DNA of 64,000 nucleotides from Sphaerodactylus townsendi (taxonomy: Eukaryota): positions 18,042,001 to 18,106,000 of the forward strand of contig NC_059440.1 of assembly GCF_021028975.2 (NCBI RefSeq), in the 5' to 3' direction. The position numbers and the translations under genes are program-made. Below, piece after piece: positions 1-64,000 of the stretch. Numbering within the stretch: the stretch's first letter is position 1; each line of letters begins with the position of its first letter. Under the pieces are notes generated by a model. That model was given only the letters and a program-made list of their open reading frames with translations. It ran no database searches and was not told the DNA's origin.

Positions 1-879
1 TGGCAACAGGTTTTCAGTAACCCAGTGCAGGTTCTTGTGCTGTGGTGGCAGTTGCTGCCAAAGCTACATTTTTAAAAAATCTGCACAGCCAATCAGAAGC
101 CTTGACCTGGCCGCTTCCACTTCCTAAAAACACTGGATGTGTGCCAGAAAAGGGGTTGGTGTGTACCGTGACACCCACAGATACCACATTGAGGACCTCT
201 GTTCTAATCAGCATTGTAAAACATATTAGAGAACTGCAAATGCAACAGAAACACCATAAACAAATTGCCAGCGGTGGTTAATGGTAAGATCCAAAAGCAC
301 TCAAACCCAATGCACACCTGTCAACATCAACAGCAAACAGGCACTGCCTTAGTGGATCCTGTCTGTCAATGTATTAATAGCTAGACTGGCTCAATGGAAT
401 CTCTGTTCAGATGCAGTATATCTGAACAGCTGCAAGAGAGGACTGTTTTCATGCTCTGTGAGTTTTCTGGGGCCACTGGCTGACAGTCTATAGAAACAGT
501 GCTGGACTAGGTGGACCTTGATCAATCAAATTTCATTTTCTGCTCTAGGATTTGGCTTGATTCCATTTGTTTCAGTCATCCGGAGTCATTTTATTGTGCC
601 TCTTCTTCTAGCATTCAGTGCCAATCAACACATTCTGGAGTACAGAAGTTGGGTTTGGGATTCTCACGGACTAAGATGCTGCTGCAGGCATTAGTTGCAA
701 GCTTCTCTGGTTTGGATCAGGACTGTGGCACGTGTGAAGAAAGGGTTTCAGCCATCCTCCTAATACCCAGCTGACCACAATCCCAGGGGGAGGCACCATT
801 TGGTATGTTGGGGAAACTTATGTGTATTCCAGGAATGTGGGTTTTGGGTAAACAGCACCACCTACTACTGTTTGATGTA

Positions 880-1293
880 ACATCATGCCATCTTCCCTGA
901 GATCTGTTAGGGAGATGAAAATACCGTGCCATGAAAGGCTTTGTATTTGTAACATGAACTGTGAAGAGTCAGTTCATATCCTATACCATTGTCCTTTATA
1001 TAATGCATCTAGGAGGAAGTTCCTGGCATCTCTGTTGATCGACAACAGACCAACGGAAAACCCTCTTCCTTCTGGACAATGGCTCAAGAGAAGTCTTAGA
1101 GCTGACTGCCAGGTTCCTCTGCATTGTAATTGCAAGGCGTTTTTAATGTAACCTTTGAAACCTTTTATTATCATTTTAGAGGATTTTTAAAAATATAAAT
1201 CCCTATTTTGTTATATGCTCTTTTATACATTTGTTTTTTTTAAAGTATGTATTATTGTTGTTATCTGAATGGCATTAAAGGCTTCAGTTCAGT
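880..1293 (+). mobile_element. 3' fragment of a non-LTR retrotransposon (RTE-X-like)
   Basis: Encodes ERLCICNMNCEESVHILYHCPLY, a C-terminal Cys/His zinc-binding motif typical of LINE ORF2 ends, followed by an AT-rich 3' UTR, ATTAAA and a TTCAG tail. A second copy lies at 2813-3233. Confidence 0.6.
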
Positions 1294-2812
1294 ACCGTTT
1301 GATATTGGGAGAATGGCCTAAGGGCCGTGCATCTGAGCCAAACCAGGTACCACATGCCTATTCTAGAGAGTCCGCAATTTGAGCCTGACGCAGAGTGGGA
1401 TCCCAGATCCAGCCTGTGCCATCCGTGAACGTTCTTCCAAGTTTCCTGGCTGGTGTCTTTTGCACCTGCTGTGCTGTGGTGGCCGTGATTTGTTGCTCTC
1501 GCTCTATGAAAGCAGCCGGTTGGCTTTTCCTGTTTTGGGGCAGAGCCCGAGCCAGAGGAGCTTTTGATCTCTTTCAGCTCTAACCTACCCACTCCCTCCC
1601 AATCAAAACTCTGACACACGCTTATACACTCCCCTCTCGGGAATCTGTGCCGGGGCCCAGCCTCAGAAACTCGATTAAGCATGAAAGAAGAACAGGGAGC
1701 TTCTCTGAGCATATGCAGTGTGCTTTCCCTTCACTGCTGAATAATCGCGACCACTTCCTACCACCCAGCACCATTGCAGGGTGGGTCCAGAAACAGAAGG
1801 TCAACCAGCAGTTCGTGTATGGACAGCCCACCAGGGTCTCAACGTACCTTCTTGCTTGCTACCACTAACAATGGTGAAGGGGTTGTGTCACAATCCATGC
1901 AGGTGGGTTAGAGGTGATTTGAGAGCTCTCCGTCCAGCAACGGCAAAGCTTCCAGCACTCCACCTATGCCCTGATGTCTTCTTTTTTAAAAGAAGAAACT
2001 TCCCCTTTTCCTAGGAGAAATATCAGGTTTGCAGCCCCTGCCAGGTATGCATAGAGATGAGTATTGACCCCTTCATTCTCCAGCAAAAGCACCAAGTGTA
2101 CCCTGAGCCCTATCTGACTGTCAGGGCTTTCACCATAGATGGCAGAGAAAGGGTTAAATGGGAACACAGCACACAGATTGGCTGCTGGCCAAGTATCTCG
2201 CACCTGTCCTAGGTATCGGTCACGTGCTTGGGGTGTGGAGGCCCTACAAACCTGTCCTTTGTTCCAGACTCTGCCTGCACAGAGTCCTTGTGTCCTCTTG
2301 CGGACAACGGCTCCACTGTTACAGGGAGCTACTCTTGCTCCATCTAGACAGCAGCCCCTCACCCCACCCACCAGAAGCAATGGTCTTGCATTAAAAAGGG
2401 GAGGGGGTGTTAGCTGAGAGTGTTGGATCGAAATTCTTTTCTCTCCGAGGTTTTTTTTTAAAATAAGGCTTTAAAAAAGACAAACAAAAACAATAGCCAA
2501 AACCACATACCCACAAAACAAATTACAAAAGGGGAAAATGGACCGACCTCAATTTCCTCTGTGCCAAATATAAACACAATTTAAAATCTACCAATTCTAG
2601 GATTACAAGTATGGAATTCATTCTTAATTATTATTACTGAAAAGATCCACACTTTTCTCTATTATGTCTATCTTCTTGGGATTTGGATTCTTAAAGTCAA
2701 TAAGGAAAGGGGGTTGCCGTCTGCCATTCCTGTTTTCAGTATCAGGAATGGGTCGGATGGGACGCTGTGCCACCCACCCCTGTTGCTTCTACCAGTATGT
2801 TTGGACAAATAG

Positions 2813-3233
2813 CAGAGATCTGGCAGGGAGATGAAAATACCACGCAATGAAAGGCTTTGCATTGTAACATCATATTCTACACACCATTGTTCTTTATATA
2901 ATGCAGCTAGGAAGAAGTTCCTGGCTCCTCTGTTGAGTGACAACAGCATTCTCACAGAGCATTCCTTCTGGACAAGGGCTCAAGAGAAGTCTTAGAGTTG
3001 ACTGTCAGGTTTCTCGATATTGTAATTGCAAGGCGCTCTTAATGTAGCTTCTGAAACCTTTTATTCAGTTTTTCATTTATCTAAGATGATAATGTTTTAA
3101 ATATAGATCCTTATTTTTTAAATGTTAATGTTTAAAATATATTTTAATATAGATCCTTATTTTGTGATATTTGTAAAAGAGTATGTATTATTGTTGTTTT
3201 CTGAATGCCATTAAAGGTTTCATTTCAGTTCTG
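2813..3233 (+). mobile_element. Second copy of the RTE-X-like LINE 3' fragment
   Basis: Colinear with 880-1293 (gagatctg..agggagatgaaaatacc..gaaaggctttg..aagagaagtcttagag..ctgaatg..cattaaagg), with an internal deletion. Confidence 0.6.
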
Positions 3234-6200
3234 ACAAATTGCAGCGTGTGCACATTGTCCAGAATCAACCATAACGATGGTCTCTTTTTGGGGAGCAAAG
3301 TGTTTCAGTCAGTGTGACTCTGAAACAACTGTGCTGTTTACTCCCTTGTCGCCCGTTTGCCTGGAAATCCCACTCAGAATAAACCCAGGGGGTCCCCCCC
3401 GTACTATATGCCCTCCTGCATCTCAGTAAGACCACAGGTGCCCTCAGATGGCATCACCCACAAAGAGGTGATGCCTTCTAGGATATAGGCTTCTTGCTGT
3501 GCAGTCAATCGTATTGTCCTGTCCAGACAGGGAGGATCTGCAATATCTTTATGCAAGAGGAACTGGATGAGGAAGGTTTTCCATATACCCATCCCAGGGT
3601 TAAATGTATTGTTCATATGCAAAGGAGGACTTCGGAGCTTTTGTATTGTCAAGGAATTTGGGAGGCCGCAACTTCTCATGCAGAGTAAAATCTCTTCTGG
3701 CCAACTGTGGAAGTCAGAGGAGCCTTGCTACACGAGGCCACCAAACGATGCCGTTTTTAGGCCATTATTTTCTGTTCTGTTCACCGCTCCCCTTCTTTTC
3801 TCCTTTAGATCCCTCTCCACAGAGTTTACAAAGCTCTTGTTCGACAGCAGGTGAACTGAGCCAAGCGGGAGGGCACGGACCGCCCATCATGCTGAGCACG
3901 GCTCAGAACATGTGAAAAGCAAACAGAAGCTTGCTGAATCTGCCCCAAACCATGAGCATTCGGGTGGAAAGGAGATCCATCTCTTCCATCTCCAGCCTGA
4001 ACCGCTCTCAGCGAGGCAAAGGAAAAGCAGAATGTGACTAACGCTCAAGCCCCATCTGGGTTCAATCGGATCCAGATCTCAGTCTCCGGATGGCTTTTCA
4101 TGCCAGGGAACTCAGACCTGGTACATGAGAAGTCATAGCACAGAGAAGAAGGCTTCTGGGCATGTGCAAAGCACATACCCTACCAATACTAATTGCAAGC
4201 CATGGCGAAAATCTGGAAGCAGTGGAAAGTAAGATTTCAAACTAATCTTGAAGGCTGCCATCAGTCCCAGTACCTCTCTTTAAAAAAACAACAACAACAA
4301 GCAGCCTCAAATTGGAGACACCGAGCCAGGGGCTGTCCTTAATGTGCTTTTTTACCTTCGTTCGATATGTGGCTTCTGGATTGGAGGTGCCGACTCCATT
4401 CATGGAGCTGTGAAATTTGTTTTCACAGCAACACGGGCTTTGCTTTAGTTTGCTGTTCCTTCCATTTATTTCTCCATCAATTTATTATATCATGAGGCCA
4501 TCTGACCTCCTACCCAAGGGGTAAAGGTTGGCTGTATATCATCTCGCCGGACAACAACCCAGGAACTTTGATCCCTGCAATTCTATTCATGGCGCTGCAG
4601 CCAATGAATCCGAGCAACTTTCTTTGATCAGGGCCAGTGCTCCCCTTCATTGTCTTGAGCCAATATTTAGCCTAGCGACTGTCCAAGTCCCTCCGGTGGA
4701 GGCATTCCAACTGTCTGAATCAGAATATGCTGGTCTCAAGGTCACAGTGAACCATAAGCATCAAAGAACTGGCAGTTTTGGGTGGGAGTCAGGCCAACCA
4801 GCCCAGGTCATTTTAGTACCTGAGATGGAAAATGTAAATATTCACCTCCCCAACTGCAAAGACCTTCAAAATAAGGATGGTATTTGGTAACAGTGCAAAC
4901 AGCCATGTTGCCTTGCATCTGCTGTTGCTATACAATAAGCATAACAGAAAGCATCTTATTGCCACATCTTGTGACAGCGAGTTCCATAAGTTGCATTACA
5001 TCTTGTCTGGGCAGCAAGCCGCTTTTGTACTGTAAATTATTATAACTGGGTACAAGGAGGGGGGGGGATGTCTCTTTCCTTCATTCTGCAAGATCTCTTG
5101 CACCGATTCCAAGTCATTTCAGTGGCGCTTTGGCAGGAGAACTTCCTGGTATATTGTGCCTCGAGGTCAGCTCTGTTTGCCTTCCACTCATCTACCCTTA
5201 ATGACACCCAAAATATGCTGCCTGAGGCAGCCACCTATCCTACCCTCAGGGTAGGATTCTGGATTGTGGTTTAAGATCAGGGCAAGCCCAGGCTAGAATT
5301 AAATTGATTTAAAAACCCTTCTTTGCTCAGAAGGCTTACTCATTTCCATAATATCTGTGATTCGTCTACGGCTACTCCTGAATTGCTGTGAGACGTACAG
5401 GTGCTTTCGAGCTAAGATTACGACTCTTTGCCTGGTCCAAAGCTCTGTCCGCTAGAGACCCTGCAAGTCTCTCGCCTTCTGAAGCCCCTGGCAAGCACAA
5501 AAGTAGTGCCTAGTTGTTGCGCATACAACAAAAAAAGGACTGCGCGCACGCTGAACTCGGAGTAAACTCCGGAGTAAAGTAAACTCGGAGCAAGAATGCA
5601 GATACTTGCCAGAAAATGCAGATAGAAGTGTGAAACCAACCAGCCCCAAACTGTCAAGAATGCAACGTTTGATCAAGTTACTAAAACAGAGTTTTATTTG
5701 TGGGAGAAAGAAGGAAACACCATATAACTGTACAAACACAAGGGAGGGGGAGTTGTCAGCTGCCCTCAAGCCCCGTGTAACAATGAACCTGGCTTCCTCC
5801 CAGCTTGGTTGGACGGGAATCCTACTTGGTATCTCTGGCTAAAATGTCCACGATGGAAAGTCGGAACAGCTGCTACCCATCAAGGTTCACTTTACCAGCA
5901 ACTTCTTAAATATTTTTCTGCCCTGCTCCAATGGTTGCCACTATCCCAGGAGGTGATGGTATCTGCTAGACAGCTTGTTTCTGATGACTGTGGAAGTTAC
6001 CACTTGTGCTGAAGGGCCGGGCTTGAGAAAAATGGCAGATGTCGGCCATCTTTATTTCTTCCTCACCAACCCATTGCAATCTTCTCGCTCCCAGCAACAG
6101 CTGACTCTTTGCTCAAATGCAAATTCGCCATTCACTATGGATACTTCCCTATAACTTGGGTGGAACCATTTATTTCCCAGAGGCCCGGTTTGGGACAAAG

Positions 6201-7159
6201 TTATTACCTCAGGGCAGGGGCCAGAGTGAACTCTTTCACAGCATAGTGGAGGAGGTGGAGGTGGAGGCCATCTTAATTCCTCCCTGGAACCAGCAAGAAC
6301 ACAGGTCTTTTTGCCCAATCAGACCAAATTCTGTGCTCTAAAGCTGCTATTTAAACTTTAAAAAGGGGGCCTGGTTTGATATCGTATCCTACCACTCATC
6401 ATCTCTCAAGGGTTCCCAATATCAACCAGATCTCACACTTGGTGGACATCTCTCCCCATGGTCTATCTCCCCTAGAATATCTTCTAGAAATATAGCAAAA
6501 TGATTCCAATAACACAGCAGCTCCCACTGATTAAAACAAGGAGGGATATACACATTAATCATAATTAAGACTGAATTAAAAAAAAACTCGATAAAAAAGC
6601 CTGGGCAATATTCCCTAGAATATCATCCTATCCGTCCCCCGCCCTTTAAATCGATCGCTTTCCCATGTAATCCCTACAGAAACAAAGGTCTGAGGTAGGA
6701 AATAAAAGGGGCCTGGCGCTAGCCGCGAACAGCGGGAACAATGTGGAGGCTACGCCTTCAACTGCCTTTCCAGAGTGCGCAACCAGACCTTGGCCCCACA
6801 CCAGCCTTCGATGACTGCAGATAAAGCCCAAGGGACAGGAAGCGGGGGTCCAGTCTTGCAGAGGCACTCAACGAAAGTCCAAGACATGGCCGGGTGTGTT
6901 TTAAGTCACAGGCTATCCACAAGAAGACGAGCTAAAGGTTTCCCCTTCTCCTTTTCAGGAATACTTTGTGGTGGGGGAATGCTAGCCCAAAGCCCCTCAT
7001 TCAGTCCCCAAAGTTAAAGTAGAACATATCTCTGAATATTTACTTCCAGGGATATGTCTGGATGTCTCTTTTCTTGAGCAAGTGACAGCAAAGGTCAGGA
7101 GCGTCCTCAGAGGTGCAGCAACTGGTGGTTCAGTCTGGTGCCCCAGGCAGGCTGCTGCT

Positions 7160-7804
7160 TCATACGTAGTTCTTCCTTTCGTAGCTGGCCACCGTTGACT
7201 TGGGGGCTGAGTAGGTCGTGTTTGTGGGTCTGTACCTGTCATCCTTAGGGGGGCAAGAACAGCAGAGCAAGGCACCCCCGAAAAGTGAGAGGGCAGCCGC
7301 TGCCCAGCCAACGTAGAGAGAAGCTCCTAGCTCTCGCTTCAGGGCTTGGGGCACCGCCACATTGTAGAAGTCACGGATGATGGTATTGGCCGACCAGGAG
7401 ACAGGGATGAGGACCAGGATACCGGCCAACAGGAAGATGACTCCGGAGACGATGGTCACCTTGGCTTTCATGGAATCGTCCTCGATACACCTGGTGCACT
7501 GCGCCCCCATCAAGAAGACAAGGATGCCCAGCAAGCCTAGGACGATAGATATGACCGTCAAGGCACGGGCGGCCTGCAGGTCCGGGGCCAGAGCCAGCAT
7601 GGAGTCGTAGACCTTGCATTGCATCTGGCCAGTGCTCTGCACCACACAGTCCATCCACAGGCCCTCCCAGGTTATCTGCGCAGTGACGATGTTGTAGCCG
7701 ATGAAGGCTGTCACCCGCCACATAGGCAGCCCGCAGGAAAAGATGCAGCCGATCCAGCCCAAGACGGACAGAGATATCCCGCCAATTTCCAGGCCCATCG
7801 ACAT
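7160..7804 (-). CDS. CLDN3: Claudin-3, 214 aa, single exon
   Basis: ATG at 7804 gives MSMGLEIGG. Has the claudin W-GLW-C-C signature, four hydrophobic helices and a C-terminal YERKNYV PDZ motif. N- and C-termini resemble CLDN3, and the gene is divergent from CLDN4 as in mammals. The ORF-track start at 7837 is a TTG. Confidence 0.92.
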
Positions 7805-7884
7805 GTTGCTGCCGCTTTGTCGGTCACCGCTTGCCAAGCTGGGGAATCGGGTGTTCTCAGAGCGTAGCTTCGAGCAGAACTATT

Positions 7885-7965
7885 CAAGCACCTGGCCTCG
7901 GGCTGATTTATAGCCATTGCTATAACCTGGGCGGGCTATGTTAGCTCAAGCACGGGGTGGGGCTT
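7885..7965 (-). promoter_or_regulatory. CLDN3 core promoter
   Basis: TATAAAT at 7912-7906 (minus strand), E-box CACCTG at 7889-7894, GC box GGGCGGG near 7928 and a CACCC/KLF box near 7955. Confidence 0.65.
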
Positions 7966-8399
7966 TGCCAACGGACTCTCATCCTGCCGTTCCCTCACAC
8001 CGTCGCCTTTTGTTTGTTTGTGGAGATGGCATCCTTGAGAGATGAAGACCGAGCTGGGAGTGCGAGTTGGAGGCAGGCCCTGAATTCCAACCGCTTGTTT
8101 GCCGTGACCACTTTTGGTTTCAAGAGGAGGCTGGCAAGCAGGGACAGGGGTGGCAGCCGAACGGAAACACCTTCTGAAGCACTTTGAATGACACAGCATT
8201 TGCTTGATTTTAAAACTGCTATTTGGCCTCGCGGGGCCCCAAACATGCGTGGAAGAGACTGGCATTCTTGGCATCCATTTTGTCACATGTGTGCTGGCAT
8301 CTGAACCTAAAACCTCCTCACGAGGCTGGGATAGTCTCATAAGCTACTTGGGATTGTGTGGGCTTGGATATCAGGGCCCCCTTCAGGTGCAAAAGAGGG

Positions 8400-8830
8400 A
8401 GTATCAGTCTGCAACATTTATTTTACGTATTTTTATCCCATCTTTGGACCCTAACAAGGGCTGCCAAAGCATCTCACAGTTTAAAACATGCACGATACAA
8501 TCACATTTAAAAACCACTAAAACCAATCCGCCCCCCCCAAAACAGACGTCAGAACATTAAAACAATTAAAAACTGTTAAAATATGTACCTGACATAAAAC
8601 AGCGATTAAAATATTGGTTAGGAAGGAGGGATCCCTGAGAGAATGCCACATGAAACAAAAAACATCCTCAGCCACTGGAGGAAGATGGCAACCAAAGGGG
8701 ACAAACAAATCTACCTGAGAAGAAAGTTCCAAAGCTTTGGTGCCATGATCAAAAAGGCCCTTTCCTGGGTTGCCACCTGCCTGATCTCAGAAGGTGGAAG
8801 CACCTGAGGCAAGGCCTCCAAAGATGAGTC
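8400..8830 (-). mobile_element. Old L2 LINE 3' fragment
   Basis: The minus strand encodes ERAFLIMAPKLWN, an L2 ORF2 C-terminal motif, followed by a T-rich 3' UTR. Confidence 0.6.
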
Positions 8831-9924
8831 TAGTGGTAATGGGCTTAATAGTAGAGCATGTGGTTTGCATACAGAAGTTACCCACTGCCCAGTCAAATCC
8901 CTGGCATATGATAAGGTTGCCAATTCCAGCTTGGGAAATTCCTGGAAATTTGGGAGCGATGCCTGAGGAGGACAGAGTTGGGGACGGGAAGGAGCCCAGC
9001 AAGAATGGAATATCATCTAATTCCAGGAACACTCTAAGGGAGCTTTTTGAAGTTGACAGCACCTCTAGGCAAAAGGTTCAAGGTAGGGAGTTTTGGGAAT
9101 GGTCTCACTCTGGCTGAGATGGCGGAGAAGGGAAGAGGCATTAATGATCTAGACAGGTCAAGGCTTTGACTGTCACAGTGTAAGGGAACTTCTTATAGGC
9201 AAGGGCCAGGGCTTGTACTTTGGAGGCAGGTCTTTGGTTTGGTCCATGACATCTCCACTTAGAAGATGTGGTAAGAAGCCCTTGTCTTCCTGAGATGGTG
9301 GAGAGAGCTTCTTCCAGACAAACATTGCTAGAAGGACCCATGTTCTTACTCAGTATAAAGCAACTTAATTCATTCGGTATTGGCCTCTGTGGTAAAGAAG
9401 CTTGGCATAAATATCAGGAAGTTGGCCTTTTGCCTTTGCCAGACAGAGAAAGACTTTCTATTTTGCGGCACTTGAGACATTCAGTTTCCTATGGGCCTCC
9501 TTGGTCATTTCTCTACCTCTGTAAGTGCCCATTCTGGAGGTAGGCATGATGCCACTTGAATCAGTTGTATTCCTTTACATCCTTCTGGGAAGAAGGCTGT
9601 TTGTATTTGCTGGAAGAACATTGCATCTCAACTCCTGTGTATACTCCACGAAGCAGGGAAGAGCCATCATCTTTGGAACCATGGTTGGGTTGAATTAATG
9701 AAGAACATAAGAACATCCTTCTTGGATCATACCAAAGTTCCATCCAGTTCACAGTCCTGTTTCCAATAGGGATCAACTACTCCCTGCTAAGAAACTCACA
9801 AGTAGGTCATGAAGGCGATTGACATTTTGTTCCCAGCACCTGTAATTAAAGGTGAATATGGAGGTTCTATGTACTCATCATGCTACAGCTAATATCTGTT
9901 GATGGTTACTTGCAAAAGTCAGGG

Positions 9925-10149
9925 NNNNNNNNNNNNNNNNNNNNNNNNNNNNNNNNNNNNNNNNNNNNNNNNNNNNNNNNNNNNNNNNNNNNNNNNNNNN
10001 NNNNNNNNNNNNNNNNNNNNNNNNNNNNNNNNNNNNNNNNNNNNNNNNNNNNNNNNNNNNNNNNNNNNNNNNNNNNNNNNNNNNNNNNNNNNNNNNNNNN
10101 NNNNNNNNNNNNNNNNNNNNNNNNNNNNNNNNNNNNNNNNNNNNNNNNN
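9925..10149. other. Assembly gap
   Basis: Run of N. Confidence 0.99.
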
Positions 10150-10420
10150 CCCTTTTCTCTCCTGTAAGGACACTCAAAGAGGCTTACAATCTCCTTTCCC
10201 TTCCCCCTCACAACAAACACCCTGTGAGGTAGGTGGGACTGAGAGAGCTCTGAAGAACTGTGACTAGCCCAAGGTCACCCAGCTGGCATGTATGTGTGGG
10301 AGTGCACAAGCTAATCTGGTTCACCAGATAAGCCCCCACAGTTCAAGTGGCAGAGCAGTGAATCAAACCTGGTTCTCCAGATTAGAGTGCACCTGCTCTT
10401 AACCACTACATCACGCTGGC
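10150..10420 (-). mobile_element. tRNA-derived CORE-type SINE (Squam3-like), subfamily A
   Basis: tRNA-like head (tgtagtggttaagagcaggtgcactctaatctggagaacc..tttgatt), MIR-like core (gggtgaccttgggctagtcac, acctacctcacagggtgtttgttg) and a tail running into the gap. Confidence 0.85.
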
Positions 10421-11421
10421 TCTCTTTAGAAACAGAACGATGACTGGACATCCACCCCTAGCTATGGATGAAATAAGCCAGGGTGAACAGTTGAGATTGG
10501 CAGAGGAATGGCGTTGACATGCCTTGAAAGTCTTCCTAATGTCTTGGGTAGAAACCAGGAACCAATCAGGAGGCAGAGAAACTAGAATGGCTAGCATCTA
10601 ATAAGACCTTTCGAGGCTGGCCAATTGGTTGCGGTTTTCATACGTGCTTAAAGGAGCTGGTTTTCTAGTCATAGAATCATAGTGTTGGAAGAGACCTCAA
10701 GGGCCATCAAGTCCAGGTGGGAAGCCCCCAACACTTGTCTGGATGTGGCGTTGCTCTGCTTCCGAGGCCCCTGAACAGTCACTATCAGGGGCAGAGAAGT
10801 GGACAGGGCGGAAGTTTGCTCTGGTCTGTTCAAGCGATTCTTCACAAAGATACGTTCGCTATGTCAACCTGAAGTTTATTTAAGTTGTGGCAGCTCCCAT
10901 ATCAGCCATCTTGTTTAACTAACTACCCCGACAAAGGTGGTTTGTTGACTATTGCCCGGCGGCTATCGCTGCATACACATTTCCATTAGTTCAGTTTCTT
11001 AGTGGCGCATGTTCCATCCTTAGGGCGCATTGCCTTGTCTAGACAAGGAAATAGAAAAAAATCCAACGAAAGAGCATAGTTTCGGTCTTGGCCTATACCT
11101 CCTCACTCCGGTCCATTCTGGTCCAGATGGCAGTCCAGGAAATGAATCAGTTTTCTCTCTCATTACAAACCGCTGGTTGCAATTAAGATTTTATAGTGGG
11201 CCAAGTAAAGAGTTATAGAAACCATTCCAACAGTGATAGTGTTATTGGGACATACTTACCTGACTAGGTCACAGGGGAATTCCAGTTTGCTTCATTGAAA
11301 CTTCATCTTTTCTTTAAAATAAAAAGGACCACCCTTTCCCCACTTAAACACGTGGTTTGCAGAGGATCGGTGTCATATCCTTTGGAAAAATCACCTCTTC
11401 GGTCCATATACATAATAACTA

Positions 11422-11634
11422 CTCTGTTTTCCCGTAAATAAGACAACCCCTGAGCATAGAGGTTTTGCTGAAGTGCTTAATATAAGGCATCCTCCGAAAG
11501 TAAGACGTAGCAAAGTTTTTGTTTGGAAGCATGCCCACCGAACAGAACAATAAGACATCCCCTGAAAATAAGACATCGCACATCTTTAGGAGCAAAAATT
11601 AATATAACACTGTCTTATTTTCGGGGAAACACGA
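11422..11634. mobile_element. Tc1/mariner (Tc2-like) MITE
   Basis: TIRs ctctgttttcccgtaaataagac and gtcttattttcggggaaacacga, flanked by TA on both sides. Confidence 0.75.
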
Positions 11635-12095
11635 TAGCTACCATATCTTCCTTCAAGGAACTGGGGATCATACACTGTTCTCCCATTCGCCATTGAGCGC
11701 TTTTGCAGGAAAGACAAAACAGGGTAAATATGATTGCACAGCAAAGAAAGACATCTTGAAAACATTTCAGACTGAATAATTGTTTTAAAAGGGGATTCAT
11801 TTAAAACATTTTGAGGCTGGAAATAAAACATTTTCAGAACCAAGGGAAGGAGGAGGAAACAAAGCAGAACTCCATGGTGGACATGTTTTATTTACATCTG
11901 GCCTTTCCTTGCACTGAAGTTTCCCTGCAATGCACTAATTAACAGTAAATTAACCTGCGGTGCATTTCCTTAGCAATGTCCTTTGCAATGCTGATGTTTC
12001 ATTAAATGTGGTTTTACCACATTTCTCTGTACATAATGTTGAGATGTGGGGACGAACGGATGAAGTTTCATTTGCACACTTGGACATTTGATTGT

Positions 12096-13680
12096 GACTT
12101 CTGGGGAACATAATGAAAGACAGCCACCATGGTTAACAAGGGAGGTTGAGGAAATTATCAGAAAAAAGAAGAAGTCTTTTAGAAAATGAAAGTCCAACTT
12201 GACTGATGAGGAATACCAGAGGGAACACAAATGGTGGCAAAAGAGAAGCAAGTTAGCTGAAAGGGAGGCAAAAAAGTGTTATGAGGAATGCATGGCTGCG
12301 AACATCAAGACGAGCAGCAAACAGTTCTTCAAGTACATCAAAAGTAGGAAGAGGTAGGCCCATTAGATGACAAAGGAACAAAAGGTGTACTAAAAGATGA
12401 CAGGGAGATTGCAGAGAAGCTGAATGAATTCTTTGCATCTGTCTTCACCCAAGAGGAGGTGAGGAACATTTCTGCACCTGAACCAAGCTTCTTAGGAGGT
12501 GAATCCAAGGAACTAGTGAAGATAGTTGTAGACAAGGAAGAAGTTCTGGCAGCCATTGATAAACTAAATGCTACCAAATCCCCTGGCCCAGATTGCATTC
12601 ACCCAAGAGTTCTTAAAGAGCTCAAGCATGAAATTGCTGATCTTCTCACTTTAATATGCAATTTATCCCTGAAATCAGGCTCCATCCCTGAAGACTGGAA
12701 GATGGCCAATGTCACACCAATCTTTAAGAAAGGATCTAGGGGGAACCCAGGAAATTACAGGCCAGTCAGTTTAACATCTGTCCTGGTAAATTAGTAGAAT
12801 CTATCATTAAAGATAGGTTATTGAGAAAACTCAGCAATGAAGGAATAAGAGGGGAAGTCCTCCTATGGATTCAAAACTGGTTGAGGAACAGGAAGTGAAG
12901 GGTGGGTGTAAATGGGAAATTCTCACAATGGAGAGATGTGGGGAGTGGTGTCCCCCAAGGATCCGTCTTGGGACCAGTGCTCTTTAACCTATAAATAAAT
13001 GACCTGGAAGTAGGGGTGGGTAGCAAGGTGGCCAAGTTTGCAGATGATACCAAATTAGGTAGGGTGGTGAGAACCACAAAGAGCTCCAAGCAGACTTTTA
13101 TAAATTAGGTGAGTAGACTAAGAATCAATGTAGCAAAATGTAAAGTGATGCAGATAGGGGCAAAAAATCCAAACTTCACATACAAGCTACATGGGTGAGT
13201 GCTATCAGTCACAGACCAGGAAAGGGATTTGGGCATCTTAGTTGATAGTTCCATGGGAATGTCAACTCAATGCATGGCAGCTGTGAAAAAGGCAAACTCT
13301 ATGCTGGGGATCATTAGAAAAGGAATTGATAATAAAACTGCAAGGATTGTCATGCCCTTATATAAAGCAGTGGTGCGACCGCACTTGGAGTACTGTGTTC
13401 GGTTCTGGTCGCCGCATCTCAAAAAGGATATTGAAGAGATCGAAAAAGTGCAGAGAAGGGCAACGAGGATGATTGAAGGATTGGAGCACCTTCCTTATGA
13501 GGAGAGGCTGCAGCATTTGGGACTCTTTAGTTTGGAGAGGAGACGTCTGAGGGGGGATAGGATTGAAGTCTATAAAATTATGCATGGGGTAGAAAATGTT
13601 GACAGAGATAAATTTCTCTCTCACACAATACTAGAACTAGGGGGCATTCATTGAAAATGCTGGGGGGGAGAATTAGGACT
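12096..13680 (+). mobile_element. CR1 LINE ORF2 fragment (decayed reverse transcriptase), lacking its 3' tail
   Basis: [62 protein letters not shown] and LYKAVVRPHLEYC, with internal stops and deletions. Confidence 0.95.
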
Positions 13681-15900
13681 TCACCCGTTCTATAGCACCC
13701 ATGATTGAAGACAACTGCCGTGTGCTTTCTGCAAAAGCCTGTCTGAATTGCCCCGCCTCATGTCTTCGATGCTCCTCCTCTTGTCTTTTTTTGCTGTGCC
13801 TCCTCCTTTCTGTGCTGTGCCTCCACGTCTCCTTGATCCACCATTGCACGTGCGAAGCCAGCCAGGACACCCACGCGACGGAGTCTTCTCTTCTCCAGCA
13901 ACGCACGTGTAACCCCCATGCCCAGAATGGGTTGAACCAGTAAGGGGGTGGAGACTCAGAGCAGCAGAAAGGCTGCAGAGCTCTTTGGAGAAGACAAGGC
14001 TACCAGACTCGGACCTTGATTTCTATAAGCCCTTAACACCTTGTTAAGGGTTTCTTTTTTGTGGTTGTAATGGGTGAGAGTTCTCCTGGAAACCTTCATC
14101 ATGTTGCATCCTGTTCATCAAGCCCTTGGAGTCTTCAGGAGCCAACCCACTTGCAAAGAAGAATTAGACTTGGCAGTATCAGTAGACTGTAACTAGAAGG
14201 ACTTGAAATGCAACCTGAACAGGACCTTGAATTGTAATGTTAAATGTTGATGTTTAATGTTATTTGTAAAGAGAAGTAAACTGTTTTGTTTAAATTTGGT
14301 TCTTTGCAACTCCTTCCAAGTACTGCCCCACAGAACCCACAAGCTGAGGTTACACACGGCGTTCTGGTGATGTCTCAACCCAGGGTTGTCCCATTTGTGT
14401 ACCTGTGCAGTAAACAGCAGTGAGCAGCAGAAAAAAGGACGGCTAGATCATGTTTCCACACCACCTTTATAATTTTCTTATTGTGTAGTGCTACTTGATA
14501 TCATGGAGGCTATTCGCAGACAGCAATAAAACAAGGGCACTGTACCGCTTTTTTCCCCCTGTAGGAATGCATAACTTGGGAAAGGGCATGTGTACTGCAG
14601 GAGACAAAGTTTTCCACAGACCACGAAGCAAAGTTAGCAACGTGGCAGAAGCTGCCGTACCTTCCAACTGACTGGTACTGCCCTGGTCAGCATTTATAGC
14701 TCCCTCTTGTAGCTGTGAAACATTGCTTTGCGGGTTGTTCTGCAGACACGGACCTGTGAGAGATGGGTTGAGGAGGGCTACCATGATAAGAACTGTATTG
14801 AACTGCTGCATGCCAATGGAAGGTTAATGTAGTGCAGAAATGCCTCCACATCACATCCCTGAGCACTGCCCAATGGACACTCAATCTCTACTAGTCAGCG
14901 AGCCCTCCTAGAACTGATCACACATGTAGCTTGTCAGAGTTACACAAGAATACACTCACCCTGCATCATAGCATTGTCAATCTGAGTTGCATCTTCCTGT
15001 GTTGATGTGTCGCCATCGGTTCCTGTGTCGGAGGAGGAAGAGGGAGTTTATTAAGTTTGAAAGAGTGTGGCAACACAAGTCCTTATCTCGTGCTCGGGGA
15101 GGGGGGGCTGCCTGTCCGACACGGAGAATGGGAACAGCGTGAGCAGAGAACCTTAGCCAGTAGTCTGGACAGTGCCCAAGGGGTGGGTGGGAAGGGAACG
15201 TGGGGCCACTAGCAGGAATGTCCTACCTGCTATTGCAGTAAGGCCATTAGACATGACTGTCCCAAGATGCAGGAGACTGGCCATAGAAGAGATTGGGGTG
15301 CTTACCAGATGCCAGTAGAGATGGACTACTGGCAAGGATGGCCGATTCATCCATGATCTGCAACGTTGATTGAGAGACGGGTTGCACATTCGATGCAGTG
15401 TGAGAAGTACTGTTGGCCGCAACACACACCGTTGCTCTCAGTTGTTCGGGGGGATTGACATTTCTGTCATCAATCAGTATGCTGTCCGGCTCATTGTAGA
15501 ATGGCATCGTTTTTGGACTGTTCCCCGAAACCCTGTTGTGCTGAGCAACACGCTTAAAGTCCCTCTTAAGCGCCTTTGCCTTTGTGCGGCACTCTGTCGC
15601 AGTCCTCTTGTGGCCCCTTCTGTTCATCCCTGCCGCAACCTTTTGGAACACATCCATGTTACGATAGCTGCTCTTCAGTGACTTCTGCACTTCCTGTTCT
15701 CCCCATATTCCAATTAGATCTCTTGTTTCTGCTTCCTGCCACGCAACACCTCTACCCTTGTTGGCAGGCCCTGTGAATCCCACAGAGGTGTCAGACGCAG
15801 CACTCCCCGCCACGGGCAAGTTTGTATTGCTGGTTTGCATGTGAGCAGCTCCAGATATGATGTATGTCAACCTTGGGAGAGAGTAAGGGGGATAGTGCAT
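13681..15900 (-). pseudogene. Harbinger Myb/SANT (trihelix, MSANTD-like) DNA-binding protein, disrupted
   Basis: The domain reads WQEAETRDLIGIW..VFQKVAAGM..RTATECRTKAKALKRDF..MPFY. Exons are 15900-15306, 15022-14960, 14753-14661 and 14402-(LTR)-13681, all with GT-AG phase-1 introns. There is an LTR insertion and a +1 frameshift in the A7 run at 13786-13792. Confidence 0.8.
13908..14354 (+). mobile_element. Solo LTR (Gypsy- or ERV-type), 447 bp
   Basis: TGTAACC...GGTTACA inverted termini, exact 4-bp TSD CACG (13904-13907 and 14355-14358), internal TATAA near 14025 and AGTAAA near 14275. Confidence 0.85.
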
Positions 15901-17172
15901 ATCTGTTCGTTTGAAGCAACGTGAAATCAGTGTCAGTGCAACGACGGTCTTCTGCAAATGGTTAAAAAAAAAAGCTCAGCACACGCTCTGTGATTGGACG
16001 GGACTCCCGTGTGGCGGGAGAACCAAACACGAATTCGGCCCCTGACATTCCCCACTTATCCAACGTATCCAGCGTTGGGGGGCGTGTTAATTAAAAAGTT
16101 GAACTTCGAAGCAGCGTCGGTAAAAGTGCTTGATTACGCAGGGCACACACATTAGAATCTGTTGTTGGCACGTATGTAGTGAGGAACGTTGAATCGATCC
16201 GCCTTGTTTTGATGATTTATCCAGCATTAATTTGCCCGTGGGGAATGCGCCTTTGTTTTAATGTGAATTCAAAACACTTCTGCAAAATGACTTCAAATGA
16301 AAGCTCCAACATGAAACGGCCAAACTGGGGTTTACGCAAAGGTTTCACACTCCCTCCATTGCAGAGGTGTAGCAAGGGGGGAAAGCACCTGGTGCACTGG
16401 TGCGTCCTCCGCCCCCGTCCCGCCCCAAACACCCCCAGAATGCCCCGGAACGCCCTTGCCACACCCCCACAGGGGCACGCGCCCAGTGCATCGCACACCC
16501 CCTGTCCCCTTGGAGCTATGCTTTTGCTCCACTGCCCTCTGCTTATTGAATGGAAATGTTGCTGCTATGCCTGAAATCTTACTCTGCCCTCCTGGATGTA
16601 GGCACTGTTTCAATTTGTTGTTTTTTCCTGTGAACTGTTGCATGCTCAAAGCGCTTTTCTCCCATTTCCTCATATTTTGGATATGAGAGAGTAAAGCCCG
16701 ACAATCTCCATCGCTGACACGCCTTCTTCATGGCCTTCTGCCAGGGTGTCGAGTATCTCCAACCCAGCAGGGAAACAGGACCAGCTGTTGGCAGGATACT
16801 TCAGTTTGCAAATATTGTTTTATCAAGACACTTTACAACGTTTCTACTAGGAGCGATGGTAAGGGGGAAGGGAGTCTCCACCGAAAGGACCTCTAATGAG
16901 CTTCCTATTGTGGGTTTATAAAGCACTGCTGTTCAGATGGAACCTCTCTGCAGCCCACGTCAATCCTGTTCTTTCAAGTGGACTAAACACGTAACAGTGT
17001 ACAATGGAAAAAGGACAAATATTGAGAGTCAGGGTATTGTTCAAGGCTTTCACGGCCAGAACCAACTGGCTGTTGTGGGATTTCCGGGCCGTGTGACTCA
17101 GTGTGGCGCAGATCACTTCTCCGGATTAGAGATTGCTACTTTTAACCACCACACCATGCTGACCGAGGCAAA

Positions 17173-17333
17173 TGGTGGTTAAACGGTTAAGAGCAGGTGC
17201 ACTTTAATCTGGAGAACCGGGTTTGATTCCCCCCGCTTTGCCACTTGAGCTGCGGAGGCTTATCTGGTGAACCAGATTAGCTTGGCACTCCAACACATGC
17301 CAGCTGGGTGACCTTAGGTTAGTCACAGTTCTT
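17173..17333 (+). mobile_element. Squam3-like SINE, 5' part
   Basis: Same head and core as the other copies. Confidence 0.75.
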
Positions 17334-18269
17334 TTGTCTTTGTTTGAACAGACTGAGAGATGCCATGTGAGAGGGAGAACACCACGATGTGATCACGAGG
17401 CTAGATAGACAAGATGTAACCAAGTGTAGTACTGTAGAAATTCAAGTAACCCTCCCTAACAGATAGTAAACTCATTTATACATAAGCAACTGAGAATCTG
17501 TCTCTTTTGTCCTACTCTGCTAATTTGCATATTGAATTTACCTAACAGTTTCCTAACCTGGATCCAGCAACCCTACCCACCTCCAGGAGTTTCCCAGCCT
17601 GGCAACCGAAAATGTCAAACCTCACCATCAGACAATGGTCCGTGGGAAGGACATGCAAGCAGGTGAGGATATGGATGGGCTGTAAGGAAGGCACGAGGGC
17701 GGGTCCCGGTAGTAGGCGGAGGAAGATGAGGTAGGACCCCTGGCCCCTATCTATCCGGGACCCCCCAAAATTTGAAAATGGTCCTGATTGTATCCTTCAT
17801 CCCTGGAGCCTCCCCAATTTGAGATACAATGAATCATCCCTGTTCTACAGGCCATCCTCCCTTGCTGAGTTGGCACGTGGAGGTAGTTGGCAATCCCAGA
17901 AGCTGCTAGACAGAAGGGCAGAGCAGGAAGCAAAGACAGATCTTCTCTCAACAGCTGTCAAAGCAGGGAAACGGAGGGGCCCCACCTACTCGCAAAGAAT
18001 TCCTCCCTGAGAGTGCCATGATAAGCAGAAAATGCCAATCAGGATAATCTTGCCTGGTGCTCTTCTGCTTTGGCTAGCATTTCTGTTGCACACGTAAACT
18101 CCTGATGCAAGATGTTTCTTTCCCTTTGCTGCCCTGGCCCTTCCTTCCAGCTTCCTGGAAATGCGACCAGACAGCAAGGCACCGTAGCTGCAATCAAATC
18201 AGAAGGGTTCTGGTCACTCCCCAAAGTCTAGAATTGGGAGCATTTGCAGAGTTTCCCATCCTTTCCATC

Positions 18270-19043
18270 CAGTGGAGTACCGCCCAGGGGGACATATGGG
18301 GTCTAATGTCCCCAGGTTGCGGCCATTGACTCACATGGGGGCAGAAACTCGCCCCCACAGCTCCTTATCCTAACTTTGAGATGACCTGGTGCAAAAAAAA
18401 ATTGTTTGGCCGTGGTGGGGAAGGGCAGCTGCCCATGGGAGGGGAGGGGCAGAAAGGTTTTGCACCGGGCTACATTTTCCCTAGATCAGTGATGTCGAAC
18501 CTTTTTGAGACCGAGTGCCCAAACTGCAACCCAAAACCCACTCATTTATCGCAAAGTGCCAACCCGGCAATTTAACCTGAATACTGAGGTTTTAGTTAAG
18601 GAAAAAATGGTTGGCTGAGGCGTGTGTTACTCGGGAGTAAACTTGGTGGTAGTTGTTGGCTTTGCTTTGAAGCAACCATGCAATTCTTCGAACAGGTGAA
18701 TCACGACCCTAGGAGAGTTTACTCAGAAGCAAGCCACATTGCCAGCACATTGTCAGCTTACTCCCAGGTAAAGGATTATGCTTTAGTTCTTTGCATGAAA
18801 ATCAGTGGGGTTTAACAGTGATTAACAGGGTTACCTACACTGCTTCCCCAAAACTAGGTCTTAGGTTAAATGCTAATAATAGAGCCCAGCAGCCCAGGCC
18901 AGCCTAGATGTGTGTGTGTGTGTGGGGGGGAAGCGATTTCCCCCCACATGATGAACTCTGTGCGTGCCCACAGAGAGGGCTCTGAGTGCCACCTCTGGCA
19001 CCCGTGCCATAGGTTCGCCATCACTGCCCTAGATACACCTCTG
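18270..19043 (+). mobile_element. hAT-type MITE carrying a nested hAT MITE
   Basis: CAG...CTG termini and 8-bp TSD TTTCCATC/TTTCCGTC. Related copies lie at 27741-27998 and 49272-50135. Confidence 0.75.
18487..19026 (-). mobile_element. hAT (Charlie-like) MITE, 540 bp
   Basis: TIR CAGTGATG(T/G)CGAACCT matching 15/16, with exact 8-bp TSD CCCTAGAT. Same family as 39567-40022. Confidence 0.9.
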
Positions 19044-19557
19044 TTTCCGTCAAATCTTGACTTGTACATTTCCAACTGTAAATCCCTAATTAAATGGATA
19101 CCCTCCCCTTGTCTGCTCTGGCATCAGCGACCAGCCCTAAACCAGCCTCCAAAAGGAGGGCAGACCTTAGTGGTAAACCATGCTTTCGATGCTGGCATTT
19201 CCAAAGTCATTCCCGCATCTCCACATAAAAAGGCTGCGCATTGCAAGCCAAGGAAAAGCTTTCTGAGAGACACTGCAGAGCTGCTGCCAGTCAGAGCAAC
19301 TGCAGTCGCCTTATAACTAGGGTTGCTAATCTCCAGGTGGGCCCTGGAGACCTCCCATAATAACCAGACTGCAATGATAATTTCCCCTGGACAAAATGGT
19401 TCCTTCCGAAACTGGGCTCTGTGGCATTATGCCTATTGCATTCCTCCACAAAGTCTGCCCCTTCCAGAGTCCAACCACATATCCCCTGGAGCTACTCAAC
19501 CCAGAGTTGGTGGCTGGGCTCATAAGACCATTGGTCAGAACTGAGACAATTTCCCTC

Positions 19558-19965
19558 AGTCATCATGGTGTGGTGGTTAAGAGCAGTAGTCTCTAATCCG
19601 GAGAACTAAGGCCCCTTCCGCACATGCAGAATAATGCACTTTCAGTCCACTTCCACAATTGTTTGGATTTTGCTATTCTGGACAGCTTCAAAGTGCATTG
19701 AAAGTGGATTGAAAGTGCATTATTCTGCGTGTGCGGGAGAGGCCTGAGTTTGATTCCCCATTCATCCACATGAGCGGCAGACGCTAATCTGGTGAGCCAG
19801 GCTTATTTCCCTACACATAAAACCTTCTGGGTGACCTTTGGCCAGCCACAGTTCTCTCAGAACTCTCTCAGCCCCACCTACCTGTTGTGGGGAAAGGAAA
19901 GGATGGAATTTGTAAGCCACTTTGCGACTCCTTACAGCTGAGAAAAGCGAGAGACAAATCCAAAC
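19558..19965 (+). mobile_element. Squam3-like SINE interrupted by a Harbinger MITE
   Basis: The SINE head is split at ggagaac|...|tgagtttgattcccc. Confidence 0.75.
19610..19744. mobile_element. PIF/Harbinger MITE
   Basis: Long TIR GGCCCCTTCCGCACATGCAGAATAATGCACTTTCA with 3-bp flanks TAA/TGA. Same family as 57464-57614. Confidence 0.8.
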
Positions 19966-21050
19966 TATCCTTCATTCTGTGCCTCTGTGTGCATGTGTAA
20001 ACAATGGGATGATCATAATTGGAAGCATTGATTTTCAAAATGTTTATTTTATTGAAGTACTTTTACACCAACGGGCTCAGAATGCACCTCTGCAAATGGT
20101 CCACGAGGCCCGCAGGTTTCTATTCGGCTTGTTGCCACAATCGCCCCTTTGCAATGCTTCAGCTGTCTCTCGACACCCTGTTTTTTGCAACAGACGTCAA
20201 AGGAATTCCTACACACCTAAGCATATGCCGCTCAGAACAGGAGGGGGACGAGAGGAGGTGGGGAAGTCATTCAAAACTATGCATCTTCTCATTGCACAGT
20301 ATTACCACATCTTCCGAGACAAAGGCCCTCTCCGACTGGACGCAAGCTCCCGCACCCCCTCCTGCCATTCTGCTGCTGAGCCTTGTGGCTCTCTGCCATG
20401 GCTCCCCGCCTCCTCTGGCTACCTGCCTGGCCCAGCCTTCCTTGTCGAGGGACTTGTCCTGCAACTGCATTTGATGCTCAGGGACCCTCGCAGCCAAGGA
20501 AGCGGCCCCCTCCCTTCCCCACCGCCTGGGACTGCTCCCTCGTTCTCGGACAGCCACAGAAATCTCAGCAGGTGAGTGAACCTCTCTGTTCGTTCATCCC
20601 CACGGCATAACCACTGGCCCGGCTTGGGCTCCCTGAACTGCGTTCGCCACCAGCCATGTCTTGGGTTTCGTGCCCACAAAGAAGGGATGCTGATGACGTC
20701 AGGATCACAGTCCTGGGGGTGGGGGCCATGGCTGGGATTCTTCAACTGGCTGACACCCATCAATGTCTATACCGTGTTCAGGTTAAAGATGACGGGAGAT
20801 TTGTGGATTCATCCACCATTTCCTGGACTGTTGCTCTTGAATGCTCCGCTTGGATCTTGGTGCCTACCTAGTTCTGTCCCCAAGGCACTAAGACCCAAGT
20901 GGAGCATTCAAGAACAACGATTGAACAACAAACCTAGAAGTGTTAGAGCAGGTAGTAGGCCAGGATTGGCTCGCTGCTGTCATCTGACTTCCAGGACCAG
21001 GAGGATTCTGGGCTGTGGAGCTAATGCATGTGGTCTTTTCCAATAAGATT

Positions 21051-21162
21051 GCTAGTGTGGTGTAGTGGTTACGAGCAGGTGGATTCTAATCTGGACAACC
21101 GGGTTTGATTCCCCACTCCTCCACCTGTTGTGGGGAGAGGAAGGGAAAGAAGCTTGTAAGCC
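21051..21162 (+). mobile_element. Squam3-like SINE, subfamily B, internally deleted
   Basis: Head joined directly to the 3' part, which runs into the gap. Confidence 0.75.
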
Positions 21163-21365
21163 NNNNNNNNNNNNNNNNNNNNNNNNNNNNNNNNNNNNNN
21201 NNNNNNNNNNNNNNNNNNNNNNNNNNNNNNNNNNNNNNNNNNNNNNNNNNNNNNNNNNNNNNNNNNNNNNNNNNNNNNNNNNNNNNNNNNNNNNNNNNNN
21301 NNNNNNNNNNNNNNNNNNNNNNNNNNNNNNNNNNNNNNNNNNNNNNNNNNNNNNNNNNNNNNNNN
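21163..21365. other. Assembly gap
   Basis: Run of N. Confidence 0.99.
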
Positions 21366-21859
21366 GTCCAGGAACCAATGCCTCACCAACAGGAGTCATG
21401 CAGCCCTGTTCACAAGTTACAGTGACCGTAGCAGTCCAATCTGTGTATAGTATACTCTTGATATTTGTTTGCCTGTGTTGACTAATTCCCATGGCATGTT
21501 TGTAGGGTTGCCAGGAGATCTCCCAGAATTACGGTGCATCTCCAGGCAACGGAGATTAGTTCCCCTGGAGAAAAGCGCTGCTTTGGAGGGTGGACACCAA
21601 GGCATTACATTGTGCTGACGTCTCCACCCCAAACCCCACCCTCCCAGACTCCACCTCCAAATTGGCACATGTACAGCTCAACATGTGATTTAAACCCCTT
21701 ATTTATCTAGGTATCGGCCTCTGGTTTAATTTGTTAGGTTGCCACAAAATTTTGGGGATGGCGCCTGAGGAGCGCAAGGTCTGGGGAGGACTATAATGCC
21801 ACAGTGAGACCACACTCCTAAACAGCCAGTTTCTCCAGTGGAACTGATCATTGTCACTA

Positions 21860-22148
21860 GGCCAGTAGTGGTGTAGTGGTGAAGAGCAGATGGATTCTAA
21901 TCTGGAGAACCGGGTTTGATTCCTCACTCCTCCACCTGAGTGGCAGAGTCTTACCTGGTGAACCAGATGTGTTTCCACACTCCTACAATCCTGCTGGGTG
22001 ACCTTGGGCTAGTCACAATTCTCTCAGGACTCCCTCAGCCCCACCTACCTCACAAGGTGTCTGTTGTGGGGAGAGGACGGGAAAGGAGCTTGTAAGCCAC
22101 CTTGGGTCTCCTTACAGGAGAGAAAGGTGGGATATAAATCTTCTTCTA
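21860..22148 (+). mobile_element. Squam3-like SINE, subfamily B, full length
   Basis: Head, ccagatgtgtttccacactcc body, core and (CTT)n tail. Confidence 0.88.
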
Positions 22149-22622
22149 CGCAATCAATTATAATCCCAAGAGATCTCCAGCCAACCCCAGGGGGTTGGCA
22201 ATTCTTTTCTTTTTTTGTAAAGTGGCTCTTTGTTACAAACAAATGTACACATACAGGATGTACACAAGGTTCACTGTAACACCTGACCTAGTGCTGGCAG
22301 TGAGGTTATATGGCTTATGGGCTGGTGATTAATTGAGAGTTTCTCCAGGTGTGGCAAGAGGGCCCTCATGGGAAACGGTTAAACTCCTACCTCCCTTTCT
22401 ACACTTTGATCTCTCGGTTTTAGGACAGGTTCACTTTCACTGACCTTTCGTCAGCTGTTTGACTTGCAAGTAAGACGAGCTGCCTTTGAATTGAGTGAGC
22501 AAGATCCAACCCGCTTGGCTCAACACAGCCTTTTTACCTTAAACTCAACCTCGCTAAAGCAAAGCAGAGCCGTTTGTTGAGGGTTTTCCGGGCTGTGTGG
22601 CCGTGGTCTGGTAGATCTTGTT

Positions 22623-22663
22623 GCTAACGTTTCGTCTGCATCTGTGGCTGGCATCTTCAGAGG
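22623..22663 (-). ncRNA. Minimal hammerhead ribozyme motif, antisense arm
   Basis: Reverse complement is CCT-CTGAAGA-T-GCC-loop-GAC-GAAA-CGTT-AG, with one mismatch in stem II. Confidence 0.55.
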
Positions 22664-22716
22664 TGTATCACAAAGAGACTGGACACAGTGTGTAACAGAC
22701 TTCTCTCTGTGATACA

Positions 22717-22757
22717 CCTCTGAAGATGCCAGCCACAGATGCAGGCGAAACGTTAGC
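22717..22757 (+). ncRNA. Minimal type I hammerhead ribozyme motif (Penelope-associated)
   Basis: CCT-CTGAAGA-T-GCC-loop-GGC-GAAA-CGTT-AG: intact CUGANGA and GAAA core, stem II GCC/GGC, and a palindromic AACGTT in place of stem III. Confidence 0.7.
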
Positions 22758-23355
22758 AACAAGATCTACCAGACCACGGCCACACAGCCTGGAAAAACCC
22801 ACAACACCAATTGAATCCGGCCGTGAAAGCCTTCAACAGTACATCAAAGCAGAGCTGTTTGTGAAGCACTTTGCCACTGGCTCGAAGGCAGAACGTTCCT
22901 CAAGGTGAGCTGTGGTAGAGCTCATATCTGGTCCTGCAGGCAAAATCCCCAGCTGAGGCTGGAATGTATGAACAAAATATAAGACTTCAAAGTATTATAG
23001 TGCTTTGAAATATGACAGCGCTTTGCTCTCAGCATATGTTTGGGAACAGAAGGGAACTGAAGGGTACATTCGGCATTCTCAGCTTTGATTTCTGAGTGCT
23101 TCTGGGAGCATTCCCTTCTTCAAGTATATGGCCATTCATGCATGCACTATCTGCCCTGCAGCTGTTTGCTTTGCAGTGGGTTTTCCCTGTGGGTTTTGGT
23201 TTACACAGGGATTCTTCTCCTGCAAAGTGTTCCTAGTCAAAACCAACTGTTATTTTGCCCACCCACCACTCCCTTGTTATTTTCATGCCACCTTCATTTG
23301 GGAAGGTTTCCTGCCACCTTTTTTGGGTGGGTGGGTGGGTATCTTTGGTCTAGCA

Positions 23356-23470
23356 CACAGGTGTCAAACTCACGGCCCTCCATATGTTATGGACTACAGT
23401 TCCCATCATCCCCTGCCATGCTGGAACTGCAGTCCATAACATCTGGAGGGCCGTGAGTTTGACACCTATG
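23356..23470. mobile_element. Small palindromic hAT MITE
   Basis: TIR CA(C/T)AGGTGTCAAACTCACGGCCCTCCA, near-perfect fold-back, and ctagca-containing flanks. Confidence 0.8.
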
Positions 23471-25251
23471 GCTAGCATCACTTTGCTAGGCCATGTCAAT
23501 TTCATGTCAGTTTCAGAAGGCCTATCACTAGAGCGTTTTTTTTAAAAAAACCTTGAAACAGAGGACCTACTGAGGTGTGAAAACCCAAAGAAAGCCTAAT
23601 GCACACAAATCTCCTTCATTTCCCATAGTCGATGGGCCAGTCACACGAGTTTAGTTAATTGATTGACTGATTTCCCAGCATTTGCAGATGAGAAAAACAA
23701 TTATTCTTTTTAAAATGCACATTTCTGTTTTCGGGGCATGTTCCTTATTTCCGCTTCTCACGCACACAGGAGGGAATACCTATTTTAAGGTGGCATTTGG
23801 TATTGAGGGTTTTTTGAGCATTGAAAAACACACAACCTAATTCATTTTTTTAAAAAAAAACCCTGCTATCTCAGAGGTACCTTTTTATATAGCAACTGAT
23901 ACATTTCAAAATTATTCCTCTTAACAATGTCTTTTTGGCACTGTCCTTCGTATTGTCGAAAAAGGATTAATGTAGAATGACAAAAGGCATCCGGAAACGT
24001 GAAAGAAAACACTTGTGCTCCTTTCTGTAGCGCCAGCCATGTCAGTAACCACAACACTTTGGGCGTTTGACAAAGCAGGAGGGTGATTGCGTTTTTAAAG
24101 TGTCCCTAACGAAATAAGCAAAGGATCTTCTAGTGGCTGAGATAACTCACTCGGCAGTGGTGCGCTGGAGGATCCCGCTTGGCAGGTACGGTTCCCTTCT
24201 TCTGCTTCTTGGGGTGGGCTGAAAACTGGCATACTTGACATACTTGTCGTTCAGGCCCGCCTTCTGTGGAGGGCGAATGTGAATCATCCTTGCTAGTAGA
24301 GCTTAAGCAGGGCGGGTGGTGGAAACAGCTGCCAGAGCCTTGCAGCCATTTAAGGACGAACGCGCTGCTTGCGGCAGATGTTTTCATGGGACCATCAGAG
24401 GGATTTAGTATTTTCAGCTCCTGCTTTTCAGCTGGAAGTGGCTGTCAATGAGGTTCAGAGGAATAAGAAACCGATCAGAGGACATTCAAGTCCAATGCAA
24501 AAGTGATGGGCTTTGTGTGTGATTATCTGGCGTTGGAACCAGGTGTGACGTGAAGGTTCCTGTCTGCTGCCCGGGCTTTCTTTGATGGTCCCAGTGGTCC
24601 TGGGAAGCAGGAGGAAGGGGGCATGAAACCTTACATTCAAGGTGTATGTGCAATACACACGTACAGGGCAGACGGCGAACAGGTGGGAGGTTATCAGCGA
24701 ATGTGAGAAAAACACCCAGCATTCCAGGACAGAGGTGTGTTCCATTACTATGCAGAATGGAAATTTAAACTGGATCCTAGCAAGAGAGTAAATGATCCCA
24801 TCAGAATGGGTGTGGAGCGAGCGCTCTTAGCCGGTGCTGAACTGGCAAAGTCAGATTTCTTTATTTCGGCATTTATACTTTGCTTTTCTCCCTAATGGGG
24901 GTCCAAAGTGGCATTCGACACCCTTCTTCCCACCTTCAGCTGGTCCTCACAGCATCCTTGTGAGGTAGATTAGAGAAGAAGAAACAGGAACTGGCTGAAA
25001 GTCACTCAGCTAGCTCCCATGGCAGAGTGGGGATTTGAACATAGGTCCCCCAGATCTTCGGGTGACATGCTAACCACAGCATCAGGCTCCAATTTAAATC
25101 ATGGTTTGAGGATATGAATTTTTTAAAATGGCAGTTTGCCTGGCTTTTAGCCCCACCTACCTCACAGAGTGTCTCTTGAGGGGAGAGGCAAGAAAAGGAG
25201 ATTGTAAGCCCCTTTGAGTCTCCTTACAGGAGAGAAAGGCAGAGTATAAAT

Positions 25252-25581
25252 NNNNNNNNNNNNNNNNNNNNNNNNNNNNNNNNNNNNNNNNNNNNNNNNN
25301 NNNNNNNNNNNNNNNNNNNNNNNNNNNNNNNNNNNNNNNNNNNNNNNNNNNNNNNNNNNNNNNNNNNNNNNNNNNNNNNNNNNNNNNNNNNNNNNNNNNN
25401 NNNNNNNNNNNNNNNNNNNNNNNNNNNNNNNNNNNNNNNNNNNNNNNNNNNNNNNNNNNNNNNNNNNNNNNNNNNNNNNNNNNNNNNNNNNNNNNNNNNN
25501 NNNNNNNNNNNNNNNNNNNNNNNNNNNNNNNNNNNNNNNNNNNNNNNNNNNNNNNNNNNNNNNNNNNNNNNNNNNNNNNNN
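25252..25581. other. Assembly gap following a SINE 3' end (25149-25251)
   Basis: Run of N. Confidence 0.99.
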
Positions 25582-26792
25582 GCTCTATTCTCAAATCTCC
25601 AAGAATTTCCAAACCTGGAGATGGCAATACTATACCCTCCTAAGGCATTTAGCTCTGATTGCCCAAAGTTCCCCTAAAAATTATCAAGTGGGGAAAAATC
25701 AGAGCTCCTGGGTCCTGCCTGGGTTCTGAAAAGAAGAACCGGCTGCCATATTGGTTAGCAATCTGCTGTAAATTGGAAAAACAGGACAAGGGAAAGGGAG
25801 GAGAAAATTCTCAAGTTTTGCAAAAAAACAAACCAACCACACATGGCAATCTTTTGCTTGTCAGTCAGCAAGGACTTGATTGAGATCTCTAGATACCAGC
25901 CGGCTGTGCAAATCCTGTCCTGGCACCTGGCCAGGGGTGTTGAAGGCCTTCCTTTCTCCACCCCAAAGTCACTGGGCCAGCTGTTCACATTCCTACCCGG
26001 GAGTATGATACTTGACAGGCACACTGCAGATATTTTGTGATTTCTACATTCCCTCCCCAGAGAATGGTGCACCTGCTATTACAGATACATGTCCCAACAA
26101 AGGAATCTATTTCTGAATACATTTTTGTGAACTTTTTTTTTCATTGCGGCAGGTCTTTTGAGTCAGCAAACATTGCAAAATTCAGCCAGGTGTGCAACTG
26201 AAATGCAGAATTGACATTAGAAGCGTGCTTGGTTTTGAATAAGGAGCTGGGTGCGAGATGCTTTGAAACTGGCGCTGAAGCCTTTGCCATGCTTTTGGAT
26301 GAAGGATGAAAAGCACTCAAACTATATCTGATTCAGAATGGGGGAATCATGCACAGTTAAGTTGCACCTGTGGTTCTGAACAGGGAATCATGCACAATTA
26401 AGTCATGCCTGCATTTCTGGACAGGGACGCATGCACAGTTAAATCATGTCTGTGATTCTGATTCTTATGGGAACTTCCCTCCGGGGGGTGGGGTGGGAGG
26501 AGTTCAATCAAGGGAATGGCAAGAGGAAGAAAAGAGGGAATTCCCCCTGCCCTGGCCCTAGTCAAACTCACTTCCTGTTAGGTCTTGGACCTTAAATCAA
26601 TAAATGGACTCTGGATTTTTGATCGGAAGTGTTTATTGAAGGCAGCAAGTCCCTAGCTTGAGAAAGTCAGTTCTGAAGGGAACCTGGCTTTCCTAGGTTG
26701 TGATAGCTCCACTCAAATCCCTCTCCCATTTTCCCAGCAAAAGTGTGAAAATACTTGTTTTAGGAGACATAGGCGCCTCAAGGTCACAAGGA

Positions 26793-27083
26793 GAGTTTGA
26801 ATTTATATTCCACCTTTCTCTCTTGTAAAGAGACTCAAAGGGGCTTACAATCTCCTTTCCCTCCCCGCCCCACCACAACAAACACCCTGTGCAGTAGGTG
26901 GGCTGAGAGGGCTCCGAAGAGCTGTGACTCGCCCAAGGTCACCCAGCTGGTGTGTGTTGGAGTGCACAAGCTAACCTAGTTCCCCAGATAAGCTTCCACA
27001 GCTCAAGTGGCAGAGCGGGGAATCAAACCCGATTCTCCAGATTAGAGTGCACCTGCTCTTAACCACTACACCACTGCTGCTCC
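26793..27083 (-). mobile_element. Squam3-like SINE, subfamily A
   Basis: Full-length reverse copy. Confidence 0.88.
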
Positions 27084-27740
27084 CAAGAGAGGAAGATATG
27101 CCACCCCTGTGGTTCAGCGGACATCCTGTTATCCGAGGACGGGTGGCTTCCCAGGGTTATGTCAAGTTATCTATGATTGGTGCGAAGCTGTAAACATCAA
27201 GGAGAAAGATACAGAGAGGAGAGACCCTTTTGCATATCCATCAGTGTGCATAGGAGCACTTTCAGGCCTTGGTCCTGACACATCTCCCATCTCATGGGCA
27301 TAGGGTTGCCAACTTCAGTTTGTAGAATCCTGGGGACTAGGAGGTGGTGCCCATGGAGGCTGGAGCTTGTTGCCCATGGAGGTTGGGAACCATGCGTGGT
27401 GGCTAGATTTGAAGATTAAATGAAAAGGGAAACGTTGTTAAGATGCCGGAGGAAAAGGAAGATGCAAAAACATCCCAGGGGGAAGGAGAGAAGAAAGCAC
27501 AATTTGTAATTTCATAACAAGGGCCCATGCAAATATTATAATTATACAACGTGATCATTTTGAAGAACAACGCGTTGCAATTAACACCACTGACACACAG
27601 GTTTTGTGACCTGTGGTTGTAAATTCCGTAAAACAAATCCTTAAAACCAGTTACATATCTAATAAATGATCATAAAAACACAATTAAAGTTTTTTTACTT
27701 TTATAGATTGTGATAGCCTGTAATAAGTGTAGCCAGGGTC

Positions 27741-27998
27741 CAGAGGCATATCTAGGAAAAATGTAGGTCAGTTCAAAATCGGAGTTTTCACCCCTCCCCC
27801 TGCCCCATATGGATGGCTGCCTTCCCCCACCACGACCAAACAACTTTTTTTTTTGCACCAGGTCATCTCCAAGTCACCATCAGATTATAGAACATGCCCC
27901 AACTTGGGGGGAAGGAGGGTGTGTGTGGGGTGTTTGACTATATGGCTGCAGCCAGGGGACATTTGATCCCATATGTCCCTCTGGGCAGTACGCCCTTG
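27741..27998 (-). mobile_element. hAT-type MITE
   Basis: Uninterrupted relative of 18270-19043, with TSD CCAGGGTC/CCAGTGTC. Confidence 0.75.
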
Positions 27999-29427
27999 CC
28001 AGTGTCTGGCACTGGAAAGATCTGATGTGTGTATGTGATTCTTATCTCATTTGCAGCCTAAACATGCTACTGTCCTGAATCAGGTCAGCCTAATAGCTAA
28101 GCATCACACGCTACGGGCCTCGCCTTTTCGAAGGGCCGGCGCTAAACGTTTGCAAGCTGTCTGCTGAAATCTGCATCTCGCTGTATTCTCACAATCGGGC
28201 AATGCTGTTGCCTACATGTTGGGGTTGCTGCATGAAATTGATGCCTTTCACTAAAGTGTCATTACCTGACTGTATAGCAAATGAAAAAAAATCGAATTAC
28301 TTTATTATGCAAGTAAATAATTTATATTTAAATATTTATGCACACTGTTTTTTTAAAAAATCGGTCCCCTTTAGAACATACGCTACAGATTAATCCAGCC
28401 CTATCTTGAATGATCGTTCTGGCTTATTGGACAGCCAGTCAGGTTGGCTTGGATGGTGGGTGAGGCTCAATGCTGTAATCAGGAGGGACCTCTGAACATG
28501 CACAGAGTGTGCTTCAGTCTCCAACAAACAAGTCCACTGGTTTCCTAAAGCGGCTAGTGTTTGAGGTCCAAGGTGGTTGCGACTTGCTTGGTCACCTTTA
28601 GACTTACGGCTCACAGAGTCAATCTCTAGGGTTGCCAGCTCTGGGTTGGCAAATACCTGCAGATTTTTGGGGTGGAGGCTGAGGATGGGGAGGGAGTGTA
28701 TAATCCTAGAGCCCACCTTCCAAAGCAACCATTTTCTCCAGTAGAACTGATTTGTTGCCAACGGTCATCCCAGGAGATCTTTCTTGGCCTTCTCAGCATC
28801 CCTGGGCTCTTAATCCTGGACCCTTTAAAGAAGAAATCAGCTACCAGAAAGGGGAAGAAAGAAGGATGAGATGCAGACCAGGAAACCTCTGGGTTTCCCC
28901 TCCCACCATTTACTTCCCTGGTTGTTTGTGGCACAGGGATTTCTTCTTGTGAGGAAACTATCACTTCTCTGACTGGTTTGGTGCTCTCGGTGGCAAGGGA
29001 CGGGTGTGGCTGGACATCCCATCTTTGGAGGATGAGGTGATTCATTCACGGATGCTGTCAACAGGCAATGTGGAGATGGACCATCCTGCAGCATCAGGCT
29101 AGATCGCAAGAGAGCGTAAGGGAAGGAAAACATTTGGGACGCCACAGCGCAGCAGGGGAAGGGAAGAGGGGCACACTTTTCCCGCCAAAAATATTGTTAT
29201 CCTACAGAGCTCACTGCTGAAAGATTATGCTGTCCTGGTCGGAGGCTTTGAGAAGGGGTTTGCCGATAAAAAGCTGTCAGCTAATCGGAGCCTTCGTCTT
29301 TGGTAACCAAAGAACTACAGACAGGAAAACACCATCATACTCAGGCCGAAGATGGACAGCCACTTCGGAGACAGGATGCTGGACTTGATGCTCTGATCCA
29401 GCGAGGTCGTTCATATGAAGAACAGGG

Positions 29428-29789
29428 CAGTGGTGGGACCCAAAAATTTTAGTAACAGGTTCCCATGGTGGTGGGATTCAAACTGGCCAATGGGGCTGGG
29501 TGGGCCATTCCGGGGGCGGGGCATTCCTAGGCGGGGCTGTGGCAAGGACACAGCCGCTGTGCCAGTCCTTGGGCGGGAAACGAATGCACGCAGGCGCAGG
29601 CTGCCACGCACGCCGGTGCGCCTTCTGCTAGACTGCTTCAAGTTCCAGGTGCTACTGCTGAGAGGAGGGGCGTAGCTAAGGCAAAAATCAGGTGGCAAAA
29701 TCACCAATTAGTAACCCCCTCTCGGCACACACAAATAATTAGTAACCTACTCTCAGGAACCTGTGAGAACCTGCTGGATCCCACCTCTG
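29428..29789. mobile_element. GC-rich hAT MITE, 362 bp
   Basis: TIRs CAGTGGTGGGA and TCCCACCTCTG, with exact 8-bp TSD GAACAGGG. Confidence 0.88.
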
Positions 29790-30209
29790 GAACAGGGTTT
29801 TTGCATTGCTTGTGATAGCCCAAAATGGAGCCCTCATGTTCAGACATAACATATATTTCATTATCAGTTGCCAGGGACAAGAATGGTTGTTTTCCTATCC
29901 TGCTGATGTGCTCCCGAGAAACATTTGGTTGTCCACTGTTGGAAACAGTATTCTGGATTTGACAGACCTCTGGCCCGGCCCAGTAAGTGGATCCATACAT
30001 TCCTGTCTCCTGATCAGCTTTGCGAAACAGCCGAGCCGGCAAGATTTCACACACCCTTTCTCTGCCTCATCCTAACTCATTCCTTTAAAAAAAAAATCCT
30101 GGCTGAGATTTAATTTTGCCCAGTTGGGAAAAGGGGAAAACCAGTCCTCCCAGTCGAGGAGACGAGCTCTATCCTTGAAGAAGCCAAGATCCCAGCTTGC
30201 AATGATGAT

Positions 30210-30320
30210 CAGGAATCCGGGAGAACTGGTTTGAGCCTCGGCGTCTGTTCATGCTGGATGGGGCTTGGGAGACTCCACCCACCGTCGAGACATATAATTT
30301 CCCCAAATTTACCACCTGCA
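30210..30320 (+). promoter_or_regulatory. CLDN4 core promoter with Grainyhead-like (GRHL) site
   Basis: AATCCGGG-AG-AACTGGTT (30214-30231), a CACCC box, TATAAT at 30293-30298 and an E-box at 30313-30318. Confidence 0.7.
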
Positions 30321-30407
30321 GCTCACTCACACGGGCACATCTACGGTTGCTGCAGCTTTCCCATTTCCAGCCCAGCGACAGGTGCAGGGAGCCGGGAGCC
30401 GGGCATG

Positions 30408-31037
30408 ATGGCGACCATGGGGATTCAAGTGTTGGGCATCACGCTCTCCGTCATTGGCTGGCTGGGGTCCATCCTGTGCTGCGCCCTCCCGATGTGGCGC
30501 GTGACAGCGTACATAGGCAACAACATCGTGGTAGCCCAGATCATCTGGGATGGCCTGTGGATGAACTGCGTGGTCCAAAGCACCGGGCAGATGCAGTGCC
30601 AGATCTACGAGTCCATGCTGGCGCTGGCCCAGGACATGCAAGCCGCCCGGGCGCTGGTGGTCGTCGCGATTGTCCTGGCGGTGGCGGGGATCTTTTTCGC
30701 CATCATCGGAGGGAAGTGCACCAGCTGCGTGGAAGACGAGACGTCCAAGGCCAAGATCATCATCTTTTCCGGCATCATCTTCATCCTGTCCAGCCTCATG
30801 CTCCTCATCCCCCTCTGCTGGACCGCCAACATGATCATCCGGGACTTCTACAATCCCATGGTCCCCGACAGCCAGAAGCGGGAGCTGGGCGCCTCGCTGT
30901 ACATCGGCTGGGCCGCCTCCGGCCTGCTCCTCCTTGGAGGGGTGCTACTCTGTTTCAACTGCCCCCCTAAAAACGAGAAACCGTATTCGGCAAAGTACAC
31001 GGCGACCCGATCCGTGCCGGCCAGCAACTATGTCTAA
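30408..31037 (+). CDS. CLDN4: Claudin-4, 209 aa (210 aa from the adjacent ATG at 30405), single exon
   Basis: [10 protein letters not shown] start, GGKCT, and C-terminus [19 protein letters not shown] closely matching the CLDN4 tail. Synteny with CLDN3 and METTL27. Confidence 0.93.
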
Positions 31038-31624
31038 GAATTAGCCCGTCTCCCTGCTGTGCGGGTTGTGCATGGGACTTTCTGCTACCACCCCACTGGG
31101 GGGATATTTAAGACTGTGTTTCTTCTGTGTTGGACAGGTGTTCCTTCCATGACTTAACAACCATATGCTGTGACCGGAGCTCCTCACCCTGATTCTGAAA
31201 GCAGGCATCGTTCTCCTGTGTTCAGTCTTTTGAGGAAGCATCTCGGGTGCAGAGTGTTAAAAGGGAGAATGTGATTGGTTGGGGTGCTTGCCACTTTCAC
31301 CCGCCAGAACTACACGGAGAACGAGCTTCACAGGCAGCTGTTTTGGACTATGGCCAAAAGGTTTTTTTTTTTCACGGTCATTCATCGGATTTCAGTTTTC
31401 AAAGCTGGACTGGGGAGGTTGAAGGCCTTGTCTCTGTTGAAGGGCTTTCCGTCAGCACTTGACTGGAATGGAGTGGACAGCAGCAATGCAGTTTGAGGTT
31501 TGTGAGTCTCTCAGTCTCTAGGGCCATCTCTGGTTGCCTAGAACTTGAAGGCTAACCCACACTGGTGTTGCATGATGGCTGGGAACCTGGAGACAGACTC
31601 AAGAATACAGGTCTGCTCTTGTGG

Positions 31625-31935
31625 TGCCGGTGTGGTGTAGTGGTTAAGAGCAGGTGGATTCTAATCTGGAGAACTGGGTTTGATTCCCCACTCCTCCACC
31701 TGAGTGGCAGAGGCTTATCTGGTGAATCAGATGTGTTTCTGCACTCCTACAGTCCTGCTGGGTGACCTTGGGCTAATCACAGTTCTCTCTGAACTCTCTC
31801 AGCCCCACCTATCTCCCAAGGTGTCTGTTGTGGGAGAGGAAGGGAAAGGAGCTTGTAAGCCACCTTGAGTCTCCTTACAGGAGAGAAAGGTGGGGTATAA
31901 GTCCAAACTCTTTTTCTTCTCCTTCTCCTCTTCTT
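31625..31935 (+). mobile_element. Squam3-like SINE, subfamily B, in the probable CLDN4 3' UTR
   Basis: Full-length copy with a CTT-rich tail. Confidence 0.88.
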
Positions 31936-32982
31936 GTTATTCTGGACCCGGGGACGAGAACTGGCAAATGACAGTAAAGGACTTTCAGGGTCATATGGGG
32001 TCTGGCTCATGGATAGCTCATTGCTTGTGGGTTTGGGTAAGGATTTAAATGAACACAGAGAAATTAACACCGTGTGTGCGCTTCCCGCCCTTCCAAAACC
32101 GCAAAAGGTGAGAGCCACACCCTGTCACTGGATGGGCTAACACATCCTTGCAAGTTTTCAAAGTATATGGGCTTTCTCAGGTGTAAGCCATTCACCAGCC
32201 TGACTTTTCTAATGTCAGAAGATGAGCGAAAACTTGAATAGGGAAGCGAGTGGTAGCGTGGGAGAGAAAGGCCAGCTTTAGAATCTTTGCAGGACTTGTA
32301 ATTTCGCTTTGGAACCTGCTGTCAGTGCTGAGACCCTCCTTGGGTCTTTTTTATCAACACAGCTTGGCTGCACAGGGTGGTACTCTGACCGTGTGCAGAG
32401 TGCCTTGCTGACACCACTGAGTAATTATAACTTCAGTTCTCCATTCTGAGGAAAGAGAACTTCCAGTCCAAAGCAAATGGCTTTGAGGAACTTGTGAACA
32501 CCTCAACCTCCTGTTTTAGAAATTATAGTTTTCATTTCCTCTTTCCCATGACCCCAGCTCTGTATGTTTGGAAAGCACTATCCGTCGGGAGAATTCTTGA
32601 GAACTCAACCTATTTTGAATGTCACGGCCTGTTCCTGTAGCTGATGGAACAACCAACTGGTGCCTCTGAGCAGGTGCGAAGTGTCCTCCTTGCAGTACTG
32701 AGTAACTGACTAGAGATGCGTCAGGATTTGCCTTTTGAATTGGTCCTATTTGCCGGACCACCATGGGGGTGTTGTGAGAATGTTCCCCCTCTTTCTTGCA
32801 GGGTTGGTTATTCCGAGCTGCCCGTATCAGGGATCATCGTAACCAGACAGACGAGAAGTCGATGCTTTTGCCCTTCTGTTGTTCTGTATTCCCTCCCCCT
32901 CCATATTTTATGTCATAACTTTAAATCATATTTTATTTGTTTGTAAGCTATGTTAAAGTGTATGGAAAAGCAGCCTGTTTTG

Positions 32983-33002
32983 AATAAATAGTGTTCAATA
33001 AA
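32983..33002 (+). terminator. Probable CLDN4 polyadenylation signals
   Basis: Tandem AATAAA at 32983 and 32997, preceded by U-rich and followed by GU-rich sequence. Confidence 0.6.
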
Positions 33003-35245
33003 TGTGTGTATATATGAGGAATCAAGGGCTTCTCTCTCGTTTCTCTCACTCCGTTCTGCCCATTGAAGCCAAAGTGGAGACCGTCGACAAACCTCTCTGT
33101 CTCATCCTCCATGTCTGTTATGCGGGGGTAATTCATCTCCGCTAACCTGCAGGGTCATGACAAAACATCTTGGATCACTTGAAAGGTTCTGTTGCGTGGT
33201 TAGTGGCATCAAAACCATTGTTGACCTGTGTTTTCACATGTTAAATGGTTTTTAAAGATCACAGTCCTGTTTTGGATTGTCTCTTCCCACTTTTATTGTA
33301 TCGCTTCGTTGTTCGCTTATATTATGCTGCCTTATTTCTATCACGGATCTTAAAGGCGGCACCTGTGGGTGAGAGAAGGGCTTCTTAGTAAATCTCCCAT
33401 TCATCCACGTATCAGACCCAGATCTCTTGGCTTCAACAAGACAGAGTACCACGCCACGCTTGGATTTCTTTTTGGATTTCTTTTGGATGGTTTTGTGCTG
33501 GATCTTAAACTGTCTGGAAGGCCCATTTTTAGAGAGGTGGGTTAGAAATGTTGCGACCAACCTTTAAACACACACGTGCATGCACACGCACACGCACTTG
33601 TGGCTTTTACAACACCTCCCACACAAGTGGGTGCAGCACCAGAAACGGCAATGAATTGTGTGCTGGTGAAAAGTGCAGCCAAGTCACGGCCGACTTATGA
33701 CAACCCTGCAGGGTTTTCAAGGCAAGAGAGATTTGGAGGCAGTTTGCCGTTGCCTGCCTCCACGTGGGCTGAGAGAGTTCAGAGAGAACTGTGACGGGCC
33801 CAAGGTCACCCAGCAGGCTTCATGGGGAGGACTGGGGAATCGAACCCGGTTCTCCAGTCTAGAGACTGCCGCTCTTAACCACTACACCATGCTTAATAAT
33901 ACACACATCTTAGTAATATAGACGTGGCTTAGGGCACTGTCCCACACCAAGAAGCTTCTTTCTCTACTGCTTCACCCTTGATGGCGGGATATTTTTGCTG
34001 GCTCATAGAACAAAGGAGACCACAAAATGGAGGGGCCACAGTGCATTGGCACTGGGGCAACGAGGGAGTGCCAGAAAAAATGGGTCAATATATGTGAACC
34101 CTCTCTTCCTTCCCAGCATCAGATCCAGTCAGTAGTCGGGGCCTATTGCTGAGCCACCTGTGTTTTTTTTTCTGCCGTCAAACTTCCTGGTGTTGCCCAC
34201 TTCCAGCAACTTGCATCCAAAGGTATGCTGCCTCAGAACATGGAGGTTCCATTCAGTAGCTGTAGCTAATAGGAGCCAATGCACTTAATCTTTGATGAAA
34301 GGGTTTAATCCCCCTTACAGCCATTTAAGCTCAAGGCCAACAGTACCTCCCATGGCAGCGAGTGTCACAACATTTGGAGCCTTTCACATCCGAGATCACA
34401 GTAATTCTTACTAAAATGATTTTGATTTTTTATTTTTAAAAATTATATTTCACATCCTGCCCTTTCCCAGCACAAGCTCAGGGCGGCGAACAAATTAAAA
34501 ATTATTCCGTACCTAGACAGTAGCAATCTAGTCAATGAATAATTCAATAAACCTGTTTGAAACCAGCAGACTTATTAAAACAGCTTATCCAATATTAACC
34601 CCTCCCTTCCTAATTTAAAAATTTCTTAATAGAAAAGGGAAGGGAGGGAAAAGAAAAGAAAAACCCTGCAAGAGGGTGGGGGTGGTTTGGGAGGCCAGAA
34701 ACACTGGAATAAGTTGGAACTGCCTCAGCTTTCAATCCACTTTCAATGCACTTTGCAGCTGTGTGAATAGCCCAGTGGAACTGTACAGGGGCCCTTGGCT
34801 CAGCAGACGGGGTCCTTTCCACACAAATCACCTGGAGCATTTCCAAAATGTCTGCAAAACGTTTTCGATCCCCTCCCATTTGTTCGCACTCGCCCCCTCA
34901 AAACGTTTCATGGCCACTGTGAAAGGTTATTTCTCTCCTTTTTGGCTATTTGTAGAAGCAATACTTTGAAGACCCGTGGATTCTCTGGTGCTGTCCAGGT
35001 TCCTAGTCTGGCATCTTAATGACTGCACCATGCTGGCACTCTCAGAGTCTCTGGACCCTGGGAAATGCCAAAGCTCGCAGGCTGCCGCCAATGCTGGTGA
35101 TGCGTTTTCAGCTTGTGTTCTGGAATGCCTCTTCCCAGCTCCGCAAGTAACATTCCAGTGTTGGGCTCAGAGGCAGGGTAAGGAGCAAATTGGAATGGGG
35201 GTACTAATTCCCTGTGGGAAAGGGCTGTGGCTGAAATCCAGAGCA

Positions 35246-35422
35246 NNNNNNNNNNNNNNNNNNNNNNNNNNNNNNNNNNNNNNNNNNNNNNNNNNNNNNN
35301 NNNNNNNNNNNNNNNNNNNNNNNNNNNNNNNNNNNNNNNNNNNNNNNNNNNNNNNNNNNNNNNNNNNNNNNNNNNNNNNNNNNNNNNNNNNNNNNNNNNN
35401 NNNNNNNNNNNNNNNNNNNNNN
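35246..35422. other. Assembly gap
   Basis: Run of N. Confidence 0.99.
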
Positions 35423-35755
35423 CCCCCCTTTCTCTCCTGTAGGAGCTCACAATCTCCTTGCCCTTCCCCCCTCACAACAAACACCAGCAGCAGCAGCATT
35501 TGGATTTATATCCTCTTTTCTCTCCTGTAAGGAGTCTCAAAAGGTCTTCAATCTCCTTTCCCTTCCCCCACCCTCAACAACAAACACCCTGTGAGGTAGG
35601 TGGGTCTGAGAGAGTTCCAAAGAACTGTGACAAGCCCAAGCTCACCCAGTTGGCATGTGCTGGAGATAAGCCTCCACAGCTCAAGTGGCAGAGCGGGGAA
35701 TCAAGCCCGGTTCTCCAGATTTGAGCGCACCTGCTCTTAACCACTACACTACTCT
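35423..35755 (-). mobile_element. Squam3-like SINE with a duplicated 3' segment
   Basis: Reverse copy at 35499-35755 plus a second 3' piece at 35423-35484. Confidence 0.75.
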
Positions 35756-35837
35756 GACGCTCCCAGGAAGGAACTGCTTGAATCCTCAGAGATATGGAAA
35801 CCGCCTCCAACTCACTTTGCAGGTGGTGTTCATACTA

Positions 35838-36096
35838 GAACATAAGAACATAAGAACTAGCCTGCTGGATCAGACCAGAGTCCATCTAGTCCAGCATTCT
35901 GCTACTTGCAATGGCCCACCAGGTGCCTTTGGGAGCTCACATGCAGGATGTGAAAGCAATGGCCTTCTGCTGCTGCTGCTGCTCCTGAGCACCTGGTCTG
36001 CTAAGGCATTTGCAATCTGAGATCAAGGAGGATCAAGATTGGTAGCCATAGATCGACTTCTCCTCCCTAAATCTGTCCAAGCCCTTTTTAAAGCTA
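35838..36096 (-). mobile_element. CR1 LINE 3' end
   Basis: Reverse complement of the CR1 3' UTR with a (TTCTTATG)n tail. Near-identical to 38188-38487. Confidence 0.88.
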
Positions 36097-36711
36097 TGTG
36101 GTGGGGGCACCATTGCTAGATGTGGTGGGGGCACCATTGCTTGCCTCCCCCAAATCTTCATGTGTCAAAGACTTGGATTTCTTAATAGAAAAAGGGTGCT
36201 GCTGCTGCTGCTGCATATGCAGAACATTCCTCTGAGCCAGATCCTGTTGCCCCATCCTGACAAGGCGGCGCTGCTGGAAAAACAAGCTCTGGAATCGCCT
36301 GCTTAGGTTTGACCATCTTCCAGCCAGATCCTCTGCATTCCCAGTGGTGAGCTGCACCCACAGCCAGCAAAGCAAACTACCTACCTTGGCTGCCTTGTTT
36401 TGGCAGTGCAGTCAAGCAGGGGAAAACAGGGGTGAGGCACCTTGCTGAGTGCTGACTGCCCTTGCTGTACCAATTTTGCTTTAGAGAAGCTCAGTCCTGG
36501 AGCAGACGGCTTTGCAGGCAGGTACAAGTTCAGCTCCTGGCATCTCCAACGCAAGAGCTGCAGGGGTTGAGAAATACCTTTCTGTGTCTGGGACCCTGGA
36601 GAGCGACTGCCAGCCCAAGGAAGCGATGCTGGGCTTGGTAAATCAAGAACCTGAGTTCATTTTTTGTCTTCCCCCCTCCCTCAGTTGACAGAGTGTCGAT
36701 AGAAGAGTCTA

Positions 36712-37120
36712 TGGCCATTTACACGCTTGTGGTCTCCTTTGTATTGAGCAAACATTCCCTTCAGATTAGATTCTCGGTTGTGCACATGTTTTCCCTTCTT
36801 AGGAACTCACTGTGCTCCCAAATCAGAGAATCCCTGTAGTTTTCAGAAACCTGTAAAAGTGTGACTTTTTCTCTCCCTTCGCAGGGAAAGCAAAGGAGAT
36901 CACCATGCATTTCATCAGTTTCATTGGGGGTTTTTTCACTCCACCTTTCCTCACTCACACAACAGTAGTTTCTCTCACTCTTTGGGCCACCATTTCAAAA
37001 GGATCAGACGGGGCTTTCCTTTCTTTTCTTTTCTTTTTTGAATGCTGAAGATCTACTGCTGAAGCAATAGACCCTTGAAATTGACATGAAATTGACATGG
37101 TGTAGCAAAATAACACTAAT
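36712..37120. mobile_element. Old interspersed repeat (probable DNA transposon fragment)
   Basis: Colinear with 50348-50708 (gtgactttttctctccc..gcagggaaagcaaagga; gacatgaaatt; agcaaa.taacacta). Confidence 0.55.

Positions 37121-37135
<15 letters not shown>

Positions 37136-37181
<46 letters not shown>
37136..37181. repeat. (CA)n microsatellite
   Basis: Read directly from the sequence. Confidence 0.97.
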
Positions 37182-37185
<4 letters not shown>

Positions 37186-38187
37186 GCAGAATGAACAAGG
37201 AAGCATTGGGCATGTAAAATGGCAGCTTGGCTTGGCTGGGGACCCTTTTCAGGGGAGATAAATAAAATAAATATGCAAATAAAAAAACCCACAGGAAAAT
37301 CCCACCGTGAAGCAAACAGTTGTGGGGTAAGTAGTGCGTGCATAAATAGCAAATGCCACCCAGGACAATATCAGCCCTTCTTAAATAATGCCTTCCCTGG
37401 GTGATGTGTCATCTGTGGATCAGAAGTGAAGCTTGCAAAATCTGTTTGGGGTGCAGAAATTGGTGCGTAGGCAGCATCCGAATGAGTTTCCAGTAGCACA
37501 GTTCAGCTGAGCTGTGTTTCTGGGTGTGTATGGCAGCACTGTTTGGCATCTGGCTGCTTCTACAGACCACAATGGAGCCCAGATGTGCCAGCTGTTTAGT
37601 TATGAGATTGCTACTTCTAGGACGTTAGGTGGTCTCCTTTCTTTGGGTCCAAGGGTTTCTAAAACCTTGCAGTTGGCACCTGAGGTTTCACAACAGTACC
37701 TTTGTCAGGGCCTGCTCTTATCAAAAGCAAAACAAATGATGCAAGACGGCTTCTCCTCCCCAGCAACACCCAAACTGCACCCTCCTTGCAAAGCCAATAT
37801 GATGTTGTTTGTCTCCTGAGCACTGACACCCTGAATTATTTTGCCCCCAAGTGATCTGGCTGAGACATCTGTCATCTCCTTGATCACCAAGGTTGATTCA
37901 GCTGACCTGGCTGGCAAGGTGGGTGTCCCCCACCTCCCTCACCACTCCATGTGTGTCCCTCCTGAAGCTGCGCACTCAGCGGAAGAGGACAACCATTCCA
38001 GATAGGAGTGTACCATTCTTCAATCAAAGAAATATGGTAGCTGCACTCCCCTGCTACAACCTCCAAACAAACTCAAGGTCCAGAGTTACTTTCTCCCCAA
38101 AATGGTTCCTTCAAGGAGCTAGCTTAGCCAAAACCTATTAAGAGAAACCAGCTTTCTTCTCTGTGATTTTTTAAAAAAATGTGCATC

Positions 38188-38487
38188 AACTTGGAACATG
38201 ATGCCACAGGAGGTGGTGATGGCCACTAACCTGGATAGCTTTAAAAGGGGCTTGGACAGATTTATGGAGGAGAAGTTGATATATGGCTACCAATCTTGAT
38301 CCTCCTTGATCTGAGATTGCAAATGCCTTAGCAGACCAGGTGCTCGGGAGCAGCAGCAGCAGAAGGCCATTGCTTTCACATCCTGCATGTGAGCTCCCAA
38401 AGGCACCTGGTGGACCACTGCGAGTAGCAGAGTGCTGGACTAGATGGACTCTGGTCTGATCCAGCAGGCTCTTGCTTATGTTCTTAA
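38188..38487 (+). mobile_element. CR1 LINE 3' end
   Basis: End of ORF2 (PQEVVMATNLDSFKRGLDRFMEE), then the 3' UTR and cttatgttctta tail. Confidence 0.9.
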
Positions 38488-38917
38488 TGACAGTAGGGTT
38501 TCCTTTTAATCACTGTTTTATTATATGCTTTGTAAGCTACCTGAGAGAAGGGAAGGCAGGATGGCATAGCTTAATCTTATCAGATCTTGGAAGCTAAGCG
38601 GAGTCAACACATGTACGTGTTCTGATGCAGACCTGCATAGGATTTCTCTTCCAATGACACACAACCTTGATAGATCTAATGAAAGGTGCATTCCTGGGAA
38701 AAATAATTTTATCAAGATCCAAACTGCAGAGAGGAACAAGTTGATTTTTCTTTAATGGATGCAAATTGCCCAGGGAACTCCCTAGAAGAGAATTTATTGC
38801 AGCTAGGTTTGTACATTTAAGCCTGGATATGCCCAGTGTCAACCCACGCAGAGGCAAACAATAGCAAACCACCTCTGAACATCAAATGCCTTGAAAACCC
38901 TACAGGGTCACCTTAAG

Positions 38918-39198
38918 AGCCAGCATGGTATAGTGGTTAAGAGCTGGTGCACTCTAATCTGGAGAACCAGGTTTGATTCCCCACTCTACCACTTGAGCCG
39001 TAGAGGCTTATCTGATGAACCAGATTAGCCTGTGCACTCCAACACATGCCAGCTGGGTGACCTTGGGCTAGTCACATTTCTTCGGAGCTCTCTCAGCCCC
39101 GCCCACCTCACAGGGTTTTTGTTGTGGTTGGGGGGAAGGGAAAGGAGATTGTAAACCCCTCTGAGTCTCCTTAAAGGAGAGAAAGGGGGGATATAAAT
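38918..39198 (+). mobile_element. Squam3-like SINE, subfamily A
   Basis: Full-length copy. Confidence 0.88.
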
Positions 39199-39566
39199 CA
39201 CACAACACACACACTGCCACAGAAGATCTCAAAGGACAATATGCAGGAAATCCATTTTTCAGATCCAATCCAGTCCAATTCCATGAGTGGGTCCATCTCA
39301 CTTTGAAACCATCCCAAGCTGAAACTGCAAGCGACGGTAACCCGTGTGGCATGTGTATATGCTTGAACTCAGATCTGGCCTCCATCTGTAAAACAAGGGT
39401 ATGAGTATATTGGGGGGGGGGTCTGATTTAAAGAGAAAGCTGTTTGGGGTGGGGGGCTCCAGAGAAAGTGACCAACCAGTGGAGCCTTGAGTGCTTCTGG
39501 AACCTCCAGAGTTTAGAGATCGATTCCCCTGGATAAAATGGCACCTTCAGACAGCAAACTCTACAC

Positions 39567-40022
39567 CAGTGGTGGCGAACCTATGGCACGGGTGCCAGAG
39601 GTGGCACTCAGAGCCCTCTCTCTGGGCACGCGCAGAGTCCCCACACACACATCTAGGCTGGCCTGGGCCACTGGGCTTGATTATTAGCATTAAACCTAAA
39701 ACCCACTGATTTTCATGCGAAGAACTAAAGCGCGATCCTTTACCTGGGAGCAGGCTCGGTTGCTGGCAATTGGGCTTGCTTCTGAGTAAACCCTCCTAGG
39801 GTTGTGATCCACCCATTGGAAGAGTTGCACGGTTGTTTCAAAGCAAAGCCACTGACTACCACCAAGCTTACTCCCGAGTAACGCACGCCTCGGAGCCAAC
39901 CGGTTTTTCTAAACTAAAACCTCAGTATTCAGGTTAAATTGCCGTGTTGGCACTTTGCGATAAATGAGTGGGTTTTGGGTTGCAGTTTGGGCACTTGGTC
40001 TCGAAAAGGTTTGCCACCACTG
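39567..40022 (+). mobile_element. hAT (Charlie-like) MITE, 456 bp
   Basis: TIR CAGTGGTGGC(G/A)AACCT with exact 8-bp TSD CTCTACAC. Reverse-oriented relative of 18487-19026. Confidence 0.9.
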
Positions 40023-40601
40023 CTCTACACCATCACACCTCTGCCCCCAATTCCCCCCCACCACAGTCTCCTTCCACAAATTTCCAAGAATTTCCCAATA
40101 CGAATGAGCCCAGGCATTTACATGAGCAGGATATTTGGCAATAGAGGGTGGCAAAGGTGGAGGACTGCAGATCACAGGTAAGAACACACCAGACAAGTGT
40201 GGGCAGAGAGAGAGAGAGCAGGGAAGAGGGATGGGTGGGATAATGTGATTTCCTTGCTGCATAATTTGGTGCAGGATTCCGAGACTGCACGGTGCAGTGT
40301 TCAGAATGCTGGGCTGTGAATCCGACAGACCCAGGTTCTCTGCCAGGGAAACTGCCCGGATGATCTGTGGGCCAGTCGCCCACTCTCAGTCCGACCCACC
40401 TTACAGGGTTGTTGTGAGGATACAAGGGAAGATGTAAGCCTCTTTCAGTCCCGAATATGGAGGAAACTGGGGAGTGCACGAAGTAAAATAAAAAAATAAA
40501 TTAGGATTTTGGGGGTGGGGAGTACAATATTTGCACCCCTGCCTGTTGCCTTCGGCAGAATTTCTGTCCCTCCTAACCAATCCTTGTGCTCTATTCCAGC
40601 C

Positions 40602-41249
40602 ATGGCGGCCCTGGCCCTGCAGTTGGCGGGGCTGGCCCTGTCGGTCTTGGGCTGCCTGGGGGCCATCTTGGCTTGCGCCCTTCCCATGTGGAGGATGACG
40701 GCCTTCATCGGCTCCAACATCATTGTCGCACAGGTCTTCTGGGAGGGCCTGTGGATGAACTGCGTCTACGAGAGCACCGGCCAAATGCAGTGCAAGATCT
40801 ACGACTCCTTGCTGGACCTCCCCTCGGACCTGCAGGCTGCCCGTGCTCTTGTGGTGGTCTCCATCGCGATGGCCTTCCTGGCTCTCCTCGTTGCTATCAC
40901 CAGCGCCGAGTGCACCCGTTGCATCGAGGACCGAAGCGTCAAGGCCAAAGTCTCAGCGGTGGCCGGCACGATCTTTGTCCTGGCTGGGCTGACTCTTCTT
41001 GTTCCCGTGTCTTGGTCAGCCAGCACCATCATCAGCAACTTCTACAACCCGCTGGTGCCTGCGGCCCTGAAACGAGAGCTGGGGGTGGCTCTGTATGTGG
41101 GCTGGGTGGCCAGCGGCCTCTTGATGTTTGGGGGCTTCACCCTCTGCTGCCTCTTCCCTCAAAACAAGGTTGAGAAACCCTTCCAGATGAGATATAGTGC
41201 AGGAAGACGTTCCAACCTGGGCAGCTACGCCCGGAAAGACTATGTGTAA
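40602..41249 (+). CDS. Claudin-3/4-like paralogue, 215 aa
   Basis: Strong Kozak context gccATGg. Claudin signature W30-GLW-C54-C64, NPLVP in ECL2, C-terminal YARKDYV and an intact frame. A splice acceptor lies immediately upstream (AG at 40598-40599). Confidence 0.92.
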
Positions 41250-41384
41250 CTTCCCTCAGAAAGCCTTTCTCCCTCTGTACCTCACAGAGAAAGAAAAAAC
41301 CCTCTCCCTTCTCTGGGACTGACAGGAAAAGGGAGACCGCAGAGGCCTGAGTGATAGTCAACCAGTGTTCCCAATCCTTCCAGA

Positions 41385-42081
41385 TAGGGTTGCCAACTTC
41401 CTGGGTGGCAACTGAAAATCTTCTGGATCACAACTGATCTCTAGGGCCGTTTCCACACAGTCCACATATCCCAGGATGGGCAAGTGAAATATCCCAGTTG
41501 TGCACGTTTTCCACACGTTTTCCACACGGTTCCCGGTGCTAATGCGGGCCTGCCCTGGTGTTGCCCCAAGAAATTCCCCTTAGCCCAGGATTTTCAAAAA
41601 TCACCAACTTGGTGATTCTTTTCAAATATCCCGGGGTGACCCCTCTGCTATGCAAACACCATGGAAGCAGAATCAGTTTATTTTCCCCACCTTGCCGCTC
41701 TTGACCAATCAAGATATTTGCGCATGAGGGGATGCACTTGTGGTGTAAATACGAAAGACCCGAGCTTGTGCGGAACAAACTAGAGTATTACGTCCCGGTC
41801 CTAACTTGGCTCCTGGAAAGAAATGGGCGGCCGTGTGGAGGGAGAAGCTGGGATAAAATAAACCCAGGTTAAAAAAACACAGTGGTACACAGGTATTATT
41901 TTGCCATGCAGAAACGAACTAGGAGATAGAGATCAGTTCACTGGGAGAAAATGGCCGCTTTGAAAGATGGATTCTGTAGCATTATGTCCCATTGAGACTC
42001 CTCCCCTCTGGAAACCCCACCCTCCTCTGGCTCCACCCCCACAATCTCCCGGTATTGCCCCACCCGAAGCTGGCAACCCTA
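41385..42081. mobile_element. hAT-like MITE (TAGGGTTGCCA TIR) with a nested Harbinger MITE
   Basis: TAGGGTTGCCA...TGGCAACCCTA termini. Fragments of the same family occur near 8860, 19318, 21503, 27301, 28627 and 61051. Confidence 0.75.
41445..41919. mobile_element. PIF/Harbinger MITE
   Basis: Degenerate TIR GGCCGTTTCCACA / TGCAGAAACGAAC and 3-bp TSD TAG. It splits the host element. Confidence 0.7.
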
Positions 42082-42449
42082 TCTTCAGATATCCCTCTCA
42101 GAGCTCCAGCTTGGGTGATGCTTGGTGCTGAGGAAACGTCTGGGCCGGCCTGTTCTCATGTGATTTGTGCAAATGTATTGATGCAGTCCGTGGAAAGAGG
42201 TCCTGCTACAAAACGTGTGTTTGTTTTATATTGCTTTCACTTGTATTGCTTCCCCCAGTGAATCCTGGGAACTAGGTTGCCAACAACCTGAAGGAGAAAA
42301 AGGCACGCTCCTGTCTGTTTCCACGCATGAAGGGGCAAGACATTTTTCCCTCCAAGTTGTTGGCACTCCGCAAGGAAACTGAAGTTTTAAGCTTCTTTTA
42401 GACATCCCCAGTCCAGAAATCCCTCGTTCAAGAAATTACCAGCTCTCTG

Positions 42450-42545
42450 AGCTCTCAAAGGCACCTGGTGGGCCACTGCAAGTAGCAGAGTGCTGGACTA
42501 GATGGACTTTGGTCTGATCCAGCAGGCTCGTTCTTATGTTCTTAC
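42450..42545 (+). mobile_element. CR1 LINE extreme 3' end
   Basis: Matches 38390-38487. Confidence 0.85.
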
Positions 42546-43074
42546 CCTCTGATGGGCCATGGCACACGCCAGCAACATTTATGCTAGGTGAAAGGCGGGG
42601 GTATCTTTGCTGTCCAATCCAATCAAATTTTATGGTTACGGTCAATGACCGGCAATTACAAGTAATAAAAACATTAAAAGAAAATTCAGCATTAAAAAAA
42701 AAAGTTTCTAGAACTTCTGGTGCTGCCTGACTTGTGAAAGTTTATTCTCATGCCCTCTGACTGGCAGTGTTAATGGAGTTTATGTCCTAGTGCGCACGCA
42801 CGATTCAGCATTTTAAAATAAACCATTAAAAAGTAGTGCTGTCTGCATGTTTGCCAGTCTTCCGGATTTTTCTGCACACCTCCAGTTATCCTGCTGTCCC
42901 GAGACATCTTGTGAAAGTTTATCCTCGGGCCCTCTGATTGGCAACTGCGCATTCCAGCAACTGTGCATTCCATGCAAAAGGAGCATTTAGTTCAAATGCA
43001 AAGTTCAGCATTTTAAGTCAGTTAATTCTAGAAGATGGCAACAAGTTGCATGCTATAAAAATATAGTCAGTCAT

Positions 43075-43229
43075 GAAGAAGAAGAAGAAGAAGAAGGAGG
43101 AGGAGGAGGAGGAGGAGGAGGAGGAGGAGGTTCACCAGAGAAGCCTGTGCCACTCACATGGAGGAGTGGGGAATCAAACCCGGTTCTCCAGATTAGAATC
43201 TACCTGCTCTTAACCACTACACCATGCTG
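43075..43229 (-). mobile_element. Squam3-like SINE head with a (GAA)n(GGA)n tail and the body deleted
   Basis: Head at 43131-43229 joined to a purine trinucleotide run. Confidence 0.7.
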
Positions 43230-44134
43230 TGATTGTGTTGTCTTAAAGAAGAAGAAATGGATCCGACTAAACTTCTCTAGCTGGAGATTTCCTTGAAAGA
43301 CTAAAAGCAATCTGGGCATAACGTCTGCATTGCACACCAAGTATCTGGCAGAAGAGAGAACCCCTTAGACCTCACACTATAAGGCGTTGGAGGCAAATGT
43401 CTTGGGCCAGTCCCGGCCATCTCATCCCCTTGTCTAGGCTAAATGACAGCGAATTGTATTTTATAACAATTATATAGAGCAGAATGTACCATAAAAAGCC
43501 CAAGGGCTTGTACAGAGCTGTGGAATTCAAAGGCCCTTCCCATCTCGCACTCCTCTTACTGTGTACTCTGCCGGATGGGTGTTTTCTCTTCAGGATCTTG
43601 TAGGTATGCGTCTCCTGCTCTTTAAAATTTTATTTGCCTTTTTCAAAATAGTACCAAACAAATCAACGCTGGCAATAATTAACAGGTTCTTACCACACCC
43701 CGTCCATCCGTTGCCACTTCAGGAACATTCTGTCTTTCCCACCCTCATGTGGTCTCTAATATAAAATTTAGCAAGGTGATAAAAAACATGAAAACATGTA
43801 GAGCTGAAAACACCCCTCTGAATTTCAGGAGACGCCACGTTCCCTCAAGAGGCAGGGAAAACAAGTGAGATTGCAAATAAGCAGTGGCGTAAAGGGCAAT
43901 CTATTCCAGCTGCCCTCACTTCCTTTTAAAAATTGCTTGCTATTTTCAGTCAAATGAATTTGGGTCGCTTTTCTTCCATTATATTTCGTCTTTCTTGGTG
44001 TGGCTAAAACTGTTTCTTCCAAATAGCAATGAAAGGGAGTCTAGGCTGCACTGCAGGCTGGAGGCTCATCGGATGGATGTTGTTCCATACTCTAAAATCG
44101 TCCCCACCCAGAAATCCAACATGCCAAGGGAAAA

Positions 44135-44320
44135 GATGCCCTGACCGGGATGGCCTGATGCCATCAGAAGCTGAGCAGAGCTGGCCTTGCTTAGACCTTG
44201 CATGGGAGACCACCACCAAGGAAGTTCAGAGATGCTCCACAGAGGCAGACATAGCAAACCACCTCTGAACATCTCTACAGGGTTGCCCAAGTCAGCGGGG
44301 ACCTGACGGCACTTTACACA

Positions 44321-44356
<36 letters not shown>
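44135..44356 (+). mobile_element. Decayed 5S rRNA-derived SINE with a (GCAC)n tail
   Basis: 5S-like internal promoter remnants (agaagctgagcag..., atgggagaccacc) followed by gcaaaccacctctgaac. Related pieces occur near 38560-38915 and 33570-33760. Confidence 0.55.
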
Positions 44357-44357
<1 letters not shown>

Positions 44358-45095
44358 GTAAAAAAGTGGTAACAGTCCTACGTAGGTGGATTGAGGCAAT
44401 GATTATGTGAATGTCAGGTGTGGTACAGTCCAGACCCAAAGTGGGCTATTTATTTAACTTACAAATGAAGTTCTTGGCAGGCCTCTGCCCAGCAGGACCT
44501 GTAGCAGGCAGGAGCAAGCAGAGTCAGATCTGAAAGGTTTTGCCAACTGATGCCCATAGTTGGAATCCATGGCCGTGCCTGAGATGAGTGGCCCTTGTTT
44601 TTATTCTTTTGGCATTTTAATGCCCCTCTCTGTTCCTGGTCCAGTTTCTCATTGACCCTTTGCTTTGCTGCTTGGAAGAAAAACAGCTTTTGCCCAAAGG
44701 ACCTTCCATGAAGCGTCAAAGAGAGTCTCTGTTTGTTGTTACACAACACTATCCCATTTTATAGGTGGAATTATGTTCAGCCTCCGGGACTTCACTTTAG
44801 GTCTGTTTACTGGTTATCAAGCTAAGCCATATTGAGGGGCTGCTTCGCATCCAAGCCATTTCTCCCTGCCCACATGCATGCCAATAGAGTCATAAACTCA
44901 TCAGGGAACCAGTTTGGTGACTCCAGATGAGACCGCCCTTGGCCCACAGAACAAAGCCTTTGGCAAGGGCCGTAATATATTTTTTCTTGCTTTTTAAAAA
45001 AGCATCCGCCATACATTCTGGCATCCTTCCCAAGTTTGGCTTTAACATGAGTTTATAAAATCCATTTTCCCAATGCACATTAATTAATGTTATAG

Positions 45096-45389
45096 GTGGT
45101 GTAGTGGTTAAGAGAAGATTGATTCTAATCTGGGGAACTGGGTATGATTCCCCACTCCTCCACCTGAGTGGCAGACGCTTATCTGGTGAACCAGATGTGT
45201 TTCCACACTCCTACATTCCTGCTGGGTGACTTTGGGCTAGTCACAGTTCTCTCAGAACTCTCTCAGCCCCACATACCTCACCAGGTGTCTGTTGTGGGGA
45301 GAGGAAGGGAAAGGAGCTTGTTAGCCACCTTGAGTTTCCTTAAAGGACAGAAAGGTGGGGTATAAATCCTCCTCCTCCTCCTCCTTCCT
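45096..45389 (+). mobile_element. Squam3-like SINE, subfamily B
   Basis: Full-length copy with a (CCT)n tail. Confidence 0.88.
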
Positions 45390-45870
45390 CACAAGGGCTC
45401 AGGGAGGCTTACAAAGGTACCAATACAATGAAAACCAATAAAACCAACAGTGTGCCGACCAACATATTGGAGGGATACATCATCAACATAACCTGGCCCC
45501 TGTCTATGGAACAGTATCCCTGTGGAAATTTGCCAGGCACCAACCCTTTATAGGTTCTGGCATCTGGAGAGGATTTTCCCCTTTACCCAGGTCTTTTGAC
45601 TTTGAACCTTTTGATGCCCCCTCTGGAGGCTGCTGGTTTGGGGTGGGGGAATATTTTTGGGGTTTGGGTGAGTAAAGTTTTGGAAGTGTTTTATGATTGT
45701 TTTTATATGATGTTGAGCTCTCCGATATTGTTTTTACTGTAGTTAACAATAAAAGCGAACAGCTCTGAATTGAATGAAGTATGGATTGATTTGCTTACGG
45801 CTGCTCCTTTGCAGGAGTAGGGTAGAGAAGAGGTACTCTGTGTAAGATTCCAGGTGCATTTTTTTTGCTT

Positions 45871-45876
45871 TTTATT
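45871..45876 (-). terminator. Probable METTL27 polyadenylation signal
   Basis: AATAAA on the minus strand about 140 nt after the stop codon. Confidence 0.5.
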
Positions 45877-46018
45877 ATTACTACAAGTTGCAAAACTGAC
45901 CAAATGGGGAAAAAACAGGCTCTGGAACTACGGCTTTCAGAAATGCCAGCTCATCGCCACCTATCAGTCCAAAACTTCCTTGGGGGTCTCCCAGCAAGTG
46001 GCAGGTGAAGCTGCTCCC

Positions 46019-46248
46019 TCAAAAGCCGACACCCAGAGTCTTCCTGTACAGGTAGATCACCCCAGAAATGTAGTCCGACCCCTCTGTGGCTTCTTGCTCC
46101 GATGTTGCCCTCTCCCACTGGCCGACTTCTTGCACCTTGACCTTTTCCCACAGTCCTCGCTGTTCCAGGTCATCCAGCAGCTGCTGCATTTGGCTCTTGT
46201 ACCGCAAGTTGCTTTGGTTGTCCCGCGTAGTCAAGCACAGAAAGCCCC
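46019..46248 (-). CDS. METTL27: METTL27 coding exon 5 (last)
   Basis: AG acceptor at 46250-46249, phase 1. Encodes GFLCLTTRDNQSNLRYK...WERATSE...YISGVIYLYRK and ends in TGA. Confidence 0.9.
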
Positions 46249-46737
46249 CTGTTTGGCAAGGAAGTCAGAGAACATCACACATTGGCATACAAGAATGTAG
46301 CTGGCAGGAAGAAGAGGTTGGCAAGAGAAACCACAGAGCTGAATCTGGGCCCATTCAGGGAGATATCTGGCCCTCTACATTGTCAAAATTCTCTTTTCCT
46401 CATTTCTTGAACACTGAGCAAGGGCAGCAGGGAGACCCAGACTGCATATCTTTCTGCTTCTCCTCTTGGCCTTTGCTTCTCATTGTCTTTCTGTGGTATT
46501 TACTCACTTGTGGAGACAGAAAGTGAGGGAGACAGAGGTGAATTGGATGCATACCTGTGCTATCCTCCCTCTGGAAGGAAAAGGACTTGGTGGTGGGGGG
46601 GGAGAAATATGGGTTGAAGGGCAGTGGGTCCTTTGTGGGGGCACTGACTCTGCCCTCCACAGGCCAAACTAGTTGTTCATCACCTCAAGAGCTATAGGGA
46701 AGATGGGAGAGAACCCTGACTAACCATGATCATTCCT

Positions 46738-46882
46738 CACTTCTCTCTGTGATACACTTCTAAAGATGCCGACCACAGATGCAGGCGAAACGTTAGGAAC
46801 AAGATCTACCAGACCACGGCCACACAGCCCGGAAAACCCACCACAACCAGTTGAATCCGACCACGAAAGCCTTCGACAATAC
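46738..46882 (+). mobile_element. Penelope-like terminal repeat with a mutated hammerhead (CTAAAGA)
   Basis: Near-identical to 22700-22844. Confidence 0.8.
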
Positions 46883-48088
46883 GTTGCCCTTCTGTATTTC
46901 CCCTGCAGGAGAAAGAATCTACCAAAGGCAAGATCAAGGCCCAGAAGGCCCTCCGGGCAGAGCCAGGTCACAAGGAAGGCAAGGAAGGCTTATCCAAACA
47001 ACTCAGTGCTAACAAAGCCCTTCATCTGCCGAGAAAGGCCCTCAGGGCCGTGGCACCATCTAGTGACCGCAGATACCAATTCCCAGTTGTCTTGCTGGAC
47101 CAGACATAAGTGGGCCGATCGAGGACAGCATCTGGGTTTTTTCCCTGACACCTGGAGCTATTCTATGCCCTGCAGAAAGAAATGGGAATATTTGCTCCAG
47201 AGGTGGAATACCAGCTCCTCCGGGGGCCACAGAAGGCCAGTAAATAAAGGAACCCCCCTCCCTAAATTACAGCCCAGATGCAAACCTGGGCCTCTCCTGC
47301 AGCTGCGGCGGAGCTGCAAGGTGTCAGAAATGGGGACTGTCCAACATCTGGTTTAAAATGCTACAGAAGAATAAAGGAACTTACGAAGCTAGAAAGAGAG
47401 CCTGTGGAACTGGGAGCAGTTAATATGTCCAGCAGGCTTTCTCAGGTCTTGAATCAAGATTGCAGGTGGTCCTTGCATGCCACTATGGGGATTTTTATTA
47501 CCTTAGTGTAGAGTGTCAACTCCAATGTACAGAACTCCCTTTCTGCTGCTCCCAGTTCAGCAATTTGACAGCCCTTCCCGTGGTCTACAAATCAGCCATT
47601 CAATCTGATGACTTCACACCTGAAGGCCACGGCAGTACAAAATAATGGAGACCAAGCCCCGACTGTCAGAGCAACAAACAATACCTGCGCTGCACGCTAC
47701 AAAGATCTTAGCGGCAGCCGAGTTTCCTTGCTGCTTGAACCAAACCCAGAAAGTCAGTCCAACGAATGAATTCCAAAACTGAAAACCAGCTTCCCGCAGC
47801 AACTGTTCTGCAAAGCGGCTCTGATTAAGGACTGTGACACTCAAGGTGAGAGAAAGGAGAAGGCAGGAAAAGGAAATTGTGCCCTGCTTTGATTTCTGTC
47901 CTTAAGGAGCATAGAGTCTTCAGGGTGTGGGGTAGAGCAGCATTACCCTTCTAAGAGCAACAAAAGAGAATGTACCATCTTCAACCACACTAGAATGGGG
48001 CCTCTGTGATCAGAGGCAAAGCACAGGTCTGGCTGTGTCATGCCCTGATGGCATCTTTCTACCGCTGGCCAGTATAGGGAGTCTGTTT

Positions 48089-48364
48089 AGCAGCAGCGGT
48101 GTAGTGGTTAAGAGCAGGTGCACTCTAATCTGAAGAACCGGGTTTGATTCCCTGCTCTGCCACTTGAGCTGTGGAGGCTTATCTGGGGAACGAGATTAGC
48201 CTGTGCACTCCAACACATACCAGAGCTCTTTGGGTTAGTCACAGTTCTTTGGATTTCTCTCAGCCCCACCTACCTCACAGGGTGTTTGTTGGGGGGGGGG
48301 AGGGAACAGAGATTATAAGCCCCTTTGAGTCTCCTTACAGAAGAGAAAGGGGGGATATAAATCC
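48089..48364 (+). mobile_element. Squam3-like SINE, subfamily A
   Basis: Its tail runs into the gap, and (CCT/CTT)n resumes at 48560-48641. Confidence 0.85.
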
Positions 48365-48555
48365 NNNNNNNNNNNNNNNNNNNNNNNNNNNNNNNNNNNN
48401 NNNNNNNNNNNNNNNNNNNNNNNNNNNNNNNNNNNNNNNNNNNNNNNNNNNNNNNNNNNNNNNNNNNNNNNNNNNNNNNNNNNNNNNNNNNNNNNNNNNN
48501 NNNNNNNNNNNNNNNNNNNNNNNNNNNNNNNNNNNNNNNNNNNNNNNNNNNNNNN
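48365..48555. other. Assembly gap
   Basis: Run of N. Confidence 0.99.
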
Positions 48556-48776
48556 TGCACCTCCTCCTCCTCTTCTTCTTCTCCTCCTCTTCTTTTACTC
48601 CTCCTCCTCCTCCTCCTCCTCCTCCTCCTCCTCTTCTTCTTCGACTGGACTGATTTTTGGTCCACCTCAGAGCTGCCAATTGTTCCAACAAATACCTGTC
48701 CTCCCCGGGTCTTCCCCCTCCCCCCCCCACCTCCACAATTGAGCTTATCTTGTCAAAGCCACACCTGGGTCCCTAC

Positions 48777-48869
48777 CTGGTTTGGTGACGCGAAGCAGCT
48801 CTGGGATGACACTGGTGGGCACCTGCCCTTCGCTGAGTGCCCCAACAATTGTAACAGCATCGTAGAAGC
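48777..48869 (-). CDS. METTL27: METTL27 coding exon 4
   Basis: 93 nt with AG/GT borders. Encodes FYDAVTIVGALSEGQVPTSVIPELLRVTKPG. Confidence 0.92.
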
Positions 48870-49001
48870 CTGGGGTGGAAGAAGTGATGCTTAGCTGCAG
48901 GGAAGAAGGGGGGGGGGCAGTGCCAGGAAGCAGCCCCAAAGAGAGAGCTGAGTGCCCCGCCAGCCTGTCCCCCACTTCCAGCTTGTTCCTGGTTGTGTTA
49001 C

Positions 49002-49137
49002 CTGAGGGTGCGGGCAAGGCTTCCTGGTCCAGCCTGCACAGATTCAGCTCCTGATACAGCCCCTTTTGGCGCGCGTGTTCCAACATCCCCCAACTTCCAT
49101 CCAGGCCGTGGAAGCGGCAGAAGCCCTTTGCCTGCAG
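49002..49137 (-). CDS. METTL27: METTL27 coding exon 3
   Basis: 136 nt. Encodes LQAKGFCRFHGLDGSWGMLEHARQKGLYQELNLCRLDQEALPAPS, with a GTAAC donor. Confidence 0.92.
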
Positions 49138-49271
49138 CTGGAAATGTAGTGCGAGTCATGTCATTCTGCTGGCTGCCAGTCAAATGAGACACATTTGGAC
49201 TCACCAGCTGTCACATTCTGGATGGGGCACACTAGATATCTAGGGCTTTTTCAGTGGTGGCCTCTCACCTG

Positions 49272-50135
49272 CAGGAGTATACTGCCCAGAGGGACATATG
49301 GGGTCAAATGTCCCCAGACTGCAACCATTTAGTCACTTGGGGGGGGGGCAGAAAATCACCCCCACACTCCTTCTCCTTCCCCCTGGGTCGGATCGGCAGC
49401 CAGGCTCCTTACCGGCGCATCTAGCCGGGACCGGATTACGCCGGTACACCCTGTACCATCTTCACTGGCTGCCTATTGAGTTCCAGATCATGTTCAAAGT
49501 GTTGGTTTTGACCTTCAAGGCTGTGAGCGGCCTTGGGCCTGCATATCTGAGGGACCACATCTCCTTATACTGCCCCACTAGGTCCCTCTGCTCCTTGGAG
49601 AAGTGCCTACTAAAGGTCCCTGACCCGAAAGACATCCAGCTGGCCTCTACGAGGGCCAGGGCTTTTACGGCCCTGACTCCTCTCTGGTGGAACAGGCTCC
49701 CTAGAGAGACCAGGGCCTGCAAAATGGATCTGTTCCGCCAGGGGTTTGGCCAACTGGGTTGAGTGTGTATCCCCATTCCATCTTGGCCTCTCGTGGGCAC
49801 GGGGGGAGGGGGGCAGGGAGGGGGGGTTCTGTCGCCTTCTGAAACAACATCATTCCTAAGTTATGGTATTTATCGATTGTTCTATCTTGTTGGGTTTTAT
49901 TATTATATGAATTATGATTCAATTATTGTTTTATCTTTGCTGTTCACCGCCCTGAGCCCTTCAGGGGAGGGTGATTTATAAATCTAATTATAAATAAATA
50001 TAAATGCACTGACTTCAAGATCTGGTGCAAAAAACGTTGTTTGGTCATGGTGGGGGAGAGCAGAAGCCTATATGGGGTGGGGTGGGCCCCCGAAAACTTT
50101 GCACTGGGCCACATTTTTCCTAGATACGCCCCTTG
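49272..50135 (+). mobile_element. hAT-type MITE split by an L2 insertion
   Basis: The 5' part (49272-49380) and 3' part (50010-50135) match the family at 18270 and 27741. Confidence 0.65.
49445..50003 (+). mobile_element. L2 LINE 3' fragment
   Basis: LHWLPIEFQIMFKVLVLTFKA..GPAYLRD..RARAF..WNRLP, then a 3' UTR and a TAAA-type tail. Confidence 0.88.
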
Positions 50136-50827
50136 AGCCCAGCACAAACACTTCTTTTTACCCCGGCTTTTAAAATGGGGGTGGGTGGGTTATCCTCATC
50201 ATTTTAATGGTCTGCTTCTGTTTCACAGACAGTTTTTATGCTGCTTATATCCAATGGATTTTTTTAATATTGTAATTTTTATTGTAAGCCGTCTTAAGCA
50301 TGATTCTTAAGGGGCAACATATAATCACCCCAAGGGAATAAATATTCTAATTTACACACTTGTGGTCTTCTTCACATTGATCCTACATTCCCTTCAGGTT
50401 GAATTCTTGACTGTGCACACATGTCCCCTCTTTGGAATTCACCATGCTTTCAGATCAGAAAATTCCAGTGGTTTCCAAACGTTCTCAAAGCGTGACTTTT
50501 TCTCTCCCCTTGCAGGGAAAGCAAAGGAATTCTATACGCTTTAGTCTTTCTTCGGGTGTTCTTTCTCCTCCTCTCTTCACCTGCCCACCCCATAGCAATT
50601 CTTCCCACTATTTGAGACCCCATTTCAGAACAATCAGAAGGGCCTCCTCTTTTTTTAAAAACAGGGAAAATGACATGAAATTAACCAGATCTAGCAAAGT
50701 AACACTAGACCAAAGATTGCAGTTTAGTCTGCCAAATGGGGAATGTGTCAAATTGCACACCCAGGCCTGACCACTAGCCCACACTAATTTGCAACCCCAG
50801 GTGAACCTGGGCGGGGATCCATGTTAC

Positions 50828-50956
50828 CTCCTGGGCCACAAGCCCTGTGCCACAAGCCACATCGAGTACCAGAACATCTGCGAGGGATCCCTGGAACACA
50901 GAGGCCAGACAGGAAGCAGCCAATCTGGGGGCTTGGTACTGTAGCGTTATCACATC
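50828..50956 (-). CDS. METTL27: METTL27 coding exon 2 (SAM-binding motif I)
   Basis: 129 nt, translated by hand: DVITLQYQAPRLAASCLASVFQGSLADVLVLDVACGTGLVAQE, with TAG/GTAAC borders. Confidence 0.93.
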
Positions 50957-51506
50957 CTAGAGGAGAAAAGCATCAGGCAATTATCTGAGCTGGTGAATTC
51001 ACAACAAGCATTTTTTTAAAAAGCTACTGCATGTTGCATACTTAATCACAATAGTCCTCTGAGATTCAGTTCAAGGCCACCTACAGAGATTTATGGCTAC
51101 CCAGGGACTTGAACTTTGCCTCCAAACTGAGCAGTCTGTGTTCTTTATCGTTCTGCACGTTCCAGAGCAGAGTCCGAGATCTGAAAACAGATGCTGGGCC
51201 TGTGACTTGTGGCCGAAATTGAGACAGAGCAATAGCCCCAGAACAGGTCAGATCCAAGGAGGAAAGTCCCACTGCTTGCTAGCACAGGGCCAAAAGGGAG
51301 GACGGGAGATAAGGTGAATGTTTCAAAGGACAGATTTCAGACAGGGTGGTGGCCCTGGGGCAGCTGGCTCCACCCCAATCTGCATTGGAGGAGACTGCTC
51401 ACCCTTGAAAGAGCAGTGGTGCAGCCCAGGAGTGTTCATAGACCCACAGGTCTACAAGACTTGATAGCTTGGGGGGGAGGGGAAGAAAGGGGAACCCTGA
51501 CTTCAG

Positions 51507-51556
51507 GTCAGTCAGTCAGTCAGTCAGTCAGTCAGTCAGTCAGTCAGTCAATCAAT
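51507..51556. repeat. (CAGT)n microsatellite, probably the tail of a minus-strand LINE
   Basis: Read directly from the sequence. Confidence 0.85.
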
Positions 51557-51605
51557 CTTTACTATGGTCATAGTCCAGCATAGACCACCATATGGTACAG
51601 AAGAT

Positions 51606-51855
51606 TAAAAAGGTAAAGTTTCACTGCAAGCAGTGATTTTATAGGCAAGCCACTTTTGTGGGGTTGTTTGCCATTGCTATTCTTTACCCCCTAGCTAAGA
51701 GCTAGGAAAGGTACTCATTTACCGACCAATAAATGGATGGATGGCTGAGTTGACCATGAACCAGCTGCCGGGATATCTGACCCACAGGAGGCTCGAACTC
51801 CTGGCCGTGTGAGTGGCAGTGCAAGCACTTAACCACTACGCCATATGGCTCCTGC
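51606..51855 (-). mobile_element. tRNA-derived SINE with a Meta-like central domain (Squam2-like)
   Basis: Central domain gtcaactcagccatccatcc..ggtcggtaaatgagtacc, ACCTTT tail and exact 12-bp TSD GGTACAGAAGAT. Confidence 0.75.
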
Positions 51856-52544
51856 GGTACAGAAGATACTTACAATTGAAAGGATAAAATATAGTAAAAC
51901 TGTAAATACATGTATAGAATCCACCAGCAGAAGAAAACCAAGAGCACGAAAAGGTACGGGAACATAAAGGGGTGGGATAAGAGTGTAAATATTAAAAGGA
52001 AACAAGACATAAGGGGACCATAAAACTGGCAGATAAAAGGCTATAAATAAATCCCAGTGATAACCTTAGTATTTATTGTGCCTGTTTTATTGCACAGAGC
52101 ATTCTGCAATGTTCTTCAAGTGCTGCTGATATGTTATATCAGGGTTTAAGCACTGCAGCAGAGTGATCTAAAACTGACCTGTGTGACCTGGAAATGTACT
52201 CAGCAGAGGCAAAATAAAACCAGTACGTGCCTTTTTATGGTACTGACACTGGAGAAACACATGATCAGACAGGTTTGATGCTTTCCTCTGATGTCAGAGG
52301 CCCCTGTCTTTTTCTTGTGAAGGTCTGGCAAAACAAGCCCCCCCCCGCCCATTTCTTTCTGTAATACCCTCAGCGTCACCCATGCTCTGGTAACATCGAG
52401 GCAAGAGCGTTGTGCTGCGCTCCAAGCAGGGCTGCCTTTGGAAAGCACTCAAAAACGTTGAGAGGTGCAAAATGTAGCGCATGGATCATGACCTAGAGTT
52501 GACGGCCATGATTGGACAACCGCTGCTCCCTCCCAGTTCATTCC

Positions 52545-52830
52545 AGAGTTCAATTAATTCAGAGTGCTATTGTCACCCTTTAAAGCCTAAGAGCTGCGAG
52601 CATCTACAGGACTGCCTTTCCCCATCCGAATCCACGTTCCAAAACCTGACAGAAGGCCCATCTTTGTGTGTCCCTGCCTCTGGAGGTGAGGTGGGTTGCT
52701 ACCAGAGACTGGGCCTTTTCTGCATTGGCACCGAGGCCAAGGAACGCCCCTTCCTTTATGTGTGCCTGCAAGTTAACCCCTCAGAAGCCAGACAACATTT
52801 TTGTTTGCTTGTGCTTTTAGTGGTGGCTTT
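52545..52830 (+). mobile_element. Decayed L2 fragment
   Basis: Recognisably similar to 49450-49740. Confidence 0.5.
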
Positions 52831-53586
52831 TAACTGGCTTTGTTAAGGCATATTTTCCCATTCTGACTTATTTATAGCCACAGTTATCAGCTAATAATCT
52901 TTATATTGTCTAGTTTTATTGCTGATTTTGCTTTCCAGTTCCCTTGCATATTTTTCTGTTATGTCCCAAAAGCCACTTGAAGGGCTTTACCAGGACATTT
53001 TCTGAATATATCAATATTTGTGGCCAAAGGGCAGGAGATCGTTCTATTATATTCCTGTGGAATTTATCCTGCCCTTGCAAATGACTTAGATTTGGGGGTG
53101 GGAGAGTGGGGGACTTTTTTTTTGACGTTCCTTTACCAGGCAGATGCTTGAGAATAAAATCCTGGTTAAGGGGCAACTAAATCATCTTAATGATCACATA
53201 TATTTCCCCCCACGGTTGGAGATCTGGATTACGTTGCTCAGAAACACACAACCAGCCACACTGTCAGGAACTGAGCTTCTAGTTTGTTTTATTTATTTTA
53301 ATTTTCGATTTATATCCCACCCTCCCCTGCAGGGCTCAGGGCGGCGTCCTCATGAAACAAGAAGGTTGTCAAATACCTGACCTCCTATGAGAAGCCAGCA
53401 TGGGATCGTAGTGGTCAAGGTGTTGGACTAGGATCTGAGAAGCCCTTGTTGCCAAGAGCTAAACATAGACTTTCTCTTCGCAAAGTTCCCAAAGCTTTTT
53501 TAAAAAAGCCATCTGGATGTACAGGCAGGAGGGGGAACGCTCTCTGCACATGCTCTTAGCCACCGCCAGCAAAGCGGGAGAGGCAC

Positions 53587-53709
53587 CTGCTCATACTCCG
53601 GAGCCCAGCCGTCGTAAAAGTGCAGTTGTTCCTCCGAGTCGTTTTCGTGATGCACAGCAGAGACGCGACGTTGAACCTCCGCTAGGCTCCGGCTGCTGGA
53701 GGCGGCCAT
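53587..53709 (-). CDS. METTL27: METTL27 coding exon 1
   Basis: ATG at 53709. Encodes MAASSSRSLAEVQRRVSAVH...LHFYDGWAPEYEQ, 123 nt, phase 0. The five exons total 711 nt (236 aa plus stop). Confidence 0.93.
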
Positions 53710-53712
53710 AGC

Positions 53713-53740
53713 GGAGGAGGAGGAGGAGGAGGAGGAGGAG
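53713..53740. repeat. (GGA/CCT)n repeat directly upstream of the METTL27 start codon
   Basis: Read directly from the sequence. Confidence 0.9.
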
Positions 53741-54256
53741 AGTTTTCTCTTGCCCCATTGGCCGCCTCCGTCCCGGCCCTCCCAGAGAAGGCAGCTCCCC
53801 TTCCCAGCCTGTCGCTGCACCCTCTCCTGGATCGGCTTAATCTGTTTGCGGAACTCTAGTCCCGCCTGCTCTATGTCAAATAACTAATACAGGGGTATCC
53901 AACTCTGGCCCCTCCAGATGTTCATGGACTATGATTCCCATCAGCCCCAGGGGCACCCCTGAACTAATATACGAGTGTTTTGGTTTTTCTTGCTTGTTTC
54001 TTGTCGGCTGGAGGCAAACGCTTGTCGCTCTTTTCAAGATGACTCTCGGCTCTTTTACAGCATTCATCATCAACCAAGACGAGGCTTTAGATGAGGCTGA
54101 GATGGGGCAGCATTGAGCGTGGCCACTAAGAGCTTCCAACAAGCATCTCTTTCCCCCTCCATCTAGGAAGGCGCTCCCATTTTTTGGCCTAAACGTGGCA
54201 CAACAGGCAGCAGCTCATCTGAGCATCTTTGGAAGCCAGGAGAACGGCGCTGCTTG

Positions 54257-54390
54257 GTTCCCATGGCAACCGGGGCGGAGGGTACCAATCTCCATGGCAA
54301 CGGGAGGAAGTCAGAATTTGCATCAGGAGGAGGAGGCGGGTGCAGGTGTAGCTGGTTGTGCCATCAGATTCATCCTCTCCTGTGATGTCA
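54257..54390 (+). promoter_or_regulatory. RFX X-box pair, GC box, CCAAT and CRE-like site (probable TMEM270 promoter)
   Basis: GTTCCCATGGCAAC at 54257-54270, GGGGCGGAG at 54272-54280, CCAAT at 54285, ATCTCCATGGCAAC at 54288-54301 and TGATGTCA at 54383-54390. Confidence 0.7.
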
Positions 54391-55031
54391 CAAAGAGACC
54401 TAAGTGTTGGAAGCAATTTGTGTCTTGAAGGTCACTAGACCTTACATCAGTAGCTTTTCCTATCACACGGTAAACCAACTTTCTTTGAAATTTCACAGAG
54501 CTGGTTGGGCCTTTCAGCTGGTGACCACTAGATGCCTAGACAAGGAGGCTGTTTTGATTCCTGCCCATTAGCAAAGGGGTAAGTGCTCTGAGAAACCTAT
54601 ACAGCGAACAGCACCTTACCCTAGGCGCAGGGCCTTCCCAATCAGAATTTTATACTGTCCTTCCATGATGAGAGACAATAGAGTCAAAGAGAGGTCTAAG
54701 TTTATCCAGTGAGCTTCATGGGCAAGAGGGGTTTGAACCTGCCTCACCCCGGTCCTAGTTTGAGACTCTAACCACTACACTGCAGTGGCATTAGGAGATT
54801 TCCTCTAATTCTGACAGCAAATGACCACCCTTAAGACAGAGCCATCTGCATTGACCTTTCTGCCCCAGGGGAACCTGTGGTGGTCCTTGGGGTAGGGTCC
54901 ATCTCAGCTGGGTCAAATTGCTAAGACTTCCAACATTATGAATGTTCCTCGTACCAAGTAAGACTGTTTGATTCAGTATTGGGGCTGGCAGCCGCTGTCC
55001 AAGGTCTCCACCCTTCATGACATTAACTAGG

Positions 55032-55315
55032 AGCAGCAGTGGTGTAGTGGTTAAGAGCAGGTGCACTCCTCGCTCTGCCACTTGAGCTGTGGAGGCTTAT
55101 CTGGTGAACCAGATTAGCTTGTGCATTCCAACACGTCAGCTGGGTGACCTTGGGCAAGTCATAGTTCTTTGGAGCCCTCTCAGCCTTACCTACCTCACAG
55201 GGCGATTGTTATGGGGAGGGGAAAGGGAAAGAAGATTGTAAACCCCGTTGAGTCTCCTTACTGGAGAGAAGTGCGTTGGGGGGTGGGGGGAATAAATCCA
55301 AACTCTTCTTCTCTT
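55032..55315 (+). mobile_element. Squam3-like SINE, subfamily A
   Basis: Copy with a B-box deletion and a CTT tail. Confidence 0.82.
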
Positions 55316-55537
55316 CTGCGACTATCTGCAAGCCATGCTGCTGCTTTCCGGCTGAGCTGCGGCTCCTACCCCAAACTGTCAATAATCAGAAAATGGTGTC
55401 ATTGCACAGAGAAGTCAACATTTGAAGGGAAGAGGCTGTGACTCAGTGAAAGAGCTTTTGCTGGGTGTGCAGGGGGTCCCAAATGCAATCCCCACCATCT
55501 CTAGGTAAAAAGGTCAGGAGGCAGGTGATGAAAGAAG

Positions 55538-56715
55538 AGTCCGTGGCATAGAGTGGAAACCTGCAGTACTGCAGCCCAAGCTCTGCTCACGACCTGAGTT
55601 TGATCCCAACGGAAGTCGGGTTCGAGTAGCCGGCTCAAGGTTGACTCAGCCTTCCATTCCTAGGAGGTCAAGTAAAATGAGGACCCAGATTGCTGGGGGT
55701 AAAGTGCAAAAGGCTGGGGAAAGTCATGGCAAGAGAGGAAAACGACATGACCTGAATCCTAGTAGGAACACCATGTGTATGATTCTGTATGAAAACTGGC
55801 CAAGTATAGCCACTTTGATGATTAATCACAACAGTATGAACGCAAAAGAATATATGCACTGAAGAAGATTATTCTTTTGAAAACGCTCTACAGTGCGCCA
55901 GCATTCTGCAAAGGTGATGCAAAAGTGATTGCAAAGTTCACTCAGCGTCCTTTGCTATTGAATCCTACATTCTTCCAGCATTTTGGAAAGGGCTTGTCTT
56001 CTCCAACACGTCTAATTTACGATCTTCTTCTGGTGGTTGGTAAGCGACCGGCTCCCACATGCCTATGTGATTTATCTACACCACCACAAACTGACTTTTG
56101 AAACATTGTCTCTATTCATGAATGGTCCCCCTATCTGTGGGATTTATGAATGAATTTGATTCCAGCGCTATTCTATCTATATATAAGAATGTATTTATAA
56201 TACTATTAATGCATTTAGACTTGTCATTCATGTTATAAATCAGTTTGTTGTACTTCCCTGTTTTGGGCGAGTGTTTTTCTGGAGGTAGCTCATCCAGTTT
56301 CCGTGAAAGTCATGGCAAACCACCCTGTAAACATAGACTGTCTGGAAGAAGAAGAGTTTGGATTTATAGCCCACCTTTCTCTCCTGTAAGGAGACTCAAG
56401 ATGGCTTACAAGCTCTTTTCCCTTCCTCTCCCCACAACAGACACCTGGCGAGGTAGGTGGGGCTGAGGGAGTCCTGAGGGAACTGTGGCTAGCCCAAGGT
56501 CACGCAGCAGGAGTGTAGGAGTGTGGAAACACATCTGGTTCACCAGATAAGCCTCAGGTGGAGGAGTGGGGAATCAAACCCGGTTCTTCAGACTAGAATC
56601 CATCTGCTCTGAACCACTGCACCATGCTGGCACCTAGTAAATATTGCGATGTGATGTCACCCCCGTAGGTCAGTAATGACCTGGTGTTTGCATAGGGGAC
56701 TACCTTTACCTTTTA
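55538..56715 (+). mobile_element. Squam2-like SINE interrupted twice
   Basis: Head and Meta-like domain at 55538-55732. The element resumes at 56319-56345 and ends at 56632-56715 with an ACCTTT tail. Confidence 0.7.
56346..56631 (-). mobile_element. Squam3-like SINE, subfamily B, nested
   Basis: Full-length reverse copy. Confidence 0.88.
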
Positions 56716-56922
56716 GGTGACGGAAGACTTCAACCTGAAGTCTGGAAAACTACTGCCAGTCTGAGCAGACAGTACCCGTTATGGCTAATGGTTTGATTCA
56801 GTGTAAATCAGCTTTGTGTGTATATGTGTGTAAAAGAGAGTGATAGTGAATGTGTTCTTCCTTTAACCACAGATCTCCCTGTTGCCCTGTTCCAACCCTC
56901 TGCAGTCAAGCCTTAATTCCTG

Positions 56923-57288
56923 ATGGAGCCTGTCGCCTGTCAATCCATCTTAGAAAACTCAGCTCCTCCTGCCAAGGATCCTGATCTGCCATCGCAGCCT
57001 CCGGCGCGTGTCGGCAGGATCCAGCGTGGGGCAGCGCAAGGCAAGACCAGCGGCCTGTACTTGAAGCTCGTCTCCTTGCGAGGCGGGCTCATGAGCTGGT
57101 ACTTCTGCCTCAAGCAGATTCAGTGGGACCTGTTGCAGTGGATCCACATCTCCTTGGAGTTGGCCATCGACGTCTTCTTCAGCTGGGTGCAAAATGTGCT
57201 CTTGGTTTCCATGATGCTTCTGCTGCTGGCTTGGAAGGCTCACAGTGGGGCCAGGCAGCACGGTTGGAGAACGTTGCTGTGGGACTTG
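56923..57288 (+). CDS. TMEM270: TMEM270 (WBSCR28) coding exon; true start uncertain
   Basis: ISLELAIDVFFSWVQNVLLVSMMLLLLAWK resembles the TMEM270 transmembrane segment as I recall it. Perfect donor TTG|GTGAGT, phase 0. Head-to-head with METTL27 as in mammals. Confidence 0.72.
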
Positions 57289-57463
57289 GTGAGTGTGGAG
57301 ACGGAGCAGGCCTCACTGGGCAATGGGAAACAGGAGCTTTCGGGCCGGGTCCAGAACTCCTTGCTTTTGCTGTTTAATTGAGGGGAAGGAGTGGGCAAAT
57401 TTTAATATGGTATTAAGAGCTCTTCTCATTGCCCCAGTTAAGAACATATCCAATGTTATCCTG

Positions 57464-57614
57464 GGCCCTTTCCGCACTTGCAGAATAATGCACTTTCAAT
57501 CCACTTTCAATCCACTTTGCAGCTGAATTTTTACTGTGCAGAACAGCAAATCCACTTTCAAACAATTGTGAAAGTGGATTGAATGTGCATTATTCTTCAT
57601 GTGCGGAAGGGGCT
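57464..57614. mobile_element. PIF/Harbinger MITE
   Basis: Long TIR GGCCCTTTCCGCAC..GCAGAATAATGCAC with exact 3-bp TSD CTG. Confidence 0.85.
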
Positions 57615-57617
57615 CTG

Positions 57618-57835
57618 GCTGGCCAAATGCCTGGCGGTACAGGTCCGTTTTTCAGGCCCTGTGGAAACTTTGTATGTCCCGCAGGGCCCTGATCCCACCT
57701 GGGAGCCTGTTCCACCAAGTAGGGGCCAGGGATGTAAAAGCACTGGCCGTTGCTGAAGCCTGTCGGATCGCCCTGGGGCCAGGGATCACCAACAGGCCCG
57801 CCTCTAAAGAATGGAGGGGCCTAGCGGGGCAATAC
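57618..57835 (-). mobile_element. L2 LINE fragment
   Basis: Reverse-complement similarity to 49570-49750. Confidence 0.75.
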
Positions 57836-60000
57836 TATCTCTGAGCTTGGGAACAAAACCAAGAACTTGACAAAGCCATTTTGTTTAGATATGAAGACTG
57901 TACTTAGGAGGTAACCTGAGGTCAAAATCGAACCTAATTGACATCTCTCTCTCTTCTTGGATACTCTCTCCAAGTATGCATCGGGAAAAAAAAATTATGT
58001 AAGATAACTCAGACTCACTGAAGAGCCAAACAGCTATAAAGCAAAGGAAGTCATTAGAGGGAAAAATTAGGAAAGATGGAAGGATGCCGTTTAGGCTGTT
58101 AATACACAACGCAGATAGCCAAAACAACACATGTCCCCATCAGAAACGTATAAGCGTTAATAATAACCAGATCGTGCCCCTCTATAATCAAATCAAAGGC
58201 AGCAGTTCTTGCCTAATAGTCTTTTGGGGTTTGAGCACATTCCAGTAAACAATAACAGGAGACCATAGCTTTCTAAACTGTTTGGTGGAATGCCGTTCCC
58301 CTTTCCCCAAGATGTTTATACGAGGTACGCTTACTCATTAACCACGCATTTGAAACCCTGCACAACCAAAGACACATGCAAGTTCAACAATTGCGTGTCC
58401 AAAATTTCGCAATCCAGAGCCCAGCCAAAACAAGAGAGATTCGTTATCGTACCAATGTTTACTTCCCTCACTGACCCCCTGAAATAACCCCAAAGGAACA
58501 CTGGACCGTCATGAATCGAATCGGCAATCAATCCTCCTATTTTTTGATGTGCATTTTTTCAATAAGCCGGAACGTCTGCGCATTGCCCGTTCCAGGAACA
58601 ATCTTGCATCTGTGGCTGAACACGTTCCTGTGGACCAGCCTTCTTCTAAGTCTCACAGCAACAGAATTCCACCTTTAGACATTGTCGAGAACATTCCCTC
58701 TCGAAGTTACATCAATAAACTAATGCTCTCGTTTCATATGTATTTCACTGGGTGTCAGAGAAACGGATTTGAAGGCTTTGCTCCCTCTTTGTGGTACGGT
58801 GTCAGATCTGCACCTATCAGCCTGTCTCTGCCTTTAGACATAAGTTCCTGTTGAGTTGGAGGTTTGACAAGCATTTGTTTGAAATCTGTTGGCTTTCTGA
58901 AAACATTACTGGAATGTTAAAACGTGTCAAATACAACTCTCTGTTGGTACATACTGCAGGCTTGGAATGTTGTCTGGATAAATTTTTTTTCTCTGCCTGA
59001 CTTCCCTAAGTAAATTCAAAACCAACCTTCATTGGACAATTACTCCTTATCCACGGATCAAAATGACCTCACGTGTGAGCAATCCTACAAATTGGGCTGA
59101 AAATAATTGAGGTCAGCAGGGAAATCTGGACGCCAGCGTTGTCCTCAAATTTATCCCACACTTTTCACAGAGCGGCTTGAATCAGGTTATTTCTCGCGGC
59201 TAGAAGGTCTTTTCTTTTTAACCAAATCCATGTTGCACGAATCATGTTGACTCAGAGCTGTTCCCCTATGCAATGAGAATTCACTCGGCCGAAAAAGAGC
59301 AGTCAAAAGTGTATTATGTTCATATTTAAGTTCTGGCTAATCTTTGGTAGTCAGAGTGGTTTGGATCGAATATGTTCATAATTACATGTGAGTCGTTCCA
59401 TCGTGCTGAATTAGATTGAAAATTAAACATTGACAAAAAGGCGATAAGGTTACATTTTATTTATTTGCTTCATTTATCATCAGCCTTGGTCACTGAGGCT
59501 CCTGACAGATTTCATAATTATTAAAGCTGTTCAGGAAAGATCAGTATATGATCATGGCAATGCGCCTGGACGAGCGACTAAAGCAACAAAGAAATAAAAT
59601 CATATAATATGAACTGGGTTTTCAGAACTGTGGGACCTAAAGGTGGTATCCTATATCTGGGGGATATGAAAGGGGAGGAAAACTGTGTACAGATTTCATT
59701 GTGTATGTTAAGTGCCATGATGTCACTTCCAATTCATGGCGACTCTATGAATCAAGATCCTGTAAAATGTTCCCCCACAAAATGTTAATAGCCTTGCTCA
59801 GGTCTAGCCTTGCTCAGGTCTAGCAAACTGAGGGCCGTGACTTCCTTGATGGAGTCCATGCAGCTCGTGTTGGGTCTGTAATATGGGCATATGTAAATAA
59901 CAATGAAGTTGCATTGTTAGGGCATTGTGAGGGCATTGTGAGGGCATCTGCAATCAAGAGGATGGGATAACCAGGCAACTACTATGCAGATGCCCTCACT

Positions 60001-60003
60001 AAT

Positions 60004-60078
<75 letters not shown>
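60001..60078. repeat. (TTTA)n microsatellite, tail of a very short minus-strand L2 end (to about 60103)
   Basis: Read directly from the sequence, followed by ataccgccctccccgaagggctca. Confidence 0.93.
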
Positions 60079-60134
60079 TATACCGCCCTCCCCCGAAGGG
60101 CTCATAATTGATTATGTACATATGCTAAAATGGG

Positions 60135-60380
60135 TGGATTCCACTCAACACATGCAAAGCACATTTGCTAATTGCACCCTAATTGCACATTTGCTAATTG
60201 CACTTGTTAACCAATGCAAATGGTTCTTCCCCCACCCTGGACATTCCACAGGTATATATACTCCACTTGCTTTACTACCATCAGAGCCCCTGAAGATGCC
60301 AGCCACAGATGCAGGCAAAATATCAGGAGAAAATGCTAGTAGAACACAGCCATACAGCCCGGAAATCCCACAACACCCCA
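60135..60380 (+). mobile_element. Penelope-like terminal repeat (second subfamily) with a decayed hammerhead
   Basis: TATA-like tatatata, then CCC-CTGAAGA-TGCC-AGCCACAGATGCA-GGC-AAAA-TATC-AGG and cagccatacagcccggaaa. Confidence 0.7.
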
Positions 60381-61134
60381 GGAAGGAAGTTTCCCTGAGA
60401 TTAGCAATCTACACATCAAAGGCATAGTGTCAGAGCCATAGAGAAAGGATGCCCAGTGCCTTGTCCCCTCTATCTCTGGGACTCTGTAGTCAAGTCCCCC
60501 TCTGAAGTCTGAGGTTAAAAGACTTCCAACACTCTGGAGGTCTCTTGCCTGGGAAAGCCGGCATGAGAGTTGCCATGAATCCCTTATTACTTGGCAGCTC
60601 TTTCAAACCCTGCTGCCGTTATAACGTCCCTGCAGAATTCAGTTTTTCCACATACACTTTAATGCTAAATTACAGAAAATGCTAGAAAGAGATATATGAA
60701 TCTTGACAAGACATTCTTTTTGATTGTGGAAATTCTTAATAGCCAGGACAATTTGAGACCATCTGCGTCTCACAATTGTCCAGAATAATATCTGCAGTGA
60801 CACTTGACGAGACCCCCTGAATATTGGATATCCTTCAAGTGCCACGTTGATTCAAACATTTTTCATGGATTGCGTGGGGGCACTTCTATCCTAGCTAAGT
60901 CTGAGGCACAAGGTGTCTTATGAGAGAAAAGAAAAACATCTCTGATCGCAAGGTCGTTGGCAGGGTCGTAAAGGAGTAAACGGCCAGCAAAAACAGAACA
61001 CCTAAAACATTTCAGACACGAAGTTTTAGACATAAAATATGTAATAAGGGCAGGGTTCTCAGCTTGCCAACCTCCTTGTGGTGGCTGGAGAGCTCCAGGC
61101 AACACAGATCAGTTCGCCTGCAGAAAATGGCTAT

Positions 61135-61416
61135 GTGTGGCGTACTGGGTAAGAGCAAGTGGATTCTAATCTGGAAAACCTGGTTTGATTCCTCCACCTG
61201 AGTAGCCAAGGCTTATCTGGTGAACCAGATGTGTTTCCACACTCCTGTATTCCTGCTGCGTGACCTCGGGCTAGTCACAGTTCTTCAGAACTCTCTCAGC
61301 CCCACCTACCTCACAAGGTGTCTGTTGTGGGGAGAGGAAGGGAAAGGAGCTTGTAAGCCACCTTGGGTCTCCTTACAGGAGAGAAAAGTGGGGTATAAAT
61401 CCAAACTCTTCTTCTT
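61135..61416 (+). mobile_element. Squam3-like SINE, subfamily B, nested in a TAGGGTTGCCA-family MITE
   Basis: Host pieces at 61051-61134 and 61417-61540. Confidence 0.85.
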
Positions 61417-61688
61417 TGGAAGGTGGATTCTATGGCTTTATAACCTATTGAAGTCCCTCCCCTCTTCAAATCCTACCCTCCTCAGGCTCTGCCCCCCAAA
61501 TCACCAGGTATTTCCTAACCCAGAGCTGGAAATGCCAGGGCTTACCCTTTTCCTTCTGCACCGCTTCTCAGCATTGAATCCCCCTTCCTGTCCAAACAAC
61601 CTCCCCACGCCACCCCTCCTTGTGCTTCCAAGCTGTTTGGAAGCAAAGTGTGATATGCAACGAGTCCTTGCTGGCTTTCTTTTGCTAG

Positions 61689-61961
61689 ACCTCGCAGCTG
61701 CAGCACGCCTGGGACCAGTCTCTCTTGAGGGCCTGTTGTTGCAACCTGAGAAGCTTTGTGGAGCGGGCAGCCTTGGCTCCGATCCAGTGTGTCACCTGGA
61801 TGACCTACTACCTGGTCCGGGCTCTGGAAGTCATCTTCGTGCAGGCTTTGATGATGGCGGGAGAGGAGAAAGAGGAAGAGGCGCTGGTGGAAGCCTTTTC
61901 TGAGTCTCTGTCTGTGCTCATCCTTCAGTGTGAGGAACAAGATTCAAGCAGCGGTCAATAA
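61689..61961 (+). CDS. TMEM270: TMEM270 last coding exon
   Basis: Polypyrimidine tract and TAG acceptor ending at 61688, phase 0, matching the 57288 donor. Encodes LRSFVERAALAPIQCVTWMTYYLVRALEVIF and then an acidic tail, like the TMEM270 C-terminus. TAA at 61959-61961. Confidence 0.75.
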   Translation, partial: TSQLQHAWDQSLLRACCCNLRSFVERAALAPIQCVTWMTYYLVRALEVIFVQALMMAGEEKEEEALVEAFSESLSVLILQCEEQDSSSGQ

Positions 61962-62027
61962 ACCATCTCTTGACAACAGCTTTTGTATTAGATGATGCAC
62001 AGATCGCCTTTCTTCCTGAGTTTAGTG

Positions 62028-62166
62028 CAGGAGTCTGCAACCTGCGGCTCTCCAGATGTTCGTGGTTTACAATTCCCATCAGCCCCTGCCAGCATGGCCA
62101 ATTGGCAGGGGCTGATGGGATTTGTAGTCCACGAACATCTGGAGAGCCGCAGGTTGCAGACCCCTG
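62028..62166. mobile_element. Palindromic hAT MITE, 139 bp
   Basis: Near-perfect fold-back with TSD GTTTAGTG/GTCTAGTG. A half copy lies at 53890-53950. Confidence 0.88.
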
Positions 62167-62666
62167 GTCTAGTGTAAGTCAATATAATCAAGAGGATGGG
62201 ACATCCAGTAAACAGTGCCGTAGGATTTGGAATGCGGAAATATTTTTGTTAAAAAAACCAAGCAGAAAGCTGAAACAAGGCATAAGCAATTGACACGGTA
62301 TGGATGATGCAAAAATTGTATAATAGGTGCCCATAGCGACAGACGATATATATTATATACGTTAGTATAGCCCACAATTTTTTTTGAACCCTCAGTACAG
62401 CCTTCTTACCTGTGTAAAAATGCCCTCCTGAATAATCCAGTTTTGCATTGATTTCAGAGAGACAGGATAGTGGAGACCTTTCTGACCTCCACAGGTAGGC
62501 CATTCGATAAGGTGGCGTTCACAACAGAAAATAAACACGGGCAATTGTTAATCTCGCCTGATGGGCTGGCAGGGGGGTGGGGGGCACCTCCAGAAGGTCC
62601 CGTTCTGGTGGGTACGGTTCAGAACTTTGGCTGCAGAGATCTTTGCATGTGGGGTTTGGAGGTTGA

Positions 62667-62974
62667 GCAGCAGTGGCGTAGAGGCATAGTGGTTAAGAGC
62701 AGGCGCACTTAACCATCTGGAGAACTGGGTTTGATTCCCCACTCTGCCATTTGAGCTGTGAAGGCTTATCTGGGGAACTAGATTAGCCTGTGCACTCCAA
62801 CACATGCCAGCTGGGTGACCTTGGGCTAGTCTCACAGCTCTTCTCTCAGCCCCACCCACCTCACCGGGTGTTTGTTGTGGAGGGGGGGAAAGGAGATTGT
62901 AAGCCCCTTTGAGTCTCCTTACAGGAGAGAAAGGGGGGATATGAATCCAAACTCTTCTTCCTACTCTTCTTCTT
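62667..62974 (+). mobile_element. Squam3-like SINE, subfamily A
   Basis: Full-length copy with a CTT tail. Confidence 0.87.
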
Positions 62975-63596
62975 GAGAAACACTGGCCATAGAATAGTGC
63001 TGAATCCAGTAAGGGGATACTGGACTTCAGTGAATCCACAAGACACTCATGGGTCTGGTCAAACTGTCTTTTATTCTTTCAGTCTCACTCCCCCCACCCC
63101 CAGATGCAGAATGTGAGTGTAATTCTTCTTGAATCTTTCACCTCTTCATCAAAGGGGGTGGCAGTCTGCCGGTTCAACACAAGAGGGCACCCCCTCCCCA
63201 CCATTTATGATCAAGCTCTGCTGCAGGGAGACTGGTTGGTTCTGGCCGCTCACTGCTTACATTTTGAAGGTCACTGCTTCTCTGTGCCTCCAAGAGCTCC
63301 CTCCACCACCACGGGGACCCCACCTTGTCTGCCAGAGCCCATCAATGAAATCCTTTGCGCAACACATTCCGATGTGGATTTATTTACAAATATGGGCATT
63401 GCTCCGTATCTCTTTCAATTGAAGGAGGCTGCAATAGAGCACAGCAGAAATAAAACGTTCTGCGGATGTTTTGAAAAGATCCATTTTGGCTTTATGTGTT
63501 CGCTCTGTGCAGACATAAAAAAAAGCTTTGCCAGCCAAAATGGTTATTTTCCCCCACCTGCCACCTGACAGAGTTCTTGGCTGTTTCATAGTTGCG

Positions 63597-63698
63597 CCTG
63601 CCACCCCTGTGGGGGTGTGGCGAGGGCGTTCCGGAGTGGGACGGGGGCGGAGCACACACTGGTGCACCAGGTGCTTTTCCCCCTTGCTACGCCTCTGC
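63597..63698 (-). mobile_element. hAT-type MITE end
   Basis: Reverse complement of 16361-16480 (cagaggtgtagcaagggg..aaagcacctggtgcac). Confidence 0.65.
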
Positions 63699-64000
63699 TC
63701 ATCTGCATGTGATTTCATTGTAAAAAGTGCACGAATGACGTTTGTTTTGCCTGGGGATCCTGCGCACGTGTCGTTTTCCCTTTTTTTTTTGAGGGAGACG
63801 TCTGTGAAGCTACGACAACTCGAACATGCACATATTTCAGATTCTCATGTTGCATCATTGAAGCTTCAAAGACGTCTCCCTCAAAAAACGAATAAGCCCC
63901 CAATAAACCCAAGAGCCCATAAGACTGCGAGAAAACCGAGTGCTTCCCAGAACAAAATTTGAAAACCACTGCCGTGGGCCTCATTCACTGTTTTGGAATT

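Follow-up and report, generated by a model that had tools for sequence, protein, structure and literature searches.

EN+ Penelope-like elements (PLEs) typically insert as head-to-head inverted copies with a tail of 30-40 nt at one end (PMC3846280, PMC8557442). In the description by Arkhipova et al. (2013, PMC3846280), the target-site duplication (TSD) surrounds the whole unit, and the head-to-head configuration is the most frequent arrangement; the origin of the inverted repeats and one-sided tails is called undefined in PMC8557442. Cervera and De la Pena (2014, PMC4209133) reported minimal hammerhead ribozymes in PLE repeats, with similar motifs in reptiles, and in Schistosoma pairs of such hammerheads lie on opposite strands, 100-700 bp apart. 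The closest known system for our purposes is PAc (Poseidon_Ac) of Anolis carolinensis (Frangieh et al. 2024, PMC11167929), in which the ORF begins at stem II of the hammerhead, 26 nt ahead of the cut. Both target strands are nicked by PAc, and both are extended using the same start sites; its reverse transcription initiates at +111 to +118, with the tail located between two start sites. Its ribozyme cleaves only when the protein is present, insertion still occurs with ribozyme mutants, and the cut is not marked by RNA-seq read ends; in vivo cutting by PLE hammerheads is still a question according to the same article, the accessible part of which does not treat inverted pairs for PAc. Lizard Penelope sequences are also known to be massively A-to-I edited, at over 40,000 sites (Porath et al. 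2017, PMC5625713). These and the other literature comparisons below refer to the accessible parts of the articles cited. Our searches on Penelope in geckos, twin priming and squamate dsRNA or ADAR, most subscription papers being outside their range, retrieved nothing treating a locus such as the one described here.

We characterized an insert of 267 nt in a 64-kb stretch of DNA, hereafter the window. It is a decayed Poseidon-clade scar in the typical inverted form of its class, and in this respect ordinary. Its features are as follows.

22560..22577, plus strand: left TSD, 18 nt, the final 4 nt of which (22574-22577) are complementary to family sequence at the left-arm end
22578-22844: PLE-derived insert, 267 nt, between the 18-nt TSDs
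22578..22678, minus strand: left copy, an inverted, 5'-truncated, tail-less 3' end of the element
22623..22663, minus strand: minimal hammerhead of the left arm, with an intact core, a broken middle pair in stem II (22635) and a stem I of 2 bp (22623)
22679..22701, plus strand: inter-arm loop of 23 nt, native to the element and part of the right copy
22702..22805, plus strand: right arm, a sense copy of the element 3' end (pLTR part)
22717..22757, plus strand: minimal hammerhead of the right arm, with the core at 22720-22726 and 22747-22750, stem II at 22728-22730/22744-22746 and the GUU triplet at 22752-22754
22726..22845, plus strand: codons 1-40 of the family ORF, the ATG lying where stem II begins
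22806..22844, plus strand: tail, 39 nt, in the right copy only, ending at +119
22845..22862, plus strand: right TSD, 18 nt

The two copies are joined through their 5' ends, the right one running from 22679 to 22844 on the plus strand and the left one from 22678 to about 22578 on the minus strand, without the final 39 nt. The inverted arms proper (22581-22678 and 22702-22799) are 98 nt each, 23 nt apart and 96% complementary, differing by three substitutions within the first 95 nt and one indel. They are unequal in extent, as the right one has the 39-nt tail and 23 extra nt on its 5' side; the outer end of the left copy lies at about +76 to +82 counted from the family ATG. As RNA, the whole insert is predicted to fold at -220 kcal/mol (z -22.5), a stability equalled by none of 100 shuffles. 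A first-pass annotation, made from the letters alone, had described an insert of 270 bp made of two inverted arms, each with a hammerhead motif, within a TSD of about 15 bp. The insert and both hammerhead-bearing arms are there, with two complete cores; the TSDs (22560-22577/22845-22862) are longer than was thought, at 18 nt with one mismatch. The last 4 nt of the left TSD could equally be element sequence, the family continuation that defines this complementarity being read from loose alignment ends behind 22796; at the right end there is no such complementarity between target and element. Since family read depth extends over 22679-22694, the 23-nt loop is element sequence, with loose alignment ends present before 22682 inside it. 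The copies overlap by 1 nt at their junction (22678), where a weak quasi-palindrome is found. Among 61 words taken from 22400-23000, a fraction of 0.87 was present in the best-matching run, which may come from the source sample itself; this supports the left arm and the junction indirectly. Runs with small shares of these words were left out of the analysis.

An inverted, 5'-truncated copy, a tail at one end and a TSD, by which a PLE insertion can be recognized, are thus all present. As in the canonical EN+ PLE unit (PMC3846280; Craig et al. 2021, PMC8557442), there is an inverted copy, a one-end tail and one TSD, in agreement with the first-pass view of the inverted arrangement as that of PLEs. 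Unlike that unit, the insert is extremely truncated, with just two pLTR ends left; its TSD is 18 nt long, compared with 8-10 nt in the rotifer examples, and its junction palindrome is weak. The hammerhead pair had been put forward as noteworthy, but both inverted minimal hammerhead pairs (PMC4209133) and the form with inverted copy plus tail (PMC3846280, PMC8557442) were already published. Two other classes of element were rejected. A MITE or DNA transposon is excluded by the unpaired 39-nt tail at the right end and by arms made of retroelement sequence. The insert does resemble non-LTR retrozymes (bioRxiv 10.64898/2026.07.22.740005), in that both are short PLE-derived units that are non-coding and contain a type I hammerhead; however, retrozymes are direct tandem repeats able to form a dimer ribozyme, whereas here the units are inverted, with one sense ribozyme per transcript, which rules out this assignment.

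On sequence grounds, the insert is almost certainly the 3' end of a Poseidon-clade PLE. Aligned without gaps and counted by eye against the first 90 of the 96 nt of PAc RNA given in PMC11167929 (supplementary figure 1), 22755-22844 is identical at 58 of 90 positions, including 49 of the last 70. The remaining 6 nt of that PAc RNA agree with the beginning of the sequence that 322 RNA reads show as a loose end beyond 22844. Between the ATG at 22726 and the cut after 22754 there are 26 nt, as in Anolis PAc, and RNA reads continue beyond the tail in an open frame for 10 codons. These identities and this spacing bear out the earlier designation of the motifs as Penelope-type minimal hammerheads. 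The likeness to PAc extends to the colinear 3' end, the ORF start at stem II, the 30-40 nt tail and the right end of the insert (+119), which adjoins the distal zone of reverse-transcription starts (+111 to +118). This likeness points to a lizard as the likely host. In contrast with PAc, this copy has neither reverse transcriptase (RT) nor endonuclease, its ribozymes are damaged, and it belongs to a different subfamily, with a GUU triplet and another sequence directly after the cut.

The family is very abundant. Alignments on 22679-23150 numbered 90,101, 45,230 and 20,217 contigs in DNA-type runs from three organisms, totals that do not equal copy numbers, and 6,920 reads in one RNA run. Depth reached millions over the element and fell to 43 over the unique flank. 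In the window itself we counted 5 copies or arms per 64 kb.

Both arms carry the CUGANGA and GAAA core, a NUH triplet and a palindromic 15.2-16.2 without loop 3. Exactly two complete cores were found by a core scan of the 64-kb window, at 22720 (plus strand) and 22660 (minus strand), and a 33-nt ribozyme stretch occurs four times in the window at up to 3 mismatches, against 0 expected from 100 shuffles. The predicted cut of the left hammerhead falls after 22626. The GUU at 22752-22754 and the 13-nt loop of stem II were described correctly in the first-pass annotation. The insert shares with the minimal type I hammerheads of metazoan PLEs (PMC4209133) the core, the unpaired base before stem II, the G10.1-C11.1 pair, the palindromic C15.2-G16.2 and the absence of loop 3. 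It departs from them in stem I, of 4-5 bp in the published motifs, 3 bp in the family and 2 bp here, and in the broken stem II of the left arm.

The state of the stems distinguishes these two copies from their family. In the right arm, a C at 22757 shortens stem I to 2 bp. In three DNA runs, G makes up 95.8%, 97.2% and 99.1% of family depth at this position, so that the weakening of stem I noticed at first pass is real. The same C occurs in both arms (22757/22623), although bases other than G account for no more than 4% of family depth there. Stem I thus has 2 bp in each arm, or 3 bp with the family G, short of the expected 4-5 bp or so, and we consider both hammerheads decayed derivatives on account of these 2-bp stems. 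Stem II with a paired G10.1-C11.1 is found in the right arm only. A G/A variation between the arms had also been recorded; it exists, but it breaks the left stem II by a C-A mismatch at the middle pair. In the predicted fold of the right arm alone, the pair probability is 0.58 for stem II and 0.002 for stem I, and within the whole insert all five hammerhead pairs have a probability of 0.000, in line with the prediction that the hairpin would block the ribozyme fold.

Stem III had been described as a loopless palindrome, AACGTT. The palindrome without loop stands, but as a dimer helix it is shorter than it looks: in AACGUU, the terminal A and U occupy core positions A14 and U17, so that the helix between two molecules would be ACGU only. 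Nor could the arms serve as partners for one another, since a transcript of either strand has one sense ribozyme and its complement. Altogether, both ribozymes are damaged and likely inactive.

The Infernal/Rfam hammerhead search proposed as a check at first pass returned no hammerhead: in the window, at the gathering threshold, the sole match was to 7SK, and on 22400-23000, with E values up to 10, none of the 9 sub-threshold matches was a hammerhead. The isrG and miRNA matches, below gathering scores, reflect the long hairpin and were discarded. No pile-up of RNA ends was found at the cut site in one family-level RNA run, a weak test with a fragmented cDNA library; PAc similarly shows no RNA ends at the cut. 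We also looked at family copies for preferential conservation of the core, which was absent at the CpG core base G12. This base (22747) is altered in 17.5% of family depth, compared with 13.7% and 15.8% at two non-core CpG Gs, in a comparison drawn from 40 of 94 variant rows. The G12 change is neutral decay of dead copies and no argument against function in source elements: dead copies are expected to decay there, so that core decay in genomic copies is not a refutation. Likewise, failure of the RNA to cleave on its own would not refute the ribozyme, because the Anolis homologue needs its protein (PMC11167929).

We then considered how two truncated copies came to lie head to head. On balance we think it probable that two truncated Poseidon-clade 3' ends were placed head to head within 18-nt TSDs, likely by one insertion event primed from both nicks, the hammerheads being damaged and likely inactive passengers. 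The element protein would nick both target strands about 18 nt apart, and each nick would serve as primer for copying uncleaved element RNA of a common source, either one molecule or one source locus. One cDNA would start at the distal site, giving the tail, and the other at the proximal site, giving none; the two would extend 76 and 53 nt beyond the site of ribozyme cleavage before stopping, and their ends would be joined by host repair with 1 nt of overlap. Since the copies continue beyond the cut site, by 53 and 76 nt, their template was uncleaved. A single event from a single source is indicated by the one TSD pair around both arms and by the rare C that they have in common, which could equally stem from a single molecule, from a pair of RNAs made at one source locus or from gene conversion. 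Priming from two nicks is favoured because PAc extends both strands and because the outer ends of the insert (+119 and about +80) fit the two PAc start zones, the fit to the proximal zone being by tail length only.

The hairpin could instead have been made by fold-back, the distal-primed cDNA stopping at 22678-22679 and copying itself up to the tail boundary, after which its end would be resolved and joined to the target. This would place the rare C in both arms without extra assumption, and palindromes at inverted junctions were read as self-priming on an antisense template in PMC3846280. The cDNA end can be folded to within 3-4 nt of the restart point, and end joining after fold-back would leave the same 4-nt complementarity at the left end. 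The inverted form recurs in other family copies, in which 4 of the 15 joints listed out of 93 were opposite-strand; all four have one end in 22679-22691, with gaps of 39-79 nt, though the aligned stretch itself starts at 22679. However, the DNA hairpin at the junction is weak, at -2.6 kcal/mol; as good a value was obtained for 161 of 2000 shuffles, 292 of which fold back at all. The register requires a 3-nt skip, for a direct overlap of 1 nt, and stopping at the tail boundary calls for an extra step, whereas two-ended priming gives this boundary directly. We had at first regarded fold-back as slightly better than an even bet and now regard it as rather doubtful, since the junction palindrome is not significant. 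One copy does not separate this route from two-primer synthesis, which we infer from the ends of the insert.

Might the arms have arrived independently, by two separate insertions, or might a later inversion or gene conversion have made the hairpin? The family is dense enough for such encounters, with 5 copies or arms in 64 kb, and the arms differ by the three substitutions and the indel mentioned above. This is nevertheless very unlikely: a single TSD pair surrounds both arms, with none at the junction, they have a rare base in common, and the form is typical of the class. An assembly artefact, in the shape of a palindromic chimera, is scarcely credible. No contig spans the whole aligned stretch, but the arms are non-identical, a TSD is present, and the tail is joined to unique flank in contigs from two organisms.

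Two observations on joints in other family copies are worth recording. A joint at 22758 is the deepest of those listed in two runs; it is opposite-strand, with one side starting at this position, and another junction connects 22844 to 22758. Since the private base at 22757 would clip alignments, joints at 22758 may represent copies starting at the cut (22755); one of their ends lies at the edge of the aligned stretch, and they are possibly artefacts. Separately, a native hairpin (22688-22716) lies directly upstream of the ribozyme, and the long-arm ends of the four listed inverted joints, at 22679-22691, are on its 5' side.

Under the preferred reading, insertion primed from both nicks, read-through RNA is predicted to form a hairpin of about 98 bp that would block the ribozyme fold and might serve as an ADAR substrate, as a by-product. 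In a family-level RNA run from organism B, of which about 6 in 100 was read, the 83 variable places include 24 with A>G and 10 with T>C, compared with 7 and 3, respectively, of 49 in a DNA run with the same species label. Taken together, these changes account for 34/83 places in RNA versus 10/49 in DNA (Fisher p 0.02, a rough value, the places not being independent); in the other two DNA runs they account for 8/46 and 7/38. At 22755, the stem I base directly after the cut, A>G is seen in 9.5% of RNA reads versus 0.8% of DNA depth, and at 22759 in 8.7% versus 2.1%; no such enrichment is seen at 22784 (8.4% in RNA, 8.8% in DNA). This fits ADAR editing of family transcripts, bearing in mind that the runs come from different individuals and that expressed copies may be a biased subset. 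It also agrees with PMC5625713, in which lizard Penelope and the self-folding Harbinger repeats of frogs are edited; the difference is that lizard Penelope editing is not linked to built-in inverted insertions in the accessible part of that article.

The picture differs for the insert locus itself, where one RNA run gave at most 1 read on the unique flank, and none of the listed matches to 22400-23000 was an RNA run. The proposal that the hairpin is a dsRNA substrate has family-level support, and at most that one flanking read at this locus. Similarly, a transcript of either strand would contain a ribozyme and its complement, as had been proposed, but transcription across the locus, also assumed at first pass, was not borne out by that RNA run.

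A broader and, in our judgement, unlikely extension would be that head-to-head scars reflect a PLE-specific twin priming, in which a protein dimer uses both nicks and one RNA with two adjacent start sites, hence the one-end tail; that the resulting hairpins are the main source of A-to-I editing in lizard Penelope, including that at 22755; and that the subset truncated at the cut consists of fossils of in vivo cleavage. The insert alone matters little: very many such dead copies exist, and their insertion form is already published. The remaining value lies at the family level, in the priming of the ends, in inverted copies as drivers of editing and in copies that start at the cut site. With an abundant family and a close relative that works in vitro, both published questions, the origin of inverted repeats with one-sided tails and cutting in vivo, could be tested by surveying the inverted copies of a single genome.

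The insert lies among claudin genes, for which we found the following single-exon ORFs (Pfam PF00822).

7160-7804, minus strand: claudin ORF
30258-31037, plus strand: claudin ORF
40602-41249, plus strand: claudin ORF

The position of the insert between two divergent claudin ORFs raises the idea of a regulatory RNA or cruciform retained by the host for the claudin cluster, and organism B appears to have the same insertion. A contig from this organism aligns over 22820-22926 with 6 differences; its element side covers 25 letters only, for a bridging rule of 31, but an empty site would mismatch 14 of these 25 letters, as counted by eye, which makes the insertion likely in organism B. Across two of its contigs, 12 of 335 letters differ from the window. 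Host retention is very improbable all the same, a shade more so than separate insertions: the ORFs at 7160-7804 and 30258-31037 are 14.8 kb and 7.4 kb away and both point away from the insert, arm and TSD show ordinary CpG decay, both ribozymes are damaged, and at most the single RNA read noted above falls on the flank.

Other elements were noticed in the window. At 23356-23470, 500 nt from the insert, there is a small MITE-like element with inverted arms of 48 nt (94% complementary). An interspersed repeat of about 270 nt, probably a SINE, is present in more than 10 copies (21868-22140 and others). A full-length match to 7SK RNA (132 bits) lies between two claudin ORFs at 37849-38167. An ORF at 15247-15900 on the minus strand encodes a Myb/SANT-like domain (PF13837, E 8e-19) and possibly derives, we assume, from a Harbinger-type transposon. 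Runs of N near 9920, 21180-21360 and 35250 appear as X in ORF translations; none touches the insert.

The first-pass annotation had also suggested looking for the parent element, with RT and GIY-YIG domains. Such an ORF is absent from the 64-kb window and from the truncated copy, and three protein searches did not recover it. The first, among 9 candidates, gave no match. The second gave four matches: P0002 and P0005 are repetitive proteins, judged to be chance matches, and P0003 and P0004 are short read-throughs without Pfam domains. The idea that P0004 is read across an inverted junction in another animal was dropped, as direct comparison gave no alignment. The third search yielded 5 matches among 4644 candidates, one of them, P0007, with a weak RT match. 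In P0007, the family peptide (56% identity) follows an RT-like stretch in which we presume RT motifs to be present (Pfam RVT_1 E 0.0069, below the cut-off). A pattern scan of viral, genome and metagenome contigs for outside loci gave no matches.

Three further copies of the family were identified in the window.

46739..46882, plus strand: solo copy with tail, 89.7% identity over 145 nt; the family G of stem I is kept and core G5 is mutated
60287..60377, plus strand: tail-less copy of a second subfamily, 79% identity over 92 nt, with a decayed core
17034..17095, minus strand: short 3'-end copy, 82.5% identity over 63 nt, with tail and without ribozyme

TSDs were found for none of these three copies, whose 5' ends are uncertain. 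The two that cover the core (46739-46882 and 60287-60377) are both mutated in it, and the comparison of stems across copies involves 4 copies, all from the window. The subfamily represented at 60287-60377 is set apart by its GUC triplet and its upstream sequence, with the 40-nt ribozyme stretch in common, and it is frequent in the RNA run, in which 1233 loose ends were found behind 22753.
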